NCBI RefSeq assembly: GCF_944388875.1
Contig: NZ_CALXKQ010000011.1
Coordinates: 13,073-77,072, forward strand
From: an uncultured Brachyspira sp.
GTDB taxonomy: Bacteria; Spirochaetota; Brachyspiria; Brachyspirales; Brachyspiraceae
Direction: 5' to 3'
Length of the DNA: 64,000 bases
The translations under genes and the position numbers were made by a program. Shown piece by piece: positions 1 through 64,000 of this stretch (positions are counted from its first letter, which is position 1; each line of letters starts with the position of its first letter). The notes beneath the pieces were generated by a model. The model was given only the letters and a program-made list of their open reading frames with translations, did not search any database and was not told the origin of the DNA.

Positions 1-386
1 AAATTACTAAGTACTTCATCTTTAGTTTCTGTCATATTAGCAGAATCATATTTATTAATCTTAGAAAGTACAATAGGATCCTCATATCCCATTCTTGCAA
101 TATTAAGCCATTCATTAACAGCCAAAGACATATATCCTGCTTTATATAAAGACTTGCTGTACCAATATCTTATAAACTTATCAGTAGGATTTGTATTAAG
201 AGAGTTCCTAAAACTAGCTATAGCAGCATCATAACGTTCTTGATTATAATAATGCACCCCTCTTAATAACTCTCTGTATGAGTCATAAGTTTCTGTGTTT
301 ACATAATACGGAGTTTTATCGAAAGTGTATGAAAGCGATACGGTCATTAAAAATAATACCATAACCGCTAGAAGTTTTATTCTCAT
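1..386 (-). CDS. Secreted TPR-containing protein, N-terminal part (runs off window start)
   Basis: Manual translation from ATG at 386: MRIKLLAVMVLFLMTVSLSYTFDKTPYYVNTETYDSYRELLRGVHYYNQERYDAAIASFRNSLNTNPTDKFIRYWYSKSLYKAG...; signal peptide then TPR-like helices; open to position 1; not in the ORF track. Confidence 0.75.
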   Translation of the reverse strand, partial: MRIKLLAVMVLFLMTVSLSYTFDKTPYYVNTETYDSYRELLRGVHYYNQERYDAAIASFRNSLNTNPTDKFIRYWYSKSLYKAGYMSLAVNEWLNIARMGYEDPIVLSKINKYDSANMTETKDEVLSN

Positions 387-428
387 AAATCCTCTTTTAT
401 AATATATGATATTTTTTTTGTGAACAAA

Positions 429-501
429 AGCCCGCTATCGGGATTGAACCGATGACCCTCACCTTACCATGGTGATGCTCTACCTGCTGAGCTAAGCGGG
501 C
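429..501 (-). tRNA. tRNA-Thr (GGT)
   Basis: Reverse complement GCCCGCTTAGCTCAGCAGGTAGAGCATCACCATGGTAAGGTGAGGGTCATCGGTTCAATCCCGATAGCGGGCT folds as a cloverleaf; anticodon stem TCACC/GGTGA, loop ATGGTAA, T-loop GGTTCAATCC; CCA not encoded. Confidence 0.97.
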
Positions 502-513
502 GATTTGTAAAAC

Positions 514-542
514 ATTATAAAATTACAGAATAAAAAAGTCAA
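514..542 (-). promoter_or_regulatory. sigma70 promoter for tRNA-Thr
   Basis: TTGACT (537-542), 17-nt spacer, TATAAT (514-519) on minus strand, 12 nt upstream of the tRNA. Confidence 0.8.
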
Positions 543-573
543 GCAAACATATAAATATTTTATTATGTTAACT

Positions 574-1296
574 CTATTTTATGTATCCTATAATATTTTT
601 AACATAATTTTTAGTTTCTTCAATATTAGGAATTCTTTGAAGTCTATCAACTAAAGCAGGACCTGCATTATAAGCTGATAATGACAAATCAAGTCTTCCA
701 TCATATCTGTTTAACATTTGAGATAAATATCTGCTTCCAGCCATAATATTAGTATATGGATCTTTAAGCATTTCTTTATCTGTGATGCCTAAACCAACGC
801 CAGTTTGCGGCATTATCTGCATCAAACCGACAGCACCCTTATGACTAACAGCATCGGGTACATAATTTGATTCCTGTTTTATAACTGCCTTAATCAAATT
901 TTCAGGCAAAGAATATTTTTCTGCAGCTTCCTTTATTATATCATCATATTTAGTAGGGAAATTAGCTGCAGAAGCCTTTTTATAAGCATTAAGAGCCTTA
1001 GCAAAATTATTTGTAGAATCATCATATACTCCAAATGAAATTTTACCATTAAACCCTTCGCTGTCTATCACCTTACCATTATCTAGTTTTTTATTACTGC
1101 CATTAACAATAGAACCATCTAAATCTACATTATTAACTTTATTTTTACTGCTTGCCATAGCTTCATTTAAATGTTCAGCAAAAGGCTTTACAGGAAGCTG
1201 AGTATTAATAGGAGCAAAACCAAGTTTATTAAAAGTTTCCTGAATCTCCCCTATTCTTGCTTGTATTCTTTGTACAGATTCTATCATAAATAACAT
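574..1296 (-). CDS. Lytic transglycosylase (SLT domain), last gene of the fliF operon
   Basis: Motifs VIKQESNY (catalytic Glu), GAVGLMQIMP, AYNAGP, ETKNYV. Confidence 0.9.
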   Translation of the reverse strand: MLFMIESVQRIQARIGEIQETFNKLGFAPINTQLPVKPFAEHLNEAMASSKNKVNNVDLDGSIVNGSNKKLDNGKVIDSEGFNGKISFGVYDDSTNNFAKALNAYKKASAANFPTKYDDIIKEAAEKYSLPENLIKAVIKQESNYVPDAVSHKGAVGLMQIMPQTGVGLGITDKEMLKDPYTNIMAGSRYLSQMLNRYDGRLDLSLSAYNAGPALVDRLQRIPNIEETKNYVKNIIGYIK

Positions 1297-1312
1297 CCTC
1301 TTTATTTATACT

Positions 1313-1765
1313 TTAATATTCATAAGCATCACTGGAAACATACTCTTTCTTCCATTCATCCAGTTTAGCCTGTTCTTCTTTATTCATCATTTTCTTATAT
1401 TCTAATAATTTCTTCTCTTTTAAAAGTTCAACTGCCCTTCTCTGCCTTGAAGCCTCTTGTAAAATTTCCTGTCTTTTTCTAAGTTCTATACTAATTTCTG
1501 CCATATTATCTTCATGTATCGCTATCTGTGAGTTTAAAGCATTTATATACTCACCTAAATATATACTCATAGAAAGCATTTCATCACTATTTTCCATATT
1601 ATCAACATACTTTATTCCGTCATCTATCTTTAATAAGCAGCTTTCTTTTCCATCTCTCTCTTTATTATATTCAGCAGAAACCTCAGCTACCTCAGCCTGT
1701 CTTTTCTTCTCTATATTTTTTCTAAGTTTATATAAAGGCTCAAGTTTAAAATTAAATCTCTTCAT
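1313..1765 (-). CDS. fliJ: Flagellar export protein FliJ
   Basis: MKRFNFKLEPLYKLR N-terminus, coiled coil, directly downstream of fliI. Confidence 0.9.
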   Translation of the reverse strand: MKRFNFKLEPLYKLRKNIEKKRQAEVAEVSAEYNKERDGKESCLLKIDDGIKYVDNMENSDEMLSMSIYLGEYINALNSQIAIHEDNMAEISIELRKRQEILQEASRQRRAVELLKEKKLLEYKKMMNKEEQAKLDEWKKEYVSSDAYEY

Positions 1766-1791
1766 AATATTACCAACAATTACTTATAGTT

Positions 1792-3246
1792 TTACAATAT
1801 AACATCATTATTAGCATACTCTACATTGTCGGAAATATTTACTCTGTCATCTGCTTTTTTTACATCTCCGCTGTTTACTAAATCCTCTTCTATCTCTTCC
1901 TGCGAATAGAACATAGATAGAAGAGCCTCTTTACTGTCAGCAAAACTTGAAACTTCATATACATCCTGCTGCAAATATCTGTCCATCATAGGCTTATAAT
2001 CAATAGCCCTATCAACATCAGGCATGCTTCCCTTAGCATAACCTCCAATCATTATAAGTTCTTTAGCCTCATTATAATCAGCACTCATCTTTAAAAATTC
2101 TCTAGCCGCCTTTTTATGCATATTAGAAACAATCTCAGTCATAATTCTCGATATGCTTTTATTAACATCAATAGCAGGGAAATGACCTCTGTTAGCCAAA
2201 TCTCTCGATAAAACAATATGACCGTCTAATATACCTCTTACTGTATCAGTGATAGGTTCATCCAAATCATCCCCTTCCACCAATACATTATAGAATGCTG
2301 TAATAGTTCCTTTATTAGAAGTACCTGTTCTTTCCAATAATTTAGCAAGCTCTGAAAATACGCTCGGAGTATATCCTCTGGTAGTAGGAGGTTCGCCTCT
2401 TGAAAGCCCAATCTCTCTTTGAGCCAAAGCAAAACGTGTTACAGAATCAACCATAAACATAACATTTTTGCCTTTATCTCTAAAATATTCAGCTATAGTA
2501 GTAGCAGTATAAGCAGCACGTACTCTCAGAAGCGGGGCATCATCGCTTGTGGCAACTACCAATATACTTCTCTTTAATCCCTCTTCTCCAAGATCCCTCT
2601 CTATAAAATCTCTTACCTCTCTTCTTCTCTCACCAATCAATGCTATAACATTAATATCAGCATTAGTATTTCTTGCTATCATAGATAAAAGCGTAGACTT
2701 ACCGACACCAGTACCGCTCATTATAGCCATACGCTGACCTTGTCCTACTGTAAGAAGTCCGTCAATAGCTCTCACACCAGTTTGTATATGCTTGTTTATT
2801 CTAGGTCTGTTCATAGGGTTTACAGATGAATGAGAAACAGGAACAGGGGTTTCATAAAAATTATGTCCGCCTCCAGCAAGAGGTTTGCCTCTAGCATCAA
2901 GTACTGTTCCTAATATTTCATCGCAGCACATAACTGATAAAGGCTTATCAAAAGAATATACCATGTTTCCGAAAGTTATTCCATTTACAGGTCCGTAAGT
3001 AGCCAAAAGTATATCCTGATTTCTAAAACCTATAGCCTCAGCATCAACATAGGAATTATCATTCATATATATACGGCACATATCGCCAAGTTTACAGAAA
3101 GGTCCTTCGCTGATAACCAGTGAACCTATAACCTCTTTAACTTTTCCGTAAGATTTTAACAAAGCAATATCATCTACAACTTTTCTATATTTTTCAAATG
3201 TTTTTTTTACTTCTTTATTAAAATCTACATTCTCTTCTTTTATCAT
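1792..3246 (-). CDS. fliI: Flagellar export ATPase FliI
   Basis: Walker A GTGVGKST, ALIGERRREV, DSVTRFA, GHFPAIDV; between fliH and fliJ. Confidence 0.97.
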   Translation of the reverse strand: MIKEENVDFNKEVKKTFEKYRKVVDDIALLKSYGKVKEVIGSLVISEGPFCKLGDMCRIYMNDNSYVDAEAIGFRNQDILLATYGPVNGITFGNMVYSFDKPLSVMCCDEILGTVLDARGKPLAGGGHNFYETPVPVSHSSVNPMNRPRINKHIQTGVRAIDGLLTVGQGQRMAIMSGTGVGKSTLLSMIARNTNADINVIALIGERRREVRDFIERDLGEEGLKRSILVVATSDDAPLLRVRAAYTATTIAEYFRDKGKNVMFMVDSVTRFALAQREIGLSRGEPPTTRGYTPSVFSELAKLLERTGTSNKGTITAFYNVLVEGDDLDEPITDTVRGILDGHIVLSRDLANRGHFPAIDVNKSISRIMTEIVSNMHKKAAREFLKMSADYNEAKELIMIGGYAKGSMPDVDRAIDYKPMMDRYLQQDVYEVSSFADSKEALLSMFYSQEEIEEDLVNSGDVKKADDRVNISDNVEYANNDVIL

Positions 3247-3275
3247 AAATTAAACCCTATAATAAATATTAATTA

Positions 3276-4178
3276 TTAGAAACCTTTTATAGGCTCAACT
3301 TCTTTAATTGCTGTTTCAATTTCATTTAACTGAGTATTTATTCTAGCATCAATATCGCCGAAGTCTGTTTCTATCATACATCCGCCTACATCAACATTAG
3401 GGTCTTCAAGAACTGTTACACCTTCAATTTTATCAAGCATTTGATAAAACTCATCTTTATGCCTAGCAGAAACTTCCAAATCATCAATATTAACTCTAAT
3501 AGTGATTTTTGTTCTGCCTTTAATTCTTCTTAAAGCCTCCTGAATATTCCTTATAACTATTCCTTTATCTCTTTCTGTAAGCATTTTTACAACACGCTTA
3601 GCTATAAGTACAGACACTTCAATAACCTGTGCCTCTGCTGCATCTATTATTTCATTTCTTTTATTAATAGTTTCAGCAAGTATTTTTTTCATTTTCTCTG
3701 TTAATTTAATCAAATCATTATTGCTGTCAGAAAAAGACTTTTCAAATCCTTCATCATATCCTTTAGCATAACCTTCTTTATAAGCAGCATCTTTTATAGA
3801 TTCTGATTCGCTTTGTATCTTTTCTTTTTCTGCATTGGCATTCTGTATTATTCTGGAAGCATCAACCTTAGCCTGTTCAGAAATAACATGTGCCTCATTT
3901 TGTTTAGATTTAAATATCTCAAAAGCCTGTGTCTTAGCATCTTCAATTATTCTTTCTGCCTCATCAACAGCCTTTCTTCTCATATCTCTTAAATCATCTT
4001 CCCATTGAGCTCTAAGTCCTGCAATCTCTGCTTCAATCTCTTCAATGGAAGGACCTTTATATTCTTCCTGTGCTTCCTCATAATCCAATTCTTCCTGAGA
4101 TTTATGATGCGGTACAGCAATATTTACTTTTTGAGTAAGTTCTACAATACTTTTGGATTTAAAAACCTTTTCCGGCAT
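3276..4178 (-). CDS. fliH: Flagellar assembly protein FliH
   Basis: AxxxGxxxG repeats (AYKEGYAKGYDEGFEK), GGCMIETDFGDIDARI. Confidence 0.95.
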   Translation of the reverse strand: MPEKVFKSKSIVELTQKVNIAVPHHKSQEELDYEEAQEEYKGPSIEEIEAEIAGLRAQWEDDLRDMRRKAVDEAERIIEDAKTQAFEIFKSKQNEAHVISEQAKVDASRIIQNANAEKEKIQSESESIKDAAYKEGYAKGYDEGFEKSFSDSNNDLIKLTEKMKKILAETINKRNEIIDAAEAQVIEVSVLIAKRVVKMLTERDKGIVIRNIQEALRRIKGRTKITIRVNIDDLEVSARHKDEFYQMLDKIEGVTVLEDPNVDVGGCMIETDFGDIDARINTQLNEIETAIKEVEPIKGF

Positions 4179-4220
4179 AATTAAAACTCCTAATTAATAA
4201 TCAAACATATATAGTTAACA

Positions 4221-5252
4221 TCAAACAACCATTTCATCTTCACCAGCACGGGCAACAACAATATCGCCTTGTTCTTCAAGCTTACGTATGATATTAACGA
4301 TTTTTTGCTGAGCTTCCTCAACGTCTTTAAGACGAACAGGTCCCATAAAGTCCATATCCTCTTTAAGTAATGCAGCAGCACGTTTGGACATGTTTCTATA
4401 AACTTTATCCTGAGCATCCGTATCAACACTCTTAAGTGCTTTTGCTAAGTCGCTTGAGTCAACCTCACGAAGTACTTTCTGTATAGCTCTGTCATCAAGT
4501 AAAACGATATCTTCAAATACAAACATACGTTTCTTAATCTCTTCTGCAAGTTCAGGATCATCCTCTTCCAAGCTCTCAATAATACTTTTTTCTGTGGATC
4601 TATCAACACTATTAATGATTTCTACTATAGAGTCAATACCTCCAGCAGAAGTAAAGTCTTCACTGGCAAGAGTAGAAAGTTTTCTTTCAAGTACCCTTTC
4701 AACCTCTCTTAGTACCTCAGGCGATGTTCTGTCCATTATAGCAATACGTTTAGCTACATCAGGCTGTATTTCTGTAGGCAAAGCTCCTAATATACTTGCT
4801 GCCTTTTGTGCCTCTAAATAAGCCAAAATAAGTGCTATAGTTTGAGGGTGTTCACCTTGTATGAAGTTAAGTAAGTGTGCTGGGTCTGTACGGCGTATAA
4901 AATCAAAAGGTCTAACCTGTAATGAAGATGTTAATCTGTTGATTATATCGCTTGCTTTCTGACTTCCTACAGATCTTTCAAGCAAATCTCTTGCATAATC
5001 TATACCGCCTTGAGTTATAAAATCCTGAGCTATCATCATCTCTTGGAATTCTCTGAATACTGCATCCTTATCGGCTGCTTCTATATTTTCAAGTCTAGCA
5101 ATGTCAAATGTTATTTGCTCTATTTCTTCCTCACGTAAGTGTTTGAATATTTCACTGGATGTTTCCATACCAAGTGATACTAGAAATATAGCAACTTTTT
5201 GACGTCCGCTTAAAACACGTTGCTTTTTATCTTTTTCTTTCTCTGCAGGCAT
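4221..5252 (-). CDS. fliG: Flagellar motor switch protein FliG
   Basis: LSGRQKVAIFL, EHPQTIALIL, MFVFEDI, MGPVRLKDVEEAQQKIV. Confidence 0.97.
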   Translation of the reverse strand: MPAEKEKDKKQRVLSGRQKVAIFLVSLGMETSSEIFKHLREEEIEQITFDIARLENIEAADKDAVFREFQEMMIAQDFITQGGIDYARDLLERSVGSQKASDIINRLTSSLQVRPFDFIRRTDPAHLLNFIQGEHPQTIALILAYLEAQKAASILGALPTEIQPDVAKRIAIMDRTSPEVLREVERVLERKLSTLASEDFTSAGGIDSIVEIINSVDRSTEKSIIESLEEDDPELAEEIKKRMFVFEDIVLLDDRAIQKVLREVDSSDLAKALKSVDTDAQDKVYRNMSKRAAALLKEDMDFMGPVRLKDVEEAQQKIVNIIRKLEEQGDIVVARAGEDEMVV

Positions 5253-5296
5253 AATCTTACTCCTAATTATTTTTTATTTATAACTCAATTTATATT

Positions 5297-7000
5297 TTAA
5301 CTCTTATCATCAGCCATCCAAGTACGCAACAACTGTGCTACATCTTCAGGTCTTTCATGGCTTACACGTATAACTTCGTCCATAAGTTTCTTACGTGCCG
5401 CATCTTCCAAACTCATCTCGCTTATAGGCTCTTCATTAGCATTCATCATAGCCTGTCTGCGCATTTCCATTTGTTTGCGTTCAAGCTCTTCTTCTCTAAG
5501 TCTGCGTCTTCTAGCAAGTTCTTTCTGTATAGCTCTTATTGCCAATGCCAATACAAACAATATTAGTAAAGAAATCATTGTTATTATCAAAGTTTTCTTT
5601 ATAAATCTATCACGCATAAGTTTAGCATCTTCAGCATTGAATCTGTCCCAATGGTCAAACTGAATATGTGTTACACTTACTTGGTCGCCTCTTTTCAAAT
5701 CATAGCCAATAGCAGCCTGTACCAAAGATGTAACGTTATTTATTTCTTCTGTTGTTACTGGGTGATATTCTCTTACATAACTGTTACCGTTAGTAATTAC
5801 AGGGTCCCCATTAACATCATAAACTTTTGTCCATCTTCCATCTAAAGCAACAGCAGCTGATATTTTTCCTATTTGATAACTTCCTTTTTTGATAGCTTCA
5901 TATCTTTTGCTTAATTCATAATTGTCCTGAGCATCAGTTTTTGTATATGTCTGCCATCTGTCGCTTTTATCTTTATATCCAGGAGGTACATTCTCTTCTG
6001 CTCCTGCAGCACCTTGAGGTATAAATTGCTGTCCTTTCCAGTCTTCTGTTACTGTACGGCTTGATACTTGAACCTTATTAGTAAATTGACTGTCATCATA
6101 AGGTGTTGTAGGATCATCTTCTTTTAATATTATTGGAAGAACTAAATTATTTGTTATACTAACATCATCCCAAATAAGTTCTAATGCTATTGTTGTTTCT
6201 ACTCTGTTAGTATATATTCTTCCTAATGTCTGTCTTATTTTATTTTCTATCTTTTTTCTTTCTCTGTCAACTATTTTTAACTCTTCCTGAGCAACTTTTA
6301 ATTTCAAGTTTGCAGCTTCATCTGTAAAGTCAGTTAATACATAACCAGTACTGTCTGTTATTGTAACAAACTCTGGTTTTAATTTATCAACACCCATAGC
6401 TATTAATTGCTGTAATCCTCTAACTGTTTTAGGATCTCTTAAAACATCTTCTTTGAAAGGCTGAGCCCTAATAACTACTGAAGCGGTTACTGGAGAATCT
6501 ATATCTGTTAAGTATTCCTTCTTTGGGAAGGCCAAATCAACTGTAGCTTCCTGAACAAAATCTAATTTAGTTAAAAGCTGAGTAATAGCTTTAGTTAATG
6601 ATCTTCTTTTGTTTATATCAAGTTCAACATCTGTTATACCAATACGAGGAGCATCAAATAATTCCCATCCGTCTACTCCTGTAGGCATTCTTCCCTCTTT
6701 TACTAATTCTAATTCTGCTCTAGCTTTATCATTTAAATTATTAAGAGTTATGAAGCCATTTCTGTACTGGTATTTTATGTTATTAGCATCCAAAACTGCT
6801 ATAACATTTCTGGCATCCTCTTGAGTTAAAGCATTCTGAAATAGTAATGTTCCTGTTCTTCTTGATGTCAGCATTATTGTAGCTATTATTGCACCAAGCC
6901 CTATAACTAAAACACCAATTAAAATTGCTTTTTGTAATGTTGTTGTTTTAGCAAAAATATTTTTTATTTGACTTGTCAATTTATTTATAAAGTCCTGCAT
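5297..7000 (-). CDS. fliF: Flagellar MS-ring protein FliF
   Basis: Two TM segments flanking a periplasmic ring domain (GWELFD, ASVV, SAAVALDG); C-terminal PEDVAQLLRTWM helix; upstream of fliG. Confidence 0.93.
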   Translation of the reverse strand: MQDFINKLTSQIKNIFAKTTTLQKAILIGVLVIGLGAIIATIMLTSRRTGTLLFQNALTQEDARNVIAVLDANNIKYQYRNGFITLNNLNDKARAELELVKEGRMPTGVDGWELFDAPRIGITDVELDINKRRSLTKAITQLLTKLDFVQEATVDLAFPKKEYLTDIDSPVTASVVIRAQPFKEDVLRDPKTVRGLQQLIAMGVDKLKPEFVTITDSTGYVLTDFTDEAANLKLKVAQEELKIVDRERKKIENKIRQTLGRIYTNRVETTIALELIWDDVSITNNLVLPIILKEDDPTTPYDDSQFTNKVQVSSRTVTEDWKGQQFIPQGAAGAEENVPPGYKDKSDRWQTYTKTDAQDNYELSKRYEAIKKGSYQIGKISAAVALDGRWTKVYDVNGDPVITNGNSYVREYHPVTTEEINNVTSLVQAAIGYDLKRGDQVSVTHIQFDHWDRFNAEDAKLMRDRFIKKTLIITMISLLILFVLALAIRAIQKELARRRRLREEELERKQMEMRRQAMMNANEEPISEMSLEDAARKKLMDEVIRVSHERPEDVAQLLRTWMADDKS

Positions 7001-7034
7001 TAGAATACCACCTAATAAAAGTTATCTTTAGAAT

Positions 7035-7061
7035 TTATCGGTTATAGTTATGTTTACTTTA
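7035..7061 (-). promoter_or_regulatory. Putative sigma28 (FliA) promoter upstream of fliF
   Basis: Minus strand TAAA-N15-ACCGATAA (TAAAgtaaacataactataACCGATAA) against consensus TAAA-N15-GCCGATAA. Confidence 0.65.
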
Positions 7062-7114
7062 TAAAAAAATTATGTTTATATAAAGGTTACATAATTAATT
7101 TATCTTTTTTATGA

Positions 7115-7143
7115 ATATTAGTTTACATAATTATTTTTGTCAA
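7115..7143 (-). promoter_or_regulatory. Putative sigma70 promoter upstream of fliF
   Basis: TTGACA (7138-7143), 17 nt, TAATAT (7115-7120) on minus strand. Confidence 0.6.
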
Positions 7144-7231
7144 GGAGTAAACATAATATTTTAGACTTTATTGATTGACTTTTTACATTTTTTTATTAAA
7201 TTTACTATTTTCAAGTACATGTTAGTATAGA

Positions 7232-7732
7232 CTAACATTTTTTTATGAAATTTAGAACCAAATCCAAGGCAAAGCATACACTTTTTTCTCTTACATCATC
7301 CCTATTTCCGCTGAATATATTTTTATAAGCCTTTATATAACCATCTGCTGACAAACATATCCATACCAAACCTACTGGTTTATCTTCACTTCCTCCAAAA
7401 GGTCCTGCTATACCGCTTATTGCTATTGAAATATCGCTATTCATTATTTTTCTGCTATTTTCTGACATCTCCAAAACGCATTCTTCACTAACAGCACCAT
7501 ATTTTTTTAATGTTTCTTCTCTGACATTTATGATTTTATGTTTTATTTCATTGGAATATGTTACAAAAGAACCTTCAAAACATCCTGATGAACCGCTTAC
7601 TGATGTTATTGATGCTGCAAATAGCCCTCCTGTACATGATTCTGCTGATGTTATTTTTAATCCCATTTCTATCAATAATTTTACAGTTTCATTAGATTTT
7701 TCTTTTATTTCATTGTTAATATTCATAAGCAT
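7232..7732 (-). CDS. pncC: CinA C-terminal domain protein / NMN deamidase (PncC family)
   Basis: SAESCTGG, FVTYSNEIK, GAVSEECV, SGIAGP.GG...KPVGLVW. Confidence 0.9.
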   Translation of the reverse strand: MLMNINNEIKEKSNETVKLLIEMGLKITSAESCTGGLFAASITSVSGSSGCFEGSFVTYSNEIKHKIINVREETLKKYGAVSEECVLEMSENSRKIMNSDISIAISGIAGPFGGSEDKPVGLVWICLSADGYIKAYKNIFSGNRDDVREKSVCFALDLVLNFIKKC

Positions 7733-7833
7733 TAAACTCTTTTTTATATTTTTTATATTAAAACTATATTTTTATTGCTTAGTCAAAATATATAAACCTA
7801 AAACTATATTTGTTACTGCTAATTAAATCTATT

Positions 7834-8139
7834 TTATAATACATTACTGTAAATAATCACTTTTCCAGAATCTATTATTTTTTTGAAATCATTACTTATA
7901 TTATTATAATCTATTATATCAACTCTGTAAGTCAAATTACTTTCTTCAAAATCATACTTTAAATTTTCAATTTCATTTATAGTCATTTTTCTATTTATAT
8001 CAACAGCTAAATCCAAATCAGAAAATTTTTTATTAGTATGTTTATATCTAGAACCAAAAACATAAACTTTACCATATTCTATATTATCAGATAAAATCTT
8101 ATTTATTATTTTCATATCATCATCAGGTACAGATATCAT
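7834..8139 (-). CDS. Minimal nucleotidyltransferase (MNT) antitoxin
   Basis: VFGSRY...SDLDLAV (GS-x10-DxD), VDII; ATGA overlap with the upstream HEPN gene. Confidence 0.88.
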   Translation of the reverse strand: MISVPDDDMKIINKILSDNIEYGKVYVFGSRYKHTNKKFSDLDLAVDINRKMTINEIENLKYDFEESNLTYRVDIIDYNNISNDFKKIIDSGKVIIYSNVL

Positions 8140-8552
8140 TCTTTTCTTTCCATTAAATTATTTAAAAGATATTCCGCATATTTTGGAAACTTTAATGCAT
8201 ACTCTAAAACTTCATTTGATAATTTTCCAGAGTATCTATGTGAAGTATTATTCCTCGCATTATGAAATTCTATCCATATATTTACATCGTCTATTAAAAA
8301 ATACTCTCCAGCAAGTCTGAATAATCCTTTTCTTGTAGTTTTATGAGATATATCAGCAGATACATTTTCATCAAGCCATCTGCTTATTAATTTACAGCTG
8401 TTTTCATAGGCTATTTCAAAATTTTGTATTACTCCAGATGATATAGTATCAACCAAATCGTAATTTTTGTCTGTTTTATAGCTATAGTATACATTGATAG
8501 ATTTTTCTAAAGCTGTAATTGATTTTTCTAATGATTCAATATTCAAAGACAT
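8136..8552 (-). CDS. HEPN-domain toxin (HI0074 family)
   Basis: GVIQNFEIAYE, ARNNTSHRY containing the Rx4H RNase motif. Confidence 0.88.
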   Translation of the reverse strand: MSLNIESLEKSITALEKSINVYYSYKTDKNYDLVDTISSGVIQNFEIAYENSCKLISRWLDENVSADISHKTTRKGLFRLAGEYFLIDDVNIWIEFHNARNNTSHRYSGKLSNEVLEYALKFPKYAEYLLNNLMERKE

Positions 8553-8585
8553 ATTAATCCTATTAGATTATAAAATAAAAAATAT

Positions 8586-9296
8586 TCAAGAATTACCCAA
8601 AAAGCTGCTTCCTATCCTAACCATATTTGAACCATGCTTTATAGCAAGTTCATAATCTGATGACATACCCATAGAAAGAACGGATAAAGTATTATTATAT
8701 TTTTTATTTATATCTTTATATATTATGTTAAGTTTCTCAAATTCTTCTTCAATAATAACTGTATCTTCTGTATCTTTTCCTATTGCCATTAATCCCTTTA
8801 ATGATATATTAGGCATTTTTATAATATTATTATATACATTTATATAGTCATCTAATATAAATCCGCCTTTTTGATTTTCATCGCTTATATTAAACTGAAT
8901 TAATATATCCTGTATTTTATTATTTTTTTGAGCTTCTTTATTTATATATTCTGCTATCTCAATAGAATCAACACTCTGTATCAAATCTGCATATTTTACT
9001 ATATATTTTACTTTATTGCTCTGTATGCGTCCTATAAAGTGCCATTTAACATTATCTTTTAAATTCGCAATCTCCCCTGCCCTATCTCTTAAACTCTGTG
9101 CCTTACTCTCTGCTAATGGCAAATCTATATTTAATGACAAAAATTCTTTTATAGTTTCAATGGATGAATATTTACTAACTGCTATTATATTTATATCATA
9201 GCCTATATTATACTTTTCTTTTATTTTTTTTATATTTTCATTTATTGAATTATATCTTAACAAAATCTCTTCTTTCTTCATTGAAAAACCCAACAT
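8586..9296 (-). CDS. yggS: PLP homeostasis protein YggS/PLPBP
   Basis: IAVSKY, WHFIGRIQSNKVK, KGLMAIG, LSMGMSSDYELAIKHGSNMVRIGS. Confidence 0.93.
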   Translation of the reverse strand: MLGFSMKKEEILLRYNSINENIKKIKEKYNIGYDINIIAVSKYSSIETIKEFLSLNIDLPLAESKAQSLRDRAGEIANLKDNVKWHFIGRIQSNKVKYIVKYADLIQSVDSIEIAEYINKEAQKNNKIQDILIQFNISDENQKGGFILDDYINVYNNIIKMPNISLKGLMAIGKDTEDTVIIEEEFEKLNIIYKDINKKYNNTLSVLSMGMSSDYELAIKHGSNMVRIGSSFLGNS

Positions 9297-9554
9297 AAAA
9301 ATTATAAATCTTTTATTTTTTTTTGCAATAAAATATTATACTAAAATTAATAAACATTTATAGTATTTTATTTTTATGATTTTCTTTGAAAGGTTATAGA
9401 TTTTAATTATCTACTGTAAAGATATATTTATTATAAAATCGTACCTAATACAACATATAATACATTATTTTATCATTAAATTGTAAAACATCCATTGTAT
9501 TAAGATAAAAATAAAATAATAAAGCAAAATTATAAAAATACGATTTATAATATA

Positions 9555-9583
9555 TTGAAATTTTATCTGATTCATGTTAAGTT
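9555..9583 (+). promoter_or_regulatory. Putative sigma70 promoter for the DUF327-tsaB operon
   Basis: TTGAAA, 17 nt ending TGT, TAAGTT. Confidence 0.45.
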
Positions 9584-9613
9584 AACATAATATATTTTAA
9601 GTTAACATAACTT

Positions 9614-10105
9614 TTGAAATTATGGAGAAAAAAAATGAGAGTTCAAGAAAGAATGAATAGAGAGATGAATTTAAACAACATATTGATGACCTCGCCTGAA
9701 GCATCAATGAAAGTATCTGTAGCTTCATCTCCATTCGCTGCTATGCTGGAAGAAGACAAAGAAATAAAAAAGTATTCTTATGAATTAGATGAATTAAAAA
9801 GACAAATATATGATGCAGGTAATATTTTAGACAGAAGTGCAAATATAAAAGATTTTCAAAGGTTTAGAGATTTAATAAGATCATTGACAGATAAATTAAT
9901 AAAAGATGCATACAGAGTTAGAGAAGTTTCTGTATTTAATAGAAGCAGATCAATGTACAGCAGCAGACAGTATAAAGTAGTTGCCAAAATTAATGAAGAA
10001 CTTGACTCTCTTTACACATTAATCATGGAAGAACAAAAAAATCATATAGCAATAGCAAATAAAGTTATGAGGCTTAAAGGTTTAGTACTAGATTTAATGT
10101 CATGA
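9614..10105 (+). CDS. YaaR/DUF327 family protein
   Basis: F...L....GN.L...DFQRFRDLIRSL...I++EL+.L...++ pattern; true start may be a downstream Met. Confidence 0.75.
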   Translation: MKLWRKKMRVQERMNREMNLNNILMTSPEASMKVSVASSPFAAMLEEDKEIKKYSYELDELKRQIYDAGNILDRSANIKDFQRFRDLIRSLTDKLIKDAYRVREVSVFNRSRSMYSSRQYKVVAKINEELDSLYTLIMEEQKNHIAIANKVMRLKGLVLDLMS

Positions 10106-10791
10106 ATATACTAGCATTTGATACAGTATCAAGCAATTTCTCAATAGCTCTTCAAAAAGATGATGATACAATTATAGAACATAATAAACAAAATATAAAA
10201 AACCATAATGAAATATTGCTGCCTTCTATACAGTTATTACTTGATGAAAACAATGTGTCATTGGATGATATAACATATATAGCATTAGGAATAGGACCTG
10301 GTTCTTTTACAGCCCTTAGAATAGCATTTGCAACAATAAAAACTATATGCTATGCCAAAAACATACATATAATAGGCATACCAAGTTTAGATGCATTATA
10401 TGAAAACATAAAAAACTATGATGGAATAAAATCATCTATGATAGATGCAAGAAAAGGAAGCATATATGCTAATATATATTATAATAATGAAAAAATAAAA
10501 GAAAATATGGACCTAACATATAAAGAATTTATAGATATTATTAATTCAATAGAAACTACAAGTAAAAATATAACATTATGCGGAGATGGTTTTTACAATA
10601 ATAAAGATTTTTTTATTGAAAATCTAAAAAATTACAATATAAAATTATTAGATAATGATGCTAATATCATAAAAGCATCAAACATAATTTCTTTATCAAA
10701 ACATAAATTTGATAATAAGCAATTTGATGATATACATTCTTTATTACCTCTCTATATAAGAAAAAGTGAAGCAGAAAATAAAAAAAATTAG
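10102..10791 (+). CDS. tsaB: tRNA threonylcarbamoyladenosine biosynthesis protein TsaB
   Basis: LAFDTV, HNEILLPSI, GIGPGSFTALRIA, IDARKG, PLYIRKSEAE. Confidence 0.93.
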   Translation: MNILAFDTVSSNFSIALQKDDDTIIEHNKQNIKNHNEILLPSIQLLLDENNVSLDDITYIALGIGPGSFTALRIAFATIKTICYAKNIHIIGIPSLDALYENIKNYDGIKSSMIDARKGSIYANIYYNNEKIKENMDLTYKEFIDIINSIETTSKNITLCGDGFYNNKDFFIENLKNYNIKLLDNDANIIKASNIISLSKHKFDNKQFDDIHSLLPLYIRKSEAENKKN

Positions 10792-10820
10792 ATTTTTAAT
10801 ATATAATAAATGCATTTAAG

Positions 10821-10848
10821 TAAAAAATAAGTATGAAATACACGATAA
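10821..10848 (+). promoter_or_regulatory. Possible sigma28 promoter upstream of the MCP gene
   Basis: TAAA (10821-10824), 16 nt, CACGATAA (10841-10848); spacer one base longer than consensus. Confidence 0.4.
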
Positions 10849-10956
10849 TTTATACAATATGTAAGAAATATATCTTGACTTCGTAAAAAATATTGTTATT
10901 ATATATAAGAATAATATTATAAATAATATTTTTTCATGTAAATAATTTGTTGGAGT

Positions 10957-13107
10957 TTGAAAGTGAGAAAATTGCAATCATTGAAGGTGAAAATACCGTT
11001 TTTCGTAATGCTTCTTGTTACAGTGATGACAATTATATTGGTTACACTTCTTATTAGAATAGGTTCTCAAGGTATTAGAAGTTCTGCCATATTTGGATTT
11101 GAATCTACTACCAAAGTATATTCTAGAATGATAAATGTATGGCTAGAACAGTCAATATTTACATCTGAAGCTATAAGCAGAGGATATCCTCAATTAATAA
11201 CATTCCTTCAAGATAGAACACCAGAAAGTAGGGCTGCTCTTGAAACAAGTCTTAAAAATGTTGTGGCAAATAACAGTAATATACAAGGTATTGTGGTATT
11301 AGATGCTAATGGTAGTGTTGTATCTGATAGTTTAGATGGAAAGGTAGTTAATTCTTCAAGCACAAGAAATTTTAGCGGAACGGAAATATGGCAGAAAATT
11401 ATGTCAGGGCAGTCTGCAGTACTTCCTACAGTGGATCCTTCTCCTGCTGATAATAATAAATATGTAGTAAAAATTTTCTCCCCTATAAAAAACTCATCTG
11501 GAAATGTAGTTGGGGCAATATCAACAATGATAGATTGGCTTGGTTTTATAGACAAGGAATTAAATCTTGTTAAATTTGGAAATACTGGACACCCATTTAT
11601 TGTAGATCCTGACAGATGGGTTATTGCTGACCCTGTTCCTTCGCATGTAAGAAGCGAAGTTTTAAGAAATGCTGATTATATACAATATGCAGTTGCAAAT
11701 GAATCTGGATATTATGAGTTTAAATCTCCTTTCAATGGCAAAGATTCCATAGCAACATTTTATAAAGAACCTATATCAGGATGGTCTGTTGTTATGAGTA
11801 TAGAATCTGATGAGTTATTCGCACATATAAATACTATGAAAAAATACGCAATTATAGGTACAATAGCAATACTTATTTTAGCATCAATAGTAATAGTATT
11901 CTATATAAATAAAATAACTACTATACTTCATCTATTGGCTGTTGATTTGAAAAGTCTTTCTAAAGGAGATATTAGTTGGTCTATTCCTGTTGGACTTGAT
12001 AAAAGAAAAGATGAATTTGGAGAGATAGCAACTTCTATCGGAGAAGTATTAGATCAGTTAAATGATAAAGTAAGATTAGTATATGATAGTGCTTATACAG
12101 TAAAAGCATCAGCTAATGAGGTAGCACAAGGCAATATAGATTTATCGAATAGAACTGAAAATCAGGCATCAGGACTCGAAGAAACAGCTTCTTCTATGGA
12201 AGAGATAGCTTCTACAATAAAATCTTCTGCTGAACATACTTTAGAAGGTAATAATATGATGATTACTTCTAAAAAAGCTATTGAAGAGGCTGGAAGAATC
12301 ATAGAAGAAAGTACTCAGAATATTGAGGCAGTATATGAATCAAGTTCTAAAATTAGTGCTATTACTAAAATAATTGAAGATATAGCATTCCAAACTAATA
12401 TACTTGCTCTTAATGCTGCTGTTGAAGCTGCACGTGCAGGAGAACAAGGAAGAGGTTTCGCTGTTGTTGCTTCTGAGGTTAGAAACTTGGCTCAAACAAC
12501 TCAAACATCAGTAAAAGATATTACAAGTTTGGTAGCTGATTCTGAAGAAAAAATTGCTGCTGCTACAGAAACAGCAAGAGAATCTAAAGAAATATTCCAA
12601 AATTTGAGAGTTCAAATAGAAGAAACTGCTAAAATCATGCAGGATTTAAGTTCTACTGCTATGGAACAGCAGGCTGGGGTTGATCAAGTTAATATAGCTA
12701 TTACTCAAATGGATATGACTACTCAGCAGAACGCTGCTTTAGTAGAGGAATCTACTGCCGCTTCTGAAGCTTTATTCTCACAAGCTGAAGAATTGGTAAG
12801 AGCTATGGAATTCTTTAAATTGAGAGGAACAAATACTAAAAAGAACATACAAAAAGTAGAAAAAAATAAAAAATCTGATACTGCACCAGTAACTCCTACT
12901 ACAGATAAAAAGGCTGTTCATGAAAGCAAACCTATATCACCTGTTAAAAAACCAGAATTAAAAAGTCCTTTGAAAAAACATCATGAAGAAAAGCCAGCAA
13001 GCAGTATACCTGTTAGTTCAACCCCTGTTAAAACTGTAAAAGATAATGAATTTGGAAATACATTTGATACTTCTAAAGATACTTCTGATGGTTTTGAATC
13101 ATTTTAA
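10957..13107 (+). CDS. Methyl-accepting chemotaxis protein (TM-Cache-TM-HAMP-signalling domain)
   Basis: IAFQTNILALNAAVEAARAGEQGRGFAVVASEVRNLAQ hairpin; two TM segments; C-terminal GFESF. Confidence 0.96.
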   Translation: MKVRKLQSLKVKIPFFVMLLVTVMTIILVTLLIRIGSQGIRSSAIFGFESTTKVYSRMINVWLEQSIFTSEAISRGYPQLITFLQDRTPESRAALETSLKNVVANNSNIQGIVVLDANGSVVSDSLDGKVVNSSSTRNFSGTEIWQKIMSGQSAVLPTVDPSPADNNKYVVKIFSPIKNSSGNVVGAISTMIDWLGFIDKELNLVKFGNTGHPFIVDPDRWVIADPVPSHVRSEVLRNADYIQYAVANESGYYEFKSPFNGKDSIATFYKEPISGWSVVMSIESDELFAHINTMKKYAIIGTIAILILASIVIVFYINKITTILHLLAVDLKSLSKGDISWSIPVGLDKRKDEFGEIATSIGEVLDQLNDKVRLVYDSAYTVKASANEVAQGNIDLSNRTENQASGLEETASSMEEIASTIKSSAEHTLEGNNMMITSKKAIEEAGRIIEESTQNIEAVYESSSKISAITKIIEDIAFQTNILALNAAVEAARAGEQGRGFAVVASEVRNLAQTTQTSVKDITSLVADSEEKIAAATETARESKEIFQNLRVQIEETAKIMQDLSSTAMEQQAGVDQVNIAITQMDMTTQQNAALVEESTAASEALFSQAEELVRAMEFFKLRGTNTKKNIQKVEKNKKSDTAPVTPTTDKKAVHESKPISPVKKPELKSPLKKHHEEKPASSIPVSSTPVKTVKDNEFGNTFDTSKDTSDGFESF

Positions 13108-13137
13108 TATTAAGTAAATCAATAAAATAAATAAAAT

Positions 13138-13160
13138 CGAAGGTATTTTACCTTCGCTTT
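13138..13160. terminator. Bidirectional intrinsic terminator
   Basis: CGAAGGTA-ttt-TACCTTCG stem flanked by A and T runs between convergent MCP and selU genes. Confidence 0.8.
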
Positions 13161-13177
13161 TTTATATATTAAATATT

Positions 13178-14212
13178 TCAAATATTTACTTTGCTCAACA
13201 TCAATTTAACAATATTATCAAAATCCTGATTATCACATTCTACTTTTATAACTTTATCATCCTGTATGCTGAGTTTATACGCCTTATCATAATAATAAAG
13301 CATATTCAATACACATTCATACATATTGCCGTTATCAAGCAATTCTAATGATTCTTTTAATTTTTCTCCTCCCAAACGGTTTTTTATTTTCATAATGGAT
13401 TCTTTCAAATCATCAATACTATATTTGCCGTAAGTATTAACAATATACTCTGCCCTGCACTCTTTTGGTATGTCCAAATATATTATTTTTTCACTATCCC
13501 TCATCCTATTAAATAAAGCTTTGGGTATAGCTCTTTTACCTATAAGCAAACTCTCATCTTCAAACCATAATATAGAATTAATATCATATTTTAGTAATTC
13601 TGCAGATAAATTATTCTCAAATTGTTCCTGACTAGGCTGTTCGCCCTCATTTATCCATCCGAATGCTGAACCTTTATGCTTAGCTATTTTTTCTAAATCT
13701 ATAACATTATAACCGTATTCTTTGAGTTTATTCAATATCAAAGTTTTTCCGCTGCCTGTTCTTCCAGTAAGCAAATATATTCTATAATCCCTATCAAATG
13801 AATCTAATACATAATGCCTATATCTTTTATAACCGCCATCCAGTACGCATACATCATATCCGTAACTGGAACAAAGCCATGCTACCGATTCGCTTCGCAT
13901 TCCTCCTCTAAAACAATGCATAAGTATTTTATTAGTATTATTATAATTTTTAGCTATATTATCAATAGATTTCAATATATCAGTCATTCTCAAAGACACA
14001 TACTGCAAACCTCTTAATACAGCTTCCTTTCTACCTATTTGCTTGTATATAGTTCCAACATCTTTTCTCTCTTCATCATTAAATAAATAAACATTATAAG
14101 CATCAGGTATATGTGCATGTTCATATTCTATAGGCGAACGTACATCTATAATTGGCAATCGTTCTTCCTCTTTTAGCTTAAAAAACTCATCTATATTAAT
14201 ACGCCTAACCAT
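13178..14212 (-). CDS. mnmH: tRNA 2-selenouridine synthase
   Basis: Rhodanese domain IDVRSP.EY...HIP, HCFRGGMRS; P-loop GRTGSGKT; DLE.IAKHKGSAFG; QPSQEQFEN. Confidence 0.93.
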   Translation of the reverse strand: MVRRINIDEFFKLKEEERLPIIDVRSPIEYEHAHIPDAYNVYLFNDEERKDVGTIYKQIGRKEAVLRGLQYVSLRMTDILKSIDNIAKNYNNTNKILMHCFRGGMRSESVAWLCSSYGYDVCVLDGGYKRYRHYVLDSFDRDYRIYLLTGRTGSGKTLILNKLKEYGYNVIDLEKIAKHKGSAFGWINEGEQPSQEQFENNLSAELLKYDINSILWFEDESLLIGKRAIPKALFNRMRDSEKIIYLDIPKECRAEYIVNTYGKYSIDDLKESIMKIKNRLGGEKLKESLELLDNGNMYECVLNMLYYYDKAYKLSIQDDKVIKVECDNQDFDNIVKLMLSKVNI

Positions 14213-14291
14213 TTATACTCCATATATATTAATTAGATTTAATATATAATATAAATAAAATAAAAAATGTAAAGTCATTTATACTTAAAAA

Positions 14292-14909
14292 TTATAGTAA
14301 TCTTCCTATTACATCGATATCATTCCAATCTATTTCATGTTCTGTAGGTATAGGATAGGATTCCCAATCAGCACTTACTGAAGGAAGCCATTCGCTGCCT
14401 CTGCCATATCCATTTTTTCTCATCCAGTGACGAAGCCTATCTTTATAATCTGATGAGTAATTTTGTGCTATATATAAAACATCATCTTTAACCATTAATC
14501 CTATGGACAAATAAATACTTCTATCTGGAAAATTTCTGCTTATATAATATGAAAGTTCTGTATATAATCTATCATAAACATTCTTTTTTACTGTATCTTC
14601 ATATAAGTTGAATGTAGGAAGACTTTCTATTATATAACTTTTAAGCGTTGTATTTTTATAATAAAATGCCTGATTTTTTTCTTTCATCAAGAATAATGTA
14701 TACTTTATAGGAGATTTATATCCATATACGGTTAAAGTCATATTTGATTTATCATCAAATCTATATATATTTTGGTAGATATCAGATGCCATTTTATTTT
14801 TTACAATATTTTTCCAATAATCAGCATTATTAGTTTTTAAATAAATTTCTGGCGTACTTAAACATGATAATGTCATAAATAATAGCGGAAATAAAAAAAA
14901 CAGCCTCAT
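14292..14909 (-). CDS. Hypothetical lipoprotein
   Basis: MRLFFLFPLLFMTLSC lipobox; no recognisable domain. Confidence 0.65.
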   Translation of the reverse strand: MRLFFLFPLLFMTLSCLSTPEIYLKTNNADYWKNIVKNKMASDIYQNIYRFDDKSNMTLTVYGYKSPIKYTLFLMKEKNQAFYYKNTTLKSYIIESLPTFNLYEDTVKKNVYDRLYTELSYYISRNFPDRSIYLSIGLMVKDDVLYIAQNYSSDYKDRLRHWMRKNGYGRGSEWLPSVSADWESYPIPTEHEIDWNDIDVIGRLL

Positions 14910-15083
14910 AAATAATTACACATAACCTTCAAACATATATAATATACCCTAATATTATATTTATCAATATATTTTTATAATTTTATACTATATAAAAAAA
15001 TAATGCTTGCAATAATATCAACTTAAAAATAAAATATATTATCTTTAAATTATGTTAAAATAAAGTAGATTTGGAGTGTATTA

Positions 15084-16076
15084 ATGATAAAAAATATAGC
15101 CCATGTAAAATTTAGGGGTTCCAATATAGGTAAATTTGAGCACTTACATATAGAAGATGTAAAAGTAAAAGATACATGCGTAATAGAAACGGATGAAGGT
15201 ATAGAAATTGGGTATGTTCTAAATTTTGAAGATATAGATGTAGATTCATTAAATAATGAAGAAAATCAAAATAGTGATTCTAATGAGAATAATGAATCTA
15301 TAGAACAAAATGATGAGGATGATAATAATGACGGCGGTGCTAATGAAGAAATATCTGAAGAATTAAAGGACATAGCAGCAGATGAAGAACCTAATATAAA
15401 AACAAAAAATAATAAAAATAAAATATTTAATATACTTAGAATAGCAAATGAGAAAGATTTGGAACAGCATAGAATAAATATAGAAGATGCTGAAGAAGCT
15501 TTTAAGATATGCAAAGAAAAAGTTAATAATCATAATTTAGATTTAAAATTAATCAGTTCTTATTATTTTCTTGACAGGGCAAAGCTTTTATTTGAGTTTA
15601 TTGCTGAAGAAAGAATAGATTTTAGGGAATTAGTAAAAGATTTAGCGGCACATTTTAAAACAAGAATAGAATTAAGGCAAATAGGAGTAAGAGATGAAGC
15701 CAGATCTATAGGCGGATGCGGAATATGCGGAAGAGAATTATGCTGTAAAGTTATAAAAGGCAAATTTGAAACTATAACTATAAAAATGGCTAAAGAACAG
15801 GGAATGCTTTTGAATACAATGAAGATATCAGGACAATGCGGAAGATTAATGTGCTGTTTGGGACATGAATATAAAGCATATTGTTCATTAAAAAAAGATT
15901 TGCCTAAAGTAGGAACAAAATTAGTATTTAATAGTGTACCTGCTGTAATAAAAGAGGTAAATCCATTAAATAAAAAATTATTAATAGAAACAGAAGATAA
16001 AAGACTTATATACATTAATGTCAGCGACTTGAGAAGTGAAGAAGGTTTTCTTGTCGCTAACATAAAAGCAGAATAA
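15084..16076 (+). CDS. PSP1/YaaT (RicT) family protein
   Basis: RIDFRELVKDLA, RIELRQIGVRDEA, GGCGICGRELCC, KISGQCGRLMCCL. Confidence 0.9.
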   Translation: MIKNIAHVKFRGSNIGKFEHLHIEDVKVKDTCVIETDEGIEIGYVLNFEDIDVDSLNNEENQNSDSNENNESIEQNDEDDNNDGGANEEISEELKDIAADEEPNIKTKNNKNKIFNILRIANEKDLEQHRINIEDAEEAFKICKEKVNNHNLDLKLISSYYFLDRAKLLFEFIAEERIDFRELVKDLAAHFKTRIELRQIGVRDEARSIGGCGICGRELCCKVIKGKFETITIKMAKEQGMLLNTMKISGQCGRLMCCLGHEYKAYCSLKKDLPKVGTKLVFNSVPAVIKEVNPLNKKLLIETEDKRLIYINVSDLRSEEGFLVANIKAE

Positions 16077-16107
16077 AAACTATCAAAATAATTTACGGAG
16101 TTATAAT

Positions 16108-17106
16108 ATGTCAGAAAAAGTTATGTTAAGCGGAATACAGCCTACTGGTTCTCTTCATATTGGTAATTATTTAGGGGCATTAAAGAATTGGGTTGATATA
16201 CTTGATGAGTATTACGGATTTTTTTGTATAGTGGATTATCATGCTATAACAATAGAATATGATGTTTCTCAAATGCAAAAAAGAATAATGGACGCTGCTG
16301 TAGAATACCTTGCATGCGGACTTGATCCTAAGAAATGTTCTATATTCGTGCAATCAGATGTAAGAGCTCATACTGAACTTGCTTGGATATTTAATTCTAT
16401 TATTCCTGTAGCGGAGCTTGAAAGAATGACGCAGTATAAAGATAAGTCAAGAAAGAATGCTGAAAATATTAATGCTGCTCTTCTAACCTACCCTTCTTTA
16501 ATGGCTGCTGATATTTTGCTTTATCATCCTGATATTGTACCTGTAGGAGAAGATCAGGAACAGCATGTAGAATTAACCAGAATGATAGTTAGAAAATTTA
16601 ATAACAGATACGGAGAATATTTTAAAGAACCTGATACCTATCATGGAAAAGTTTTAAGAATATTAGGATTAGACGGTCAAAATAAGATGAGCAAATCTTT
16701 AAATAACCACATAGCTTTACGTTTTACTCCTGAGGAAACAGAGAAATTAATTTTACAAAAAGCTATGACTGATACAAACAGAAAGCTTAAAACGGATGCT
16801 GGAAATCCTGATATATGCAATGTTTACAGCTATCATAAAATTTTCTCTTCAGAAGATGAACAAAAAGAAGTTTGTGAAGGATGTAAAAATGCTTCTATTG
16901 GATGTGTACAATGTAAAAAAATGTTAGTAAAAAACATAAATAATGAACTTGCACCTATAAGAGAAAATATTGAAAAATTATCTAATGATAAGGATTATGT
17001 TTATGATGTTCTAAAAGAAGGAGCAAAAAAGGCATCTGAAGTTGCTGAAAAAACATTATATGAAGTTAGAAATTTAATGGGGCTAGTAGACGATAAGAGA
17101 AAATAA
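16108..17106 (+). CDS. trpS: Tryptophanyl-tRNA synthetase
   Basis: SGIQPTGSLHIGNYLG (HIGH-like), VPVGEDQEQHVE, KMSKS. Confidence 0.97.
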   Translation: MSEKVMLSGIQPTGSLHIGNYLGALKNWVDILDEYYGFFCIVDYHAITIEYDVSQMQKRIMDAAVEYLACGLDPKKCSIFVQSDVRAHTELAWIFNSIIPVAELERMTQYKDKSRKNAENINAALLTYPSLMAADILLYHPDIVPVGEDQEQHVELTRMIVRKFNNRYGEYFKEPDTYHGKVLRILGLDGQNKMSKSLNNHIALRFTPEETEKLILQKAMTDTNRKLKTDAGNPDICNVYSYHKIFSSEDEQKEVCEGCKNASIGCVQCKKMLVKNINNELAPIRENIEKLSNDKDYVYDVLKEGAKKASEVAEKTLYEVRNLMGLVDDKRK

Positions 17107-17130
17107 TTTATATAATAAAAACTATACTAT

Positions 17131-17167
17131 AAAAAAGACTGTTAATTTTTTATTAGCAGTCTTTTTT
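17131..17167. terminator. Bidirectional intrinsic terminator between trpS and dnaE
   Basis: AAAAAAGACTGTTAAT-loop-ATTAGCAGTCTTTTTT. Confidence 0.85.
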
Positions 17168-17175
17168 TATAGTAT

Positions 17176-20100
17176 TTAAGCATATTCAATTTCTATAAGA
17201 GATCTCAATGCATTCTTTGTTTCATTTAAAAATCTCTGATTAGGATCAACTTTATAATCCTCGCCTATTTTAAATATCTCAGTACCGCTTTCTGATTTTA
17301 ATTTTAAAAATATAGTATATTCGCCAGGATTGCTGGATATAGCATTTTGTAAGCATAATAAATCCATGTCATCGAATATATTTTTATTAACATGCAAAGA
17401 TAATTGCTTTTTACCAGTATTTGAATGCTTAATTATTATATTATTATTAGTAAATGAATCGCTGGAAACAATATTATCAGAACGCTTTATATCTGATTCT
17501 TTATTTGAATTTTTAAATGGTGTATCATTTTTATTAGACTGAATTTGTACAGTTTCTAATATATTATCCCTTTTTATATTATCTCTTTTAACTTCTTTAA
17601 GTTTTATATTTTTATCATTCAAATAATCATCTAATAATTTTACTTCTATTATATTAGTATACATTTTATCAGAGAATCTGTTTTTTTCTCTTCGTCCTTT
17701 TATTAATATGCCTGTCTGTTCATTAAGTATATCTTTATATTTATCTATTTGATTCTTAGCTGTTATATAAAACATATACTCAGTAAACAAATCCATAACT
17801 TTTAATGTAATCATAGGAGTATTTTTCTTTGTAGTTGTTTCTGCAGCCGACATAACAACACAAGGAAGAATAAATTCATCTTTATCTTTTAATTTATCAA
17901 TATCCAAAATATTATTAAAGTATTTATAATCAATTTTAGTAATATATCTTGCAAAAGGATGATATTTTAGAGAAAATCCTAAAACTTCTTTTTCATTTTC
18001 CATTAAAATATTATTAGAATATTCAATTTGTTTTTCTATAACTAAAGAAGCACTTCCGCTGTCATCTTCAGACATAGAATCAAAAAGCATAGTTTGTCCT
18101 GATAAAGTTTCCTTTTGATAATTAGATGCATGTGCAAGTATGGCATCAAGAGAAGCAAGCAATGCACTTTCAGTATGACCGAATTCAGCAAAAGCACCGC
18201 ATTTTATTAATGTTTCATATACTTTTCTATTTACAAGATGAACATCAACACGTTTTACAAAATCTTCTAAATTTTTGAATTGTCCGTTTTTTTCTCTCTC
18301 TTCCTCAATAGCCAATGCAGCATGAAGACCAACACCTTTAACAGCATGCAAAGCATATACTATTTTACCATCTTTTTGAGAAAATAAAGCATCGCTTTCA
18401 AAAACGCTTGCTGTAACTATATCTATATTTTTTTGTTTGATTTCATTAAGATATAATGCTATTTTATCTGTATCAGCAATAACCGTGTTAAGTAAAGCAA
18501 CATAATATTCCATTGGATAATGTGCTTTTATATAAGCCTCCTGATAAGCTATCAAAGCATAGCAAACAGAGTGCGATTTATTAAATCCATACTCAGCAAA
18601 ACCTTTCATTGTATCGAAAAGGTAGGTTAATAACTCTTTATCATAACCTCTCTCAAGTCCGCCTTTAATGAATTTCTCTTCCATAGAGTTCATTTTCTCT
18701 ACGATTTTTTTACCCATAGCCTTTCTTAAATCATCAGCTTCAGCAGCAGTAAACCCTCCTATAACTCTGCTTATTGCCATAATCTGCTCTTGATATATTA
18801 ATACTCCCTGACTTTCTTTAAGTATAGGCTCCAAATCTGAATGTTTGTATACTATCTCTTTTCTTTTGTTTTTCCTGTCGGCATAATCTTTATCCATACC
18901 AGAGTTTAAAGGACCCGGACGGTATAATGCAACGCTGGAAACCAAATCGTCAAAACCTGTAGGCTGAATATTAATAAGCATCTGACGCATACCAGGACTT
19001 TCAAACTGGAATACTCCTCCAGTATCAGCTTTTCTAAATATTTCATAAACAGCTTCATCATCTAAAGGAATTTTATCTATATCTATTTCTATTGCGTATC
19101 TTTCTTTTATATCTTTGACAGCATCTTTTATGAGTCTTAAGTTCTTAATACCTAAAAAGTCCATCTTTATAAGCCCTGCACTTTCAACATAATTCATCTC
19201 ATACTGGCAGGCTCTTGTACCTGTTTTAGAATCCTGATATACAGGAGCTAAATCCATTATAGGATGAGAAGATATAATAACGCCAGCAGCATGTAAACCT
19301 ACATTCCTAACCAAACCGTCAAGTCTTGCAGATATTTCATACATATTTTTTAATTCTCTGCTGCTCTCTATTTCTTTTATAAACTCTGCACATTCAGGAT
19401 CATCATATATATCAACTATCCTTATATTATTAGGTATACCTTTAGCAAGTCTGTCTGCAGTAGCTAAATCTATACCCATAACACGGCAAACATCTCTTAT
19501 AACAGAACGTCCGCCCAAAGCACCGAATGTAGCAATCTGAGCAACATTGTCTTTACCGTATTTTTCTTTTACATAATCTATTATTACTTCTCTCTTATCG
19601 TCTTGGAAGTCAACATCTATATCAGGCATGCTTTTTCTCTCGGGATTTAAAAATCTCTCAAAAAGCAAATTATAATCAAGAGGATTAACCTTAGTAATTC
19701 CAGTAGCAAATGCAACTATTGAACCAGCCGCACTTCCCCTTCCAGGACCTACAGCAACATCATGATTTCTAGCATAGTTAATAAAATCCTGAACAACCAA
19801 GAAATAACCTTCAAAACCCATTTTAGCTATAACACCTAATTCCATTTCAAGTCTTTCCATAGCTTCTTTTGGTATATCATTATTATAATGTTTATTAAGA
19901 CCTTCTATACACATCTTCCTTAATGCTGTAGTTTCAGTTTCTCCATTAGGAAGTTCATAATTAGGCATATAATAAGTTTTAGTCATTATATTCAAATCTT
20001 TGCATTGCTCTGCTATTTTTACAGTATTTTCAAATGCTTTAGGAATTTTTGAAAATGACTTCATCATCTCTTCTTCGCTTTTTAGATGAAACTCATTACT

Positions 20101-20859
20101 TGGAAATTTATACCTTCTAGGAGAATCTAAAGTGGCTTTAGTCTGTATTGCCAAAAGTATCTCATGTGCTTTAGCATCTTCTTTTGATACATAATGAACA
20201 TCATTAGTAACTACAAGCTCTATATTTTCATGCTTAGCAAGTTTGTACAAATCATTATTAAGCTGCTTTTCTTCAGCTATTCCATGATCTTGAAGCTCTA
20301 TATAAAAATCTTCTCCAAATATAGATTTATAATACTTAGCCAATTTTACAGCCTGATTATAATCTTTTTTTCTTAATGCTATAGGTATTTCTCCTCCCAT
20401 ACAGGCTGAAAGACAAATTAATCCATTATTATATTTCTCTATTAATTCATGATCTATTCTAGGTCTATAATAAAAACCTTCAGTATATCCGAAAGTTACT
20501 AGTTTACATAGATTATCATACCCCTCTTTATCTTTAGCAAGAAGAATTAAATGCATAGCACTTTTTTCTTCAGAGTTTTCTATCTTTTTATCGAATCTTG
20601 TTTTAGGGGCAACATATACCTCGCATCCTATAACTGGTATAATACCTTTATCTTTAGCCTCAGAAAAAAATTCCATTACCCCAAACATATTACCATGATC
20701 CGTTATTGCAATAGCAGGCATTTCCAGTTCTACTGCTCTGTCTATCAAACCAGGTATAAGTCTTTTCTTTTTATCCTTTTTGGAATAAAGAGATTTTATA
20801 CGGGCAGCTCCGTCTAGTATGGAATATTGTGTATGTACATGCAAGTGAACAAATGACAT
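17176..20859 (-). CDS. dnaE: DNA polymerase III alpha subunit
   Basis: PHP domain HLHVHTQYSILDG, ITDHGNMFG; GRGSAAGS; PDIDVDF; KMDFLG; FNKSHS; no intein. Confidence 0.98.
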   Translation of the reverse strand: MSFVHLHVHTQYSILDGAARIKSLYSKKDKKKRLIPGLIDRAVELEMPAIAITDHGNMFGVMEFFSEAKDKGIIPVIGCEVYVAPKTRFDKKIENSEEKSAMHLILLAKDKEGYDNLCKLVTFGYTEGFYYRPRIDHELIEKYNNGLICLSACMGGEIPIALRKKDYNQAVKLAKYYKSIFGEDFYIELQDHGIAEEKQLNNDLYKLAKHENIELVVTNDVHYVSKEDAKAHEILLAIQTKATLDSPRRYKFPSNEFHLKSEEEMMKSFSKIPKAFENTVKIAEQCKDLNIMTKTYYMPNYELPNGETETTALRKMCIEGLNKHYNNDIPKEAMERLEMELGVIAKMGFEGYFLVVQDFINYARNHDVAVGPGRGSAAGSIVAFATGITKVNPLDYNLLFERFLNPERKSMPDIDVDFQDDKREVIIDYVKEKYGKDNVAQIATFGALGGRSVIRDVCRVMGIDLATADRLAKGIPNNIRIVDIYDDPECAEFIKEIESSRELKNMYEISARLDGLVRNVGLHAAGVIISSHPIMDLAPVYQDSKTGTRACQYEMNYVESAGLIKMDFLGIKNLRLIKDAVKDIKERYAIEIDIDKIPLDDEAVYEIFRKADTGGVFQFESPGMRQMLINIQPTGFDDLVSSVALYRPGPLNSGMDKDYADRKNKRKEIVYKHSDLEPILKESQGVLIYQEQIMAISRVIGGFTAAEADDLRKAMGKKIVEKMNSMEEKFIKGGLERGYDKELLTYLFDTMKGFAEYGFNKSHSVCYALIAYQEAYIKAHYPMEYYVALLNTVIADTDKIALYLNEIKQKNIDIVTASVFESDALFSQKDGKIVYALHAVKGVGLHAALAIEEEREKNGQFKNLEDFVKRVDVHLVNRKVYETLIKCGAFAEFGHTESALLASLDAILAHASNYQKETLSGQTMLFDSMSEDDSGSASLVIEKQIEYSNNILMENEKEVLGFSLKYHPFARYITKIDYKYFNNILDIDKLKDKDEFILPCVVMSAAETTTKKNTPMITLKVMDLFTEYMFYITAKNQIDKYKDILNEQTGILIKGRREKNRFSDKMYTNIIEVKLLDDYLNDKNIKLKEVKRDNIKRDNILETVQIQSNKNDTPFKNSNKESDIKRSDNIVSSDSFTNNNIIIKHSNTGKKQLSLHVNKNIFDDMDLLCLQNAISSNPGEYTIFLKLKSESGTEIFKIGEDYKVDPNQRFLNETKNALRSLIEIEYA

Positions 20860-21295
20860 ATTAAACCCCTATTTACTTGTTTTATTCTATACCATTTAGG
20901 TTAAATATCAAGTTAAATTCATAAAAAATATATAATTTTCACTATAAATATTTACGGTATTTATATATAAAAATTAATATACTTATTTAATAATTATTAT
21001 ATATTATTTTAGTATTTTTATTTTGAAATTATAAATTCACCAGTAAAAATATGATAGACTTACTCCAAAACTACTTGAGAAGATTATATTAAAATTTTTA
21101 TATTTATAAATTATAAAAATAATGTTGTATAGTCGTCATTTTGATATATAAATATGCAGTCACGCTTCGCGAGGCGGAAGTGGAGTTCCAAAGGCACGAA
21201 TGTATGCTTTGAAGCAAATCCCAAACTATAATAAAAAATATTAAATCAAAAAAATATAATGTATTAAGAAATTGAGTTTTGAAACAAATCTAATA

Positions 21296-22699
21296 TTACC
21301 TGCTTTTTAATTTAGGATGAAGTATTTTATCTAAAGCAAAGCCCAAAAATGCAAATGACATACCTAAAACAGCAATCAATATTCCTGGAGGTATTATCCA
21401 CCACCAAAGCCCAGATAAAACGGCAGAACCTTTCATAGCATCATGCAGAATCTGCCCCCAAGTAACTATAGAAGCATCTCCAAGTCCAAGCAAAGATAAA
21501 GAAGATTCATAAACTATCGCAGAAGGTACAGCCAAAGCCATAGAAGCAAATGAGAAAGGTAAAAGTAATGGAGCTAAATGATTAAATATTATTCTAAAAT
21601 GCCCTGCCCCTATTGTACGTGCTGCCTCAATATAAGTTTCTTCTTTAAGCTGCATAGCCATAGAACGAACTGTCATAACAGAACCTGTCCAAGAGAAAAA
21701 TATCATCATTGTTATCATAGTCCATATACTTGGCTTGAATATTGCACTCATAACTATCATTACTGGGAGAACTGGAATACCTATAAATATCTGATAAATA
21801 AACTGCATAATATTATCAACTATTCCTCCGAAATATGCTGACACTATTCCATACATTACTCCAATTATAACCGATATAAAACTAGTTGCTATTCCTATAA
21901 ATAATGCCCACTTAAGCCCAGATACAAGTCCAGAAAATATATCACGCTTCATATTATCCGTACCCATTAAACCAGACATAGAACCAACCAACACCATATA
22001 CGGTTCATCAAAACTAGCATTATCTACTGAAAAGCTGCCTGTAACTTCAAATCTGTAAATGCCTTTTAATGCTTTAAAATCTTTAGCCATATCATCTTTT
22101 TTAGTATTAAAAAGTATTTTCATAGGATTAGTAGTAAGAGTATCAATTTGCCTTGCAAGTATTCTAGGAACAGAATCTCTATAAAACCTAAATATTCTGT
22201 TCTTTGAATCATTAAAAGCTGATATCCTTAAATCACCTTTTATATTATGTAAACTATCTGATAATGTAATAATTGCTCCGTCTGGTCTTGTAACATTCCA
22301 TACCAAACCAGTAGAACCATTAACATTAGCATGAAAAATTAAATCCATAGGAGATTTATCAAATTGATAATCATATTCAAATACTGCTTTATAAACTAAT
22401 TGATTATCTATATTATTAGTTTCAATGCTTATAGCTTTAATATCTGTTGTAATAGCTGACTTTTCTTTTTGAAAAAAATTAAGCCACTCTGGAGCTGCTG
22501 AAGCTGGATTATCCTGCCAATATGTTATATCTCTCCAGCGTTTAGGAGATTCTTTATAAGTTAAAAGTAAAGGCTCGAAAATAGATACTAATATTGCTAA
22601 AATTAATATGCATAGACCTATGACACCTGTTTTATCTTTTTTGAACTCTTCAAAAAACTCTATTAATGGAGCAAGTTTTTTACTTAAAATATTTTTCAT
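21296..22699 (-). CDS. oppC: Peptide/nickel ABC transporter permease, OppC/DppC type, with large extracytoplasmic domain
   Basis: LMGTDNMKRDIFS, EETYIEAARTIGA.HFRIIFNHLAP, GLWWWIIPPG. Confidence 0.85.
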   Translation of the reverse strand: MKNILSKKLAPLIEFFEEFKKDKTGVIGLCILILAILVSIFEPLLLTYKESPKRWRDITYWQDNPASAAPEWLNFFQKEKSAITTDIKAISIETNNIDNQLVYKAVFEYDYQFDKSPMDLIFHANVNGSTGLVWNVTRPDGAIITLSDSLHNIKGDLRISAFNDSKNRIFRFYRDSVPRILARQIDTLTTNPMKILFNTKKDDMAKDFKALKGIYRFEVTGSFSVDNASFDEPYMVLVGSMSGLMGTDNMKRDIFSGLVSGLKWALFIGIATSFISVIIGVMYGIVSAYFGGIVDNIMQFIYQIFIGIPVLPVMIVMSAIFKPSIWTMITMMIFFSWTGSVMTVRSMAMQLKEETYIEAARTIGAGHFRIIFNHLAPLLLPFSFASMALAVPSAIVYESSLSLLGLGDASIVTWGQILHDAMKGSAVLSGLWWWIIPPGILIAVLGMSFAFLGFALDKILHPKLKSR

Positions 22700-23739
22700 T
22701 ATAACTTGCCTCCTACTTTTATTCTAGGATCTAAAAATCCGTAAGATATATCAAGAACTACGAGTCCGAATTGATAAAGTGCCGTTGTTATAGCTAGATT
22801 ACCCATAAGTACAGGTATATCATTTTGCTGAACTGATATCCAATATAAATTACCTAAACCAGGCCAAGAAAATATACCCTCAAATATAATAGAACCAGCA
22901 ATAGAACCAAGAAGACCTAATAATGTTATAGTAACTATAGGAGGAGCGGAACTTCTTAAAGTATGTCCAAGTAAAACAGATTTTTCTGATATTCCTCTAG
23001 CACGTGCTGCCATTATATAATCTTCCTGCAAAGTAGACAATACTATATTTCTCACTACAAATGAAAGCCCCCAGAAACCTATTAAAGTTAACGTAATTAA
23101 AGGCAAAGACATGTGCCATAACATATCCAAATAATACATTATACCTGTAGGAACTGGTATTGAATGAACACCTCCAGAAGGAAATAAATTAAACTTATAA
23201 ACAAATATCATTATAAGTATCATAGAAAGCCACCAAGTAGGCATTCCATATACTATCATAGTTATAATGCTTGTAGTTCTGTCGAATATACCTCCTGCTT
23301 TTCTTGCTTTTATAAGTCCTATTATTAAACCTATTATCATTTGTATAATAGAAGCTGTTGTAAAAAGTATTATAGAACGCGGCAGTGCTTCTCCTATTAT
23401 TTTTATAACATCTCTATTACCATTTGAATCCATCATAATGGCTGATTTTCCGAATTGAAAAGTTATCGTATTAATTGCTCTTATAAATATTCTTTCACCT
23501 ATGCTTCTATTAAGCCAATATATATCATAGTAATATGCCCTTCTCTCTTTAATAAAATTATCCACATCTTCAGTACGCATATTGCTAAGCCCTCTAACCT
23601 CGGCATTTATACTTTCTTCAATCTGAGATTTTAGAGTTTTTTCACTTACAGTATTGAATATAGCAGAAGACATAAACATGAGTATAACAAACATAATTAT
23701 GCCTTTTAATATACGTTTAATAACAAAATAAGTAAACAT
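22699..23739 (-). CDS. oppB: Peptide/nickel ABC transporter permease, OppB/DppB type
   Basis: QEDYIMAARARG, GSIIFEGIFSWPGLG, DISYGFLDPRI. Confidence 0.88.
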   Translation of the reverse strand: MFTYFVIKRILKGIIMFVILMFMSSAIFNTVSEKTLKSQIEESINAEVRGLSNMRTEDVDNFIKERRAYYYDIYWLNRSIGERIFIRAINTITFQFGKSAIMMDSNGNRDVIKIIGEALPRSIILFTTASIIQMIIGLIIGLIKARKAGGIFDRTTSIITMIVYGMPTWWLSMILIMIFVYKFNLFPSGGVHSIPVPTGIMYYLDMLWHMSLPLITLTLIGFWGLSFVVRNIVLSTLQEDYIMAARARGISEKSVLLGHTLRSSAPPIVTITLLGLLGSIAGSIIFEGIFSWPGLGNLYWISVQQNDIPVLMGNLAITTALYQFGLVVLDISYGFLDPRIKVGGKL

Positions 23740-23890
23740 AATATAATCCTTTCAAAATATTATACTAAAAAGAAGAAAAATTGTAAAGTATTATTATGTT
23801 AATTCATAAAAAAGAGAATATAATTATTACAAAAGATGCATTTGAACTATAATAAATTATCAATAAAAATTAAAGATAATAATTAATAAA

Positions 23891-24319
23891 TCATTGCTTT
23901 ATAACCTCTCTAAATTTTGAAACATCAAACATTCTTGTTGTCTTGCTCTTTTCAAGAGAAGCTCTTATTATAAGCATATTTGAATCAATTAAATTATCAT
24001 ATACATAATTTGAATCTAAAACTATAGAACTTAATCTGTTTTCACCTGCTTTGCATTCCAAATTATCAGGTAAATTATCATCAAATCTAAAAAAAGTTTT
24101 ATGAGTGCTGAATACAAAATCTTTACTATTCCAATCTATTATTACTTCTTTACTGTTATTTTCTTTATTAATCTTTACAATTAAATATGTATCCTCACTC
24201 CAAGAAGATAATTTGTATGCTAATAATTTATAAGTAATGGTACTTCCATTATCTTCAATTATCCAGTCATTGCACTTTATCTGATAAACACCAGGATCCA
24301 TTATATCCTTATCATCCAT
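23891..24319 (-). CDS. Hypothetical protein
   Basis: Open frame; GGAG RBS precedes the ATG at 24319 (MDDKDIMDPG), so the start is placed there rather than at the GTG at 24337. Confidence 0.6.
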   Translation of the reverse strand: MDDKDIMDPGVYQIKCNDWIIEDNGSTITYKLLAYKLSSWSEDTYLIVKINKENNSKEVIIDWNSKDFVFSTHKTFFRFDDNLPDNLECKAGENRLSSIVLDSNYVYDNLIDSNMLIIRASLEKSKTTRMFDVSKFREVIKQ

Positions 24320-24384
24320 ATAAATCTCCAAACACACTATTAATATTTATTATTATTTAGTTATATTTACTTTATACTATATTT

Positions 24385-25509
24385 TTAATTTAAAGTAAAC
24401 CTTTTTAAAAATATTTTTCTAGTTTTATTTTTATCTTTATAACCATAATATACAGATGATATAATACCATTATTTTCTACACACCAAGGATAACCGCAAT
24501 CTGTACTTTTCATATAAGAATCCAGTATTATCTCTTCATTATTAGCTTTATAATTAATTTTTTCTATATCAAATATTTCATTAATATTATCAAACACAAT
24601 AGCTCTTACGCCATAAGGTTTTAATCTGTAACCATAAGTTAAAATAACTTTTCCATTTTCTAAAATTAAAGGATTTAAAGGATAGCCCTTAATATCCGTG
24701 AATACAGGCTTTGAAAAAGTTTTTCCTTTGTCTTTTGAATAACTTATTGAAGTTAATCCATATTCATTATTAATATGAGTACGGATGAATGCTGCTAGAT
24801 TGTTTTTATAACTAAGCAAAGAAGGTTCTACATATTCTATCCTAGATTTTTCACCATCAATTTTTTTAAATTCAGTTTCACATAATAAACTTTTTAATTT
24901 CCAATTAATTAAATCTCTGCTTGAAATAACATAACATTGATATTTACAATCTTTTTTATTGATATTTTTTTTATATGCATATACCGACACAAGTATTTCA
25001 TTTCCAATTTTGCACATACTTCCTCTAACAGCAAAGTTTTTCATAATAATATTATTATCATCATAAACTTTTATAACATAAGGCTTTGAGAAACTATCGC
25101 CATTATCATAACTGACACATATACCTATCCCGTCAAGCAATGCTATAGTATTATCATATTCTATAAATGTATAATCATTAAATAAATCTTTTTCATTCAT
25201 TGGATGGAATGTATATCTAAAGTAATATGCTATTATAGTTTTTTCATCAACTCTAAATAGCTGTGCATCCTGTTTAGCGGCAGAATCATCTTCAGCAAAT
25301 TCAAAAATTTTATCTGTCTTATTTTTATTTATAACAGCAAGCATTGATTTACTTAAAGAATGCAGATGAGAATAATTTTTTTTAATTCTAGGAGCTGTTC
25401 TGAAACTTACTAATAATCTTTTATCATCAAGCTTAATAATACTAGGAAAAGCAGGATATAAATTTTTATCTTCAAAAACTATAGTTTCATCTAAAATATT
25501 TATTTTCAT
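24385..25509 (-). CDS. BNR/Asp-box beta-propeller, sialidase-like glycosidase, no signal peptide
   Basis: YPAFP near N-terminus, Asp-boxes SYDNGDSF and SKDKGKTF, EPS, C-terminal DCGYP. Confidence 0.75.
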   Translation of the reverse strand: MKINILDETIVFEDKNLYPAFPSIIKLDDKRLLVSFRTAPRIKKNYSHLHSLSKSMLAVINKNKTDKIFEFAEDDSAAKQDAQLFRVDEKTIIAYYFRYTFHPMNEKDLFNDYTFIEYDNTIALLDGIGICVSYDNGDSFSKPYVIKVYDDNNIIMKNFAVRGSMCKIGNEILVSVYAYKKNINKKDCKYQCYVISSRDLINWKLKSLLCETEFKKIDGEKSRIEYVEPSLLSYKNNLAAFIRTHINNEYGLTSISYSKDKGKTFSKPVFTDIKGYPLNPLILENGKVILTYGYRLKPYGVRAIVFDNINEIFDIEKINYKANNEEIILDSYMKSTDCGYPWCVENNGIISSVYYGYKDKNKTRKIFLKRFTLN

Positions 25510-25551
25510 TTTATATCCTTATAATTAATATATAATAATTTTCGGTATAAA

Positions 25552-25587
25552 AAAGTCCGCATATACAAAAATATACACGGACATTTT
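25552..25587 (-). terminator. Probable terminator downstream of the OMP-like gene
   Basis: aaaGTCCG...CGGACatt inverted repeat with adjacent A-run on plus strand (U-run on minus). Confidence 0.5.
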
Positions 25588-25604
25588 CTAATTATTAAAT
25601 AATA

Positions 25605-26375
25605 TTAAAATCTCAATGTTATTCCTATTCTAGGCAAGAATAAAGCTCTTATATTAGCATAAGTCTGATACTGTTTGAACTGAGCAAATTCAGGAATATT
25701 AAATATTGAAGATGACCAAGGAGCAACATAATAACCTATATCAAATAAGGAAATATCTAAGCCAACCTGTACAGGCCAATCAGCACCTGTTTTTGGAAAT
25801 AATTGTATTCTCCATCCAAGTTCAAGAGATAAATAAAATCCTCCATGAGAATATATATCTGCTATTGATGCTTCTCTTAATGCACTTCCGCTTATGGAAA
25901 GGGCTGTTCCTCCAATTCTAGGGGACAAGAAAAATCCAAAAGGAGCATTCTTTCCAAAGAAAAATTTAACATTTAATGACCATGGAATTGTACTAAAAGC
26001 GATATCATATTTATCCATTTTTATCTGACCTACAGAAAATCCTATATCAAGCCCAACAGTCATAAAATTAAGAGGTGCAAAATCATAGCTGAAACCCAAG
26101 CCAAATGCATAATGCTTTAATTTAGTATCAATATAATTATCAGCCTGACCTTGCGTCATATCATTAATTGTTTTCTGAATAGTAGGTTCTGCCAAACCAA
26201 TACCTATATCAAATAAACCTGCATATAAAGTAGGACCGAAATTAATGCCGAATAAACTTCTGCCATGCATATAATCTAAAAATTTGTTTCCAGTAGGCTC
26301 TCCTATATTTTGTGCAAATAAAGATGCCGAGCTAAAAATGAGTATCAAAGATGCAATAACTTTTTTAAATTTCAT
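25605..26375 (-). CDS. Putative outer-membrane beta-barrel protein
   Basis: Signal peptide ending SLFA; alternating aromatic/Gly beta-strand pattern; C-terminal RIGITLRF with terminal Phe. Confidence 0.65.
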   Translation of the reverse strand: MKFKKVIASLILIFSSASLFAQNIGEPTGNKFLDYMHGRSLFGINFGPTLYAGLFDIGIGLAEPTIQKTINDMTQGQADNYIDTKLKHYAFGLGFSYDFAPLNFMTVGLDIGFSVGQIKMDKYDIAFSTIPWSLNVKFFFGKNAPFGFFLSPRIGGTALSISGSALREASIADIYSHGGFYLSLELGWRIQLFPKTGADWPVQVGLDISLFDIGYYVAPWSSSIFNIPEFAQFKQYQTYANIRALFLPRIGITLRF

Positions 26376-26440
26376 AATATATCTCCAATTTTTTTAATAA
26401 AATATACACTAAAAAATAAAAAAGTCAATATTATATAAAA

Positions 26441-27118
26441 TTATTTAAATATATCATTAGTGGCATCATACCAAAATACAAAATCTAAATATTCCATGGG
26501 TATTTTTTCATCCTTTGAATATTTAACTAAATTTTCTTCGCATCTAAGATAATTATTTTTAGTCAAGCTTGTTTTAGGTGTCATACCTTCAGGAAGAATG
26601 CTGAGTTTATCCATTACTCTCATTATATGTCTGTCTAATATACCTATTTTCTGACCGAAACCTATATTTCTAAGAAAATGACTAGCCTCTTTAAGTCCAT
26701 ATCCTTTAACTTCCTTTGCTAATTCATTTCTTAATTCAACCATAGTATCATTCTTTAAAGCCTCATTTATTCTGTCTTTCAAAATAAATTGCTCTTTAGG
26801 GAAATATAATTGTCTTGCCAAAACTATATTCTCAGCCTTCATATTATGAAATCTTACATGCTTAATTAATATAGAAGCTATTTTTTCAGCACTCCCTTTA
26901 AAAAGCAAATTATGATTATACAAATCAATTATAGCAGCTGCACCGCTTCTAGCCTTTGTCTGAGGAGTACATATACAAAATGCAAGTTCTGCAAAGAGTC
27001 TTTTATCATTATCCCTTTTATAAACTCTTTCAAAATATTCAAGTCTTCTCTTCATCCTTTCATGAAGTACTTTATCTTTATATATTCCCATCAAATGCTT
27101 AGCATATTCTTTATCCAT
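26441..27118 (-). CDS. ogg: 8-oxoguanine DNA glycosylase/AP lyase, OGG2 (archaeal/Thermotoga-type) family
   Basis: ELAFCICTPQ, VRFHNMKA, HhH motif VKGYGLKEASHFLRNIG, ILDRHI, LDFVFWY, C-terminal Lys. Confidence 0.88.
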   Translation of the reverse strand: MDKEYAKHLMGIYKDKVLHERMKRRLEYFERVYKRDNDKRLFAELAFCICTPQTKARSGAAAIIDLYNHNLLFKGSAEKIASILIKHVRFHNMKAENIVLARQLYFPKEQFILKDRINEALKNDTMVELRNELAKEVKGYGLKEASHFLRNIGFGQKIGILDRHIMRVMDKLSILPEGMTPKTSLTKNNYLRCEENLVKYSKDEKIPMEYLDFVFWYDATNDIFK

Positions 27119-27266
27119 AACTATTCAACCCTTGTAAAATATTAAGAATTATATCGATAATACTACTATATAAATTAAATTTCAATCTATAATTACAATA
27201 TTGATTAATTAAATATTTAATTTATAATATAAAAATACAGTTTTTAATTTAAAGAGAATTTTATTT

Positions 27267-28340
27267 ATGCCTAAATTATTAATATCAAGCGATCTTCATC
27301 TCAGCATACAAGAAAAAGAATATTCACTTTCTGTACTGGATGAAATAATAGAACATGCCAAAGATTATGATGCTTTACTTCTTCTTGGAGATACTTTTAA
27401 TACTTTTGAAGATTTGCAGGAACTTAAAGATATTTTTTCTCAAAAATTAGAAAATTATCAAAAAAATGTGCTGCTTCTCAAAGGCAACCATGAAAACCTA
27501 AAATCAAAAGGCATTACATTAAATAAATTAAAGTTTCCAAATAATGTTATAGTAATAGAAGACATATCATTTTTCAATGTTGATAATTTGGATATTATAG
27601 CTTTGCCATATAGCGATAAATATATAATAGATAATGAATTAAATAAAAAAATAGAAAATTTAAATGCGTCAAACAGAATAGTTATAGGGCATGGTATAGT
27701 AGAAGGCACATTATGGGCTATAGAAGAAAATGAAGAGCTTGCAATTATACCTATAGATATAATAAAAAAAATAAATCCTAATTTGGCTGCAGTAGGTCAT
27801 ATACATAAACAGATGGAAATAAATATTGACAATATAGAAATAATATATACAGGTTCTGCAAGAATCTGGAGAAAAAGCAAATCAGAAATGGGGGCAAGAA
27901 GATGTTTGGCTCTTGATATACAAGGCTCTTCAATAAATAAAAAGTTTATTGATATTAAATCTGCAGGGGAATACAAGGTTTACGAATATAATATTCAAGG
28001 CATAGATTCAAAATTAGAAGAGGCTTCAAAAAGATGGGATGCAAATGATATTATAGAAATAAATATATACGGCATAGCAGAAGATGAAAATGAAATTGAA
28101 GATAAAAAAAACAATATAAAAAATAAATATTCTAAATATGTACGGGATATAAATATAAAAATTAATGAATTATTTTTATTAGAAAATGCATACAATGAAA
28201 ACATAATAAAAGAATTTATAGATATAGCCGCTGAATATGAATTTGAAACTAATAATGAGGAAGATTTGGAGATAGTTGAGCTTGCAAAACGTTTAGGTAT
28301 AGAAAAAATATCCGCTGCTCTATCAAATAAAAAAAGATAA
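27267..28340 (+). CDS. Mre11/SbcD-like metallophosphoesterase (YhaO-like)
   Basis: SDLH, GDTF, GNHE, GHG, GHIH motifs. Confidence 0.88.
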   Translation: MPKLLISSDLHLSIQEKEYSLSVLDEIIEHAKDYDALLLLGDTFNTFEDLQELKDIFSQKLENYQKNVLLLKGNHENLKSKGITLNKLKFPNNVIVIEDISFFNVDNLDIIALPYSDKYIIDNELNKKIENLNASNRIVIGHGIVEGTLWAIEENEELAIIPIDIIKKINPNLAAVGHIHKQMEINIDNIEIIYTGSARIWRKSKSEMGARRCLALDIQGSSINKKFIDIKSAGEYKVYEYNIQGIDSKLEEASKRWDANDIIEINIYGIAEDENEIEDKKNNIKNKYSKYVRDINIKINELFLLENAYNENIIKEFIDIAAEYEFETNNEEDLEIVELAKRLGIEKISAALSNKKR

Positions 28341-28363
28341 TAATTAAATATGGGAATAACTTT

Positions 28364-30523
28364 ATGATTTTAAATCTAAATAAATTTGGAAAGTTTAAAA
28401 ATAAATCATTTGAAATATCAGACGGACTTACATTATTCTACGGAGAAAATGAGTCTGGAAAAACTACAATATTTGATTCTCTAATGCTTCTTCTCTCAGA
28501 GAATAAAAAAACTTCATCATTTGCCAAACAAATAAAATCAAGATACGGTGATGATATAGATATTTATCTTGAACCAGAAATAGAACCTTCAAAAAAAATG
28601 CATCCTCAGTCATACAATAATCTATATGCTATAAGGCAAAGCGAAATAATATTTGAAATGTCAGACAGCAAAAAAGATTCTAAAGATTGGGAAAGTGAAA
28701 TTAAGAAGAAATTATTTTCTTCGGATATTGATATAGGAAAAATAATATCCGAAATAAAATCCGAATACTCAGGAAAATCTCAAAACTCAATACCTTCTAT
28801 ATTAAAAAATCTTAAATACAGAAAAGAAGAAATCAAAGATGAATTAAATGAATTATATTCAAAAGCAAATACAGAAGTTAATAAGAAGGATAATTTAAAA
28901 GAACTGAATGAAGAATACAATAAAAATGATATTCTAATAAAAGAAAAAATAGCAGAGTATACAAAATTAAGCGAAACTATAAATTCACAGAAAAATTCAG
29001 AATTAAAAAATGTAAAACTAGAACTAATAAAGTTAATAACTGACTTCAATAAAAAAGATAAATTCTTAAGCGAAAACATATACTTAAAAGAAGATCATTC
29101 TCCTAAAATAAATGATATAACTAAAAAAATAGAAGATTCCCAAAATAATATATCATATATTAATGGAAAAATAGAAGCTCTAAAAAAATCAGAAGAGGAA
29201 AAGAATAATACTGATTATGAAAGCAGAAAAATCAGAATAGACAGGGCAATAAAAAAAATAGATGATTTAATTAAAAAAAATTATAAAATACCAAAAGCAG
29301 TTTTTTTAGGTATTATTGTTATTATAGCATCATTTCTTAGTTTTTATTTTAAAAATCCGTATTGGTTTTTAATAATACTGCCTTCTATACCATTTATGTT
29401 TATAAAAGATTCAAATAATGATAAAACTATAAATGATATATTATATGCTTTGCCTGAACTTAATATAGACAATTACAATTTAGATATTTCATCGCTTAAA
29501 GATATTCTAACAAAAGAATTGGTAAAAATAGAATTGATACTTTCAAAAAATGATGATGAAGAATTAAACAATTATATAAAAGAACTTGAAGATAATATGC
29601 AGAAATTAGAAATATATAATAAAGAATTATCTAATTTTTTTAGAAAGATTAATGTAAGGGATAAAGAAAATTATTATGAAATAAAAAGCGATTATGATTC
29701 TGTTTATAAGAGTACAGAAGAATTATTTTCAAAACTAATGACAGAAGCAAAAAAATTAGGATTTAAAGATATAGCCACATTAGAGGCTGATTGTTTTAGA
29801 GTTTTAAAAGAACTTGATGATAAGGGAATAAATCCAGAAACTTTTAATGAAATGGAATTAAGAAACCTTGAAAACAGATTAAAAGAACTTGAGAAAGAAA
29901 TAAAATATATAGAAAACAACATGAATAAAATACTATCCAATATGTCCTATATCAAAGGAGAACTCAGCAGTGCAGATGATGTTCACAGCAATATAATAGA
30001 ACTTGAAAGCGAATTAAAGAAGAATGATGAAGAAATAAAGGAATTAAACAAAAAAAGGAGTGCTTTAGAATTATTAGAAAATATGCTCTCTAAAATAAAT
30101 AAAAAAAATGATGACATATTTGATTCATTATCTAATGAAGCTAAAGTTTTATACAATCATATAACAGGAAAAGATTTATCAGATGATGGAATTATTATGT
30201 CTGGATTTGATAAGAATAAAATCATGGTGAAAGATAAGCAGAATGAAAGCAGAAATGTTGAGCTTCTTTCTTCAGCTACTAAAGATGCTGTTTATATATC
30301 TATGCGTCTTTCTATATTAACTAAAATACATGAGGCTGGAAGATTAATATTATTGGATGATCCTTTTATAACATTTGATAATAACAGAACTAAAGAAGCA
30401 TTATCATTTATAAGGGAATATTCAAAAAAATATAAAATACCTGTGGCAATATTCACAAAAGATATTTTCATAAGAGATACAATGCGTGAATATGAAGAGG
30501 CTGTAATACATGAATTATCTTAA
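28364..30523 (+). CDS. Rad50/SbcC-like coiled-coil ATPase (YhaN-like) with central TM hairpin
   Basis: Walker A GENESGKTT; signature LSSATKD; Walker B ILLDDPF; long coiled coils with a hydrophobic central segment. Confidence 0.85.
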   Translation: MILNLNKFGKFKNKSFEISDGLTLFYGENESGKTTIFDSLMLLLSENKKTSSFAKQIKSRYGDDIDIYLEPEIEPSKKMHPQSYNNLYAIRQSEIIFEMSDSKKDSKDWESEIKKKLFSSDIDIGKIISEIKSEYSGKSQNSIPSILKNLKYRKEEIKDELNELYSKANTEVNKKDNLKELNEEYNKNDILIKEKIAEYTKLSETINSQKNSELKNVKLELIKLITDFNKKDKFLSENIYLKEDHSPKINDITKKIEDSQNNISYINGKIEALKKSEEEKNNTDYESRKIRIDRAIKKIDDLIKKNYKIPKAVFLGIIVIIASFLSFYFKNPYWFLIILPSIPFMFIKDSNNDKTINDILYALPELNIDNYNLDISSLKDILTKELVKIELILSKNDDEELNNYIKELEDNMQKLEIYNKELSNFFRKINVRDKENYYEIKSDYDSVYKSTEELFSKLMTEAKKLGFKDIATLEADCFRVLKELDDKGINPETFNEMELRNLENRLKELEKEIKYIENNMNKILSNMSYIKGELSSADDVHSNIIELESELKKNDEEIKELNKKRSALELLENMLSKINKKNDDIFDSLSNEAKVLYNHITGKDLSDDGIIMSGFDKNKIMVKDKQNESRNVELLSSATKDAVYISMRLSILTKIHEAGRLILLDDPFITFDNNRTKEALSFIREYSKKYKIPVAIFTKDIFIRDTMREYEEAVIHELS

Positions 30524-30705
30524 ACAAAAAGCACTAAGAAAATTAGCTGTATAATTTCAGATATAAAGCAAGATTTTACTGAAAGGCTTATCTGCTGCCA
30601 GAATATCAATATAATTATTCTCTAGGGTAGAAAAATTATATAACATATATTATACTATATATAGCTATATTAAAGTTATGTAAACTATCACTTAGGACTA
30701 AATTC

Positions 30706-33056
30706 ATGAAAAAATACAAACCAGCAACAAAAGAAGAACTCAAAAAATTAGTATTTACTGACGGCATAAAACTTGATTGTGTAGATACTAGTCTTATAAC
30801 GGATATGAGCAAGCTTTTTCATGAAAGTAAAAGGAAAGATTTTGAAGGCATAGAAGATTGGGATGTTTCTAATGTTGAGGATATGTCTTATATGTTTGCA
30901 TATATGGACTTTAATTTTATTTTAGAATTGTCAAGAATAGATTTTAATCCCAATTTAAATAATTGGAATGTATCTAAAGTTAAAAATATGAGTAATATGT
31001 TTGCCTATTGTTCTAATTTTAATCAGCCTTTAAATAATTGGAATATATCTAAAGTTGAAGATTTATCGAATATGTTTAGTTATTCTCATATTTTTAATCA
31101 GCCTCTTAATGATTGGGATGTTTCTAATGTGAAAGACATGAGAGGTATGTTTAAGTTGGCAGAAAGTTTTAATCAGCCTTTGGATAAATGGGATACTTCT
31201 AATGTTGAAAATATGCATGAGATGTTTGTACAATGCAAAGCTTTTAATCAGACTTTAAATAGTTGGAATGTATCTAATGTGAAAAATATGGAAGCTATGT
31301 TTTGTGATACTGTTTCATTTAATAAGCCGCTTGATAAATGGGATACAAAAAACTTAAAAAAATTGACTCAATGTTTAAATATGTTAAAAGCTATAATTGT
31401 TATTACTCATTGGCAAATTGGGATTTAAATAAAATATTAAATATGAGTGATTTATGCGATGATAAAGAAAAATTGCCTTTAAGAATTAGAGCATATCTTC
31501 AGGCATTTTATGGTTCTTATCAAAATTATTTAACTATCACAAAAGATAATGTCAAAGAAGTATATTATTCAATATCAAAAGATACAAATAAAAAAATTGT
31601 AGTATTAAGAAAAAGACTTGAAAGTGATTTTTCTTCAGAACTTTCATCTGTTACTGATGATTATAATTTCAAAACTATAGAAGAAGCAGAAAAGTATCTT
31701 GAAGATAATTATAATAAAAAAGATGATAAAAAAGTAATCTTTATAAATAATAATAATTATAAGGTTTTAATAAAAGATAAATCAAGAGAAGTTAATATTA
31801 ATGTTATAAAGCATATATACTTGGAATATTTGTCTCTTAAAAGAGATGTGAAAAGATTAGTAAAAATTGATAATATGGTTAATTTGCTTGATAAAGAATC
31901 ATTTATAGAGTTTATTAAAAATATTTATGATGAAACTAATAAAGAAGCAGCCGCTTTTATTTATATAATATATGGAGGAGATGAGGCTTTAAAAAATATA
32001 TATAAAAAAGCACATGATACAAAACTTTTACTTATAACAATTAAATTAAATAATCAAAGTAAATATGCACTTAAATTATTATATAAAATATTTATGACTA
32101 CGAAAAAAACAGAAGTTAGAATCGAAGCAGAAAAAATAATTAATGAATTGCTTGAAGAAATGAATATTGATTATACGGAATTTAGATTAAGATATGCTCC
32201 TGATTTCGGATTTAATTCTGAAGGTGAAAAAGCATTGAATAAAAATTATAAATTAATTTTGAATAGTGATTATTCTTTGAGCTTGTTTGATATAAAAAAT
32301 AATAAAGAATTAAAAAAGATTCCTCGAAGCTTTGATGAAAATTTAAAAAAAGAAATAATAAAATTAAGAAAAGAAATAAAAAAGTTTATTAAAAAGAATT
32401 CTAATCTTTTAGCTATTACATTAATAAACGGCAATAAATACAGTTATGATATATTTAAATATATTTTTATTGATAATGTTATGATGAATAGATTTGCTTT
32501 ATCTTTAATATGGAATCTATATGACAAAGATAATACGTTTATAACAACTTTCAGATATTCAGGCGATGGAAGTTATTCAAACTGTGAAGATGAAGAAATA
32601 AAAATTTATGATAATAGTTTTGTCAGTTTAGCAAGTCCCGTAGAAATGGATGATAACACTATAAAGAAATGGAGAAAACAGCTTGAAGATTATGAAATAG
32701 CACAGCCAATAAATCAATTAACAGTTATAAAATTGGATAAAAACAATTTGGAAAAAGAAATAAAAAAAATAAAAAATATAAAGGCAACTTATAGTGCTTT
32801 TAAGTATTTTAGTAAAAAATATGAAATGAATATTAGTAATGTAATCGGATACGATGGTATTGTAACATATGCCTTTACATCAAATGACGGAGATATTTTT
32901 ACTATGACTTCAAAAATTCAAGGAGAATATGATGAGCAAATAAAGATTACCATTGATTTTAAAAAGAGTGAAAACAAAAAAGAGATATGTAAAAGATTTG
33001 TTTATACTTTATTAGTATTAATGATCTGGGATTTTAGATTGACAGATTTATTTTAA
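30706..33056 (+). pseudogene. DUF285-repeat + DUF4132 fusion gene split by a single -1 frameshift (ORFs 30706-31428 and 31338-33056)
   Basis: Joined product is colinear with the intact paralog at 33205-35793; one extra A in the A7 run at 31356-31362 restores WDTKNLKKIDSMFKY. Confidence 0.85.
30850..31380 (+). repeat. Seven ~25-aa DUF285 (BspA-like/PARCEL) coding repeats
   Basis: W[DN][VIT]S[NK]V..M..MF....FNQPL unit repeated; DNA units such as tttaatcagcct...tgggat..ttctaatgt. Confidence 0.85.
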
Positions 33057-33117
33057 TATAAAGACTATACTTTTATTAAAATATATGCTGTATGTAAAAA
33101 ATAATATATAATTAATT

Positions 33118-33146
33118 TTGACAAATAGTATTTAATTTAGTATAGT
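33118..33146 (+). promoter_or_regulatory. sigma70 promoter for the second DUF285-DUF4132 gene
   Basis: TTGACA, 17 nt, TATAGT. Confidence 0.6.
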
Positions 33147-33204
33147 ATAATACCATATATACATGTATTAGAATTATTTAAACTTATTATTAGGATATAA
33201 GATT

Positions 33205-35793
33205 ATGAAAAAATATAAGCCAAAAACAAAAACGGAATTAAAAAAACTAGTATTTACTGACGGTATAAAACTTTATGATGTTGATACAAGTCTTATTACA
33301 GATATGAGCAAACTTTTTTATGAAAGTAAAAGAAAAGATTTTGAAGGAATAGAAGGTTGGGAAACTTCTAATGTTACAAATATGGATATGATGTTTGCCT
33401 ATATGGGCTATAATGCGTTGGTAAGATATTCAAATATAGATTTTAATCCTGATTTAAGCAGTTGGAATGTATCTAAAGTAAAAAGTATGAATAATATGTT
33501 TACTCATTGTTCTAATTTTAATCAGCCTCTTGATAAATGGGACGTTTCTAATGTTGAAGATATGTCATTTATATTTTATGGTGCAAATGAGTTTAATCAG
33601 CCTTTAAATAACTGGAATGTATCAAAAGTTAAAAATATGCGAGGCATGTTTCAGGAATGTGAAAACTTTAATCAGCCTTTGAATAAATGGGACACTTCTA
33701 ATGTTGAAGATATGTCTAATATGTTTACTCGTGCAAAAGTTTTTAATAAGCCTTTAAATAAATGGAATACTTCTAAAGTTAAAGATTTATCAAGTATGTT
33801 TGCATATTGTGATGTTTTTAATCAGAATCTTAATGATTGGGATGTTTCTAATGTTACAAATATGGATTCTTTGTTTAGGCAATGCGAAAAATTAAATCAG
33901 CCTTTTGATAAATGGGACACTTCTAATGTTGTAAACATGGAAAAGACATTTTTCTCATGCATGAAATTTAATCAGCCTTTAAATAGTTGGAATGTATCTA
34001 ATGTAGAAAATATGGATATGATGTTTTATATGGCTCAAAGTTTTAATCAGCCTCTTGATAAATGGGATACACAAAAACTAATCACTGCTGCAGGACTATT
34101 TAGATTTGCTTATAAATATGATTGTTATGAATCTTTAGAAAATTGGAATTTAGATAATTTAGAAGAAGTTGGTACTTTTTGCGATGATGAAGATAAGTTA
34201 CATACAAGACTTAAAGTATATATGCAAGCCTTTTATCCTAAAGAAGATTATATAACTATAACAAAATTTAATGTTAAAGAAATATATAATCTTATTGCAA
34301 AAGATAAAAATAAAAGAATTGTAAGATTAAGAAAAAGAATTGAAAGTGATTTCTCATCAGAGCTTTCATTTGTTACAAAAGATTATAATTTCAAAACTAT
34401 AGAAAAAGTAGAAAAGTACGCTCAAAAAAAATATAATCCCAAAAAAGAAGATAAAAAACTTGATTTTATAAAGGATTGTCATGTTCTAATAAAAGATAAA
34501 TCAAGAGAAGTAGATATTACAGTGATAAAGTATATATATTCAGAGTATTTATCTTTGAAAAGAACAATTAACAGATTAGAAAAAATTGATAATATAGTTA
34601 ATTTGCTTGATTTTGAATCATTTTTAAAGTTCATTAGAGAAATTTATTTAGAAAATCAAAACACAGAGATTGCAGGTTTTATTTATGCTATGTACGGAGG
34701 AGATGAAGCTTTAAAAGAGATATCTGAATTGATATTATTAGGTATTGATTCAAAAGTTTTCCTTATAATGATAAAATTCAATATAGAAAGCAGATATGCT
34801 CAGAGTTTATTATATGAAATATATTCAGATACAAAGAAAACCGAAGTTCGCAAAGAAGCTGGAAAAATGATTAATGAATTACTTGAAAAAATGAATATAG
34901 GTTATACTGAATTTCGATTAAGATGTACACCTAATTACGGATTTAATTCTCAAGGTGAAAAAATATTAAACGATGATTATAAATTAATTGTTAATAATGA
35001 TTATACTTTGAGCTTTTTTAATATAAAAGATAATAAAGAATTAAAAAAGATTCCTCAAAACTTTGATGAAAAACTAAAAGAAGAAGTAAAAGAATTAAAA
35101 AAAGAAATACCAAAGTTTATTAATCATAGTGCTAGTATTTTAAGTATTACATTAATAGATGGTAATATATACAGCTATGATTTGTTTAAAGAAGTTTTTA
35201 TTGATAATTATTTAATGAATAGATTTGCATCTTCTTTAATATGGAACTTGTATGACAAAGATAAAAACTTCATAACAACTTTTAGATATTCAAATGATGG
35301 AAGCTATTCAAATTCTGATGATGAAGAAGTAAAAATTAATTCTGACAATTTTATAAGTTTGGCAACCCCCGAAGAAATGGATAATAAAACCATAGATAAA
35401 TGGAGAAAACATCTTGAGAATTATGAATTAGTACAGCCAATAAATCAATTAACACTTGTAAAATTAGATAAAAAGAATTTGAAAAAAGAAATAAAAAAGA
35501 TAAAAAATATAGAGGCAAGTTACGGAGCTTTTAAGGCTTTTGCTAAAAGATATGATATGTATACAAATGATGCATTAGGATATAATGATACTATAACATA
35601 TACATTTCCTGCAAATGACGGAGATATTTTCACAATGTCTGCAAAAGTGGATGCCGATATAGAATATGATGAGCCAGTAGATATAAATATTGATTTTAAA
35701 AAGAGTGAAAATAAAAAAGAAATCAGTAAAAGATTCGTTTATACTTTTTTGGTATTTATAATTTGTGATTTTAGATTGACAGATAATTTCTAA
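33205..35793 (+). CDS. DUF285 (BspA-like) repeat protein with C-terminal DUF4132 domain
   Basis: Ten W.vSnV..M..MF repeats; C-terminal PNYGFNSQG...SLIW...FRYSNDG...WRKHLENYELVQPINQL matches the DUF4132 pattern; no signal peptide. Confidence 0.85.
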   Translation: MKKYKPKTKTELKKLVFTDGIKLYDVDTSLITDMSKLFYESKRKDFEGIEGWETSNVTNMDMMFAYMGYNALVRYSNIDFNPDLSSWNVSKVKSMNNMFTHCSNFNQPLDKWDVSNVEDMSFIFYGANEFNQPLNNWNVSKVKNMRGMFQECENFNQPLNKWDTSNVEDMSNMFTRAKVFNKPLNKWNTSKVKDLSSMFAYCDVFNQNLNDWDVSNVTNMDSLFRQCEKLNQPFDKWDTSNVVNMEKTFFSCMKFNQPLNSWNVSNVENMDMMFYMAQSFNQPLDKWDTQKLITAAGLFRFAYKYDCYESLENWNLDNLEEVGTFCDDEDKLHTRLKVYMQAFYPKEDYITITKFNVKEIYNLIAKDKNKRIVRLRKRIESDFSSELSFVTKDYNFKTIEKVEKYAQKKYNPKKEDKKLDFIKDCHVLIKDKSREVDITVIKYIYSEYLSLKRTINRLEKIDNIVNLLDFESFLKFIREIYLENQNTEIAGFIYAMYGGDEALKEISELILLGIDSKVFLIMIKFNIESRYAQSLLYEIYSDTKKTEVRKEAGKMINELLEKMNIGYTEFRLRCTPNYGFNSQGEKILNDDYKLIVNNDYTLSFFNIKDNKELKKIPQNFDEKLKEEVKELKKEIPKFINHSASILSITLIDGNIYSYDLFKEVFIDNYLMNRFASSLIWNLYDKDKNFITTFRYSNDGSYSNSDDEEVKINSDNFISLATPEEMDNKTIDKWRKHLENYELVQPINQLTLVKLDKKNLKKEIKKIKNIEASYGAFKAFAKRYDMYTNDALGYNDTITYTFPANDGDIFTMSAKVDADIEYDEPVDINIDFKKSENKKEISKRFVYTFLVFIICDFRLTDNF
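33350..34110 (+). repeat. Ten ~25-aa DUF285 coding repeats
   Basis: Repeated FNQPL[DN]KW[DN][VT]S[NK]V units at ~75-nt period. Confidence 0.85.
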
Positions 35794-35814
35794 AATTAAA
35801 TAAAAAATAAAAAA

Positions 35815-35850
35815 CATTTGCACATATAATAATTATTGTGCAAATGCTTT
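35815..35850. terminator. Bidirectional intrinsic terminator
   Basis: CATTTGCACA-loop-TGTGCAAATG followed by a T run; between convergent genes. Confidence 0.8.
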
Positions 35851-35867
35851 TAAATATATATATAATC

Positions 35868-37121
35868 TTATTTAATTTTAGCTATAAATATATCTTCTAT
35901 TTTTTCAACTTTTTCTATAGCTTCAACTATAGAATTTATGCTTGAACCTTTAAGTATGAACATGAAGTTTCCATTTCTTTCAACGCTTTTTTCAATATTA
36001 ATATCATAAAAAGCCTCGTTAAAAGCAAGTAAATCATTATTTTTAGATTTAAACCTTACATAGAAAGTTTCATTCTTATCTTTAAAATCTTTTAATTTAA
36101 GATTTTTATTTTCATTAACAAAACCAAGTATAGGAACTCTAAGCTCATCAGTTATCAAAGTATTTCTAGCTAATGTAACAGCATCAGAAACTATTGCACT
36201 GCTTGTAGGTCTTCCTCCTGCACCAGAACCATAGAATACTGTATCACCAGAACGATCTCCTACAACAGTTATAGCATTAAAAGCATAATCAACCCTAGAA
36301 AGCATATTATTTCCATTAAGCATTGTAGGTATAACATATATATAAGCATTGTCATTATCATCCAAAACAGCTTCAGCTATTAATTTAATAGTGAGATCAA
36401 GCTCTGATGCAAATACAATATCATCTAATATAATGTTTCTTATTCCTCTGATAAATATTTTATCAAAACTTATAACATTACAAAAAGCAATAGAAGAAAG
36501 TATGCAAAGTTTATGAGCCGTATCTATTCCATCAATATCAAATGTAGGATCAGCCTCAGCATATCCTTTTTCCTGAGCATCCTTAAGCACAACATCAAAA
36601 TCCAAATTATTTTTAGTCATGTTTGTTAGAATATAATTACAAGTACCATTTAATATACCATAAACGCCTTCCATTCTATCTGAAACTAAACTTTCCTTCA
36701 TAGCCTTTATTATAGGAATAGCACCGGCAACAGAAGCCTCAAATGCTATATCTGATTTTCTGTTCTTTATAAGTTCTCCGAAACAATTAGCAAGCAATGC
36801 CTTATTAGCTGTAACAACTGGTTTTTTTGTTTTCATTAATAATTCTTTAGCTGTATCCATTCCGCCCAAAACTTCTATAACTATATCAATCTCATCATCA
36901 TTCAATATATCATTTAAATCTTTAGTTTTTATTTGAACTTGATCCAAAAATTTATCATTTTGCACCTTATCAATATTTCTGCTAAAAATGGTTTTAATGG
37001 TTAATTTTATTCCTGTTCTGTTTTCCATAATAGAATTGTTTTCAATAATAGTTTTCACTGTATCCTTACCAACATGCCCATATCCTGCTATTGCGACTTT
37101 AAATTCTTTTTTCTTGTCCAT
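35868..37121 (-). CDS. hom: Homoserine dehydrogenase
   Basis: AIAGYGHVG, VVTANKALLA, FEASVAGAIPII, GILNGTCNYIL, GYAEADPTFDIDG; AAGGAG RBS before the ATG at 37121 (ORF-track start 37196 is too long). Confidence 0.95.
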   Translation of the reverse strand: MDKKKEFKVAIAGYGHVGKDTVKTIIENNSIMENRTGIKLTIKTIFSRNIDKVQNDKFLDQVQIKTKDLNDILNDDEIDIVIEVLGGMDTAKELLMKTKKPVVTANKALLANCFGELIKNRKSDIAFEASVAGAIPIIKAMKESLVSDRMEGVYGILNGTCNYILTNMTKNNLDFDVVLKDAQEKGYAEADPTFDIDGIDTAHKLCILSSIAFCNVISFDKIFIRGIRNIILDDIVFASELDLTIKLIAEAVLDDNDNAYIYVIPTMLNGNNMLSRVDYAFNAITVVGDRSGDTVFYGSGAGGRPTSSAIVSDAVTLARNTLITDELRVPILGFVNENKNLKLKDFKDKNETFYVRFKSKNNDLLAFNEAFYDINIEKSVERNGNFMFILKGSSINSIVEAIEKVEKIEDIFIAKIK

Positions 37122-37337
37122 TTTTAACTCCTTAAAAATAAAATTAACCTTAAAAATTATTACAAAATTTAGTAATATTAAATCATATTTTAACATTTAT
37201 TAAAAAATTTTACAAGATAAATAATTTTTTAATAACGAATGAATAAATCACTTTATACAGATAAAAAATCACATTATCAAACAAGTGAAACGTTAATATA
37301 TAGTAAAATAACAACAAATAAATATAAATAATAGATA

Positions 37338-37366
37338 TTGATTTCATTATTCATTTATGTTATAAT
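37338..37366 (+). promoter_or_regulatory. sigma70 promoter (extended -10) for ferredoxin
   Basis: TTGATT, 17 nt ending TGT, TATAAT. Confidence 0.7.
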
Positions 37367-37399
37367 ACTCTTACAGTTTAATTTTTATGGAGGTCAATT

Positions 37400-37567
37400 A
37401 TGCCACGTGTTATAAATAACGATTGTGTAGCTTGCGGATCATGTCTTCCTGAGTGTGCATTCGATGCTATTAGCGAAGGAGATATCTATGTGATTGATCC
37501 AGAAAAATGCACTGATTGTGCTGCTTGTGAAGCTGTTTGTCCAAGCAATGCTATACATCAAGCTTAA
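37400..37567 (+). CDS. fdx: 2[4Fe-4S] clostridial-type ferredoxin, 55 aa (below ORF-track cutoff)
   Basis: MPRVINNDCVACGSCLPECAFDAISEGDIYVIDPEKCTDCAACEAVCPSNAIHQA*; two CxxCxxCxxxC motifs; GGAGG RBS. Confidence 0.95.
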   Translation: MPRVINNDCVACGSCLPECAFDAISEGDIYVIDPEKCTDCAACEAVCPSNAIHQA

Positions 37568-37587
37568 TTGCTGCTGATGGCATAGCG

Positions 37588-37620
37588 GGGCGGGTTTTTA
37601 CCTGCCCTTTTTATTTTTTA
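37588..37620 (+). terminator. Intrinsic terminator after ferredoxin
   Basis: GGGCGGG-tttta-CCTGCCC followed by a T run. Confidence 0.8.
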
Positions 37621-37635
37621 TTTTAAGGAAATATA

Positions 37636-38406
37636 TTGCAGGCTTTTATACTTTCATACAATCAATATAAAACCTCTTCAATAATAGCATCTTTTTTAAC
37701 AAATAATTCAATACTTCAGGCTGTATGCTATAAAGCAAAAAAAGACTCTAAAGCATTCGGCTCTGATTTAGAGAGCATATCAAAATTAAACATAACAATT
37801 TATGATAAAAAACCGCCTCAATTATCTATATTAAAAGAATCTTCAATTATAAAAAATTATACTCTATTAGAAAAATCAATATATTCCTCTTTAGCAGTAT
37901 TTTATATAAGAGAAATAATGCTTTACTTTGCTAAAGATTTTGACAGCAGATATTTTATTTTAATGGAAAAAATTTTAGATGCATTAGAAGTTTTAGAAGA
38001 AAATTTTAATGATAGTGAAGAAAATAAAAAAAAACATATAGATATATTAATAACAGCATTTGAAATGAAAATACTTTATATAGCTGGTATATCGCCTCAT
38101 TTGGATAAATGCGTATTATGTGAAGATGAGAGTGCTTTATTCTACTCTATAAATGAAGGCGGATTAATTTGCAGTAAATGCAAAACTATGATTAGAGATT
38201 CTATAAATATAACAGAGAATGATAAAAATTTTATGAGAATAATAAAACATACTTCATTAATGGATATAGTCAATAACAAAGATATTATAAATATATACGA
38301 TAGTTCAAAAGATAATGTTAAAGATATAATGAATAAATCATTGTTCAATCATATTAACAGAAAAATAAAAAGCAAAAAAGTATTAGAAGAAATTTTATTT
38401 AGTTAA
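37636..38406 (+). CDS. recO: DNA repair protein RecO
   Basis: N-terminal OB fold (YKTSSIIASFLT), AFEMKILYIAGISP.LDKCVLC...GGLICSKC zinc motif. Confidence 0.88.
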   Translation: MQAFILSYNQYKTSSIIASFLTNNSILQAVCYKAKKDSKAFGSDLESISKLNITIYDKKPPQLSILKESSIIKNYTLLEKSIYSSLAVFYIREIMLYFAKDFDSRYFILMEKILDALEVLEENFNDSEENKKKHIDILITAFEMKILYIAGISPHLDKCVLCEDESALFYSINEGGLICSKCKTMIRDSINITENDKNFMRIIKHTSLMDIVNNKDIINIYDSSKDNVKDIMNKSLFNHINRKIKSKKVLEEILFS

Positions 38407-39060
38407 TATACTAAAAATTTCATAAGCATTATTAACTATGTAAGATGCATTTTTAAACTCTTCTTCTTTTCCAAAACCATATCTAACGGCTATGGAATCT
38501 ATACCTACATTTTTGGCAGCATCTATATCATCTATTCTATCACCTATCATAATTGTTTTACTCTTATCAAAATTTTCTTTTTCTACAGCTTCTATTAATA
38601 CATCCAATTTATTTTTTATTTGTCCTCCAATAGAAGGAGCATAAAAACCATTAAAAAATTTCTTAATATCAAAATATTCTATTATTTTAATAGCTGATTC
38701 TATAGGCTTTGCAGTTGCCAAAAATATTTTATAGTTATTTTCAAATAATGTTTTAATTAAATTGTATATACCATCATAAAGAGTACACTTAAATAGTCCT
38801 CCATTATCATTATAATCTTCTCTGTAAAATTTAATAAACTTATATGATAATTTTTCATCATCACAACAGTATTTCCTAAAACTTACATTAAGAGGAGGAC
38901 CTATAAACTTTCTAAGAGTTTCATCATTAGGAATACTTAAATTCAAATTATATAAATTATTAAGTTTATTAATAGAATATACAACAGCATTTGTTATACC
39001 TAAAGCAGAATCTGTAATAGTTCCGTCAAGATCAAATAGTATATTATTATATTTAGACAT
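38395..39060 (-). CDS. HAD-superfamily hydrolase (phosphoglycolate phosphatase/5'-nucleotidase-like)
   Basis: FDLDGTITDS, ATAK, IGDRIDDIDAA. Confidence 0.88.
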   Translation of the reverse strand: MSKYNNILFDLDGTITDSALGITNAVVYSINKLNNLYNLNLSIPNDETLRKFIGPPLNVSFRKYCCDDEKLSYKFIKFYREDYNDNGGLFKCTLYDGIYNLIKTLFENNYKIFLATAKPIESAIKIIEYFDIKKFFNGFYAPSIGGQIKNKLDVLIEAVEKENFDKSKTIMIGDRIDDIDAAKNVGIDSIAVRYGFGKEEEFKNASYIVNNAYEIFSILTK

Positions 39061-39062
39061 AA

Positions 39063-40028
39063 TTATCTATTGACTAATATGTAACCAGAAGCAGGTATTA
39101 TATTAAAATTTTGTTTTGTTTTTTCTTTTACAGCTTTAAATAATAAATTAATTCCCAAACTATCACTAGACATATGACCCGCACATACTACATTAATATA
39201 ATATTTTCGGCACTCATCTAAAAGCCTGTCAGATATATTCATCACAATAATAGTTCCTATATTGGCTTTGGATAATGCTTCTATCATAGCAGAATCAAAA
39301 GAAGCCCCTCCCGTCATATCTACAATAATTTTGCCAGCCTTAGAATTATTAGAGCCATTAAATATTTTAGGCGGATTATAACGCATAGCAGATATATTAT
39401 ATTCTTCTATTGAATAGAGTATATCGATTATATCTGAAAGTTTATAAGGTTTTTCTGTTTTCATTTTTTCAGCTAAAAAACTCTCAACAAAATTATCAGC
39501 AACGGTATGCATACACATATAATTTAATTTAAGGAGTTTAGCCGCATCAACATCTCTAAAATGATTTGCTCCGTAAACAGAACGGCTTACTTCATTAAGT
39601 CTTTTATTAGATAAAGCCTCAGATACATTTATAGGCACATCATGCAATGCATTCTTATCAGACTGCATAGATATAACATCATAAAAATTAACAAATCCGT
39701 ATCCATTAGGATGATGTGTTATAACTAAATCTATATTTGCATTTTTCTCATTCAGTCTGTCGGCAAGAAGAAGTTCTGGAGTATTCATATCTATACCGCA
39801 TAAAATATTTTTTATATCTTTATCTTCTGCAATATTTAAAACTCTAGTATCAGAATAAGGATTAAAAAGTGTATCCTTATCAAAGTGCTCCTTCTTTTTA
39901 TCATCTAATTTATCATATTCTTTTTTTGTACTTTCTAATTCTTTTTCTACTAAATCCCTTCCTCTTGGGTCAGCATCTATACCGCATTCAATAACTGCAG
40001 CATAAAATTCTTTTATACTTAAAGACAT
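39063..40028 (-). CDS. NIF3/DUF34-like metal-binding protein
   Basis: DADPRG, NPYSDTR, GID, THHP, MHTVADN, AGHMSSDSLG. Confidence 0.8.
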   Translation of the reverse strand: MSLSIKEFYAAVIECGIDADPRGRDLVEKELESTKKEYDKLDDKKKEHFDKDTLFNPYSDTRVLNIAEDKDIKNILCGIDMNTPELLLADRLNEKNANIDLVITHHPNGYGFVNFYDVISMQSDKNALHDVPINVSEALSNKRLNEVSRSVYGANHFRDVDAAKLLKLNYMCMHTVADNFVESFLAEKMKTEKPYKLSDIIDILYSIEEYNISAMRYNPPKIFNGSNNSKAGKIIVDMTGGASFDSAMIEALSKANIGTIIVMNISDRLLDECRKYYINVVCAGHMSSDSLGINLLFKAVKEKTKQNFNIIPASGYILVNR

Positions 40029-40037
40029 ATAAACCTC

Positions 40038-42026
40038 TTATTCGTCATCCTCTCTCTTATTCTCATTCTTTGGCTCGCCTCTGTATTTTTCTGTTTGAAT
40101 CATTCCGCCGTCTTCAAAAAATGTTATAGCCTTATAGCTTTGTCTTATAGCAAACTCAGCACTTCCTATTGTAAGCTGTACACCAGGAAGCATCTCTTTA
40201 CCAGCACTTACAGTAGATTCAACTTTTTCTATTTCCATTTCCTGTAACAAAGCTTCTCTATTTAATACAACCTCTTCCCTTCTGCTATTAGCCTGTTCTA
40301 ACTGTTCTTTATAACTTTGCAGCTGATCTTTTTTCTCATCATCCAATTTCTTAAGTTTAGCAGCCTGCTCTATAGATTTTATATTTCTTTCTGTTTCTTC
40401 AATAGATATATCCAACTCTTCTTTCTCTTTATCCAATTCATCAACAGCACGTCTTTTTGCAGGGCTTATTCCTGTTTCTATTATAGTTTTAGCACCAGCC
40501 TGAGAACCTAATACTTTACCATTAACTTCTACTAAAGCTCTGAGTCTTCCGCCGCTTGCAGATGCTCTCTTACCTATAAGTATTATTCTATTATCCGCAT
40601 CAATATTAGAGTTCAATATAGCCTCAGTAACAACAACATTATTTCCAGCCTGAACATTGGAGAACTGTATAAACTTAGCAATAACATCCCCTCCAGCTTT
40701 TACAAAACTATTTTCATTGCCTTGAATACCAAGTTTAACCATAATGTCACCCTTAGCCTCTAAGTCGCATTTACCTACAGTTCCATGAACATCTATATTT
40801 CCTTCCGCTTTAACAGAGTAATTATCGCTTACACTTCCTTTAACAACAACACTTCCTATGAAATTAATGTTTCCAGTTTCAGGACCTACATCACCAGCCA
40901 CTTCAAATATAGGTTCAACACTAAGCAGCTTCCCTTTAAGAACAACTTGTCCGCTTATAGAAGCAATTATATATTCATTGTCATCAGACAGCTCCACGTT
41001 ATTGCCTAATATCTCTTTAATATCTATATCTTTTCCAGGTTTAGTTTCTATTTTCAATCCAAGTACAGTTCTTCCTGTTTCTCCGTCTGTAGCAGGAAGT
41101 TTTCTAGCTAACTTTTGTCCCTGCTCAACATTTTCAACTATACTTAAATCCTTATAGTCAATACTTTGATCCTCTCCTATATATTTAGGTATAACTTTTT
41201 TATTTACATTAACTAAATATTCTATCTTAGCATTCTGACCATTAACAGGAGGACGTCCTTCAGCAGCAAGTATAGGCACATTGAAAGTTCCTTCATCCAA
41301 GCATCTTGAAACATTCTCTTCTTGGAAGCCGAAAGTAATACTGCTGTTTTCTAATAATTCTTTTACATCCTGCAAGTCCATTTCCCTTCCGCCTCTAGTA
41401 GGCTTTGTAACTGTAACATAAGCACGCATCTTATCATCACTGAGAGTGTAGCTAATCTTAGCATTATTAGGAGATTTAGATATATCCCATTCAGCAATTT
41501 TTTCATACTGCCCTGTTTGTTCATGAAGCATTTTTTTTGCCAAATGAGAATCATATTCTTTTATGCCAGCATCTATTAACTTTCTTTCTAAATCCATCAT
41601 ATCTTCAATTCTTTTACCTTCAGCAACAGGAGGCATAACTTTTAAGAATACTCCATCCCTCTTAACTCTTAAAATTATTTCTGTATCTTTGTTGAATACT
41701 ACTTTCTCCTGAGCATTTTCTCCCGTATTTCCAGTGCTATAATCAACACCGCCTCCAAGAGAAATATTTGATTTTTCATATTTAATATGAGTATATCTTA
41801 CAAGAAAAGGCTTTGCTCCTATATTAAAAAATCCTTTGCTTCCCTCTTCAAGTACTTTATAACTTAATTCATATATAGGACATTGAAATACAGCAGCAGC
41901 TTCCTGCATGCCTCTTTCCAAAGAATTAACATATAAATCAACAGAACGAGTATTTTTATTATTATAAATTTCTTTATAAAAATCACTTTCTAATATTTTT
42001 CTTTTTAATTCATTCATAAAAATCAC
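40038..42026 (-). CDS. fapA: FapA/DUF342 family flagellar-associated protein with N-terminal Jag_N-like domain
   Basis: PPVNGQNA, GDVGPETGNINFIGSV.VKGSV, beta-helix-like repeats, C-terminal coiled coil; N-terminal YKVLEEGSKGFFNIGAKP. Confidence 0.85.
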   Translation of the reverse strand: MIFMNELKRKILESDFYKEIYNNKNTRSVDLYVNSLERGMQEAAAVFQCPIYELSYKVLEEGSKGFFNIGAKPFLVRYTHIKYEKSNISLGGGVDYSTGNTGENAQEKVVFNKDTEIILRVKRDGVFLKVMPPVAEGKRIEDMMDLERKLIDAGIKEYDSHLAKKMLHEQTGQYEKIAEWDISKSPNNAKISYTLSDDKMRAYVTVTKPTRGGREMDLQDVKELLENSSITFGFQEENVSRCLDEGTFNVPILAAEGRPPVNGQNAKIEYLVNVNKKVIPKYIGEDQSIDYKDLSIVENVEQGQKLARKLPATDGETGRTVLGLKIETKPGKDIDIKEILGNNVELSDDNEYIIASISGQVVLKGKLLSVEPIFEVAGDVGPETGNINFIGSVVVKGSVSDNYSVKAEGNIDVHGTVGKCDLEAKGDIMVKLGIQGNENSFVKAGGDVIAKFIQFSNVQAGNNVVVTEAILNSNIDADNRIILIGKRASASGGRLRALVEVNGKVLGSQAGAKTIIETGISPAKRRAVDELDKEKEELDISIEETERNIKSIEQAAKLKKLDDEKKDQLQSYKEQLEQANSRREEVVLNREALLQEMEIEKVESTVSAGKEMLPGVQLTIGSAEFAIRQSYKAITFFEDGGMIQTEKYRGEPKNENKREDDE

Positions 42027-42029
42027 CTA

Positions 42030-42848
42030 TTATAATAATTGTTTTTTTATCTCTGAAAGAGAACATCTTAATTCCTGTATGGCCTTGCCATGCAGCTGCG
42101 ATATTCTGCTTTCTGATACATCCAAAACTCTTCCTATCTCTTTTAATGTAAGATCATCATAATAATATAATATCAAAACCTGTTTTTCTTTTTCAGGCAA
42201 TCTCTTTAAAGCATCAACTATCTTATTTTTAACATCTTCTCTCTCAGCTAAATATTCAGGGTTAGTCTTATCATTAGATTTTAAAGTATCTATAACAGAT
42301 ATCTCATCAGAGTCATCGCCTACATACCAAACATCGCTCAAAGAAGTAGGAGAAGCCTCTATATATCTTTTCATAGTTTCATTATATTTACTCATTGTAA
42401 TTCCTAACATATCAGCTATCTCCTGCGGTTTAATATTTCTGCTAAGTCTTGCTTCCAGTATCTCCCTAGCCTTTTCTATCTCCTTAACATCCTTACGTAT
42501 AGACCTAGGCAGATAATCAAGTTTTCTAAGTTCATCATATATAGCACCTCTAATCCTAGTAACTGCATAAGTTTTGAACTTAATATCTCTATTGGGATTA
42601 TATTTATCAATAGCATCCATTAAACCAAAAGTACCAAAACCTACTAAATCTTCAAATTCAATATGTTTATGAGAACCCATTTTTACAGATACTTTACCAG
42701 CAACATATTTCACCAATTGAGCATATTTAATAATTAATGCCTCCCTTATAAAAGGGGATTGTGTCTTTTTGAACTCAAGCCAATGCTCCTGTTCATTCTC
42801 ATTAGTAATATTTGGTATTTTGCCTTTGTCTTTCTTATTCATTTTCAT
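42030..42848 (-). CDS. fliA: RNA polymerase sigma28 factor FliA/WhiG
   Basis: EDLVGFGTFGLMDAIDKY, KFKTYAVTRIRGAIYDELR, LTLKEIGRVLDVSESRISQLH. Confidence 0.96.
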   Translation of the reverse strand: MKMNKKDKGKIPNITNENEQEHWLEFKKTQSPFIREALIIKYAQLVKYVAGKVSVKMGSHKHIEFEDLVGFGTFGLMDAIDKYNPNRDIKFKTYAVTRIRGAIYDELRKLDYLPRSIRKDVKEIEKAREILEARLSRNIKPQEIADMLGITMSKYNETMKRYIEASPTSLSDVWYVGDDSDEISVIDTLKSNDKTNPEYLAEREDVKNKIVDALKRLPEKEKQVLILYYYDDLTLKEIGRVLDVSESRISQLHGKAIQELRCSLSEIKKQLL

Positions 42849-42870
42849 AGTAATTCACTCATCAATTAAT

Positions 42871-43491
42871 TTACTTATTCTCTTTTTCATCTTTTGCTAT
42901 CATAGTTCTAACAGCTTTAGCCACTTTTTCAGGATCCTCATGAACTTCTTTAATTATCTCGCTCTCTTTTACCTTTTTATCTGGAAACATGCTGCTTGAA
43001 GAACTATAACTTGATGGTGCAGTATTAGACGATGCACTATTTGAACTTCCAAAAACTATACTTCCTATATCATCTCCTGAACTAGAATAATCCATTTTCT
43101 GATTTTTATCAACATTAGGAACAACATCAGCATCATTATTATTAGAAGAAGCATCATTAGGTAAAATTGTATTGGTAGGATGTTCATATCCTGCCATAGT
43201 GTTGTCATCTATAGCACCATAATCTATATCCAAATTAGAAGATGATGAAGCCGATGCTGATTCATCTATCACATCTCCTAAATATTTTTTCAATACAGTA
43301 CCAAGTAAAAATAATATTCCTGCCGTTATAACAGCTGATATAATAGCCTTAACTATAGAAATATCTATCCTATTTTTATATAGAACAGAAAGTATAAGCG
43401 TTATTACAAATGATAAACCTATTATTAATCCAGCCAATTTACCAAAATTAGAAGAAAAATATTGTTTAACTTTTTCAACTACATTATTCAT
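42871..43491 (-). CDS. FlgV-like two-TM flagellar protein with FliF-like C-terminal tail
   Basis: Two N-terminal TM helices, acidic/Ser-rich linker, position between flhG and fliA as for flgV in other bacteria; homology not searched. Confidence 0.6.
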   Translation of the reverse strand: MNNVVEKVKQYFSSNFGKLAGLIIGLSFVITLILSVLYKNRIDISIVKAIISAVITAGILFLLGTVLKKYLGDVIDESASASSSSNLDIDYGAIDDNTMAGYEHPTNTILPNDASSNNNDADVVPNVDKNQKMDYSSSGDDIGSIVFGSSNSASSNTAPSSYSSSSSMFPDKKVKESEIIKEVHEDPEKVAKAVRTMIAKDEKENK

Positions 43492-43527
43492 GATTACCTC
43501 TAATATTTTATAACAATTCTATTATTA

Positions 43528-44391
43528 TTATTTTTTACTAACAAATGATAATAAAGATTCAACAAAACCGCCGAAACCTTTTATATCTCTGCCGTCATCA
43601 TACTCCATATCTATTATCTTTTTAGCTATATTATATATAGATATAGAAGCATGACATTTATTATCATACTGATAAAAAGGAAGCTGCTGTGAAACCGCAT
43701 AAGGAATGGTTTTATCTTCCAAAATATGCCCTAAATATTTAACATCCATATCTAAATATTTTTTACTAGTCATTATTATTTTATCTCCAACCTCTTTCCC
43801 TTCAGAAGCCTTAGTAACTCTATTAACCAATATTTTTATATCAGCATTTGCATTTTCTGGTGCTATAGACTTTATAACCCCATAAGCATCCAATATAGCA
43901 GTAAGTTCTGGAGTTGTTACTACAATACTTTCATCTGAAGAAAGCAAAAAGTATAAAACAGTATCTGATATGCCAGCCCCTGTATCAACTATAACTATAT
44001 CAGCATCATTTAAAGAATCCATACTATTAACTAATTTACTTAAAGCCCTTCCTGATAAATTAGCTAAAGAAGAAAATCCTGAAGCACCTGCAATATACCT
44101 TATTCCATAATTAGTTTCAAGTATAACCTCATGCAGTTTTTTTACTCCCTTTATCACATGATATAAATTATATTCAGGCATATTTCCAAGTATTACATTA
44201 ACATTACCAAGTCCAAGATCTGCATCTATCAAAAGCACATTCTGTCCCAACTGCTGCAATGCTATTGATAAATTAATTGCAATATTCGTTTTACCAACAC
44301 CGCCTTTGCCGCTGGCTATACTAATAATACGCTGAGGACGTTTATCTTTAACCCCCATCATCTTTCTTAATTCATCTGCTTGATCTTTCAT
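43528..44391 (-). CDS. flhG: FlhG/FleN MinD-like ATPase
   Basis: DQADELR N-terminus, SGKGGVGKTN, DADLGLGNV, DTGAGI. Confidence 0.94.
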   Translation of the reverse strand: MKDQADELRKMMGVKDKRPQRIISIASGKGGVGKTNIAINLSIALQQLGQNVLLIDADLGLGNVNVILGNMPEYNLYHVIKGVKKLHEVILETNYGIRYIAGASGFSSLANLSGRALSKLVNSMDSLNDADIVIVDTGAGISDTVLYFLLSSDESIVVTTPELTAILDAYGVIKSIAPENANADIKILVNRVTKASEGKEVGDKIIMTSKKYLDMDVKYLGHILEDKTIPYAVSQQLPFYQYDNKCHASISIYNIAKKIIDMEYDDGRDIKGFGGFVESLLSFVSKK

Positions 44392-44428
44392 AACATACCC
44401 TTAATGTTCTTAATCCTTTTAATAAAAA

Positions 44429-46459
44429 TTATTTTGTATCGCCAAATAACCCTTCCATTATTTTATACCCATATTTTTTAGCAGTAGATATGTCTTTAGG
44501 AACACCCTGACCATGAGTAATATAAGTAATAGGCAGCTTTTTCTTAATTATAGCACATATCGATGAAGCTAAATAATCTGTTTCATCAACTTTAGTCAAT
44601 ATAACACCCTTATAATTTGTAGGTTTAAATGCATTCAATATTTTAACAGCATCCTTATATTTAGCAGTAGAACTCATAACAAGCTGAATATCCATATCAA
44701 ATCTTCCAACTGTAGTGAAATATTTAGACATTGCAACTATATCTTCAGCACCTTTAGGAGAACGTCCCATAGTATCTATAAATAAAAGAGAAGAATTATC
44801 CATTTTTCTAATTTCCGCTCTCAAAGCCTCTGGAGTACTCGCACTGGTAAAAGGAACTTTCATTATGCTTGCATATCTTTGAAGCTGATCTACAGCAGCA
44901 ATTCTATAATTATCTATAGTAACAAATGAAACTTTTTTACCCGATTTCATGTGCTGTGCTGCTATTTTAGGTATGGTTGTAGTTTTACCAACGCCTGTAG
45001 GTCCTACAAATACTATTATTTTCTTTTTAACTCCTATATCTATGCCGTTTGAAAGCATCAATCTTTCAGAAAAATATTTTTCAACCTCTTCTATAATTAC
45101 ATCCTTAGATTGAAAAAATCTGGCATTGCTTGAAGTAAGCAAATATTCTCTTAAATCTAATAAAATTTCTTCAGGAAACTCTCTATTTCTTAAATAGTTA
45201 AAGCTCTCTTCCATTCCGTCAGCAACAGTAACTTCAGAATCATTTTCTGTGTTATTTTCAAAATAATTTCTTATTTTATTTCTGCTACTGATTTTATTAT
45301 CTCTAGTTTCTCTAGCAAGATTATTTTCTTCTCTAAACTCTTTTATCTCTTCTATAGAATCTCTTATTTCGCTCTCTTCATCTCTAAATAAATCATTATA
45401 TTCTGTTTTTTGATTATATGTATTATCATTAATATTATTGGAGTTATAGTTCTTATTTGCATTCAGGTTTGGAATACTATTTTCTAAATATTCTTTAACT
45501 ATATCTTTTATTTGTTCCTGAACTAATCTTTTAACATTTTCATCTATAGAATTGTTAATTTGAGAATTATTAACAGTATTATTTGCATAAGAATTCATAT
45601 TATTATGAACATTGCTGTTCATACTGTTCATAAAACTATTATTAGAAAAATTACCATAACTATTACTATTGCTTGAATTATTGGAATTATAAGAAGAATC
45701 TGACAGCATTCTATTTCCCATATTGGCAAATATAGAATTAGCAAATGGAGAATTAGAGTACTGAGAATTATTAAAATGAGGCAATGGAGTAAAATTATCA
45801 TTTCCTCTTTCTATATTATTATAGTTATTTCTATCTGCAATATTATTTCTTTCTGATACATTATTTATATCTATATTATTTTTTCTCTCTAATACATCAG
45901 CACTATTAATATTGAAATCAGTATTATTATTTTCTGTATAAGAAGAATTATTGCCGATATCTGCATTATCATTTTTATTAGAAAACTCATCAGCAAAACC
46001 TAATTCTTCTGCATTTTCTTCTTTATTATTAAAAGCAGGAGTATCCAAAGAAGAAGCAGTGTTTGTATTTACCTTATTAGCATTTCTCTTTTTTAAATCC
46101 TCTTTAAGTCTTCTGCTTATAGATGCTATTCTGTCAGCCATCTCGCTGGCATCAATAGCTTCTGTTCCATGCTTTTTCATTTCTATTCTATCGCTTAAAA
46201 TTTTGCTTCTATGCATATTATCATCATCTTCTATGCTGCTGTCATAAGAACTTTTTTCTTCTGAATTGTTTTTTCTATCGTATATAGAGTTATTAAGCAT
46301 TATTCTAAGCTCATGCTCTGTTTTCATTCCAAGCCCTAAAAATCCGCCGACTTTTATATCTTTAGTAGTTAAAATGACGAAGTTGCCTCCATATTCAACT
46401 CTGGCTTTAGCTAATGCATCCTTTTTATCCTTACCTCTAATAGTGCGTATGTCTACCAT
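44429..46459 (-). CDS. flhF: Flagellar SRP-family GTPase FlhF with very long Asn/Ser-rich linker
   Basis: GPTGVGKTTT, DNYRIAAVDQL, DTMGRS, TKVDET, GQGVPKDI. Confidence 0.94.
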   Translation of the reverse strand: MVDIRTIRGKDKKDALAKARVEYGGNFVILTTKDIKVGGFLGLGMKTEHELRIMLNNSIYDRKNNSEEKSSYDSSIEDDDNMHRSKILSDRIEMKKHGTEAIDASEMADRIASISRRLKEDLKKRNANKVNTNTASSLDTPAFNNKEENAEELGFADEFSNKNDNADIGNNSSYTENNNTDFNINSADVLERKNNIDINNVSERNNIADRNNYNNIERGNDNFTPLPHFNNSQYSNSPFANSIFANMGNRMLSDSSYNSNNSSNSNSYGNFSNNSFMNSMNSNVHNNMNSYANNTVNNSQINNSIDENVKRLVQEQIKDIVKEYLENSIPNLNANKNYNSNNINDNTYNQKTEYNDLFRDEESEIRDSIEEIKEFREENNLARETRDNKISSRNKIRNYFENNTENDSEVTVADGMEESFNYLRNREFPEEILLDLREYLLTSSNARFFQSKDVIIEEVEKYFSERLMLSNGIDIGVKKKIIVFVGPTGVGKTTTIPKIAAQHMKSGKKVSFVTIDNYRIAAVDQLQRYASIMKVPFTSASTPEALRAEIRKMDNSSLLFIDTMGRSPKGAEDIVAMSKYFTTVGRFDMDIQLVMSSTAKYKDAVKILNAFKPTNYKGVILTKVDETDYLASSICAIIKKKLPITYITHGQGVPKDISTAKKYGYKIMEGLFGDTK

Positions 46460-46538
46460 TTTCTTACTCCTATAATCATCTTAAAAAACCTCTTTATAAA
46501 ATTTTATATCTTAATAATTTATCTTAATAATATTTATA

Positions 46539-46712
46539 TTAATATTGTTCCAATACGCCTATAGAAACTTCAAACTCTTTTTTAATCATGCCGAAAATAT
46601 TTTTTCTTTTGCTTTCCCTAACACTAATGATAAAATAGCTTTCACCATATTTATCTCTAGCCTGTTTTTCGATTTCTTCTCTGTTTTTTCCAAAAATTTT
46701 TATGGTTTTCAT
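46539..46712 (-). CDS. Unannotated 57-aa protein homologous to the FlhF N-terminal domain
   Basis: MKTIKIFGKNREEIEKQARDKYGESYFIISVRESKRKNIFGMIKKEFEVSIGVLEQY*; GGGAG RBS 7 nt upstream; aligns without large gaps to FlhF residues 1-60. Confidence 0.85.
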   Translation of the reverse strand: MKTIKIFGKNREEIEKQARDKYGESYFIISVRESKRKNIFGMIKKEFEVSIGVLEQY

Positions 46713-46771
46713 AGTATAACTCCCAAATATTAATATTTATATCTTAATTACTCTCATAAAAGAGCTATGTT

Positions 46772-48892
46772 TTATTTTATACTAGCAATTCCTTCAACCT
46801 TATAACCCTGTGCTATTTCAGTAGTAGCTATAACCTTATACTTTCCAACATTCTTGGATATGAATTGGAATAGAGGTCTTCTAATTAAAGGAGAAGTTAA
46901 AAATACTATATCATCAACTCCATTTTCATTAACAAGTTTAACTGCATCTTTTATATTTTTAATCAAGTTCTGCATGCTTTCAAAACTCATAGCAATCATC
47001 TGAGAACCCTGTATATTTCCAGTATTTGCTAAGTTCTGAGCTATATTGTTTTGCAGCTGCTGACTTAAAGTAATAACCCTTATATTTTTATTTTGATCTG
47101 CAACCATCTGCGATATTTGAGGAGCTAATCTGCTTCTAACAAGTTCAGTAGCCTGTTCGCTTCCCATCATAGATATAGCATCAGCAACACCTTCTAATAT
47201 TGCAACGCTGTTCTTAATAGGCACTTCCTCCTGAAGAAGATTCTGCAATACTTTCTGTATGTATCCAAGAGGACTTTCATTATGAGGCTTAGCAGCAAGT
47301 ACTTCAGATACAAGAGCTTTATGATCATCTTTGATACGATCAAGCATATTCTGTACTTCTTCACGTCCGATAAGAAGATTAGCATTTCTCTTAATTGTTT
47401 CGCTGAAGTGAGTAGCTATAACCGCTGTAGGATCAAATAACATAAATCCTTTTTTGGCAGCCATATCCCTCTCATCAACATGTATCCAATAAGCAGGAAG
47501 CCCAAATGAAGGGTCTTTAACTTTTTCACAATCCGGAGAAGGCTCTTCCTGTACATTAGAGTTTAAAGCCAAAAGCATTTTAGGTCTTACAAAACCTTTA
47601 GCAACTTCTGTACCATTAATACTAATAGTATATTCATCCTGATCTATAACTGTATTATCAAGAATTCTTACTGGAGGCACAGCAAGCCCAATCTCTAATG
47701 CTAACTCTCTTCTAACCTGAGTTATTCTATGTATCAAATCACCGCCCTGATCCTCTAATGCTAACGGAACCAATGATGTAGCTATGGAAAGCTCTATCTT
47801 CTCAACTTTCAAATACTGACTTACATCTAAAGGACCTCTCTGTGTCTGTTCAGCATCTGCAGTCTTTGTACCATCTTCATTAAGACCTAATTCCTGCTGT
47901 TCTTTTCTTAATGCATAGCCTGCTAAGAATAATGCTAATGCTATAACAAATAATGCTATTTTTGGAAATCCAGGTAAAAGCATTAGAAAGAAAGCAAAAC
48001 CTGCACCTATGAATAAGTTTTTAGGTTTAGCAAAAACCTGTACAGCAATCTGAGTGGATAAATTATCCTCGCTGCTGCTTCTAGTTACAAGCAAACCAGT
48101 AGCAAAACTCATAAAAAACGAAGGTATCTGACTTACCAAACCATCGCCGACTGTAAAGCGTGTATAAGCATCAGCAGCCTGAGCAAAAGGCTCTCCTCTC
48201 ATAGTCATACCTATGATGAGTCCGCCTACTATATTTATAATAGTGATTATGATACCAGCTATAACGTCCCCTTGTACAAATTTTGAAGCACCGTCCATAG
48301 TACCATAAAAATCACTCTCGCTTCTTATCTTTTTTCTCTTATCTTCAGCTTCTTTATCAGTAATAGCTCCAGCCTGAAGTTCGCTTTCTACTGCCATCAT
48401 CTTTGAAGGCATACTATCCAAAGCAAATCTTGCTGCTACTTCTGATACCCTTGTCGCACCTTTTGTGATAACAACGAATTGTACTATTATAAGTATTATA
48501 AATATTACAACACCTACAACTATATTATTTCCAACTACAAACTCAGCAAATGATGTGATAACTTTACCATTAAAATTAGTACCCTGTGTTAGAATTGCCC
48601 TTGTTGTAGATACGTTTAATGCCAGTCTGAATGCAGTCATAACAAGCAGAACTGAAGGAAATACACTAAACTCACTTGCACTTTTCAAACTTAATACCAT
48701 AAGAAGTATTAAAAGCGATATTACTATATTTACTATAAGCAAAAAGTCCAATATCATTGAAGGCAATGGTATAATGAGCATCATTATTACCATAACCGCA
48801 CCTACAGCAAACATTATATCACTATGTCTGCTTATATTAGCAGGCAGTTTTATCGAATCCAAAATTGATTTAGCACTATTCATTGTTGCCAC
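46772..48892 (-). CDS. flhA: Flagellar export gate protein FlhA
   Basis: FPSVLL, RVSEVAARFALDSMPSKMMA, FYGTMDGASKFVQGD, GDGLVSQIP. Confidence 0.97.
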   Translation of the reverse strand: MATMNSAKSILDSIKLPANISRHSDIMFAVGAVMVIMMLIIPLPSMILDFLLIVNIVISLLILLMVLSLKSASEFSVFPSVLLVMTAFRLALNVSTTRAILTQGTNFNGKVITSFAEFVVGNNIVVGVVIFIILIIVQFVVITKGATRVSEVAARFALDSMPSKMMAVESELQAGAITDKEAEDKRKKIRSESDFYGTMDGASKFVQGDVIAGIIITIINIVGGLIIGMTMRGEPFAQAADAYTRFTVGDGLVSQIPSFFMSFATGLLVTRSSSEDNLSTQIAVQVFAKPKNLFIGAGFAFFLMLLPGFPKIALFVIALALFLAGYALRKEQQELGLNEDGTKTADAEQTQRGPLDVSQYLKVEKIELSIATSLVPLALEDQGGDLIHRITQVRRELALEIGLAVPPVRILDNTVIDQDEYTISINGTEVAKGFVRPKMLLALNSNVQEEPSPDCEKVKDPSFGLPAYWIHVDERDMAAKKGFMLFDPTAVIATHFSETIKRNANLLIGREEVQNMLDRIKDDHKALVSEVLAAKPHNESPLGYIQKVLQNLLQEEVPIKNSVAILEGVADAISMMGSEQATELVRSRLAPQISQMVADQNKNIRVITLSQQLQNNIAQNLANTGNIQGSQMIAMSFESMQNLIKNIKDAVKLVNENGVDDIVFLTSPLIRRPLFQFISKNVGKYKVIATTEIAQGYKVEGIASIK

Positions 48893-48904
48893 TATTTATT
48901 CCTC

Positions 48905-50104
48905 CTATATAGCCCTTGCCATTTTTTCATTGCGTATTCTATATACTTCACCAAGTATTTTTGAAACAACATGAAATAATTTTTCAGGTATATACTGTCC
49001 TATTTCCACATTATAAAATAACTCGCGGGCTAAAGGTTTATTCTCTACTATTTGAACATCATTATTTTTAGCTATTTCTTTTATTTTTAAAGCTATATTA
49101 TCAGCTCCCTTAGCTGTTACTATAGGAGCATAATCTCCGCTTTCATATTTCAAAGCAACTGCAAAGTGAGTCGGGTTTGTAATCACAACATCAGCTTCAG
49201 GAACAGATTTAAGCATTGTTCTGCTTACTATTTTTCTAGCCATATCCTGCAATTGACTTTTTACTAAAGGATCTCCTTCCATCTCCTTAAACTCTTCTTT
49301 CATCTCATGCTTTGTCATTTTCAAGCTATTAATATACTGCCTTCTTTGAAAGAAGTAATCGAAAGCAGATACTATTATCATAAATATAATTACCTTAGCA
49401 AGCATCTCCAACACTATAAAGAAAAATACATGCATAGCCTGATTTAATTCCATATTAGTCATATAAAATAACTCGCTACTCTTTCCGTATATAGTGCTGA
49501 AAGTTAATAATGATATTACAATCATTTTGAAAAGTATTTTTGCTAAATTCATCAAGTTCTGTGAAGAAATAAATACTCTCTCTTTGAAGTTTGACCAAGT
49601 AGGTGCTATTCTTTTGAAATTAGGTTTTAATTTTTTAGTTGTAAATAAGAATTTAGTTTGTGCTAAATTGACTCCAACACCAACTACCAAAGCAACAACT
49701 AAAACTATTCCAGCCGTTTTTGCAATTAATTCAAATATTTCAAGCATCATATCAGGCAAGGCGTTCATATTCATAGTAGTGTCCGCCGATGATATTTTAT
49801 TTAATATTGTAATAAAAAACTGAGCAACTGTATGAGTTAAATAAGTTGTAAGTAATGCTATAACAGCTATTGTTACGGCTAATACTAATGTTTGATTTAT
49901 TTCAACAGAGTTTACAACACGTCCTTCCTCTTCTCTTGCCTTTCTTTTCTTTCTCTCAGTAGGAAGTTCTGTTCTTCCTTCATCTTCAGCGGATGCAAAT
50001 AATGTTAATACAAAACCTTTCCCTGTAAACTTTAAATATTTTCTGTAAAGTCTTGCTTTGAATATAATTAATATTTCTAGTATAGAAGATATTATATTTT
50101 TCAT
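48905..50104 (-). CDS. flhB: Flagellar export switch protein FlhB with N-terminal extension
   Basis: EGRTELPT.RK, KMTKHEMKEEFKEMEGDP, VITNPTHFAVAL autocleavage motif; ATGA overlap with fliR. Confidence 0.95.
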   Translation of the reverse strand: MKNIISSILEILIIFKARLYRKYLKFTGKGFVLTLFASAEDEGRTELPTERKKRKAREEEGRVVNSVEINQTLVLAVTIAVIALLTTYLTHTVAQFFITILNKISSADTTMNMNALPDMMLEIFELIAKTAGIVLVVALVVGVGVNLAQTKFLFTTKKLKPNFKRIAPTWSNFKERVFISSQNLMNLAKILFKMIVISLLTFSTIYGKSSELFYMTNMELNQAMHVFFFIVLEMLAKVIIFMIIVSAFDYFFQRRQYINSLKMTKHEMKEEFKEMEGDPLVKSQLQDMARKIVSRTMLKSVPEADVVITNPTHFAVALKYESGDYAPIVTAKGADNIALKIKEIAKNNDVQIVENKPLARELFYNVEIGQYIPEKLFHVVSKILGEVYRIRNEKMARAI

Positions 50105-50904
50105 ATAGTACCTCCTGATAAGAAAGTAATTACATTATTTACATCAGATATAGTATATTCCAATATTTTCATAAAATTAGAAACTAAAACTGGTATTAAT
50201 ATATAATAAGTTATTATTCCAACAGCTATCTGCATAGGAAAACCAAGCATCAAAACATTCATTTGAGGAGCTGCTTTTGCCAATAACCCTAAACTTAATG
50301 ATAATAAAAACAATGTAAGCATTATAGGCAATGCAAGTGAAAGAGCTATGGAGAATAATGAACTCATATAATATATCATTCTGTCTATAACTCCATTAAA
50401 TGATGACATAAACACAGCCTTAGATGCATCGCTTAATACTGGCATAGATTTAAAGCTGTAAAATAAAGTTCTTACTACCCAGCTAGGTCCGTCTATAGCT
50501 ATAAATATTAATATTACTATCAAAGACTGAAGCTGTCCTAATACTGGAACAGTAACCTGAGATATTGGGTCAACAGTTTCTGATATACCAAATCCCATTT
50601 GTATTTCAAAGAAATTTGCCATAACCTGATAAGCGGCAAATATTATTGACATTAAAAATCCTATCAATATTCCAATAAGTGCCTCATTTACAAGTGTTAA
50701 AAAGTATTCAACAAATGTAGGAGCAGCCTGAACATTTGTATCAGCAACCAATGGAAATATAGTAGCAGTAGCGATAAATGCTAAAGCCATCTTTATACTA
50801 TTAGGTATAACATTAGAAGAAAATAATGGAGCTACCATAAGAATAGCTGCAAATCTTACCATAATGAGCAGGTAAATCTGAAAGAAATTAACAAAATTAT
50901 CCAT
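50101..50904 (-). CDS. fliR: Flagellar export protein FliR
   Basis: VRFAAILMVAPLFSS, IQMGFG, AAPQMNVLMLGFP. Confidence 0.95.
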   Translation of the reverse strand: MDNFVNFFQIYLLIMVRFAAILMVAPLFSSNVIPNSIKMALAFIATATIFPLVADTNVQAAPTFVEYFLTLVNEALIGILIGFLMSIIFAAYQVMANFFEIQMGFGISETVDPISQVTVPVLGQLQSLIVILIFIAIDGPSWVVRTLFYSFKSMPVLSDASKAVFMSSFNGVIDRMIYYMSSLFSIALSLALPIMLTLFLLSLSLGLLAKAAPQMNVLMLGFPMQIAVGIITYYILIPVLVSNFMKILEYTISDVNNVITFLSGGTI

Positions 50905-50941
50905 TATTCCTAACCTAACCTATTTATTCCAATATAAACTA

Positions 50942-51211
50942 TTATCTAGCTATAGTTGGAAGTATACTAAATAATCTAACCGTAAAAGCACTTGTATAAT
51001 TAAGCATCCAAGAAGCCAATACATATATAACAGCAAGCATCGCTATCATTTTTGGAACAAATGTTAATGTTTGTTCCTGAATACTTGTAGTAGCCTGAAG
51101 TATTGATATTATCAAACCTACTATTATTGATATTCCTAAAACGGGGGCAGAAAGAAGCATAAATACCCATAAAGTTTCCTGCACCAAAACAATAATCGAA
51201 GTATCACCCAT
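50942..51211 (-). CDS. fliQ: Flagellar export protein FliQ
   Basis: GLIISILQATTSIQEQTLTFVPK. Confidence 0.96.
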   Translation of the reverse strand: MGDTSIIVLVQETLWVFMLLSAPVLGISIIVGLIISILQATTSIQEQTLTFVPKMIAMLAVIYVLASWMLNYTSAFTVRLFSILPTIAR

Positions 51212-51254
51212 AAAAATTCCTTAAATTATATTGCTATATAAAGTTCAAAATACC

Positions 51255-52043
51255 CTATCTAAAACTTTGTACTATCTGTAATATTAATAACTTCCATCCG
51301 TCAACCGCTACAAATAATATTATTTTAAGCGGCAAAGATATCATAATAGGCGGAAGCATTATCATACCCATAGCCATAAGTACAGAAGCAACAACCAAAT
51401 CTATAACAATAAATGGTATAAATAAATATATGCCCATTTTAAATGCTATAGTAAGTTCATTTATAATAAATGCAGGTATCACCACAATAGTTGGTATCCT
51501 ATTTAAATCATCAACAGTTTGAATCTCTCTAAGTCTTATATCAGTATTGCTTATGCTTAAAAATAAATCCAAACTCTTCATTCCATTTTCACCTCTTAAA
51601 GAGTTGAACATAAACATTCTTACAGGCTGTATCCCTCTGCTGTATAATTCATTAACACCTATAGAGCCATTTAGATACGGCTGAAGAGCCTCATTATTTA
51701 CCTGAGTCAAAGTAGGCATCATAATAAAAAATGTCAAAAACAAAGAAAGCCCCATTATTAATGCTCTTGGAGGCGTTTCCTGTAATGACAAAGCCCTTTG
51801 TACAAAACTTAATACTATTGAAACTCTTATAAAGCTTGTAGTCATTATTATAATAGACGGAGATAAAGATAATATAGTCAAAAGGAATAATATTTGAAGT
51901 CCTAAACTTACCTGCTGAGGAGTTTGTGCCTGAGCTACATTCAATCCTATTGTAGGTATTGGTATTTGGGTATTATCTTGAGCATAAGCAGCTATCGGCA
52001 TAAGTAAACATAATACCAAAAATACCATAAGAAACTTTCGCAT
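51255..52043 (-). CDS. fliP: Flagellar export protein FliP
   Basis: LSLSPSIIIMTTSFIR, FKMGIYLFIPFIVIDLVVASVLMAMGMIMLPP, FVAVDGW. Confidence 0.97.
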   Translation of the reverse strand: MRKFLMVFLVLCLLMPIAAYAQDNTQIPIPTIGLNVAQAQTPQQVSLGLQILFLLTILSLSPSIIIMTTSFIRVSIVLSFVQRALSLQETPPRALIMGLSLFLTFFIMMPTLTQVNNEALQPYLNGSIGVNELYSRGIQPVRMFMFNSLRGENGMKSLDLFLSISNTDIRLREIQTVDDLNRIPTIVVIPAFIINELTIAFKMGIYLFIPFIVIDLVVASVLMAMGMIMLPPIMISLPLKIILFVAVDGWKLLILQIVQSFR

Positions 52044-52116
52044 CTGAGAACTCCAATTCTATAAATTTTTTCTAATCTTTTTTCTTCTTAAAACGATAAT
52101 CCTTACAACAGAAATA

Positions 52117-52145
52117 AAGTTAACATATTATCATAAAATAGTCAA
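52117..52145 (-). promoter_or_regulatory. Putative sigma70 promoter upstream of fliP
   Basis: TTGACT (52140-52145), 17 nt ending TGT, TAACTT (52117-52122). Confidence 0.5.
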
Positions 52146-52249
52146 GTATTATGTTAACTAAATTATACCTCAATATAAATTTTTTACCCGCACAATCAAT
52201 GACTTTAAGCTGTATACAGTATATATAAATTCTATATACAGTATTTATT

Positions 52250-52750
52250 TTAAATAAATAAAGCCATCATATAGCAATCATAATAAATTCCGTCTATACA
52301 AAAAAAGTCCTTTAACTCACCTTCTATTACAAATCCCATGTTTTTATACAATTTTAATGCCCTTTCATTGTCGGTTCTAACTGTTAATTCTATTTTTTTT
52401 ATAGAATTATTTTTACAATAGTTTACAGCATTAGAAATCAGCTCTTTAGCTATGCCCATTCCCCAATATTCTTTCAATACGCTTATTCCAAGATTAACTC
52501 TATGCCTTACTCTTATCTTATCAACACCTTTCAAATTGCATATACCAGCTATTTTTTTATTAATTTCATATAAAAACATCTTAGTTGTTATACTTTTTTG
52601 TATGCTTTGTAAAAATTCCTCCTCTTTTTTTATATCAAGTTCCCTTTCATCAGCTCCAGACATCAAAAAATTTGTTTCATCTGATACTTTTTTAATATAT
52701 TCTACAACAATTTCAGCATCCTCTATATGAGCTTCTCTTATATTACCCAT
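52250..52750 (-). CDS. GNAT-family acetyltransferase
   Basis: LGISVLKEYWGMGIA, N.RALKLYKNMGFVIEG. Confidence 0.9.
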   Translation of the reverse strand: MGNIREAHIEDAEIVVEYIKKVSDETNFLMSGADERELDIKKEEEFLQSIQKSITTKMFLYEINKKIAGICNLKGVDKIRVRHRVNLGISVLKEYWGMGIAKELISNAVNYCKNNSIKKIELTVRTDNERALKLYKNMGFVIEGELKDFFCIDGIYYDCYMMALFI

Positions 52751-52774
52751 AAATACTTAAACCTGCAATAAAAA

Positions 52775-52801
52775 TTATCGGATTTTATTATGTAAACTGT
52801 A
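52775..52801 (-). promoter_or_regulatory. Putative sigma28 promoter upstream of the GNAT gene
   Basis: Minus strand TACAGTTT-N11-TCCGATAA against consensus TAAAGTTT-N11-GCCGATAA. Confidence 0.55.
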
Positions 52802-52947
52802 ATATGATAACTTATTTTTTCTTTTTTGCAAATAATTTTTTTCATATTTTTATACTTTTAATAGCATTATAATGCATTTCTTATTTTACTATTATAGTTT
52901 TTCTAAGTTATTTTATAAATAAATATTCTTAGGATGTAATTTAACTT

Positions 52948-53673
52948 ATGATAAGAAAATTAAAGTTTTTAAGCATCATTTTTGTTTTTTTTATTAAAAT
53001 TATATACGCTAATAATAGCGGATACGAAAATATATTGGATGAAAAAACATATATATTAGACAATTTATACAAAAATGAAAATATAACTATAATATTTGAT
53101 AAAAACGGTATAAGCGGAAAAGGTGTTATAAATAAATATAATGCTTTTTTCTCTTTAAATGATAAAAATATTCAAATAAAAAATATTTCAACTACTAAAA
53201 TGACAGGTCCTGAATATTTAATGAATATAGAAAATGAATATTTAAATTTACTTTCAAATGCTGAAAATATAGAGATAAGAGGAAATATTCTAACTATAAA
53301 AACAAAAGATAATAAAGAATTAATATTTAAAGAGAAAGCTAATTTATCTGTAAATTATTTAAACGGTAAAGAATTTACATTAAAAAATGAGTTTAATAAT
53401 TCTAACATAACTATTTATTTTACTAAAAATCATATATATGGTTATAATAATAGTGATAGATATTTATCATCTTATTATACAATAAATGATGATAAAATAT
53501 CAATAAAAGATATAAAATTACTAGAAAGCAGTAAAGACGATAAAGAATATACTGAAGAAAATAAATATATAAAGTTATTTGCAAATGTATATAAAATAAA
53601 TTTGGATAATGATAATTTAATTTTAACTACTAAAGACAAAAAAGAAAGACTGATTTATAAGATGAAATTTTAA
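52948..53673 (+). CDS. Secreted protein with two META (HslJ-like) domains
   Basis: Signal peptide; ITIIFDKNGISGKGVINKY...STTKMTGP..LMNIENEYL.LL...LTI; second similar domain. Confidence 0.75.
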   Translation: MIRKLKFLSIIFVFFIKIIYANNSGYENILDEKTYILDNLYKNENITIIFDKNGISGKGVINKYNAFFSLNDKNIQIKNISTTKMTGPEYLMNIENEYLNLLSNAENIEIRGNILTIKTKDNKELIFKEKANLSVNYLNGKEFTLKNEFNNSNITIYFTKNHIYGYNNSDRYLSSYYTINDDKISIKDIKLLESSKDDKEYTEENKYIKLFANVYKINLDNDNLILTTKDKKERLIYKMKF

Positions 53674-53734
53674 TTTTTTATAAATGTTAATAAAGCAATT
53701 ATTCATTATTATCAGACTCCTAACACTATTATTG

Positions 53735-53768
53735 ATGGGCTTGTGATTTTCCTTAATCATAAGCCCAT
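53735..53768 (+). terminator. Strong hairpin after the META gene
   Basis: ATGGGCTTGTGATT-ttcctt-AATCATAAGCCCAT, 14-bp stem with one G-U pair. Confidence 0.6.
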
Positions 53769-53817
53769 TGTTATATTTATAAAAAACATATTTTTGAATT
53801 TTATTAAAAGTAAAAAT

Positions 53818-54186
53818 ATAAAAAAACACTATTATTACTATTATTATTAACTGCAATATTTTTATCATCATGCTCAAAACAAAAAAGAATATTATTTAAC
53901 AAGCAATACAAAAATAACAATTGGATTTAGAAACAGTAATGTTTATGGAAATGCTGGTATCAACATATATTTTACCTCATATTCTATAAGAAATAATAAA
54001 ATAATTTTAGTAGCAGCTTTAATGTCTAGAAATGAAGAAGATATAAAAAATGAAGAAGCTTTCTTAAGTGATTTATTAAAAGTAAATTCTGTATCATTAA
54101 ATAACAATGAGTTAACTATAAAAACATATAAAAATAAAGAATTAGTATTCAAAGAAATAGCATTAACAATAATACTTTATGCATAA
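53818..54186 (+). pseudogene. Decayed META-domain lipoprotein gene
   Basis: Frame from 53820 gives KKTLLLLLLLTAIFLSSCSK (lipobox) with no ATG; frame from 53881 gives KKEYYLTSNTKITIGFRNSNVYGNAGINIYFTSYSI...EEAFLSDLLKVNSVSLNNNELTIKTYKNKELVFKE (META domain); frames differ. Confidence 0.75.
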
Positions 54187-54322
54187 AAACTTCAGATGAC
54201 AACATATTATTATTTAATATGATAAATTAATTTTACAGTTTAAAGTCTATGATGTTATATATAGTATAGCTACAAACGTCATTTGTTGCACTCTTAAGAT
54301 ATATATACAAACCCATTACTTT

Positions 54323-54359
54323 CACTCTATGGAATATAATTTTCATAGAGTGTTTTTTA
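54323..54359 (+). terminator. Intrinsic terminator
   Basis: CACTCTATGGAA-tataat-TTTCATAGAGTG followed by a T run. Confidence 0.65.
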
Positions 54360-54458
54360 TATTATGCCATATACAATCCTATATAAAAATAAAAAAATAT
54401 ATTGATTAATTAAATGATTATTTGTATAATATAAAAAATATATAAATAGGATAATAAA

Positions 54459-56858
54459 TTGAAATTTCTAAAAACAATCTCAAAAAAGTATAATAGTATA
54501 AACATAGAACAATTTAAAAAATTTTATATAATAGTAATAGCTTTAATATTTATTATAAATACATTAGTATTTGCATTTTTACTGTCAGACATAATTATTC
54601 AGCCTGATGTGCAGGCGGTTGAATTATATAAGCCTACAATACCTACAAAAATTTATGATATAAAAGGTGAAGTAATATCAGAATTTTTCACAGAGCAAAG
54701 AGCATTGGTTGAATATAAAGATTTACCTCAGCATTTAATAGAAGCCATAATATCTATGGAAGACAATAATTTTATGAAACATTTTGGAATAGATATTTTC
54801 GGCATATTCAGAGGAACATTGGGAAATATATTAACAGGAAAAAGAGCAAGAGGAGCAAGTACATTAACTCAGCAGGTAGCTAGAAACATAGTTTTAAAAT
54901 CAAGTGAAAGAACTATAATGAGGAAATTAAAAGAAATATGGGTTACATTCCAAATAGAAAAAAGACTTACGAAAGAAGAAATAGTAACTTTATATTTTAA
55001 TCAAATATATTTCGGACATTCAGTTTACGGAGTTCAGGCGGCAAGCAGATTCTATTTTAATAAGGATGTTCAGAATTTAGATTTGGCTGAATGTGCAATG
55101 CTTGCTACACTTCCTCCTGCACCTAATGCCTACTCTCCTATTAATAATCCTAATATATCAATAGCAAGACATAAAGTTGTTCTTAATAGAATGGCTGATT
55201 TAAAATTCATAAGCAGAGAAGAAGCACAAGAAGCACATAAAGAATTCTGGGATACATATACTGGAAAAATAGGAAGAAGAGGCTCAACTGCATACAGTGC
55301 CTCAATAGACAGAGCCCCTTATGTAACAGAATATGTAAGAAGACAGCTTGTAGATAAATACGGAGAAAAAGCATTAAAAGAAGACGGACTTAAAATATAT
55401 ACTACTATAGATATAGAAAAACAAGAAGCCGCTCAAAAATTATTAACTGAAGCATTAGAAGAATATAATAATAAATATGAAGGCGGCTCTATGGATGTTA
55501 TAAATATTTATGACAGAGCAACTATTGATAAAGTAAAAATGCTTTCTATACTATTCAATCTTCCAGAAGATAGTGCTTACAATAAATTCAATATAGCAGT
55601 CAGAGATACATTAAATAAATATACAACTCCTCCATTAGCATTATTCTCAGATATATTTGGAATGGAAGAAGTTAATGACATAACAATGGATGTTATGAAA
55701 GCCGATGAGGCAGAACTTTCAAGACAAATAGAAGGGGCATTAGTATCGATAGACCCTAGAAACGGACATATAGTTTCTATGGTGGGAGGCTCAGGTTTCA
55801 CAGCAAGAAATCAGTTCAATAGAGCAACTCAGGCAAGAAGACAGGCTGGAAGCTCATTCAAGCCTTTTGTATATGCTGCTTCTATGGATGTTACTAATTA
55901 CAGCCCTTCTACAATAGTAAGTGATGCTCCTATTGGTTTTGTTCCTGAGGAAGGTGAAGAAGGGGATGTTTGGATACCTAAAAATTATTCTGGAAATTTT
56001 AAAGGGGATGTTACTCTAAGATATGCATTAGCTGCTTCATTAAATATAGCTACTGTAAATGTTCTAAATTATGTAGGTATTACCAATGCTATAAGATATG
56101 TAGAGCCAATATTCAATGCAGAACCAGATTCTGATAAATCTAAAAGAATGTTTAATCATGATTTAACATTGGGACTTGGTACTGGCTTATTCACTCCTCT
56201 TGAACTTACTACAGGGTTTGCAGAATTTGCTAATGAGGGAAAGGAAGTTGAGCCTATACTTGTCAGATATGTTACCGACAGATATGGAATAGTAATAGAT
56301 AATTTTGAAGAAGAACTTAAAAAACAAATAACATTACGCGGAGGACCAAAACAGGTTATCAGTAAAGAAGTAGCATATATGATAAGCGATATATTAACTG
56401 GAGTATTAAGAGGCGGTACTGCAACAAGTGCAATGTATGAAGCTAAGTTTACTAGAATGGGTGCTGGAAAGACTGGAACATCAAATGATTGGAAAGATGC
56501 TTGGTTTGTAGGATACACTCCTGAGCTTACAACTGGTATATGGATTGGTTTTGACTCATTCAAATATTCATTGGGAAATAATCAGGTTGGAGGAAGAGTT
56601 GCCGCTCCTATATGGGGTAAATATATGGTAGAGGCATTAAAAGAAGTTAAGCCTACTTGGTATAAAAGACCTGAAAACGTTGTAAGCGTAAGAGTATGTG
56701 CTATAAGCGGAAAAATTCCAGGACCTTCATGCTATTCATTTACAACTGATTTATTCATTAAAGATAAAATACCTACTGAAACTTGTGAAGTATGTTCTCA
56801 TTATTTGCAGGATTCAAATGATCTTGATAATATAATAGATTCTTTCCTTAATTATTAA
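54459..56858 (+). CDS. mrcA: Class A penicillin-binding protein (PBP1A type)
   Basis: Transglycosylase EDNNF..H.G, GASTLTQQV, RKLKE; transpeptidase GSSFKP (SxxK), SLN (SxN), GKTGTS. Confidence 0.93.
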   Translation: MKFLKTISKKYNSINIEQFKKFYIIVIALIFIINTLVFAFLLSDIIIQPDVQAVELYKPTIPTKIYDIKGEVISEFFTEQRALVEYKDLPQHLIEAIISMEDNNFMKHFGIDIFGIFRGTLGNILTGKRARGASTLTQQVARNIVLKSSERTIMRKLKEIWVTFQIEKRLTKEEIVTLYFNQIYFGHSVYGVQAASRFYFNKDVQNLDLAECAMLATLPPAPNAYSPINNPNISIARHKVVLNRMADLKFISREEAQEAHKEFWDTYTGKIGRRGSTAYSASIDRAPYVTEYVRRQLVDKYGEKALKEDGLKIYTTIDIEKQEAAQKLLTEALEEYNNKYEGGSMDVINIYDRATIDKVKMLSILFNLPEDSAYNKFNIAVRDTLNKYTTPPLALFSDIFGMEEVNDITMDVMKADEAELSRQIEGALVSIDPRNGHIVSMVGGSGFTARNQFNRATQARRQAGSSFKPFVYAASMDVTNYSPSTIVSDAPIGFVPEEGEEGDVWIPKNYSGNFKGDVTLRYALAASLNIATVNVLNYVGITNAIRYVEPIFNAEPDSDKSKRMFNHDLTLGLGTGLFTPLELTTGFAEFANEGKEVEPILVRYVTDRYGIVIDNFEEELKKQITLRGGPKQVISKEVAYMISDILTGVLRGGTATSAMYEAKFTRMGAGKTGTSNDWKDAWFVGYTPELTTGIWIGFDSFKYSLGNNQVGGRVAAPIWGKYMVEALKEVKPTWYKRPENVVSVRVCAISGKIPGPSCYSFTTDLFIKDKIPTETCEVCSHYLQDSNDLDNIIDSFLNY

Positions 56859-56871
56859 AGGAATATATATA

Positions 56872-58743
56872 ATGAATAAAAATATTAAAGTAAATATAAA
56901 CTCAAATATTTTAAGATATAAAAATATATTGGCTATACCTTCTATACATTCAAGGGTATATTTTTCTATGGCTGTAAGAGAGGCTTTTGAAGAGTTTAAA
57001 CCAGATATCATAGCTGTTGAGCATCCTGCTAATTTTACCGATTCATTGCGTGAAGCTGTAAGCAGACTTCCTTTTATAAGTTTAATTATAAGAGAAATAA
57101 ATAATGAAGCTGTATATATACCTATAGATCCTTGCGATTCTATAATAGAAGCTGTTAGGCTTGCAATAGATGAAGAGATTCCATTCTTTCCTATTGATAA
57201 AGATATTACTTCAATTAATTCTAATTCGCATTATCTTATGCCTGATGATTATGTTATGAAAAGTATAGGGCTTGAAAAATTTTATGAAGAGGTAAAATCA
57301 AAATATATATTCCATAAAGATTATACAGATGAAGAGCGGGAAATATATATGGCTAAAAATCTGCATGAACTATCAAAAAAATATAATAAAATTCTTCTTG
57401 TTATAGGTATGTCCCATTGGGAGAATATGGTTTCTATTCTAAAGAGATTGGATGAAAAAAAAGAAATAAAAGAGTATATAAATAAAAGTAATGATGATGA
57501 ATATGAAGAACCTAAAATATACAATGTACATAAAGAATCTTTAAATAAGATGCTTGGAGAGTTTCCATTTACAACGTATATGTATGAACTATACAGAAAT
57601 GGAGAATTAGAAAACTTTGATAAAATAAATATAATAGAAACAATATTCAGAGAAGCAAAATTAAGATATAAACTTCCTATATCAATACTTCAGCAGAAGA
57701 ATATGATGAAATATTTGAGAAATTTATGCCTTCTTGATAATTATATAATACCTGATTATATAGATATGCTCACAGCAGCTAAATGTATGATAAATAATGA
57801 TTATGCTTTGGAAGTTATGCAGGGAATGGAATACTATCCGCATTATAATGAAGAGGATGAAAACTATCCTACCATAAAATTAAACAGAGATCCTAGTACA
57901 AATGGTATGGAGGGTTTGCTTAAAGATAAAAAAATAAAACTTCATCAGTATGATAATGTATGGAAAACTTCTTTTAAGCAGGTTCATGTTACAACGCGTC
58001 CTAGAGAAAAGTATGATGGAGAATGGGAGGATGTTTGGAATAAGAGAACCAATTTACTTTCCCATGTTCCTGAAGACATACTTATGGAAAAACACATGAA
58101 TATACTTAGGGACAAAATAAGAAACATGCTTACAGAAGATAAAGCAAAAATTGAACCGTTTACAGTGAGTATAAAAGACGGTATTGATATGCGTGAAACT
58201 ATAAGAAATTATTATAAAAATGAAATATATGTTAAAGAGATTCCTAAAATCAAAGGAAATATAGGACACATGGTTGTTATTTTTGATGATGAACATGATG
58301 ATGATTATGATTGGAATATAGTATGGTACAGCGAAGCACATGATGACAGCGATTTAATACTATATTCTACAGAACCAGGAAATACTCTTGTAGGACCTGG
58401 AATATCTAAATGCTATTTCGGAGGATATGCTTCTTTAATGCCGCCTCAGGCTCCTCATGATGTTTGGAGTATATATACTCAATTAAAAAAAGAAGGTATT
58501 GTAAGAAACTATGCTGATCTTCTGCTTTATACTGCTATAATATATTCTGTGGACAAATATTTAGGCTATGTTGCTCCTACTCCTCCTTCAAGCATATTAA
58601 AAGAGTTTGCAAAACAAAACTCGGTTGAAATAGTCTATGTACCACTAACCACATTTTCAAGCGAAACTCTAAGAAAACTAAGACATTTTCATGTACTTGG
58701 AAATAAGAGGCTTAGAAAAATTGCTGATGATTATATAATATAA
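56872..58743 (+). CDS. Conserved hypothetical protein; TraB/YehM-like N-terminus and CoxE/vWA-like C-terminus
   Basis: IPSIHSR...PDIIAVEHP N-terminus; DGIDMRETIRN...MVVIFD C-terminal segment. Confidence 0.6.
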   Translation: MNKNIKVNINSNILRYKNILAIPSIHSRVYFSMAVREAFEEFKPDIIAVEHPANFTDSLREAVSRLPFISLIIREINNEAVYIPIDPCDSIIEAVRLAIDEEIPFFPIDKDITSINSNSHYLMPDDYVMKSIGLEKFYEEVKSKYIFHKDYTDEEREIYMAKNLHELSKKYNKILLVIGMSHWENMVSILKRLDEKKEIKEYINKSNDDEYEEPKIYNVHKESLNKMLGEFPFTTYMYELYRNGELENFDKINIIETIFREAKLRYKLPISILQQKNMMKYLRNLCLLDNYIIPDYIDMLTAAKCMINNDYALEVMQGMEYYPHYNEEDENYPTIKLNRDPSTNGMEGLLKDKKIKLHQYDNVWKTSFKQVHVTTRPREKYDGEWEDVWNKRTNLLSHVPEDILMEKHMNILRDKIRNMLTEDKAKIEPFTVSIKDGIDMRETIRNYYKNEIYVKEIPKIKGNIGHMVVIFDDEHDDDYDWNIVWYSEAHDDSDLILYSTEPGNTLVGPGISKCYFGGYASLMPPQAPHDVWSIYTQLKKEGIVRNYADLLLYTAIIYSVDKYLGYVAPTPPSSILKEFAKQNSVEIVYVPLTTFSSETLRKLRHFHVLGNKRLRKIADDYII

Positions 58744-58749
58744 AATTTT

Positions 58750-59247
58750 TTAACTGAATTTATATTCTCTTTTTTCATTAAAAGAAGAAGTATTTCCGCT
58801 TTCTATATGTTTATCCATTAAAATATTTACTATCTCATCTGCCCTATTATTTTCTTTATTATTAGAATGCCCTTTTACTTTTACAAAATCTATATTATGT
58901 TTTTTTGATAATTCTATTAATTTTAACCAATATTCTTTATTTTCAACTGGCTTTTTATCGCTTTTTATCCAATTATTTTTCTGCCAAGAATATATCCATT
59001 TAGTCATTCCATTTATTAAATAAGCACTGTCGCTGTAAAGTTTAATATTATGAGAATGTTTTAATCTTTCAAGTGCCTTAATAGCAGCCTTCATCTCCAT
59101 TCTATTATTTGTGGTATTCTCTTCACTTTCACCTATTTCAAGACGAAGATTATGCTTCTCACTTATAAGAATAGCAGCCCAAGCACCAAGACCTGGATTT
59201 CCCCTGCATCCACCGTCTGTATATATAATTATATCATCTTTTGTCAT
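58750..59247 (-). CDS. rnhA: Ribonuclease HI
   Basis: YTDGGCRGNPG, TTNNRMEM, SDSAY, VKGHS, NNRADE. Confidence 0.96.
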   Translation of the reverse strand: MTKDDIIIYTDGGCRGNPGLGAWAAILISEKHNLRLEIGESEENTTNNRMEMKAAIKALERLKHSHNIKLYSDSAYLINGMTKWIYSWQKNNWIKSDKKPVENKEYWLKLIELSKKHNIDFVKVKGHSNNKENNRADEIVNILMDKHIESGNTSSFNEKREYKFS

Positions 59248-59250
59248 AAA

Positions 59251-60273
59251 TTATGAACACAGTAAATTAACTAATTTATTATTTATTTCTTCTATCAGTT
59301 TTTCTTTAGTATAATCTTTTTTAAGTACAGAAAAACCAGAAGCCTTAGGATGTCCACCGCCTCCAAAACTCTCAGCCACTTCTCTAATATCTTTAGAACA
59401 TCTGCTTCTAATGCTTACCCTAAAATTATCATCACCTTCATGAATAATAAATCCAATAAGCACATCTTCCATCTGTATAAGAGTATCTGAAGCACTTACA
59501 CCAAGTTCTTTTATACTGGTACCGCAAATAGTATCTTCAAGGCATATATAACCTATTTTGTTATCATAGTCTATTACCATTCTTCTGTATATTTCCATTA
59601 AAGCAGCAACATCATTTTTAGTATATCTCTTTCTAACAATATTACCTAAATTTTCCTGTATAATTCCTATGCTCATCAATTTGGAACCATAAAGCAATGT
59701 TCTCTCTGTAGTATTACTAAATATAAAACTTCCAGTATCAGTACAAATACCGCTATAAAGCAAAGTAGCTATAGTAGAATCAAATTTTTCTAAATAATCC
59801 TGAAATATATCAACTATTATCTCACATGTAGCACCAGCTTTTATATCATCATAAAACATAGTAACACCTTTAATGTTTCTTACTTTATGATGATCTATAA
59901 ATATTACTTCATTATATTTATCTGTAATATCAGCAATCCACCCTATTCTCTCTATATCTCCAGAATCAAGTATAATTAAAACATCTTTTTTAGGAAGATT
60001 ATTTTCATTAACTTCGAAAATTACTCTATCAACAAATAAAATATTTTTCAAATCTCTTTGAATTTTATCAGTATTTACAACTGTACAATCCTTATTAAAA
60101 ATATTTTTTATAAGTAAAGATAAAGCCAAACCAGAACATATACAATCACAATCTGGATTTCTATGTCCTGTAATTGTTATATTATCCGCTTTTGATATTC
60201 TTTCTAATATTTGATTTTTTTCAACTTTAGGAAATATACTATTTTCCTGTTTATAAGTTTCTGTAACAGACAT
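59251..60273 (-). CDS. nrnA: DHH/DHHA1 phosphoesterase (NrnA-like oligoribonuclease/pAp phosphatase)
   Basis: GHRNPDCD, LDSG, IDHH, DTGSF, SIRS, GGGGHPKASG; adjacent to rbfA. Confidence 0.85.
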   Translation of the reverse strand: MSVTETYKQENSIFPKVEKNQILERISKADNITITGHRNPDCDCICSGLALSLLIKNIFNKDCTVVNTDKIQRDLKNILFVDRVIFEVNENNLPKKDVLIILDSGDIERIGWIADITDKYNEVIFIDHHKVRNIKGVTMFYDDIKAGATCEIIVDIFQDYLEKFDSTIATLLYSGICTDTGSFIFSNTTERTLLYGSKLMSIGIIQENLGNIVRKRYTKNDVAALMEIYRRMVIDYDNKIGYICLEDTICGTSIKELGVSASDTLIQMEDVLIGFIIHEGDDNFRVSIRSRCSKDIREVAESFGGGGHPKASGFSVLKKDYTKEKLIEEINNKLVNLLCS

Positions 60274-60291
60274 CTAAAATCCTTTAAACAT

Positions 60292-60651
60292 TTAATTATC
60301 TAAATCAGGAATATCTAAATTTTTTATATCAGTTAATACTTTATTAGTTTCTATTAAATTTTTATCATAATGGAATGTCAAATTAGGAACATATCTAATA
60401 GTAAGCTGTTTTTTAAGATAAGAAAATATGACACCCTTAGCACTATTAAGCCCATTTAAAACTTCATTTTGCTTATCTTCATGCAAACATACAAAATACA
60501 CTTTAGCATTTTTCAAATCTTTAGAAGTATCTACTTTTGTAATGGTAACAAGATTATTTTTAATTCTAGGATCTTCTATCTCCCTCATAATTATTATAGA
60601 GAGAGTTTGTTTAATATTTTCATTTACCCTAAGTATTCTATGAGATGACAT
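60292..60651 (-). CDS. rbfA: Ribosome-binding factor A
   Basis: HRILRV, DPRI, VTITKVDTSKDLKNAKVY, RYVPNLTFHYD. Confidence 0.95.
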   Translation of the reverse strand: MSSHRILRVNENIKQTLSIIIMREIEDPRIKNNLVTITKVDTSKDLKNAKVYFVCLHEDKQNEVLNGLNSAKGVIFSYLKKQLTIRYVPNLTFHYDKNLIETNKVLTDIKNLDIPDLDN

Positions 60652-60657
60652 AAATAA

Positions 60658-61137
60658 TTATTTCACTATAGCGTTATTAATAGTATTAGTCAAATCATCA
60701 AGTTCATCTTTAATAAATACCTTATCTATATCTACCAAAATTATCATTTGCTCATTTGCTTTAACTAAGCCCATTATATATCTGCTGTCTATACCAACAT
60801 GCATATCTATATCTTCCTGAATATTTTCACTATTAATGGTAAGAACATCAGATACAGAGTCAACAACTAAGCCGTATTTTTTATCGCCTATAGCAACAAC
60901 AACAATAACACAATTTTCAGGGTTCATAGGCTCATCAAAATGAAATCTAGCTCTTAAATCTATAACAAGGATAATAGTACCTCTCAAATTAATAATACCT
61001 TTTAAATATTCCGGACAATTCGGTATAGGCGAAGGCAGCATAAAATTTAATATTTCCTGAACTTTAAGAATATCTATTCCATATAATTCATTATTTATCT
61101 TAAATACAAGTATTTGATTTGATATAGCACTACTCAT
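60658..61137 (-). CDS. cheW: Chemotaxis coupling protein CheW
   Basis: LVFKINNELYGIDILKVQEI, GIINLRGTII, GLVVDSVSDV. Confidence 0.95.
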   Translation of the reverse strand: MSSAISNQILVFKINNELYGIDILKVQEILNFMLPSPIPNCPEYLKGIINLRGTIILVIDLRARFHFDEPMNPENCVIVVVAIGDKKYGLVVDSVSDVLTINSENIQEDIDMHVGIDSRYIMGLVKANEQMIILVDIDKVFIKDELDDLTNTINNAIVK

Positions 61138-61485
61138 GTTAACTCCTTAAAATTATACCAGTAAATTATAATATATAATAGCTATAAGTCAAGTAATTTA
61201 TTTCTACTTATTATTATATAATATAATATAATTAACAAAAATACAATCATATTTAAAAATTAATATTGAATTTTTATTAATATTTAAAAATATAAGAAAA
61301 TTTTAGAATTTAAAATTATTATTTTTATATTTTTATAATGTAGTTTTAAGCTGTATTACAATCTGTTAAATAAACAATATATTCTATAATTTTACATAAA
61401 TAAAATAAAAACTAATATTATAACATTGATATTTTATTTAAATAACTTATTATATTTTTTATTATTTTTTTATAAAGGACTTTTT

Positions 61486-62553
61486 ATGAATGATATTTTA
61501 AACCTGATGAAAGATTTAACTAATGCATTCGGACCTTCTGGATTTGAGGATGATGTCATAGAAATTATAAGAAAAAACACATCATTTATAGATAATGAAA
61601 GAGATTCTATAAACAATTTATATTTGGGACTTCAGAAAATTGATAAAAATAAACCTATAATAGGACTAGATTGTCATATAGATGAATTAGGTTTTATGAT
61701 AGAACATATAAATACAAACGGAACATTATCTTTTATACCATTAGGAGGATGGCATATACCTAATATAGTTTCAAACTCTGTTGTGATAAAGTCATCAAGC
61801 GGAGAATATGTTAAAGGAGTTATAGGTTCAAAACCGCCTCATTTTATGACGGATGAAGATAAAAGAAGACTGCCATCTTTACAGGATTTATATATAGATG
61901 TAGGAACTAGAAGCAAAGAAGAAACAGAGAAAATATTTGGTATATGTATAGGAGATACAGCTGTACCTGATGTTGAATTCAGATATGATGACAGAACAAA
62001 AAGTATATGTGCTAAGGCAATAGATAATAGAGTTGGAGCTTTATGCGTTATAGAAACTTTAAAGGCTTTAAAAGATGAAAAACTGGATGTTAATTTAGTT
62101 GGAATGATGACAGCTCAGGAAGAAGTGGGAGCTAGAGGAGCTTCTGTAGCTTCTAATAAAGTAAAGCCAGATTTGGTTATAGTATTTGAAGGCTCTCCTG
62201 CTGATGATACATTCTATTACGGAGATAGATCTCATGGTGCTATAGGAAGAGGATCTCAGCTTAGAGTAATTGACGGAGGTATGATAACTAATCCTAGACT
62301 AAATAAATATACTATAGAAATAGCTAAAAAAAATAATATAGCTCATCAGGTTATTGTACGTGAAAAAGGTTCTACTAATGGTGCTGTTTATCATAAAACT
62401 AATTTAGATACTCCAAGCGTAGTATTGGGTGTAGCAACTAGGTATGCACATAGTCATTACTGTTATGCTTCTTATGATGATATAATATCTTCTATTAATA
62501 TAGCAAAAGAATTAATAAAAACTCTAAACAAAGAAAAAATAAAAGAGTTTTAA
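61486..62553 (+). CDS. M42-family metalloaminopeptidase
   Basis: GPSGFED, CHIDELG, KAIDNRVG, QEEVGARG, TRYAHS; AAAGGA RBS before the ATG at 61486. Confidence 0.9.
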   Translation: MNDILNLMKDLTNAFGPSGFEDDVIEIIRKNTSFIDNERDSINNLYLGLQKIDKNKPIIGLDCHIDELGFMIEHINTNGTLSFIPLGGWHIPNIVSNSVVIKSSSGEYVKGVIGSKPPHFMTDEDKRRLPSLQDLYIDVGTRSKEETEKIFGICIGDTAVPDVEFRYDDRTKSICAKAIDNRVGALCVIETLKALKDEKLDVNLVGMMTAQEEVGARGASVASNKVKPDLVIVFEGSPADDTFYYGDRSHGAIGRGSQLRVIDGGMITNPRLNKYTIEIAKKNNIAHQVIVREKGSTNGAVYHKTNLDTPSVVLGVATRYAHSHYCYASYDDIISSINIAKELIKTLNKEKIKEF

Positions 62554-62568
62554 TTCTACAAATAAAGC

Positions 62569-62603
62569 AAGAATGGTATTAAAAATATAATACCATTCTT
62601 TTT
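62569..62603. terminator. Bidirectional intrinsic terminator
   Basis: AAGAATGGTATT-loop-AATACCATTCTT followed by a T run. Confidence 0.8.
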
Positions 62604-62614
62604 ATAATCAATTA

Positions 62615-64000
62615 CTACTCATTAAATGTTTTTATAATTTCTGAATACTGTCTGAATCTTAATAATCTGAATTTATAATTATAATTCCTTAATACTTCTT
62701 CAGCTCTCTTTATAAACTCATCCTGATTGTATAAAAGCAAATCTATATATCCTCCAACTACTCCAAAGGCATTACCTAATATTATACCTATTTCCTTACC
62801 GCTTTCCTTTTTGCCCATAATATTTTCAAGTTCATCTGTAATTTTATTTCTTTCATCAAGAAGTTTTTTATTTATATTTTCATCATTAAAACCATTCTCT
62901 TCATTATCTGCAAATACATAGGCTAAATATACAGCTCTTGCTCCCATTTTTGAAATATTAACAACCGCATCTACATTATAATTAGCATAATCACTAATAA
63001 GCTCCATATAACAAGTATTTCCAATGAATATATCTTCTCTAAAGAAATTGTCTGTAGGTTTACACTCATAAACTGTATATTTATTTATAGGATCTATAAC
63101 AATATCTTTATTTTTACTTTTTAAAGTATCTGTTATAAAGTCATAAAGTTTTGTAAGCTCTATCATATTATCAAGTCTTTTATCACTTTTTTCAATATTT
63201 CCTAATAAATATAATTTTAATATATTCTCACCTACTGCATGTTCAAGCATTATATAAAAAGCATTATATGCATAATCTTCTTCTAATTCATTTAATTTTT
63301 TATTATAGAATTTCAAATTAAAAAAATTAGTATTATCATCATATTCAGCATATACTAAAATTTCTTTAAAGCTTAAATCTTTATTATACATTTTAAAATT
63401 AGAATTAGTTATATCTTGCTTTGGAATATAAGGAAAGAATTTCCATTTGCTTTTTAATTTCTCAGGCATAGCGGATACTACTCTAGGAGTAAGATAAAAT
63501 AAATATTCCTTACCTTCTACAGTAAATGTAAACTCATAATCACCGCCGAAATTAAACTGCAAATTGTTTGATATTAATGCTGCACCATCAGAAACAAATT
63601 CAACTATTTCCTCTGATGTCATATCAGATTTTTTATCTATAAAATCAGATATAACTTTCTCATTTTCTTCAAACCATTTCCAAAATCTATTAACTCTCTC
63701 TTCAAAATTAATTCCATCATCTATGTCTTCTGAACAAAGCATATAAAAATTATAAGCATCAATATCTTCATTATTTAAATCATAAGCCTTTTTAAAATAA
63801 TTTTCTGCTATTTCTTTATCTCCTTTATAATAATAAGCATAACCTACCCTATAATTCCATAAAGCATCATCAATCCCCTCTTCTCTTATATACATTAAAT
63901 TATCTAATGCCTCATCATATTTTTCAACATTGTTATAAGCTCTGGCAAGCAGGCTTAAAATCTCTGAATTTCTTTCTTCACTTGGAATAGAAATTATAAT
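62615..64000 (-). CDS. TPR-containing protein, C-terminal part (start lies beyond the window)
   Basis: Frame is open from 64000: IIISIPSEERNSEILSLLARAYNNVEKYDEALDNLMYIREEGIDDALWNYRVGYAYYYKG...; TPR followed by an uncharacterised RVNRFWKWF domain. Confidence 0.75.
   Translation of the reverse strand: MIISIPSEERNSEILSLLARAYNNVEKYDEALDNLMYIREEGIDDALWNYRVGYAYYYKGDKEIAENYFKKAYDLNNEDIDAYNFYMLCSEDIDDGINFEERVNRFWKWFEENEKVISDFIDKKSDMTSEEIVEFVSDGAALISNNLQFNFGGDYEFTFTVEGKEYLFYLTPRVVSAMPEKLKSKWKFFPYIPKQDITNSNFKMYNKDLSFKEILVYAEYDDNTNFFNLKFYNKKLNELEEDYAYNAFYIMLEHAVGENILKLYLLGNIEKSDKRLDNMIELTKLYDFITDTLKSKNKDIVIDPINKYTVYECKPTDNFFREDIFIGNTCYMELISDYANYNVDAVVNISKMGARAVYLAYVFADNEENGFNDENINKKLLDERNKITDELENIMGKKESGKEIGIILGNAFGVVGGYIDLLLYNQDEFIKRAEEVLRNYNYKFRLLRFRQYSEIIKTFNE

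Follow-up and report, generated by a model that had tools for sequence, protein, structure and literature searches.

Tandem DUF285-repeat/DUF4132 proteins of Brachyspira as candidate cytoplasmic adaptors for a Yeh-type MoxR-vWA machine

Introduction

In the MoxR-vWA pairs RavA-ViaA, CbbQ-CbbO, NorQ-NorD and CoxD-CoxE, the ATPase acts on specific clients through adaptor subunits. The yeh cluster of E. coli has the order yehF(WGR)-yehH-yehI(DUF4132)-yehK-yehL(MoxR)-yehM-yehP(VWA)-yehQ(SWIM), and a Leptospira-like spirochaete keeps the same order with a DUF4132 protein that has C-terminal leucine-rich repeats (LRRs). In Leptospira, proteins of the LIC_12901 type combine LRR, WGR and DUF4132 (PMC11674859). 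The published regulatory links of relatives are to the DNA-damage response, through LexA for E. coli molR and DdrO for Deinococcus DRA0166 (PMC8533742). No DUF4132 protein is known to have a ligand, a phenotype or a physical interaction partner. The DUF285/PARCEL repeat of 25-26 aa (PF03382, TIGR02167) is characteristic of surface lipoproteins in Mycoplasma and Listeria, where variable hydrophilic positions lie on a conserved scaffold. The PARCEL study also lists ORFs that carry no targeting signal and whose fate it leaves unknown (Roske et al., 2010; PMC2996958).

Here, we describe a locus of an uncultured Brachyspira in which DUF285/PARCEL repeats and DUF4132 are fused, within a stretch of 64,000 nucleotides (the window). 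Like YehI and YehH/MolR, its proteins carry the homologous C-terminal ~410 residues; both organisms have several DUF4132 paralogues, and all four partner families of the E. coli cluster are also present in the Brachyspira genome. In contrast to E. coli, the N-terminus consists of DUF285/PARCEL repeats rather than WGR/HEAT, the ten DUF4132 loci share no operon with the core genes, and these are spread over four contigs. The LIC_12901 type and its L051 counterpart likewise fuse a spirochaete DUF4132 to leucine-rich-type repeats without a signal peptide, and show independently that DUF4132 can be linked to a repeat domain for binding; however, these are single-copy proteins of 1356-1656 aa with classical, C-terminal LRRs, encoded inside a WGR-DUF4132-MoxR-DUF5682-VWA operon. 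The Brachyspira proteins share the repeat family of the PARCEL lipoproteins, including the variable hydrophilic positions, but have no lipoprotein signal or anchor and join the repeats to a module of a cytoplasmic system, corresponding to the 'untargeted' class left unexplained in PMC2996958. As in the known MoxR-vWA pairs, the Brachyspira genome supplies both an AAA_5 MoxR ATPase and a VWA_CoxE protein; for its additional DUF5682, SWIM and DUF4132 subunits, RavA-ViaA-type pairs offer nothing comparable.

Results

The locus comprises two tandem paralogues on the same strand at positions 30706-35793 of the window, copy 1 followed by copy 2:

30706-33056, + strand: copy 1, whole; two overlapping ORFs
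30706-31428, + strand: copy 1 frame-0 ORF, 240 aa; polar N-cap and 7 DUF285/PARCEL units (ORF list, Pfam)
31338-33056, + strand: copy 1 -1-frame ORF, 572 aa; cap unit, helical domain, DUF4132 core and C-terminal alpha/beta domain
33118-33146, + strand: sigma-70-like match in the gap before copy 2, TTGACA-17-TATAGT, 11/12
33205-35793, + strand: copy 2, whole; intact, 862 aa, with 10 DUF285/PARCEL repeats, helical domain and DUF4132
33205-34209, + strand: copy 2 residues 1-335; polar N-cap, 10 DUF285/PARCEL units of 25 aa, cap unit
34210-35034, + strand: copy 2 residues 336-610; all-helical (HEAT-like) domain and beta-hairpin region (AF2)
35035-35451, + strand: copy 2 residues 611-749, DUF4132 core (Pfam, alignment conservation)
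35452-35793, + strand: copy 2 residues 750-862 and stop codon, C-terminal alpha/beta domain (AF2)

An earlier note, made from the letters of the window, described tandem paralogues with DUF285 repeats and DUF4132-type C-termini, and both domains were matched in Pfam: DUF285 at E 2.5e-77 in copy 1 and 5.1e-113 in copy 2, and DUF4132 at E 1.9e-21 and 4.4e-22, respectively (79 bits in copy 2, cut-off 27 bits). Copy 2 also matches the TIGR02167 PARCEL repeat (E 1.7e-34). The note's 7 versus 10 units were borne out by counting W-anchored units at a period of 25 aa, each array being closed by a degenerate cap unit; the strings it listed (YMFA, NMFS and GMFK; MMFA, FIFY and GMFQ) lie in the repeats, and its near-identical N-termini are ~90% identical over the first 50 residues, compared with ~64% overall. 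While the pair is real, copy 1 is split into two ORFs and is not one gene. The proposed contrast between a conserved C-terminal output domain and diverged repeats was not seen, as the copies are 63.8% identical in the C-terminal domain and 63.6% in the repeats.

The AF2 models are of high confidence (pLDDT 89.4 and 89.8), and the repeat region of copy 2 was modelled as a solenoid in which every unit contributes a single short strand (pLDDT mostly >90). Residues 336-610 of copy 2 are part of a module common to DUF4132 proteins of 1050-1200 aa, and within the core K611, K614, P617, K633, N668, W680, F693-R-Y695, D698, W733, D739 and Q748 are near-invariant (alignments A1-A3). The sigma-70-like match is the best of the region, but it is only suggestive because promoter-like matches there equal the chance number overall.

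In a profile comparison, the C-terminal ~440 residues and the last third of E. coli YehI proved homologous (hhalign probability 100%, E 2.6e-44 over 411 columns, with YehI residues 748-1161 aligned from module residue 121 onward). Relatives of the module, 1638 representatives, are mostly proteins of 1050-1200 aa that carry it C-terminally, their matches beginning at about module residue 90. Among 46 sampled relatives, DUF4132 was found in 46, DUF285 in 6, HEAT_2 in 6 and WGR in 2. In the Brachyspira family the DUF285/PARCEL solenoid takes the place of the WGR/HEAT front end that DUF4132 proteins of the YehI/MolR type usually have. Together with gene order, the YehI homology agrees with the earlier assignment of DUF4132 to the yeh/molR MoxR-vWA gene set.

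Homologues of the four Yeh partners are all present in this genome, single-copy and scattered:

C9:87329-88399: MoxR (YehL homologue)
C2:13555-14700: VWA_CoxE (YehP homologue)
C31:7660-10107: DUF5682 (YehM homologue)
C9:44688-46397: SWIM (YehQ homologue)

No Brachyspira DUF4132 gene adjoins any of these core genes, so it is homology and phyletic co-occurrence that carry the Yeh link. DUF4132 occurs in 44 of 201 Spirochaetota genomes (5 genera) and DUF5682 in 39 (4 genera); each of the 39 DUF5682 genomes also carries DUF4132, and the 157 genomes that lack DUF4132 all lack DUF5682 as well. At the genus level, DUF5682 is found in 4/5 genera with DUF4132 and 0/87 without, a sample of four genera that are not independent.

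The same data bear on an alternative to an adaptor role, in which the DUF4132 module has an activity of its own (such as regulation, or the binding of nucleic acids or small molecules) and the scattered MoxR, DUF5682, VWA and SWIM genes act separately. It would fit the lack of adjacency, the odd stoichiometry of ten DUF4132 loci to single-copy core genes, and the five Spirochaetota genomes with DUF4132 and no DUF5682, which indicate that the module can exist without this partner; moreover, the near-invariant polar residues K611, K614, K633, N668, R694, D698, D739 and Q748 could make up a site for binding or catalysis. Against this account, which we regard as unlikely, stand the strict genus-level co-occurrence, the operon conserved in E. 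coli and the Leptospira-like spirochaete, the MoxR-DUF5682-VWA core operon of a sister genus, and structure searches that returned no similarity to any enzyme fold. The C-terminal alpha/beta domain gave only weak, local and non-significant fold matches (KA1, appendage and BamC-N-like platform domains), and no solved or viral-predicted fold relative was found; the Foldseek comparison suggested earlier as a check on the immune reading likewise found nothing.

Among named database hits the family is so far found only in Brachyspira, where it forms tandem arrays and falls into five old orthologous groups. Copy number ranges from 1 to about 20 per genome through lineage-specific expansion, and truncated or frameshifted members are frequent. 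There are also signs that the E-D segment has been exchanged between species.

The earlier note had described variable repeat number and suggested a test for positive selection on the variable repeat residues. Repeat number and length are near-fixed inside each group across Brachyspira, and the difference between 7 and 10 repeats is fixed between old paralogue groups and does not reflect ongoing variation. The variable residues are 80-86% identical within a group across species and 18-24% between groups. Among orthologues from 12 species, dN/dS was 0.13-0.24 by domain, about 0.2 in each; within the repeats it was 0.19 overall, 0.40 at variable positions and 0.11 at scaffold positions. All domains are under purifying selection, a result that, with near-fixed repeat number, the note itself had named as counting against its diversifying repeat sensor.

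It had further read the locus as a possible sensor-effector pair that resembles anti-phage or conflict receptors. On an immune reading of this kind, the repeat arrays would detect molecules of phage or other foreign origin and DUF4132 would relay the signal, possibly with the MoxR-vWA machine in between, so that infection is halted. Such a role might be expected from the lineage-specific expansion with its tandem arrays and broken members, the swapping of repeat blocks by paralogue recombination, the putative variable surfaces specific to each paralogue, the parallel LRR fusion in the Leptospira-like genome and the between-species exchange. The Pfam model bpMoxR takes its name from 'MoxR-vWA-beta-propeller ternary systems', and matches to it by spirochaete YehL-type ATPases (25.8 and 29 bits, cut-off 27) are reported as below the cut-off. 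We nevertheless consider an immune role improbable: selection is purifying even at the variable positions, repeat number is fixed within groups, both genes share one architecture, without a detectable NTPase switch, nuclease or other effector domain, neither copy is matched by a PADLOC model, searches found no phage homologue and a single weak Bacillus match among plasmid records, the flanking genes are housekeeping, and the published regulation of relatives runs via DNA damage, not phage (PMC8533742). The immune and adaptor readings are compatible if the Yeh machine is itself a defence system.

Directly upstream lies the nuclease-ATPase pair that the note had linked to the locus:

27267-28340, + strand: SbcD/Mre11-like phosphoesterase (Pfam Metallophos), context only
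28364-30523, + strand: SMC/Rad50-like ATPase (Pfam AAA_23/27/29), context only

The adjacency is present, but the pair is not part of the system. It is a core gene pair, single-copy in 35/35 Brachyspira species with differing downstream genes, and it adjoins the family only here and, 2 kb apart, in two pilosicoli-like genomes; in the nearest relatives the cluster is located elsewhere, beside hom-recO. The adjacency is a lineage-specific rearrangement.

Two further features concern the history of copy 1:

30706-31245, + strand: recombinant 5' segment of E-type repeat-only paralogue origin (identity windows)
31356-31362, + strand: A7 tract, site of a 1-nt deletion; frame 0 reads tt-A AAA AAA-ttg, a formal X XXY YYZ slippery heptamer

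Windows of the 5' segment are 85-98% identical to E-type genes of other species, more than to copy-1 orthologues, up to a crossover at roughly 31185-31245, past which copy 1 is mostly 92-97% identical to copy-1 orthologues. Judged by these windows, copy 1 is a recombinant of an E-type repeat-only 5' end and a copy-1-type 3' body. All eight orthologues have A8 instead of A7 and a single uninterrupted ORF of 795-797 aa, and on this alignment the split is attributable to the loss of one base in the A8 tract, a stop codon ending the frame-0 ORF once past the frameshift. As the -1-frame ORF has the same dN/dS against orthologues (0.28) as the orthologues have among themselves, the break is recent.

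As sequenced, copy 1 encodes a 240-aa repeat-only protein, and the full-length form could arise only via slippage. That the A-run yields both products at a set ratio, through programmed -1 frameshifting by the ribosome or through slippage in transcription, is highly doubtful. The run is in slippery phase, with a second heptamer (A AAA AAC) 9 nt upstream of it, selection on the downstream ORF is not relaxed, and a short product could be useful, since E-type repeat-only genes have been conserved under selection in at least 10 species (dN/dS 0.29). However, the eight A8 orthologues mean that the shift is not conserved, the nearest relatives lack the paralogue group of copy 1 altogether, a deletion outside a homopolymer has disrupted a further family member of this genome, the tract is not special among 1062 A8/T8 runs in the genome, and the A7 may be a sequencing error.

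Both proteins look cytoplasmic, in agreement with the earlier observation of no signal peptide or transmembrane (TM) segment: the N-terminus is polar (mean hydropathy -0.94 over residues 1-25), and no hydrophobic N-terminus, lipobox or TM-grade segment was found in either. That they are surface or secreted BspA-like adhesins exported by a non-classical route, as the NCBI product name of homologues ('BspA family leucine-rich repeat surface protein') and the repeats' place in Mycoplasma and Listeria lipoproteins (NCBIfam names; PMC2996958) might suggest, is extremely improbable given these N-termini, the same untargeted N-cap in all DUF285 proteins read from this genome, a C-terminal module that belongs to a cytoplasmic MoxR-vWA gene set, and the untargeted ORFs already on record.

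Discussion

The client-adaptor scheme of known MoxR-vWA pairs provides a working model for this family, whose chances we put at about half: the paralogues would be cytoplasmic adaptors of a Yeh-type MoxR-vWA machine, each frozen in its specificity. Each paralogue would be one adaptor, its repeat face binding a single, stable partner that may be a component of the cell or foreign but conserved, and its DUF4132 module docking it to the single MoxR-DUF5682-vWA-SWIM machine. Of the pair, copy 2 is the intact, selected member. Through such docking, one ATPase may serve many interchangeable recognition subunits.

Two neighbouring DUF285-DUF4132 paralogues, one of them interrupted

The ORF listing places two paralogues on the same strand at 30706-35793, as the earlier note on this DNA had observed; the one point to correct is that the first of them, copy 1, is divided between two ORFs:

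30706-31428, + strand: copy 1, first piece; 240-aa ORF with DUF285 (Pfam)
31338-33056, + strand: copy 1, second piece; 572-aa ORF in the -1 frame, overlapping the 240-aa ORF, with DUF4132 (Pfam)
33205-35793, + strand: copy 2; intact 862-aa ORF with DUF285 and DUF4132 (Pfam)

The DUF285 repeats (PF03382; E 5.1e-113 in copy 2 and 2.5e-77 in copy 1), which NCBIfam names PARCEL (TIGR02167, E 1.7e-34), have a strict period of 25 aa with a tryptophan anchor and number seven units in copy 1 and ten in copy 2, the array being ended by a degenerate cap unit in both. The variable repeat strings quoted in the earlier note were found within these units. The DUF4132 matches (PF13569) reach 79.3 bits in copy 2 and 77.2 bits in copy 1, above the curated threshold of 27 bits. 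A simple scan of both copies detected no export signal, the lipobox being absent and the N-termini polar (hydropathy -0.94), and a hydropathy scan revealed no membrane-spanning segment (maximum 19-residue value 1.76, in a charged helix), in agreement with the earlier statement that neither protein has a signal peptide or transmembrane segment. The untargeted N-cap is common to every DUF285 protein read from the genome, homologues that bear names come from Brachyspira only, and the database label 'surface protein' is probably wrong for the family. A motif, TTATGTAAAC, lies at 30677-30686, 20 nt 5' of the copy 1 start codon.

The frame-0 junction of copy 1 reads gat aca aaa aac tta aaa aaa ttg. 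It contains seven adenines (31356-31362), where all eight copy-1 orthologues from other Brachyspira species have eight and encode a single uninterrupted ORF of 795-797 aa. In frame 0 the A7 run is a formal slippery heptamer in the correct phase (tt-A AAA AAA-ttg); since the shift is not conserved (0 of 8 orthologues interrupted), we do not assume programmed frameshifting by default. When the 572-aa frame was compared to the orthologues, its dN/dS was 0.28, equal to the value among the orthologues themselves, which means that the interruption arose recently, is rescued by slippage or reflects an assembly error. A relative that is 98% identical has a contig whose end lies 740 nt 5' of copy 2, so the A-tract falls outside it.

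The two parts of copy 1 also differ in their affinities. Windows along its 5' part, up to ~31185-31245, are 85-98% identical to other species' E-type genes, which are repeat-only DUF285 paralogues, while most of the sequence beyond matches copy-1-type genes at 92-97% identity; copy 1 is, as judged from these identities, a recombinant of an E-type 5' part and a copy-1-type remainder. Further broken members lie outside the window:

C7:61452-63837 of this genome: second broken DUF285-DUF4132 gene, with frames of 440 and 373 aa and a non-homopolymer deletion
G012:C32:37000-52000 (locus L050), in a relative's genome: decayed cluster of five or six fragments of 189-633 aa

With one member broken on contig C7 and a whole cluster fragmented in G012, gene loss is common in the family.

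A YehI-type module and a dispersed Yeh gene set

The full-length AlphaFold2 model (pLDDT 89.8, pTM 0.72) starts with a repeat solenoid that has one short strand per unit, followed by an all-helical domain, a beta-hairpin region with a long helix, an alpha/beta DUF4132 core and a final alpha/beta domain. The C-terminal part that includes DUF4132 (residues 336-862 of copy 2), hereafter the module, was modelled with pLDDT 89.4 and pTM 0.82. Sequence searches of the PDB returned no relative and profile searches only alphaRep/HEAT-like noise. A Foldseek comparison, suggested in the earlier note as a check, gave no significant structural relative: nothing fell below E 0.04 in the PDB for either the module or the full-length model, and nothing below E 0.03 in the viral library BFVD. 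Neither the fold nor any motif was recognisably enzyme-like.

Sequence relatives of the module are abundant, with 1638 representatives, most of them 1050-1200 aa long and with the module at the C-terminus. Among 46 sampled relatives, DUF4132 was present in all 46, DUF285 and HEAT repeats in six each, and WGR in two. Residues 748-1161 of E. coli YehI align with the module profile over 411 columns (hhalign, probability 100%, E 2.6e-44), a match that extends beyond the Pfam core over the C-terminal third of YehI. Whereas proteins of the E. coli YehI/MolR type begin with WGR and/or a HEAT-like solenoid, copies 1 and 2 have DUF285 in that place; four other DUF4132 paralogues of this genome retain the long helical N-terminus.

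The annotation of E. coli K-12 gives the order yehF (WGR)-yehH (pseudogene)-yehI (DUF4132)-yehK-yehL (MoxR)-yehM-yehP (VWA)-yehQ (SWIM), and besides E. coli the Yeh-type MoxR-vWA gene set is present in Bacteroides thetaiotaomicron and in spirochaetes. A Leptospira-like genome keeps the E. coli gene order, with a complete WGR-WGR-DUF4132-MoxR-DUF5682-VWA-(SWIM-like) operon. Its DUF4132 protein (L051:5585-9655) differs from copies 1 and 2 in having classical LRRs C-terminally, an independent case of repeats being joined to this module, and agrees with the published architecture of LIC_12901 (PMC11674859). A sister genus of Brachyspira has kept a MoxR-DUF5682-VWA operon. Across Spirochaetota (201 genomes, 92 genera), DUF4132 occurs in five genera and DUF5682 in four, all four of which also have DUF4132 (genus-level Fisher probability ~2e-6).

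The Yeh core of the genome under study is represented by four single-copy homologues:

C9:87329-88399: MoxR (AAA_5)
C2:13555-14700: VWA_CoxE
C31:7660-10107: DUF5682
C9:44688-46397: SWIM

Each of these stands alone among unrelated genes, and none of the ten DUF4132 loci adjoins core genes (contigs C9, C31 and C2). The multi-subunit Yeh system predicted from these homologues is fully dispersed here and is an operon in the sister genus and the Leptospira-like genome. A 623-aa ORF at 56872-58743 was considered as a YehM/vWA relative and rejected, having no Pfam match (E <= 0.001), with the true DUF5682 and VWA_CoxE genes on other contigs.

Orthologous groups with conserved repeat surfaces

The genome holds 10 DUF4132 loci and ~10 DUF285 loci, five of the latter being fusions. 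Among 35 Brachyspira species genomes the number of module matches ranges from 1 to 20 per genome, and single-copy species retain just a module-only gene of ~470 aa. In a tree built from 65 full-length fusions, five orthologous groups are well supported, and length is nearly fixed within each (857, about 802, 795-797, 860-869 and 862-863 aa).

Selection was compared using species representatives. The 13 copy-2 orthologues are 82-93% identical, with dN/dS of 0.13 in the N-cap, 0.19 in the repeats, 0.22 in the helical domain, 0.24 in the DUF4132 core and 0.15 in the tail; within the repeats, the value rises to 0.40 at the seven variable positions and falls to 0.11 in the scaffold. Variable positions share 80-86% identity inside an orthologous group and 18-24% between groups, compared to 93-99% and 77-78% for scaffold positions. 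Because variable-position identity is high within groups and low between them, the repeat surfaces diverged once, anciently, and were then held. At the level of these alignments, the pattern is that of paralogues each tied to its own stable partner, and not of an arms race.

The E-type genes (loci L032-L040, L046 and L049; for example L034:13934-15097 and L036:12087-13274) encode 387-404 aa, end ~80 residues into the helical domain and adjoin the copy-2 orthologue in at least ten species. They are under purifying selection (dN/dS 0.29) and look like selected truncated forms rather than debris.

The relatedness of copy 2 (33205-35793) was compared to that of the SMC/Rad50-like ATPase upstream (28364-30523), using loci L034, L036, L037 and L039. 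Copy 2 is 92-93% identical to its orthologues in three relatives' genomes (G004, G010 and G008), while their ATPase is only 73-74% identical; in a fourth (G026) the corresponding values are 88% and 91%. The tree places copy 2 with the G004/G010/G008 set (support 99), and the gene order, with an E-type gene directly upstream of D, fits that set as well. These observations suggest that the E-D segment was exchanged between Brachyspira species.

Genomic neighbourhood of the pair

Around the two paralogues lie ogg, an SbcCD-like pair, hom and recO. The phosphoesterase and the SMC/Rad50-like ATPase on the upstream side belong to the core genes, with the ATPase single-copy in 35 of 35 Brachyspira species, and the genes downstream of them vary among genomes; elsewhere, family members lie near them in two pilosicoli-like genomes only, with a 2-kb spacer between. 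A link between the paralogues and this adjoining nuclease-ATPase pair is rejected on these grounds. The two nearest relatives, whose ATPase is 90-91% identical, have the cluster in the order A-B-C-D-E, with hom and recO next. As this hom-recO right flank is common to the window and both relatives, the left junction is a rearrangement in this lineage. PADLOC gave weak matches only for the neighbouring ATPase (LmuB-/PtuA-like) and nuclease (PDC-S10). Midway along the ATPase is a hydrophobic stretch, AVFLGIIVIIASFLSFYFKNPYWFLIILPSIPFMF, with a 19-residue hydropathy of 2.26 from residue 309, which suggests a putative membrane hairpin.

Discussion

Our results show that copies 1 and 2 are cytoplasmic-looking, selected, paralogue-specific repeat proteins with a YehI-type module. 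They belong to a known, uncharacterised kind: the DUF285-DUF4132 architecture is already in databases under the 'surface protein' name, no paper describing it was found in the literature searched, and the literature on DUF4132, the yeh genes and DUF5682 yielded no functional study. Brachyspira offers a natural experiment, in which the Yeh core is single-copy and the DUF4132 subunit has been multiplied with a different binding front end. The multiplied subunit, its swapped front end and the surface conserved in each paralogue together argue for recognition by the variable end of DUF4132 proteins and for common docking by the DUF4132 end. Other MoxR-vWA pairs act on specific clients and, by analogy, members of this family may be interchangeable recognition adaptors for a single Yeh-type MoxR-vWA machine, a proposal to which we give roughly even chances.

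A more far-reaching version, which we regard as rather unlikely, would make the Yeh-type MoxR-DUF5682-vWA-SWIM machine a cytoplasmic surveillance system with interchangeable DUF4132 receptors. The germline repertoire of Brachyspira (up to ~20 genes per genome, at least five fixed specificities) would have been made by swapping PARCEL arrays onto a DUF4132 docking module and renewed both through recombination among tandem paralogues and through interspecies exchange; in Leptospira the same would have happened independently, with LRRs.

Slightly less likely still is an immune role, possibly exercised through the Yeh machine. The expansion and decay of the family across Brachyspira, the recombination of repeat blocks and the signs of exchange between species would all suit it, but PADLOC assigned 0 families to the two copies, the locus is neither a defence island nor a mobile element, Pfam and the AlphaFold2 models reveal no NTPase switch or effector domain, and the only published regulatory links of DUF4132 relatives, control by LexA or DdrO, are to the DNA-damage response (PMC8533742). 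The earlier note had read the repeats as diversifying ligand sensors, as in intracellular conflict or anti-phage receptors; purifying selection, which the note itself had named among its grounds for refutation, and group-fixed repeat surfaces contradict the diversification, and none of the specific tests (PADLOC, selection, phage and plasmid searches, domains) favoured an immune role. A mobile-element origin is rejected, as the module has no match in phages and a single weak plasmid match, in a Bacillus megaplasmid.

The family, read as recognition adaptors, for the first time places the 'untargeted' cytoplasmic PARCEL/DUF285 repeat proteins in a concrete context, and the split between docking and recognition, if true, would offer a way to reach the clients of the entire machine.

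Follow-up and report, generated by a model that had tools for sequence, protein, structure and literature searches.

It was not until 2023-2024 that FlgV was recognised as a widespread component of the basal body; it influences flagellar assembly and motility, as well as dissemination in mice in the case of Borrelia. The closest described system is BB0268 of Borrelia burgdorferi, a Type-1 protein that has been renamed FlgV and whose gene accompanies flhF/flhG and fliA/fapA (Zamba-Campero et al. 2024, PMC11607428). In Borrelia, cryo-electron tomography (cryo-ET) places FlgV density between the MS and C rings, where it had earlier been taken for FliG2 (PMC11607428), and both deletion and overproduction of the protein reduce filament assembly. 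The binding partner of the FlgV tail was posed as a future question by the describing authors, whose account of BB0268 makes no mention of FliF_C or FliG_N for this tail (PMC11607428). In the literature on FlgV and FliG, no mention was found that the FlgV tail resembles FliF_C or is linked to FliG_N.

FlgV of Helicobacter pylori and Campylobacter jejuni (Type-2; PMC10655999) is, like the Brachyspira protein described below, a small protein with two transmembrane (TM) helices encoded after flhG; its homology to Type-1 FlgV is marginal (PMC11607428). Type-2 FlgV forms a ring at the MS/C-ring junction and interacts with FliF: in H. pylori, cryo-ET shows its cytoplasmic part in the same plane as FliF_C and FliG_N; in C. 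jejuni, FliF and FlgV co-precipitate, and contacts between the TM helices of these two proteins were predicted by AF2 (PMC10655999). The authors of the H. pylori study suggested that FlgV stabilises the MS/C-ring junction (PMC10655999). Basal-body localisation of FlgV is established only for B. burgdorferi and H. pylori, in both cases by cryo-ET.

The second system of relevance is the contact between FliF and FliG. The last approximately 20 residues of FliF carry both contact and coevolution signal with the FliG N-terminal domain (PMC6079021), and FliF_C wraps FliG domain 1 in the Salmonella cryo-EM structure (PMC11087270). A T. maritima FliF tail has been crystallised with FliG_N (5TDY), and the co-folded FliF_C-FliG_N complex of H. 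pylori has been solved (5WUJ, as cited in PMC10655999). In B. burgdorferi the MS ring contains 41 FliF (PMC13710759) and the C ring is 46-fold (PMC6663468).

The flgV locus

The window, by which we mean the whole 64,000-nucleotide stretch analysed here, comes from an uncultured Brachyspira sp. (GCF_944388875.1 NZ_CALXKQ010000011.1:13073-77072). It contains the gene order flhF-flhG-flgV-fliA-fapA. The five genes lie on the minus strand, and 22-37 nt separate flhF, flhG, flgV and fliA from one another:

44429..46459, minus strand: gene resembling flhF, for an SRP-type GTPase that carries a long insert rich in Asn and Ser (read from its GPTGVGKTTT...DTMGR motifs, no family scan)
43528..44391, minus strand: flhG, MinD/ParA-type ATPase, with a 36-nt gap upstream of flgV (ParA, CbiA and AAA_31 matches)
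42871..43491, minus strand: flgV, 206 aa, Type-1 FlgV of the BB0268 family (ORF call, profile homology)
42030..42848, minus strand: fliA (sigma-28), 22 nt downstream of flgV (Sigma70 r2, r3 and r4 matches)
40038..42026, minus strand: fapA-like gene with a Jag_N domain (PF03961, PF20250, PF14804)

Scans of the 206-aa FlgV against Pfam and NCBIfam gave no family match. The protein can be divided as follows:

43378..43437, minus strand: TM helix 1, residues 19-38, LAGLIIGLSFVITLILSVLY (hydrophobic stretch; AF2 helix 15-37, pLDDT ~95)
43291..43362, minus strand: TM helix 2, residues 44-67; its Lys48 occupies the conserved intramembrane basic position (hydrophobic stretch; AF2 helix 42-82)
42967..43275, minus strand: disordered cytoplasmic linker, Ser/Asn/Asp-rich, residues 73-175 (Brachyspira alignment; AF2 pLDDT ~50)
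43054..43071, minus strand: DIGSIV, a short conserved island in the linker, residues 141-146 (Brachyspira alignment)
42874..42966, minus strand: C-terminal helix-Pro-helix tail, residues 176-206 (AF2 helices 176-183 and 187-204; near-invariant in Brachyspira)
42889..42936, minus strand: core FliF-like motif, D186-P-E-K-V-A-K-A-V-R-T-M-I-A-K-D201 (family consensus and hhalign)

An AF2 model built with 76 homologues predicts a TM hairpin of helices 15-37 and 42-82 (pLDDT >90), followed by residues 83-175 at a pLDDT of ~50 and without secondary structure, and then by a tail (pLDDT ~90) in which helices 176-183 and 187-204 flank a break at E185-D186-P187. The model agrees with the initial annotation, which had placed the tail behind two TM helices and a long linker; this linker is rich in Ser, Asn and Asp. 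It is also hypervariable within Brachyspira in both length and sequence, with many indels, and within it D141, I142, G143 and I145 of the short island are invariant in 16 Brachyspira sequences. The column of Lys48 in TM2 contains R in 56/76 homologues and K in 16/76, with Arg in other Brachyspira; as judged from this alignment, Lys48 is a conservative replacement at the intramembrane Arg position. Asp43 is invariant in Brachyspira, and its column is mostly Gly in the wider alignment, whose register may differ from the published one.

Because operon position, the two TM helices, the basic residue in TM2, the linker and the conserved tail all agree with those of Type-1 FlgV, the Brachyspira ORF is classified as an ordinary Type-1 FlgV, a known kind of gene. 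The identity given in the initial annotation is upheld by position (flhF-flhG-X-fliA-fapA), architecture and homology alike. Relative to BB0268, which occupies the same place after flhG, the Brachyspira protein has Lys for Arg in TM2 and a longer linker, and its tail (AKAVRTM) is nearer to the spirochaete consensus than is the Borrelia-type tail (AETIKSL).

Distribution of FlgV and of its tail

A total of 185 FlgV homologues were found, of which the top 120 are all from Brachyspira, and an exhaustive profile search extended the family to approximately 70 distant relatives with the same layout of two TM helices, linker and tail. The profile has a match in 145/151 Spirochaetota genomes. One of these matches is an ORF of a Borrelia-type genome, in which the FliF tail is nearly identical to that of B. 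burgdorferi FliF (12DR).

The tail is near-invariant in Brachyspira (E[DE]PEKVAKAVRTM). Among the approximately 70 distant homologues and 29 spirochaete genomes its consensus is eDPe.mAKAIRTml.KDe, followed by a few residues and then the stop codon. FlgV of Paenibacillus, whose gene shares a superoperon with fliF at a distance of approximately 25 kb, keeps [DEQ]-P-E-x-L-[AV]-x-A-h-R-x-h at its C-terminus, and a Defluviitaleaceae ORF ends in ...EELLAKAIRDLLKRDE.

The conservation of the tail among orthologues that the initial annotation had looked to holds for Brachyspira, for spirochaetes and for the approximately 70 distant homologues, but it breaks down in Planctomycetota, Butyribacter and Sulfurimonas-type genomes. 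FlgV-like two-TM proteins of three Planctomycetota genomes and of Butyribacter (Lachnospiraceae) have short acidic ends without the tail helix. Sulfurimonas-type FlgV (GFFxG motif, ~110 aa), which is encoded after flhG, has a short, structured-looking C-terminal part unlike the Brachyspira tail, and by inspection no FliF-like tail. We therefore rejected the idea that the tail is universal in FlgV: since it is missing in several lineages, it cannot represent the core function of the family, and the FliF-like tail is, on the sequences compared, a module of spirochaetes and some Bacillota rather than of FlgV as a whole.

Likeness of the FlgV and FliF tails in the window

The genes for FliF and FliG lie approximately 36 kb from flgV, on the same strand:

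5297..7000, minus strand: fliF, MS-ring protein, 567 aa (TIGR00206, 260 bits; PF01514, PF08345)
5306..5353, minus strand: FliF C-terminal motif R550-P-E-D-V-A-Q-L-L-R-T-W-M-A-D-D565, the FliG_N-binding helix (alignment to the 5TDY and 12DR FliF tails)
4221..5252, minus strand: FliG
4905..5213, minus strand: FliG N-terminal domain, FliG residues 14-116, proposed target (PF14842, 148 bits)

FlgV residues 178-203, EIIKEVHEDPEKVAKAVRTMIAKDEK (nt 42883-42960), form an ungapped alignment with FliF residues 542-567, EVIRVSHERPEDVAQLLRTWMADDKS. This alignment to the last 26 residues of FliF, claimed in the initial annotation, was reproduced with 12/26 identities and a BLOSUM62 score of 61. The initial annotation had given the FliF tail as 5297-5375; its actual extent is nt 5300-5377, with the stop codon at 5297-5299. 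When the FlgV tail was compared with the whole 567-aa FliF, the best ungapped segment was the FliF C-terminus, with a score of 62. None of 1000 shuffled FlgV tails reached this score against the whole FliF (mean 28.6, sd 4.1, max 56), and the maximum for 5000 shuffled tails against the FliF tail was 51; in all, 0 of 6000 shuffles reached the score observed. As had been noted at the outset, the FliF Trp is replaced by Met, W561 standing opposite Met197.

In nucleotide sequence the tails of FlgV and FliF are only ~55% identical, and their synonymous codons differ; a recent copy of one into the other, by duplication or gene conversion between fliF and flgV, was therefore rejected. The match further upstream (EIIKEVHE/EVIRVSHE) was rejected as part of the motif: it is conserved only in part of Brachyspira, and the family-wide match between FlgV and FliF is confined to the last ~15-20 residues, from the Pro onward.

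Comparison of the tail families

Spirochaete FliF proteins end in ...N-A-I-N-l-A-R-E-h-P-E-d-V-A-q-L-I-R-T-W-L-a-E-E, and this C-terminal motif is kept in the FliF sequences of 29 spirochaetes and 66 further bacteria; the T. maritima (5TDY) and B. burgdorferi (12DR) FliF tails align to the same motif. The pattern common to both families, with the FlgV residue given first, is P-E-x-hydrophobic-A-x-(A/L)-(I/L)-R-T-(M/W)-(L/M). The FlgV tail has several features of the FliF_C that co-folds with FliG_N in T. maritima, H. pylori and the Salmonella C-ring cryo-EM structure: a location at the extreme C-terminus, a helix after the Pro, the motif P-E-x-h-A-x-x-h-R-(T)-h-h and an end 15-17 residues past the Pro.

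Positions were compared between 85 FlgV and 29 spirochaete FliF sequences by anchoring both on the Pro (P0). P0 is present in 72% of FlgV and 100% of FliF sequences, A+4 in 98% and 96%, R+8 in 68% and 96%, and T+9 in 84% and 100%, respectively. E+1, a hydrophobic residue at +3, I/V/L at +7, L/M/I at +11 and D/E at +14 are also common to the two families, and the median distance from the Pro to the end is 17 residues in FlgV and 15 in FliF. In contrast to the FliF_C motif P-E-x-V-A-x-L-(I/L)-(R/K)-x-W-(L/I)-x-E-(D/E), FlgV differs at +6, +10 and +13. FlgV has Ala at +6 where FliF has Leu, and at +13 it is basic (Lys/Arg) where FliF is acidic (Glu). Position +10 is Trp in 29/29 spirochaete FliF sequences and near-universally so elsewhere, whereas the 85 FlgV sequences have M (35%), V (22%), L (16%) or I (12%) and never W. 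The lack of Trp (here Met) at +10 appears tolerable and is not disqualifying, because Campylobacterota FliF tails have Leu or Ile in place of Trp at this position and the FliF_C-FliG_N complex of H. pylori has nevertheless been solved.

In a profile-profile comparison by hhalign, 68 FlgV tails matched 25 spirochaete FliF tails in the same register over 20 columns (Prob 85.6, P 5.5e-6), and the result was retained when Brachyspiraceae were left out on both sides (score 24.9, P 5.4e-6). A reversed-profile control scored 7.6, and 300 free column shuffles gave a mean of 7.1 and a maximum of 15.3; with 300 shuffles that preserved the hydrophobic/polar pattern, these values were 8.6 and 19.9, versus 25.5 observed. 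Permutation of the profile score in a fixed register gave p < 5e-6 when free, 2.8e-4 with the pattern preserved, and 1.8e-3 with the pattern preserved and the D-P-E helix cap left out. When a full-length FliF profile (594 columns) was used, the FlgV tail matched best at columns 574-593 (27.5), with the next match at 11.3, and decoy families from the same genomes scored lower against the tail (FliG 17.7, FlhG 12.5, FliA 11.6). The match was also found with independent sets: 11 Bacillota FliF tails plus that of T. maritima gave the same register (P 6e-6), and 66 FliF tails from many phyla, gathered through a FliG DNA motif, gave Prob 90.9 and P 1.1e-6 over 24 columns. In this genome, of 19,399 six-frame ORFs, the one ranked next below FliF by an HMM of FliF tails built without Brachyspiraceae was FlgV (7.8 bits, E 2.5), and a strict shared pattern, defined post hoc, occurred only in FlgV and FliF in 1.9 million six-frame residues.

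The likeness reported in the initial annotation accordingly exceeds that of shuffles matched for composition and for amphipathicity, and it recurs with independent FliF sets. At the level of the families it is very probably real, whether by common descent or by convergence, and it does not by itself imply a shared function. That it is a coincidence of two conserved C-terminal helices, functionally meaningless, appears very unlikely. The pair was chosen by eye from a 64-kb window, the single-sequence E-value of the genome-wide HMM search is 2.5, and all of the signal lies in ~15 residues; it is, moreover, partly generic as read from these alignments, being made up in part of the D-P-E helix cap, Ala and amphipathic periodicity. 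However, the hhalign P values of 1e-6 to 6e-6 for a pre-specified pair still correspond to ~0.01 after allowing for ~1,800 protein pairs in the window, the permutation controls agree with a real likeness, both motifs lie 15-17 residues from the C-terminus, and FlgV and FliF are neighbours in the motor.

Reach of the signal and other candidate partners

An HMM search of the FlgV tail against FliF, which the initial annotation had offered as a check, did not bear the likeness out: 10 FlgV tails gave no match to TIGR00206 at E<=10, and the whole FlgV protein gave none to the same model. FliF was not ranked high when an HMM of FlgV tails was run against the ORFs of this genome, FlgV was only 172nd with an HMM of Bacillota/Thermotoga FliF tails, and a FlgV-tail profile found no FliF among PDB chains. 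The link between FlgV and FliF is thus, in these comparisons, visible only by profile-profile alignment, and HMM searches between the families miss it. In a scan of 596 Gb of DNA for DPE..AKA[IV]RT, FlgV matches were confined to Spirochaetota; the same word also occurs in Burkholderiales NarL-type response regulators, in transketolase-like C-termini and in other proteins.

These results bear on a rather unlikely alternative of some weight, namely that the tail is a short linear motif for another flagellar partner and that its likeness to FliF_C is convergence on a capped amphipathic helix. Candidates would be FapA, sigma-28 or its regulators, FlhG/FlhF, or the export apparatus (FlhA_C, FliH/FliI). 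Such a motif would fit the presence of the same 11-residue word in unrelated proteins, the failure of HMM-level searches to join FlgV and FliF, and the systematic differences between the two on the hydrophobic face, at +6 and +10. It would also fit the co-conservation of flgV with fliA and fapA (PMC11607428) and the phenotype in Borrelia, which lies in late, export-dependent assembly and not in basal-body structure. Against another partner, of ~1,600 columns from real flagellar families only those of the FliF tail gave this degree of profile similarity; three independent FliF sets yielded it again, and it survives both the amphipathic-pattern shuffles and removal of the helix cap. In addition, FlgV adjoins FliG_N in situ, and Borrelia, which is without sigma-28, keeps a recognisable, more diverged tail.

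Putative docking of the FlgV tail on FliG_N

On present evidence, the reading that asks least is that the FlgV tail binds FliG_N, whether as the membrane anchor or as the decoy suggested in the initial annotation; we put forward this putative interaction tentatively, with somewhat less than even confidence. What is new is this specific partner hypothesis for a conserved FlgV peptide, the gene itself being of a known kind. Docking on FliG_N would fit the published cryo-ET that places FlgV at the MS/C-ring junction. In the proposed arrangement, the TM hairpin of FlgV would lie beside the transmembrane helices of FliF, the flexible linker of ~100 residues would let the tail reach the ring of FliG_N domains, and the tail would dock in, or adjacent to, the groove that receives the tail helix of FliF. 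FlgV might then tether FliG to the membrane as an additional, weaker link, whether at FliG subunits that no FliF holds or transiently during assembly. A weaker tether of this kind would account for late-assembly defects on both a shortage and an excess of FlgV.

Several observations speak against docking. The signal common to the tails is short and in part generic, HMM searches do not join the two families, the DPE..AKA[IV]RT word recurs in other proteins, and FlgV of several lineages is without the tail. FliG_N co-folds with two FliF helices, and most FlgV proteins conserve only one: the first helix of FliF_C, of ~20 residues, also packs on FliG_N, whereas Brachyspira FlgV has only an 8-residue helix there, and the columns upstream of the Pro are not conserved across FlgV. 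The hydrophobic faces differ at +6 and +10, and the charge at +13 is opposite. Finally, the FliG_N sites are normally filled 1:1 by FliF.

The expected saturation of FliG_N by FliF_C would be accommodated if the tail were instead an extra helix that packs on FliF_C or on the outer face of FliG_N and so stabilises the MS/C-ring junction. The co-precipitation of C. jejuni FlgV with FliF and the junction stabilisation suggested by the H. pylori authors are in keeping with such a helix, and the smaller side chains at +6 and +10 would suit a shallower site. We nonetheless regard this arrangement as improbable: the simpler explanation for a tail that resembles a ligand is that it uses the ligand's own site, and no structural density has been assigned to a helix of this kind. 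No FlgV chain was found in the PDB, where the new Borrelia motor entries (12DR and others) contain FliF and no FlgV.

A further version, which we likewise consider improbable, is that FlgV supplies surrogate FliF tails, completing and membrane-tethering unpaired FliG_N domains in motors whose enlarged rotors contain more FliG than FliF (a 46-fold C ring versus 41 FliF in B. burgdorferi). Surrogate tails would resolve the stoichiometric mismatch between the MS and C rings and set the C-ring size possible for each MS ring. The FlgV density in averaged maps resembles a full ring, an observation that runs counter to surrogate tails.

If docking on FliG_N is correct, FlgV would be a new element at the MS-ring/C-ring joint, which transmits all motor torque and which is also the site of a symmetry mismatch between the rings. 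If the tail copies the FliF helix, the question of its partner becomes directly testable with one peptide and one domain. Should the idea prove wrong, what remains is a routine orthologue of FlgV.

FliG copy number

The initial annotation had also suggested that the tail could be the dedicated membrane partner of a second FliG paralog, taken here as FliG1-type. Many spirochaetes do have 2-3 FliG_C-carrying ORFs, which would leave room for such a role. However, this genome, which is 99.99% complete, encodes one FliG, the other weak matches being MgtE-like or noise. A single FliG was found in 6/6 Brachyspiraceae genomes (this one and five others), and the FlgV tail is kept and nearly invariant there. 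Because Brachyspiraceae have a single FliG, the paralog idea is inapplicable to them and a second FliG was rejected as the partner of the tail in this family; as a general explanation it seems to us extremely unlikely. Other spirochaetes have 1-3 FliG, counted as FliG_C-carrying ORFs, and the FlgV tail is kept in all of them.

Recurrence of the tail motif and variation among FliF tails

The DPE..AKA[IV]RT word in the C-terminal tail of FlgV is a generic capped helix: Burkholderiales response regulators of the NarL type also contain it, in their helix 5, and it lies at the extreme C-terminus of transketolase-like enzymes from one Planctomycetaceae and one Binatia genome. The loci concerned are L091, L093, L095 and approximately 25 others, together with L100 and L151. 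Such recurrence calls for caution in claims resting on motifs. Campylobacterota-type FliF tails (PEEIARLLQALLTEE and PEEVASLFQALIKDE; loci L390, L416, and L427) lack the Trp that is near-universal elsewhere and have additional residues C-terminal to the motif.

FlgV linker and downstream ORFs

The Brachyspira FlgV alignment contains a second conserved island, which is invariant across the genus and lies within the linker, surrounded by hypervariable sequence:

43054-43071, - strand, D-I-G-[DS]-I-[VI]

A wider alignment shows further islands (LPE directly following TM2, VDI..DE, and D.LPDI); these linker islands may be additional short linear motifs. Directly downstream of the tail-less Planctomycetota flgV-like genes are small, very acidic ORFs (L446 and L448) with the C-terminal end H-[IV]-D-[VL]-E-A.

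Large FliG_C ORFs

Several spirochaete genomes encode, in addition to canonical FliG, large ORFs (783-1098 aa) with a FliG_C domain, possibly FliG-like proteins of a fused or non-canonical type (genome:contig:positions):

G110:C20:18083-18406
G110:C11:226595-226930
G069:C2:22895-23188
G046:C176:2183-2476
G058:C305:7012-7308

Neighbouring flagellar genes

The architectures of two genes near flgV were noted:

44429-46459, - strand, FlhF-like GTPase
40038-42026, - strand, FapA-like protein with N-terminal Jag_N (PF14804)

The GTPase reaches 676 aa because an Asn/Ser-rich, low-complexity insert of approximately 300 residues separates its N-terminal region from the NG domain. In the FapA-like protein, Jag_N is followed by FapA_N and then the FapA beta-solenoid.

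Follow-up and report, generated by a model that had tools for sequence, protein, structure and literature searches.

A conserved small gene between flhA and flhF of Brachyspirales encodes a putative stand-alone FliG-interacting domain

Results

A 57-codon gene between flhA and flhF

Within the 64,000-nucleotide stretch of Brachyspira DNA analysed here (henceforth the window), the flagellar genes flhA and flhF are separated by an open reading frame (ORF) of 57 codons. We regard it as very nearly certain that the ORF is a genuine gene and that its product is a stand-alone paralogue of the FliG-interacting domain (FID), which forms the N-terminal head of FlhF. From this homology and from what is known of the FID elsewhere, we infer that the 57-aa protein may be a regulator directed at FliG; we assign this functional reading a probability of roughly 55%, a figure within which the sign of the effect remains open. 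What is new is the architecture, i.e., a head-only gene beside a complete FlhF, conserved across a whole order; the FID itself was already known.

Table 1. Coordinates of the 57-aa gene, its neighbours and related loci (aa: amino acids; nt: nucleotides)
Feature	Location	Strand	Evidence or remark
57-aa gene, stand-alone paralogue of the FlhF FID	window 46539..46712 (stop codon included)	-	ORF, profile and model evidence
RBS GGGAG of the 57-aa gene	window 46724..46720	-	7 nt 5' of the ATG
flhA, upstream of the 57-aa gene	window 46772..48892	-	59-nt gap to the 57-aa gene; same strand
flhF, 676 aa, downstream of the 57-aa gene	window 44429..46459	-	79 nt after the 57-aa gene; SRP54 and TIGR03499 matches
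FID of FlhF itself (first 57 codons), paralogue of the 57-aa gene	window 46289..46459	-	BLASTP, AF2, Foldseek
flhG, MinD-like ATPase, FlhF partner	window 43528..44391	-	Pfam ParA/CbiA and NCBIfam MinD-type matches
fliG, inferred binding partner of both FIDs	window 4224..5228	-	TIGR00207, E 8.9e-143; contig positions 17296-18300
206-aa ORF between flhG and fliA/whiG	window 42871..43491	-	
662-aa ORF 3' of fliA	window 40038..42026	-	
321-aa ORF 3' of fliA	window 39063..40028	-	
Broken 57-aa gene, genome G155	L041 2859..3032	+	two 1-nt deletions
Tandem small genes, genome G014, first copy	L021 2862..3035	+	57 aa
Tandem small genes, genome G014, second copy	L021 3054..3224	+	56 aa
83-84-aa ORF, genome G003	L006 1716..1970	+	
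83-84-aa ORF, genome G202	L062 345..599	+	
83-84-aa ORF, genome G136	L063 306..557	-	
213-aa protein, genome G097	L067 686..1327	+	chance local match

The ORF is intact and its product reads MKTIKIFGKNREEIEKQARDKYGESYFIISVRESKRKNIFGMIKKEFEVSIGVLEQY; an initial annotation of this DNA had given the same position on the minus strand, the same GGGAG ribosome-binding site (RBS) and exactly this peptide. A GGAG core stands at an equal distance from the start codon in 25/25 Brachyspira loci examined, and the spacers that surround it differ. The same annotation called the gene hidden, which overstates the case: public records at NCBI and UniProt already carry the ORF as a “hypothetical protein” or “uncharacterized protein” (e.g., D8IA40_BRAP9).

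The gene is part of a flagellar series in the order fliP-fliQ-fliR-flhB-flhA, the 57-aa gene, flhF, flhG, a 206-aa FlgV-like ORF and fliA/whiG. A consensus scan of the coding strand found no terminator-like or promoter-like site in the gaps between flhA, the 57-aa gene and flhF. Because neither gap shows such a site, the simplest assumption is that flhA, the 57-aa gene and flhF probably share a transcript, an inference for which there is no RNA evidence. The adjacent FlhF consists of a FID head, a long Asn/Ser-rich linker and an SRP-type NG GTPase domain, with Pfam SRP54 (PF00448) matched at residues 480-662 (E 1e-33) and a match to TIGR03499 (E 2.6e-50).

Homology to the head of FlhF

The likeness to the N-terminus of FlhF that had been proposed for the peptide proved to lie far beyond chance. 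In a two-sequence BLASTP comparison, 47 residues aligned with the extreme N-terminus of the adjacent FlhF at 30% identity (E=4e-4), and the curated NCBIfam FlhF profile TIGR03499 matched the window peptide with its model positions 1-52 (E=1.7e-4). The same positions were matched by 14/14 diverse members of the small-protein family, at a best E-value of 8.6e-8. Reciprocally, the small-protein profile found the N-termini of FlhF proteins of about 400 aa in many other spirochaete families, with E-values down to 2e-7. Alignment of the small proteins with FlhF heads of spirochaetes from outside the order using hhalign gave 99% probability (E 7e-18); this figure is not fully independent, because those heads were located with the family profile, while the TIGR03499 result is independent. 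A sequence search of the PDB ranked the solved FID of Shewanella putrefaciens FlhF (9en1) at the top, weakly (E 0.3).

The protein is nevertheless not an FlhF, because it has no GTPase domain and because it scores 21.7 bits against TIGR03499, for which the family cut-off is 174.15 bits. A Pfam search of the peptide gave no PF00448 match, and the protein stops at residue 57, so that the covalent linkage of FID to NG domain is absent; flhF starts separately and carries a FID of its own. Pfam holds no model for a FID-type domain.

Two weak matches to other families were considered and set aside. A sub-threshold Pfam match to YdgH/BhsA (E 0.052) was disregarded. A match to the LIC_10450 family (NF047778) was found in only 3 of the 14 members (E 0.003), and it was pursued by a search of the phylum and through a Leptospira locus; hhalign to a Leptospira member returned 1.8% probability, and we rejected the match as chance.

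Predicted structure

An AF2 model of the 57-aa protein, computed from the family alignment, reached a pLDDT of 87 and placed a strand at residues 2-8, a helix at 11-22 and further strands at 26-37 and 43-53. The topology is thus beta-alpha-beta-beta, with three antiparallel strands packed on one helix. When the model was compared with 350,542 PDB chains using Foldseek, the top match was 9EN1, the “FliG interacting domain of SpFlhF (FID)”, with E 0.044, probability 1.0 and a TM-score of 0.62-0.78. The E-value is weak in absolute terms, as expected for a domain of only 57 residues.

As a control, we modelled the genuine FlhF head of the window, which gave a pLDDT of 86.6, the same topology and the same top match (9EN1, E 0.047, TM 0.60-0.76). 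The equal score means that the 57-aa protein is as much like the solved FID as is the lineage's true FlhF head. The expectation of a FID fold is therefore met at the level of a predicted, not an experimental, structure. Together with the profile searches in both directions, this bears out the initial annotation in its central claim, that the gene encodes a stand-alone copy of FlhF's N-terminal domain, and the structural comparison with that domain, which it had put forward as a check, came out in favour.

Conservation and selection

Using the family profile, we found the 57-aa gene in 40/40 species-level Brachyspirales genomes, which span five genera and two families and include AT-rich as well as GC-rich members; the frame is open in 39/40. 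A six-frame search recovered it in 24/24 of the same-genus genomes sampled first, at 70-100% identity. The order flhA-X-flhF, with X the small gene, held at every relative locus read, including those of two other genera of the family. In the second family, represented by two GC-rich genomes of ~5 Mb, the product is 63 aa long, begins MREKKFFGKSR... and is likewise encoded between flhA and flhF. Across the AT-rich and GC-rich families the protein is conserved at a profile E-value of about 1e-25.

Substitution patterns point in the same direction. When 24 distinct DNA versions from Brachyspira were compared with the window copy, nearly every change was synonymous (9-22 synonymous and 0-1 nonsynonymous changes for the closer species), the variable sites fell on the three codon positions as 18/15/51, and the median pairwise dN/dS was 0.02. 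Pooled pN/pS was 0.068, as against 0.18 for the first 57 codons of flhF itself in the same genomes. As estimated from these codon-level comparisons, the gene is under very strong purifying selection. We take it as demonstrated, in the absence of expression data, that the ORF is a gene, translated and under strong constraint. Conservation, synteny and dN/dS had been named beforehand among the means of checking the gene, and on each of them it passed.

An internal contrast is provided by a weakly constrained duplicate at the same locus. In three Brachyspira species, the interval from the 57-aa gene to flhF holds an additional ORF of 83-84 aa (MAEICSIKCKNKTDAIIDAEYGRNF...GGFLG...EHELRRML...). This young duplicate of the flhF 5' end, at about 73% nucleotide identity, has a GGAG of its own and is open in 3/3. 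Its dN/dS was 0.46-0.76; in the same pairs, the FlhF head gave 0-0.07.

These data also bear on whether the product does anything at all, since the ORF might be a duplication remnant, or an upstream ORF that is translated only to couple or tune flhF expression. A small ORF immediately upstream of flhF could be read in this way, and the young duplicate with its relaxed constraint shows that the locus does yield remnants. There is also one broken copy: in genome G155 the 57-aa gene is interrupted by two 1-nt deletions, each in an A6 run, with the remaining ORF conserved, flhA and flhF intact and a 41-aa product annotated by NCBI. Either the assembly is wrong at this point or the gene was lost very recently; if the break is real, that strain at least can do without the gene. 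Against a non-functional product, however, stand the dN/dS and pN/pS values of 0.02-0.07 over 24 DNA versions, a substitution pattern that effectively refutes it, as well as the conservation of the protein between the AT-rich and GC-rich families and the confident folded model. Moreover, the non-coding spacer from the 57-aa gene to flhF ranges from 17 to 323 nt in Brachyspira loci, and because its length varies so much, positional coupling to flhF is not conserved. We consider a non-functional product very improbable.

Origin and distribution

To place the small proteins, a maximum-likelihood tree was built from them and 24 FlhF heads; the alignment has only 61 columns, and the deep forks are unresolved. 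The small proteins form one clade (support 93/94) that splits into the two families, and the FlhF heads from this order group in another (99/97). The tree points to a single duplication of an FlhF head, at the root of Brachyspirales or earlier, and it is because the two clades are separate that we infer one old event rather than a recent scar. The copy has been kept between flhA and flhF beside an intact FlhF with its own FID. The earlier view that this is no recent duplication scar thus holds, given an old clade that extends over two families, strong purifying selection and the contrast with the young duplicate.

No stand-alone copy was found in 261 other Spirochaetota genomes, where every credible match lay in a frame of FlhF length; the exceptions were checked singly. 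One short- or medium-frame match (G033) is an FlhF interrupted by a run of N, and another (G101) lies at a contig end. The third, in a 213-aa protein of genome G097, covers positions 9-42 of the small-protein profile (...KKFQQKYGGKVFYIISIKDG..., E 2.4e-5); the protein is encoded beside a DNA methyltransferase in a restriction-modification context, and we regard this as a chance local match.

A wider HMMER search of 1.84 billion representative proteins returned 9 matches, and all the stand-alone ones that could be placed belong to the small-protein family. Two were left unplaced, a 64-aa protein on a 970-nt contig (P0037), which is probably a fragment, and a 251-aa protein with an odd C-terminus (P0036). 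Since a 57-residue profile has limited sensitivity at that database size, distant stand-alone FIDs elsewhere are not excluded. A search of short proteins with a mixed FID profile gave only Brachyspira proteins and truncated FlhF calls, within the limited sensitivity of its word-based candidate step. A 624-aa member of a 90% cluster (P0141) turned out to be a penicillin-binding protein and was dismissed as a clustering artefact.

One further duplicate was found at the junction. The most divergent Brachyspira genome (G014) has two small genes in tandem before flhF. The second copy sits on a long branch within the small-protein clade, and a few further records contain near-identical proteins.

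Proposed function

In Shewanella putrefaciens, residues 1-60 of FlhF are both required and enough for binding to FliG (Dornes et al. 2024, PMC11236974), in agreement with the statement in the initial annotation that this part of FlhF contacts FliG. There, the FID contacts the middle and C-terminal domains of FliG (FliG-MC), FliG bound to FlhF can bind the FliF C-terminus and cannot bind FliM/FliN, and the NG domain of FlhF is the link to the polar landmark, in a cycle modulated by FlhG (PMC11236974). A contact between FlhF and FliG has also been published for P. aeruginosa (PMC12713375). Among spirochaetes, FlhF and FlhG set the number and placement of periplasmic flagella in Borrelia (PMC13712777), and control of the number and arrangement of periplasmic flagella by FlhF in B. 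burgdorferi is cited in PMC12826062 and PMC13712777. The window genome has a single match to FliG (TIGR00207, E<=0.001) in its whole 3.1 Mb. Borrelia and some other spirochaetes possess two FliG paralogues.

On this basis we propose that the free FID most likely binds Brachyspira's single FliG as the Shewanella FID does; the binding is inferred, because in Shewanella the 60-residue FID alone suffices. Without the linker and the NG GTPase, and hence without the FlhG-controlled and pole-anchoring parts, the 57-aa protein would be an untethered FliG cap acting in trans. Such a cap would hold cytoplasmic FliG in a form not yet able to bind FliM/FliN, and the free FID would compete with FlhF for FliG. 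Capping and competition together could then tune the number of basal bodies started per cell end in these many-flagellated spirochaetes. Given the probable co-transcription with flhA and flhF, the dose of the 57-aa protein would be coupled to theirs. The role of a GTPase-free competitor or adaptor, which had been suggested at the outset, is plausible; it remains an inference without functional data. The FliG-regulator reading is weakened by the fact that FID-FliG binding is known from gammaproteobacteria and not from spirochaetes, and by the lack of data on binding, expression or phenotype.

The sign of the effect could also be the reverse, with the free FID as a positive assembly factor that chaperones FliG or delivers it to nascent FliF rings, allowing many motors per pole, in which case its loss would lead to fewer flagella. 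This rests on the same structural evidence as the competitor reading; in addition, FlhF-bound FliG still binds FliF-C, so a FID-FliG complex would be compatible with loading of the MS ring, and very strong purifying selection fits a fitness cost on loss. With no pole tether, however, the protein alone cannot confer place, and a cap that blocks FliM/N must come off, for which no release mechanism is evident in 57 residues. We consider a delivery role clearly unlikely.

A more serious possibility, though still one that we would bet against, is that the protein has the same fold and another partner, such as the FID of FlhF itself (through a hetero-association that masks or bridges FlhF), FliF, the cytoplasmic domain of FlhA, or FlhG, and that it regulates FlhF or the export gate and not the FliG pool. 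Residues K2, F7, R11 and E24 are specific to the small proteins and absent from FlhF heads, as is R36-K37 in the beta2-beta3 turn, where FlhF heads have Gly-Gly; these consistent surface differences could reflect binding to something else. The copy, being old and outside the local FlhF clade, has had time to neofunctionalise, and constraint above that on FlhF's own head would be expected if the surface had a specific job. FlhF-FliF contacts are reported in a Vibrio preprint. The literature consulted gives no map of the FID-FliG interface, which leaves room for a different partner. On the other hand, the core and several exposed positions (R19, Y22-G23, G41, K45) are common to the small proteins and FlhF heads, FliG binding is the only biochemically defined activity of the FID fold, and this analysis yielded no evidence for any other partner. 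FliG remains the preferred target.

A broader version of the FliG-directed proposal is more tentative, and in our judgement somewhat more apt to fail than to hold. It would have the head-only FlhF fragment regulate the FliG pool in trans, adding to FlhF and FlhG a third part of the counting switch by which the number of periplasmic flagella at each cell end is set. It would also make the flhA-flhF junction a hot spot for the birth of FID genes, with at least three independent events, namely the ancient 57-aa gene, the tandem copy in one species and the young flhF-5' duplicate in three species.

Comparison with known systems and significance

The closest known relative is the FID of S. putrefaciens FlhF (9EN1), which the 57-aa protein resembles in size (about 45-60 residues), in its beta-alpha-beta-beta topology, as its best PDB match and in the flhA-flhF neighbourhood. 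The differences are that the Brachyspira version is a separate gene with its own RBS and stop, additional to a complete FlhF, that it lacks the linker and NG GTPase and with them FlhG control and pole anchoring, and that it has conserved residues of its own, with FliG binding only inferred. With full-length FlhF of Brachyspira and other spirochaetes (e.g., Borrelia burgdorferi BB0270) it shares the head and the operon, and it differs in being without the GTPase that defines the family.

Small proteins that bind FliG in trans are the EpsE clutch of B. subtilis and the PilZ brakes of the YcgR/MotI type, and in plants the “microProtein” concept describes single-domain paralogues that titrate their multidomain relatives. 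The likeness to these is conceptual, in that a small protein occupies an interaction surface of a rotor protein or of a multidomain relative. Their folds are unrelated to that of the 57-aa protein, and they act on finished motors, as opposed to the assembly step proposed here; no homology is implied.

Literature searches on a stand-alone FID, on Brachyspira flhF and on the protein's accessions found nothing on the 57-aa gene, in line with the initial annotation, which knew of no described stand-alone gene of this kind. A 2025 review of how FlhF and FlhG diversified treats the FID solely as a component of FlhF. The domain was not defined until 2024, as the segment with which FlhF captures FliG so that a flagellum can begin, and flagellar counting is still debated in terms of FlhF and FlhG alone. 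A GTPase-free FID, conserved, strongly selected and present alongside FlhF, would bring a new kind of participant into that debate, and would offer a natural experiment in which the FID is freed from both GTPase and pole. The gene also bears on the motility of Brachyspira, in which periplasmic flagella matter for gut colonisation of pigs, poultry and humans, and the proposal gives a functional context to a “hypothetical protein” that is ubiquitous in the order. With a soluble protein of 57 residues, a single FliG in the genome and binding assays for FID and FliG already available, the proposal is readily testable.

Neighbouring ORFs and the FlhF linker

The 206-aa ORF between flhG and fliA/whiG encodes a pair of N-terminal membrane segments followed by a long Ser/Asn-rich polar tail. 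Neither NCBIfam nor Pfam assigns it to a family. By position and architecture it agrees with FlgV (the BB0268 family) as described in PMC11607428, without established homology. Directly 3' of fliA lie two ORFs of 662 and 321 aa, neither of which has an NCBIfam match at E<=1e-5.

FlhF itself is longer in this order (494-683 aa) than in other spirochaete families (about 376-484 aa), and the extra length consists of the Asn/Ser-rich low-complexity linker between head and GTPase. A long FlhF linker and an extra free head thus co-occur in the Brachyspirales lineage.
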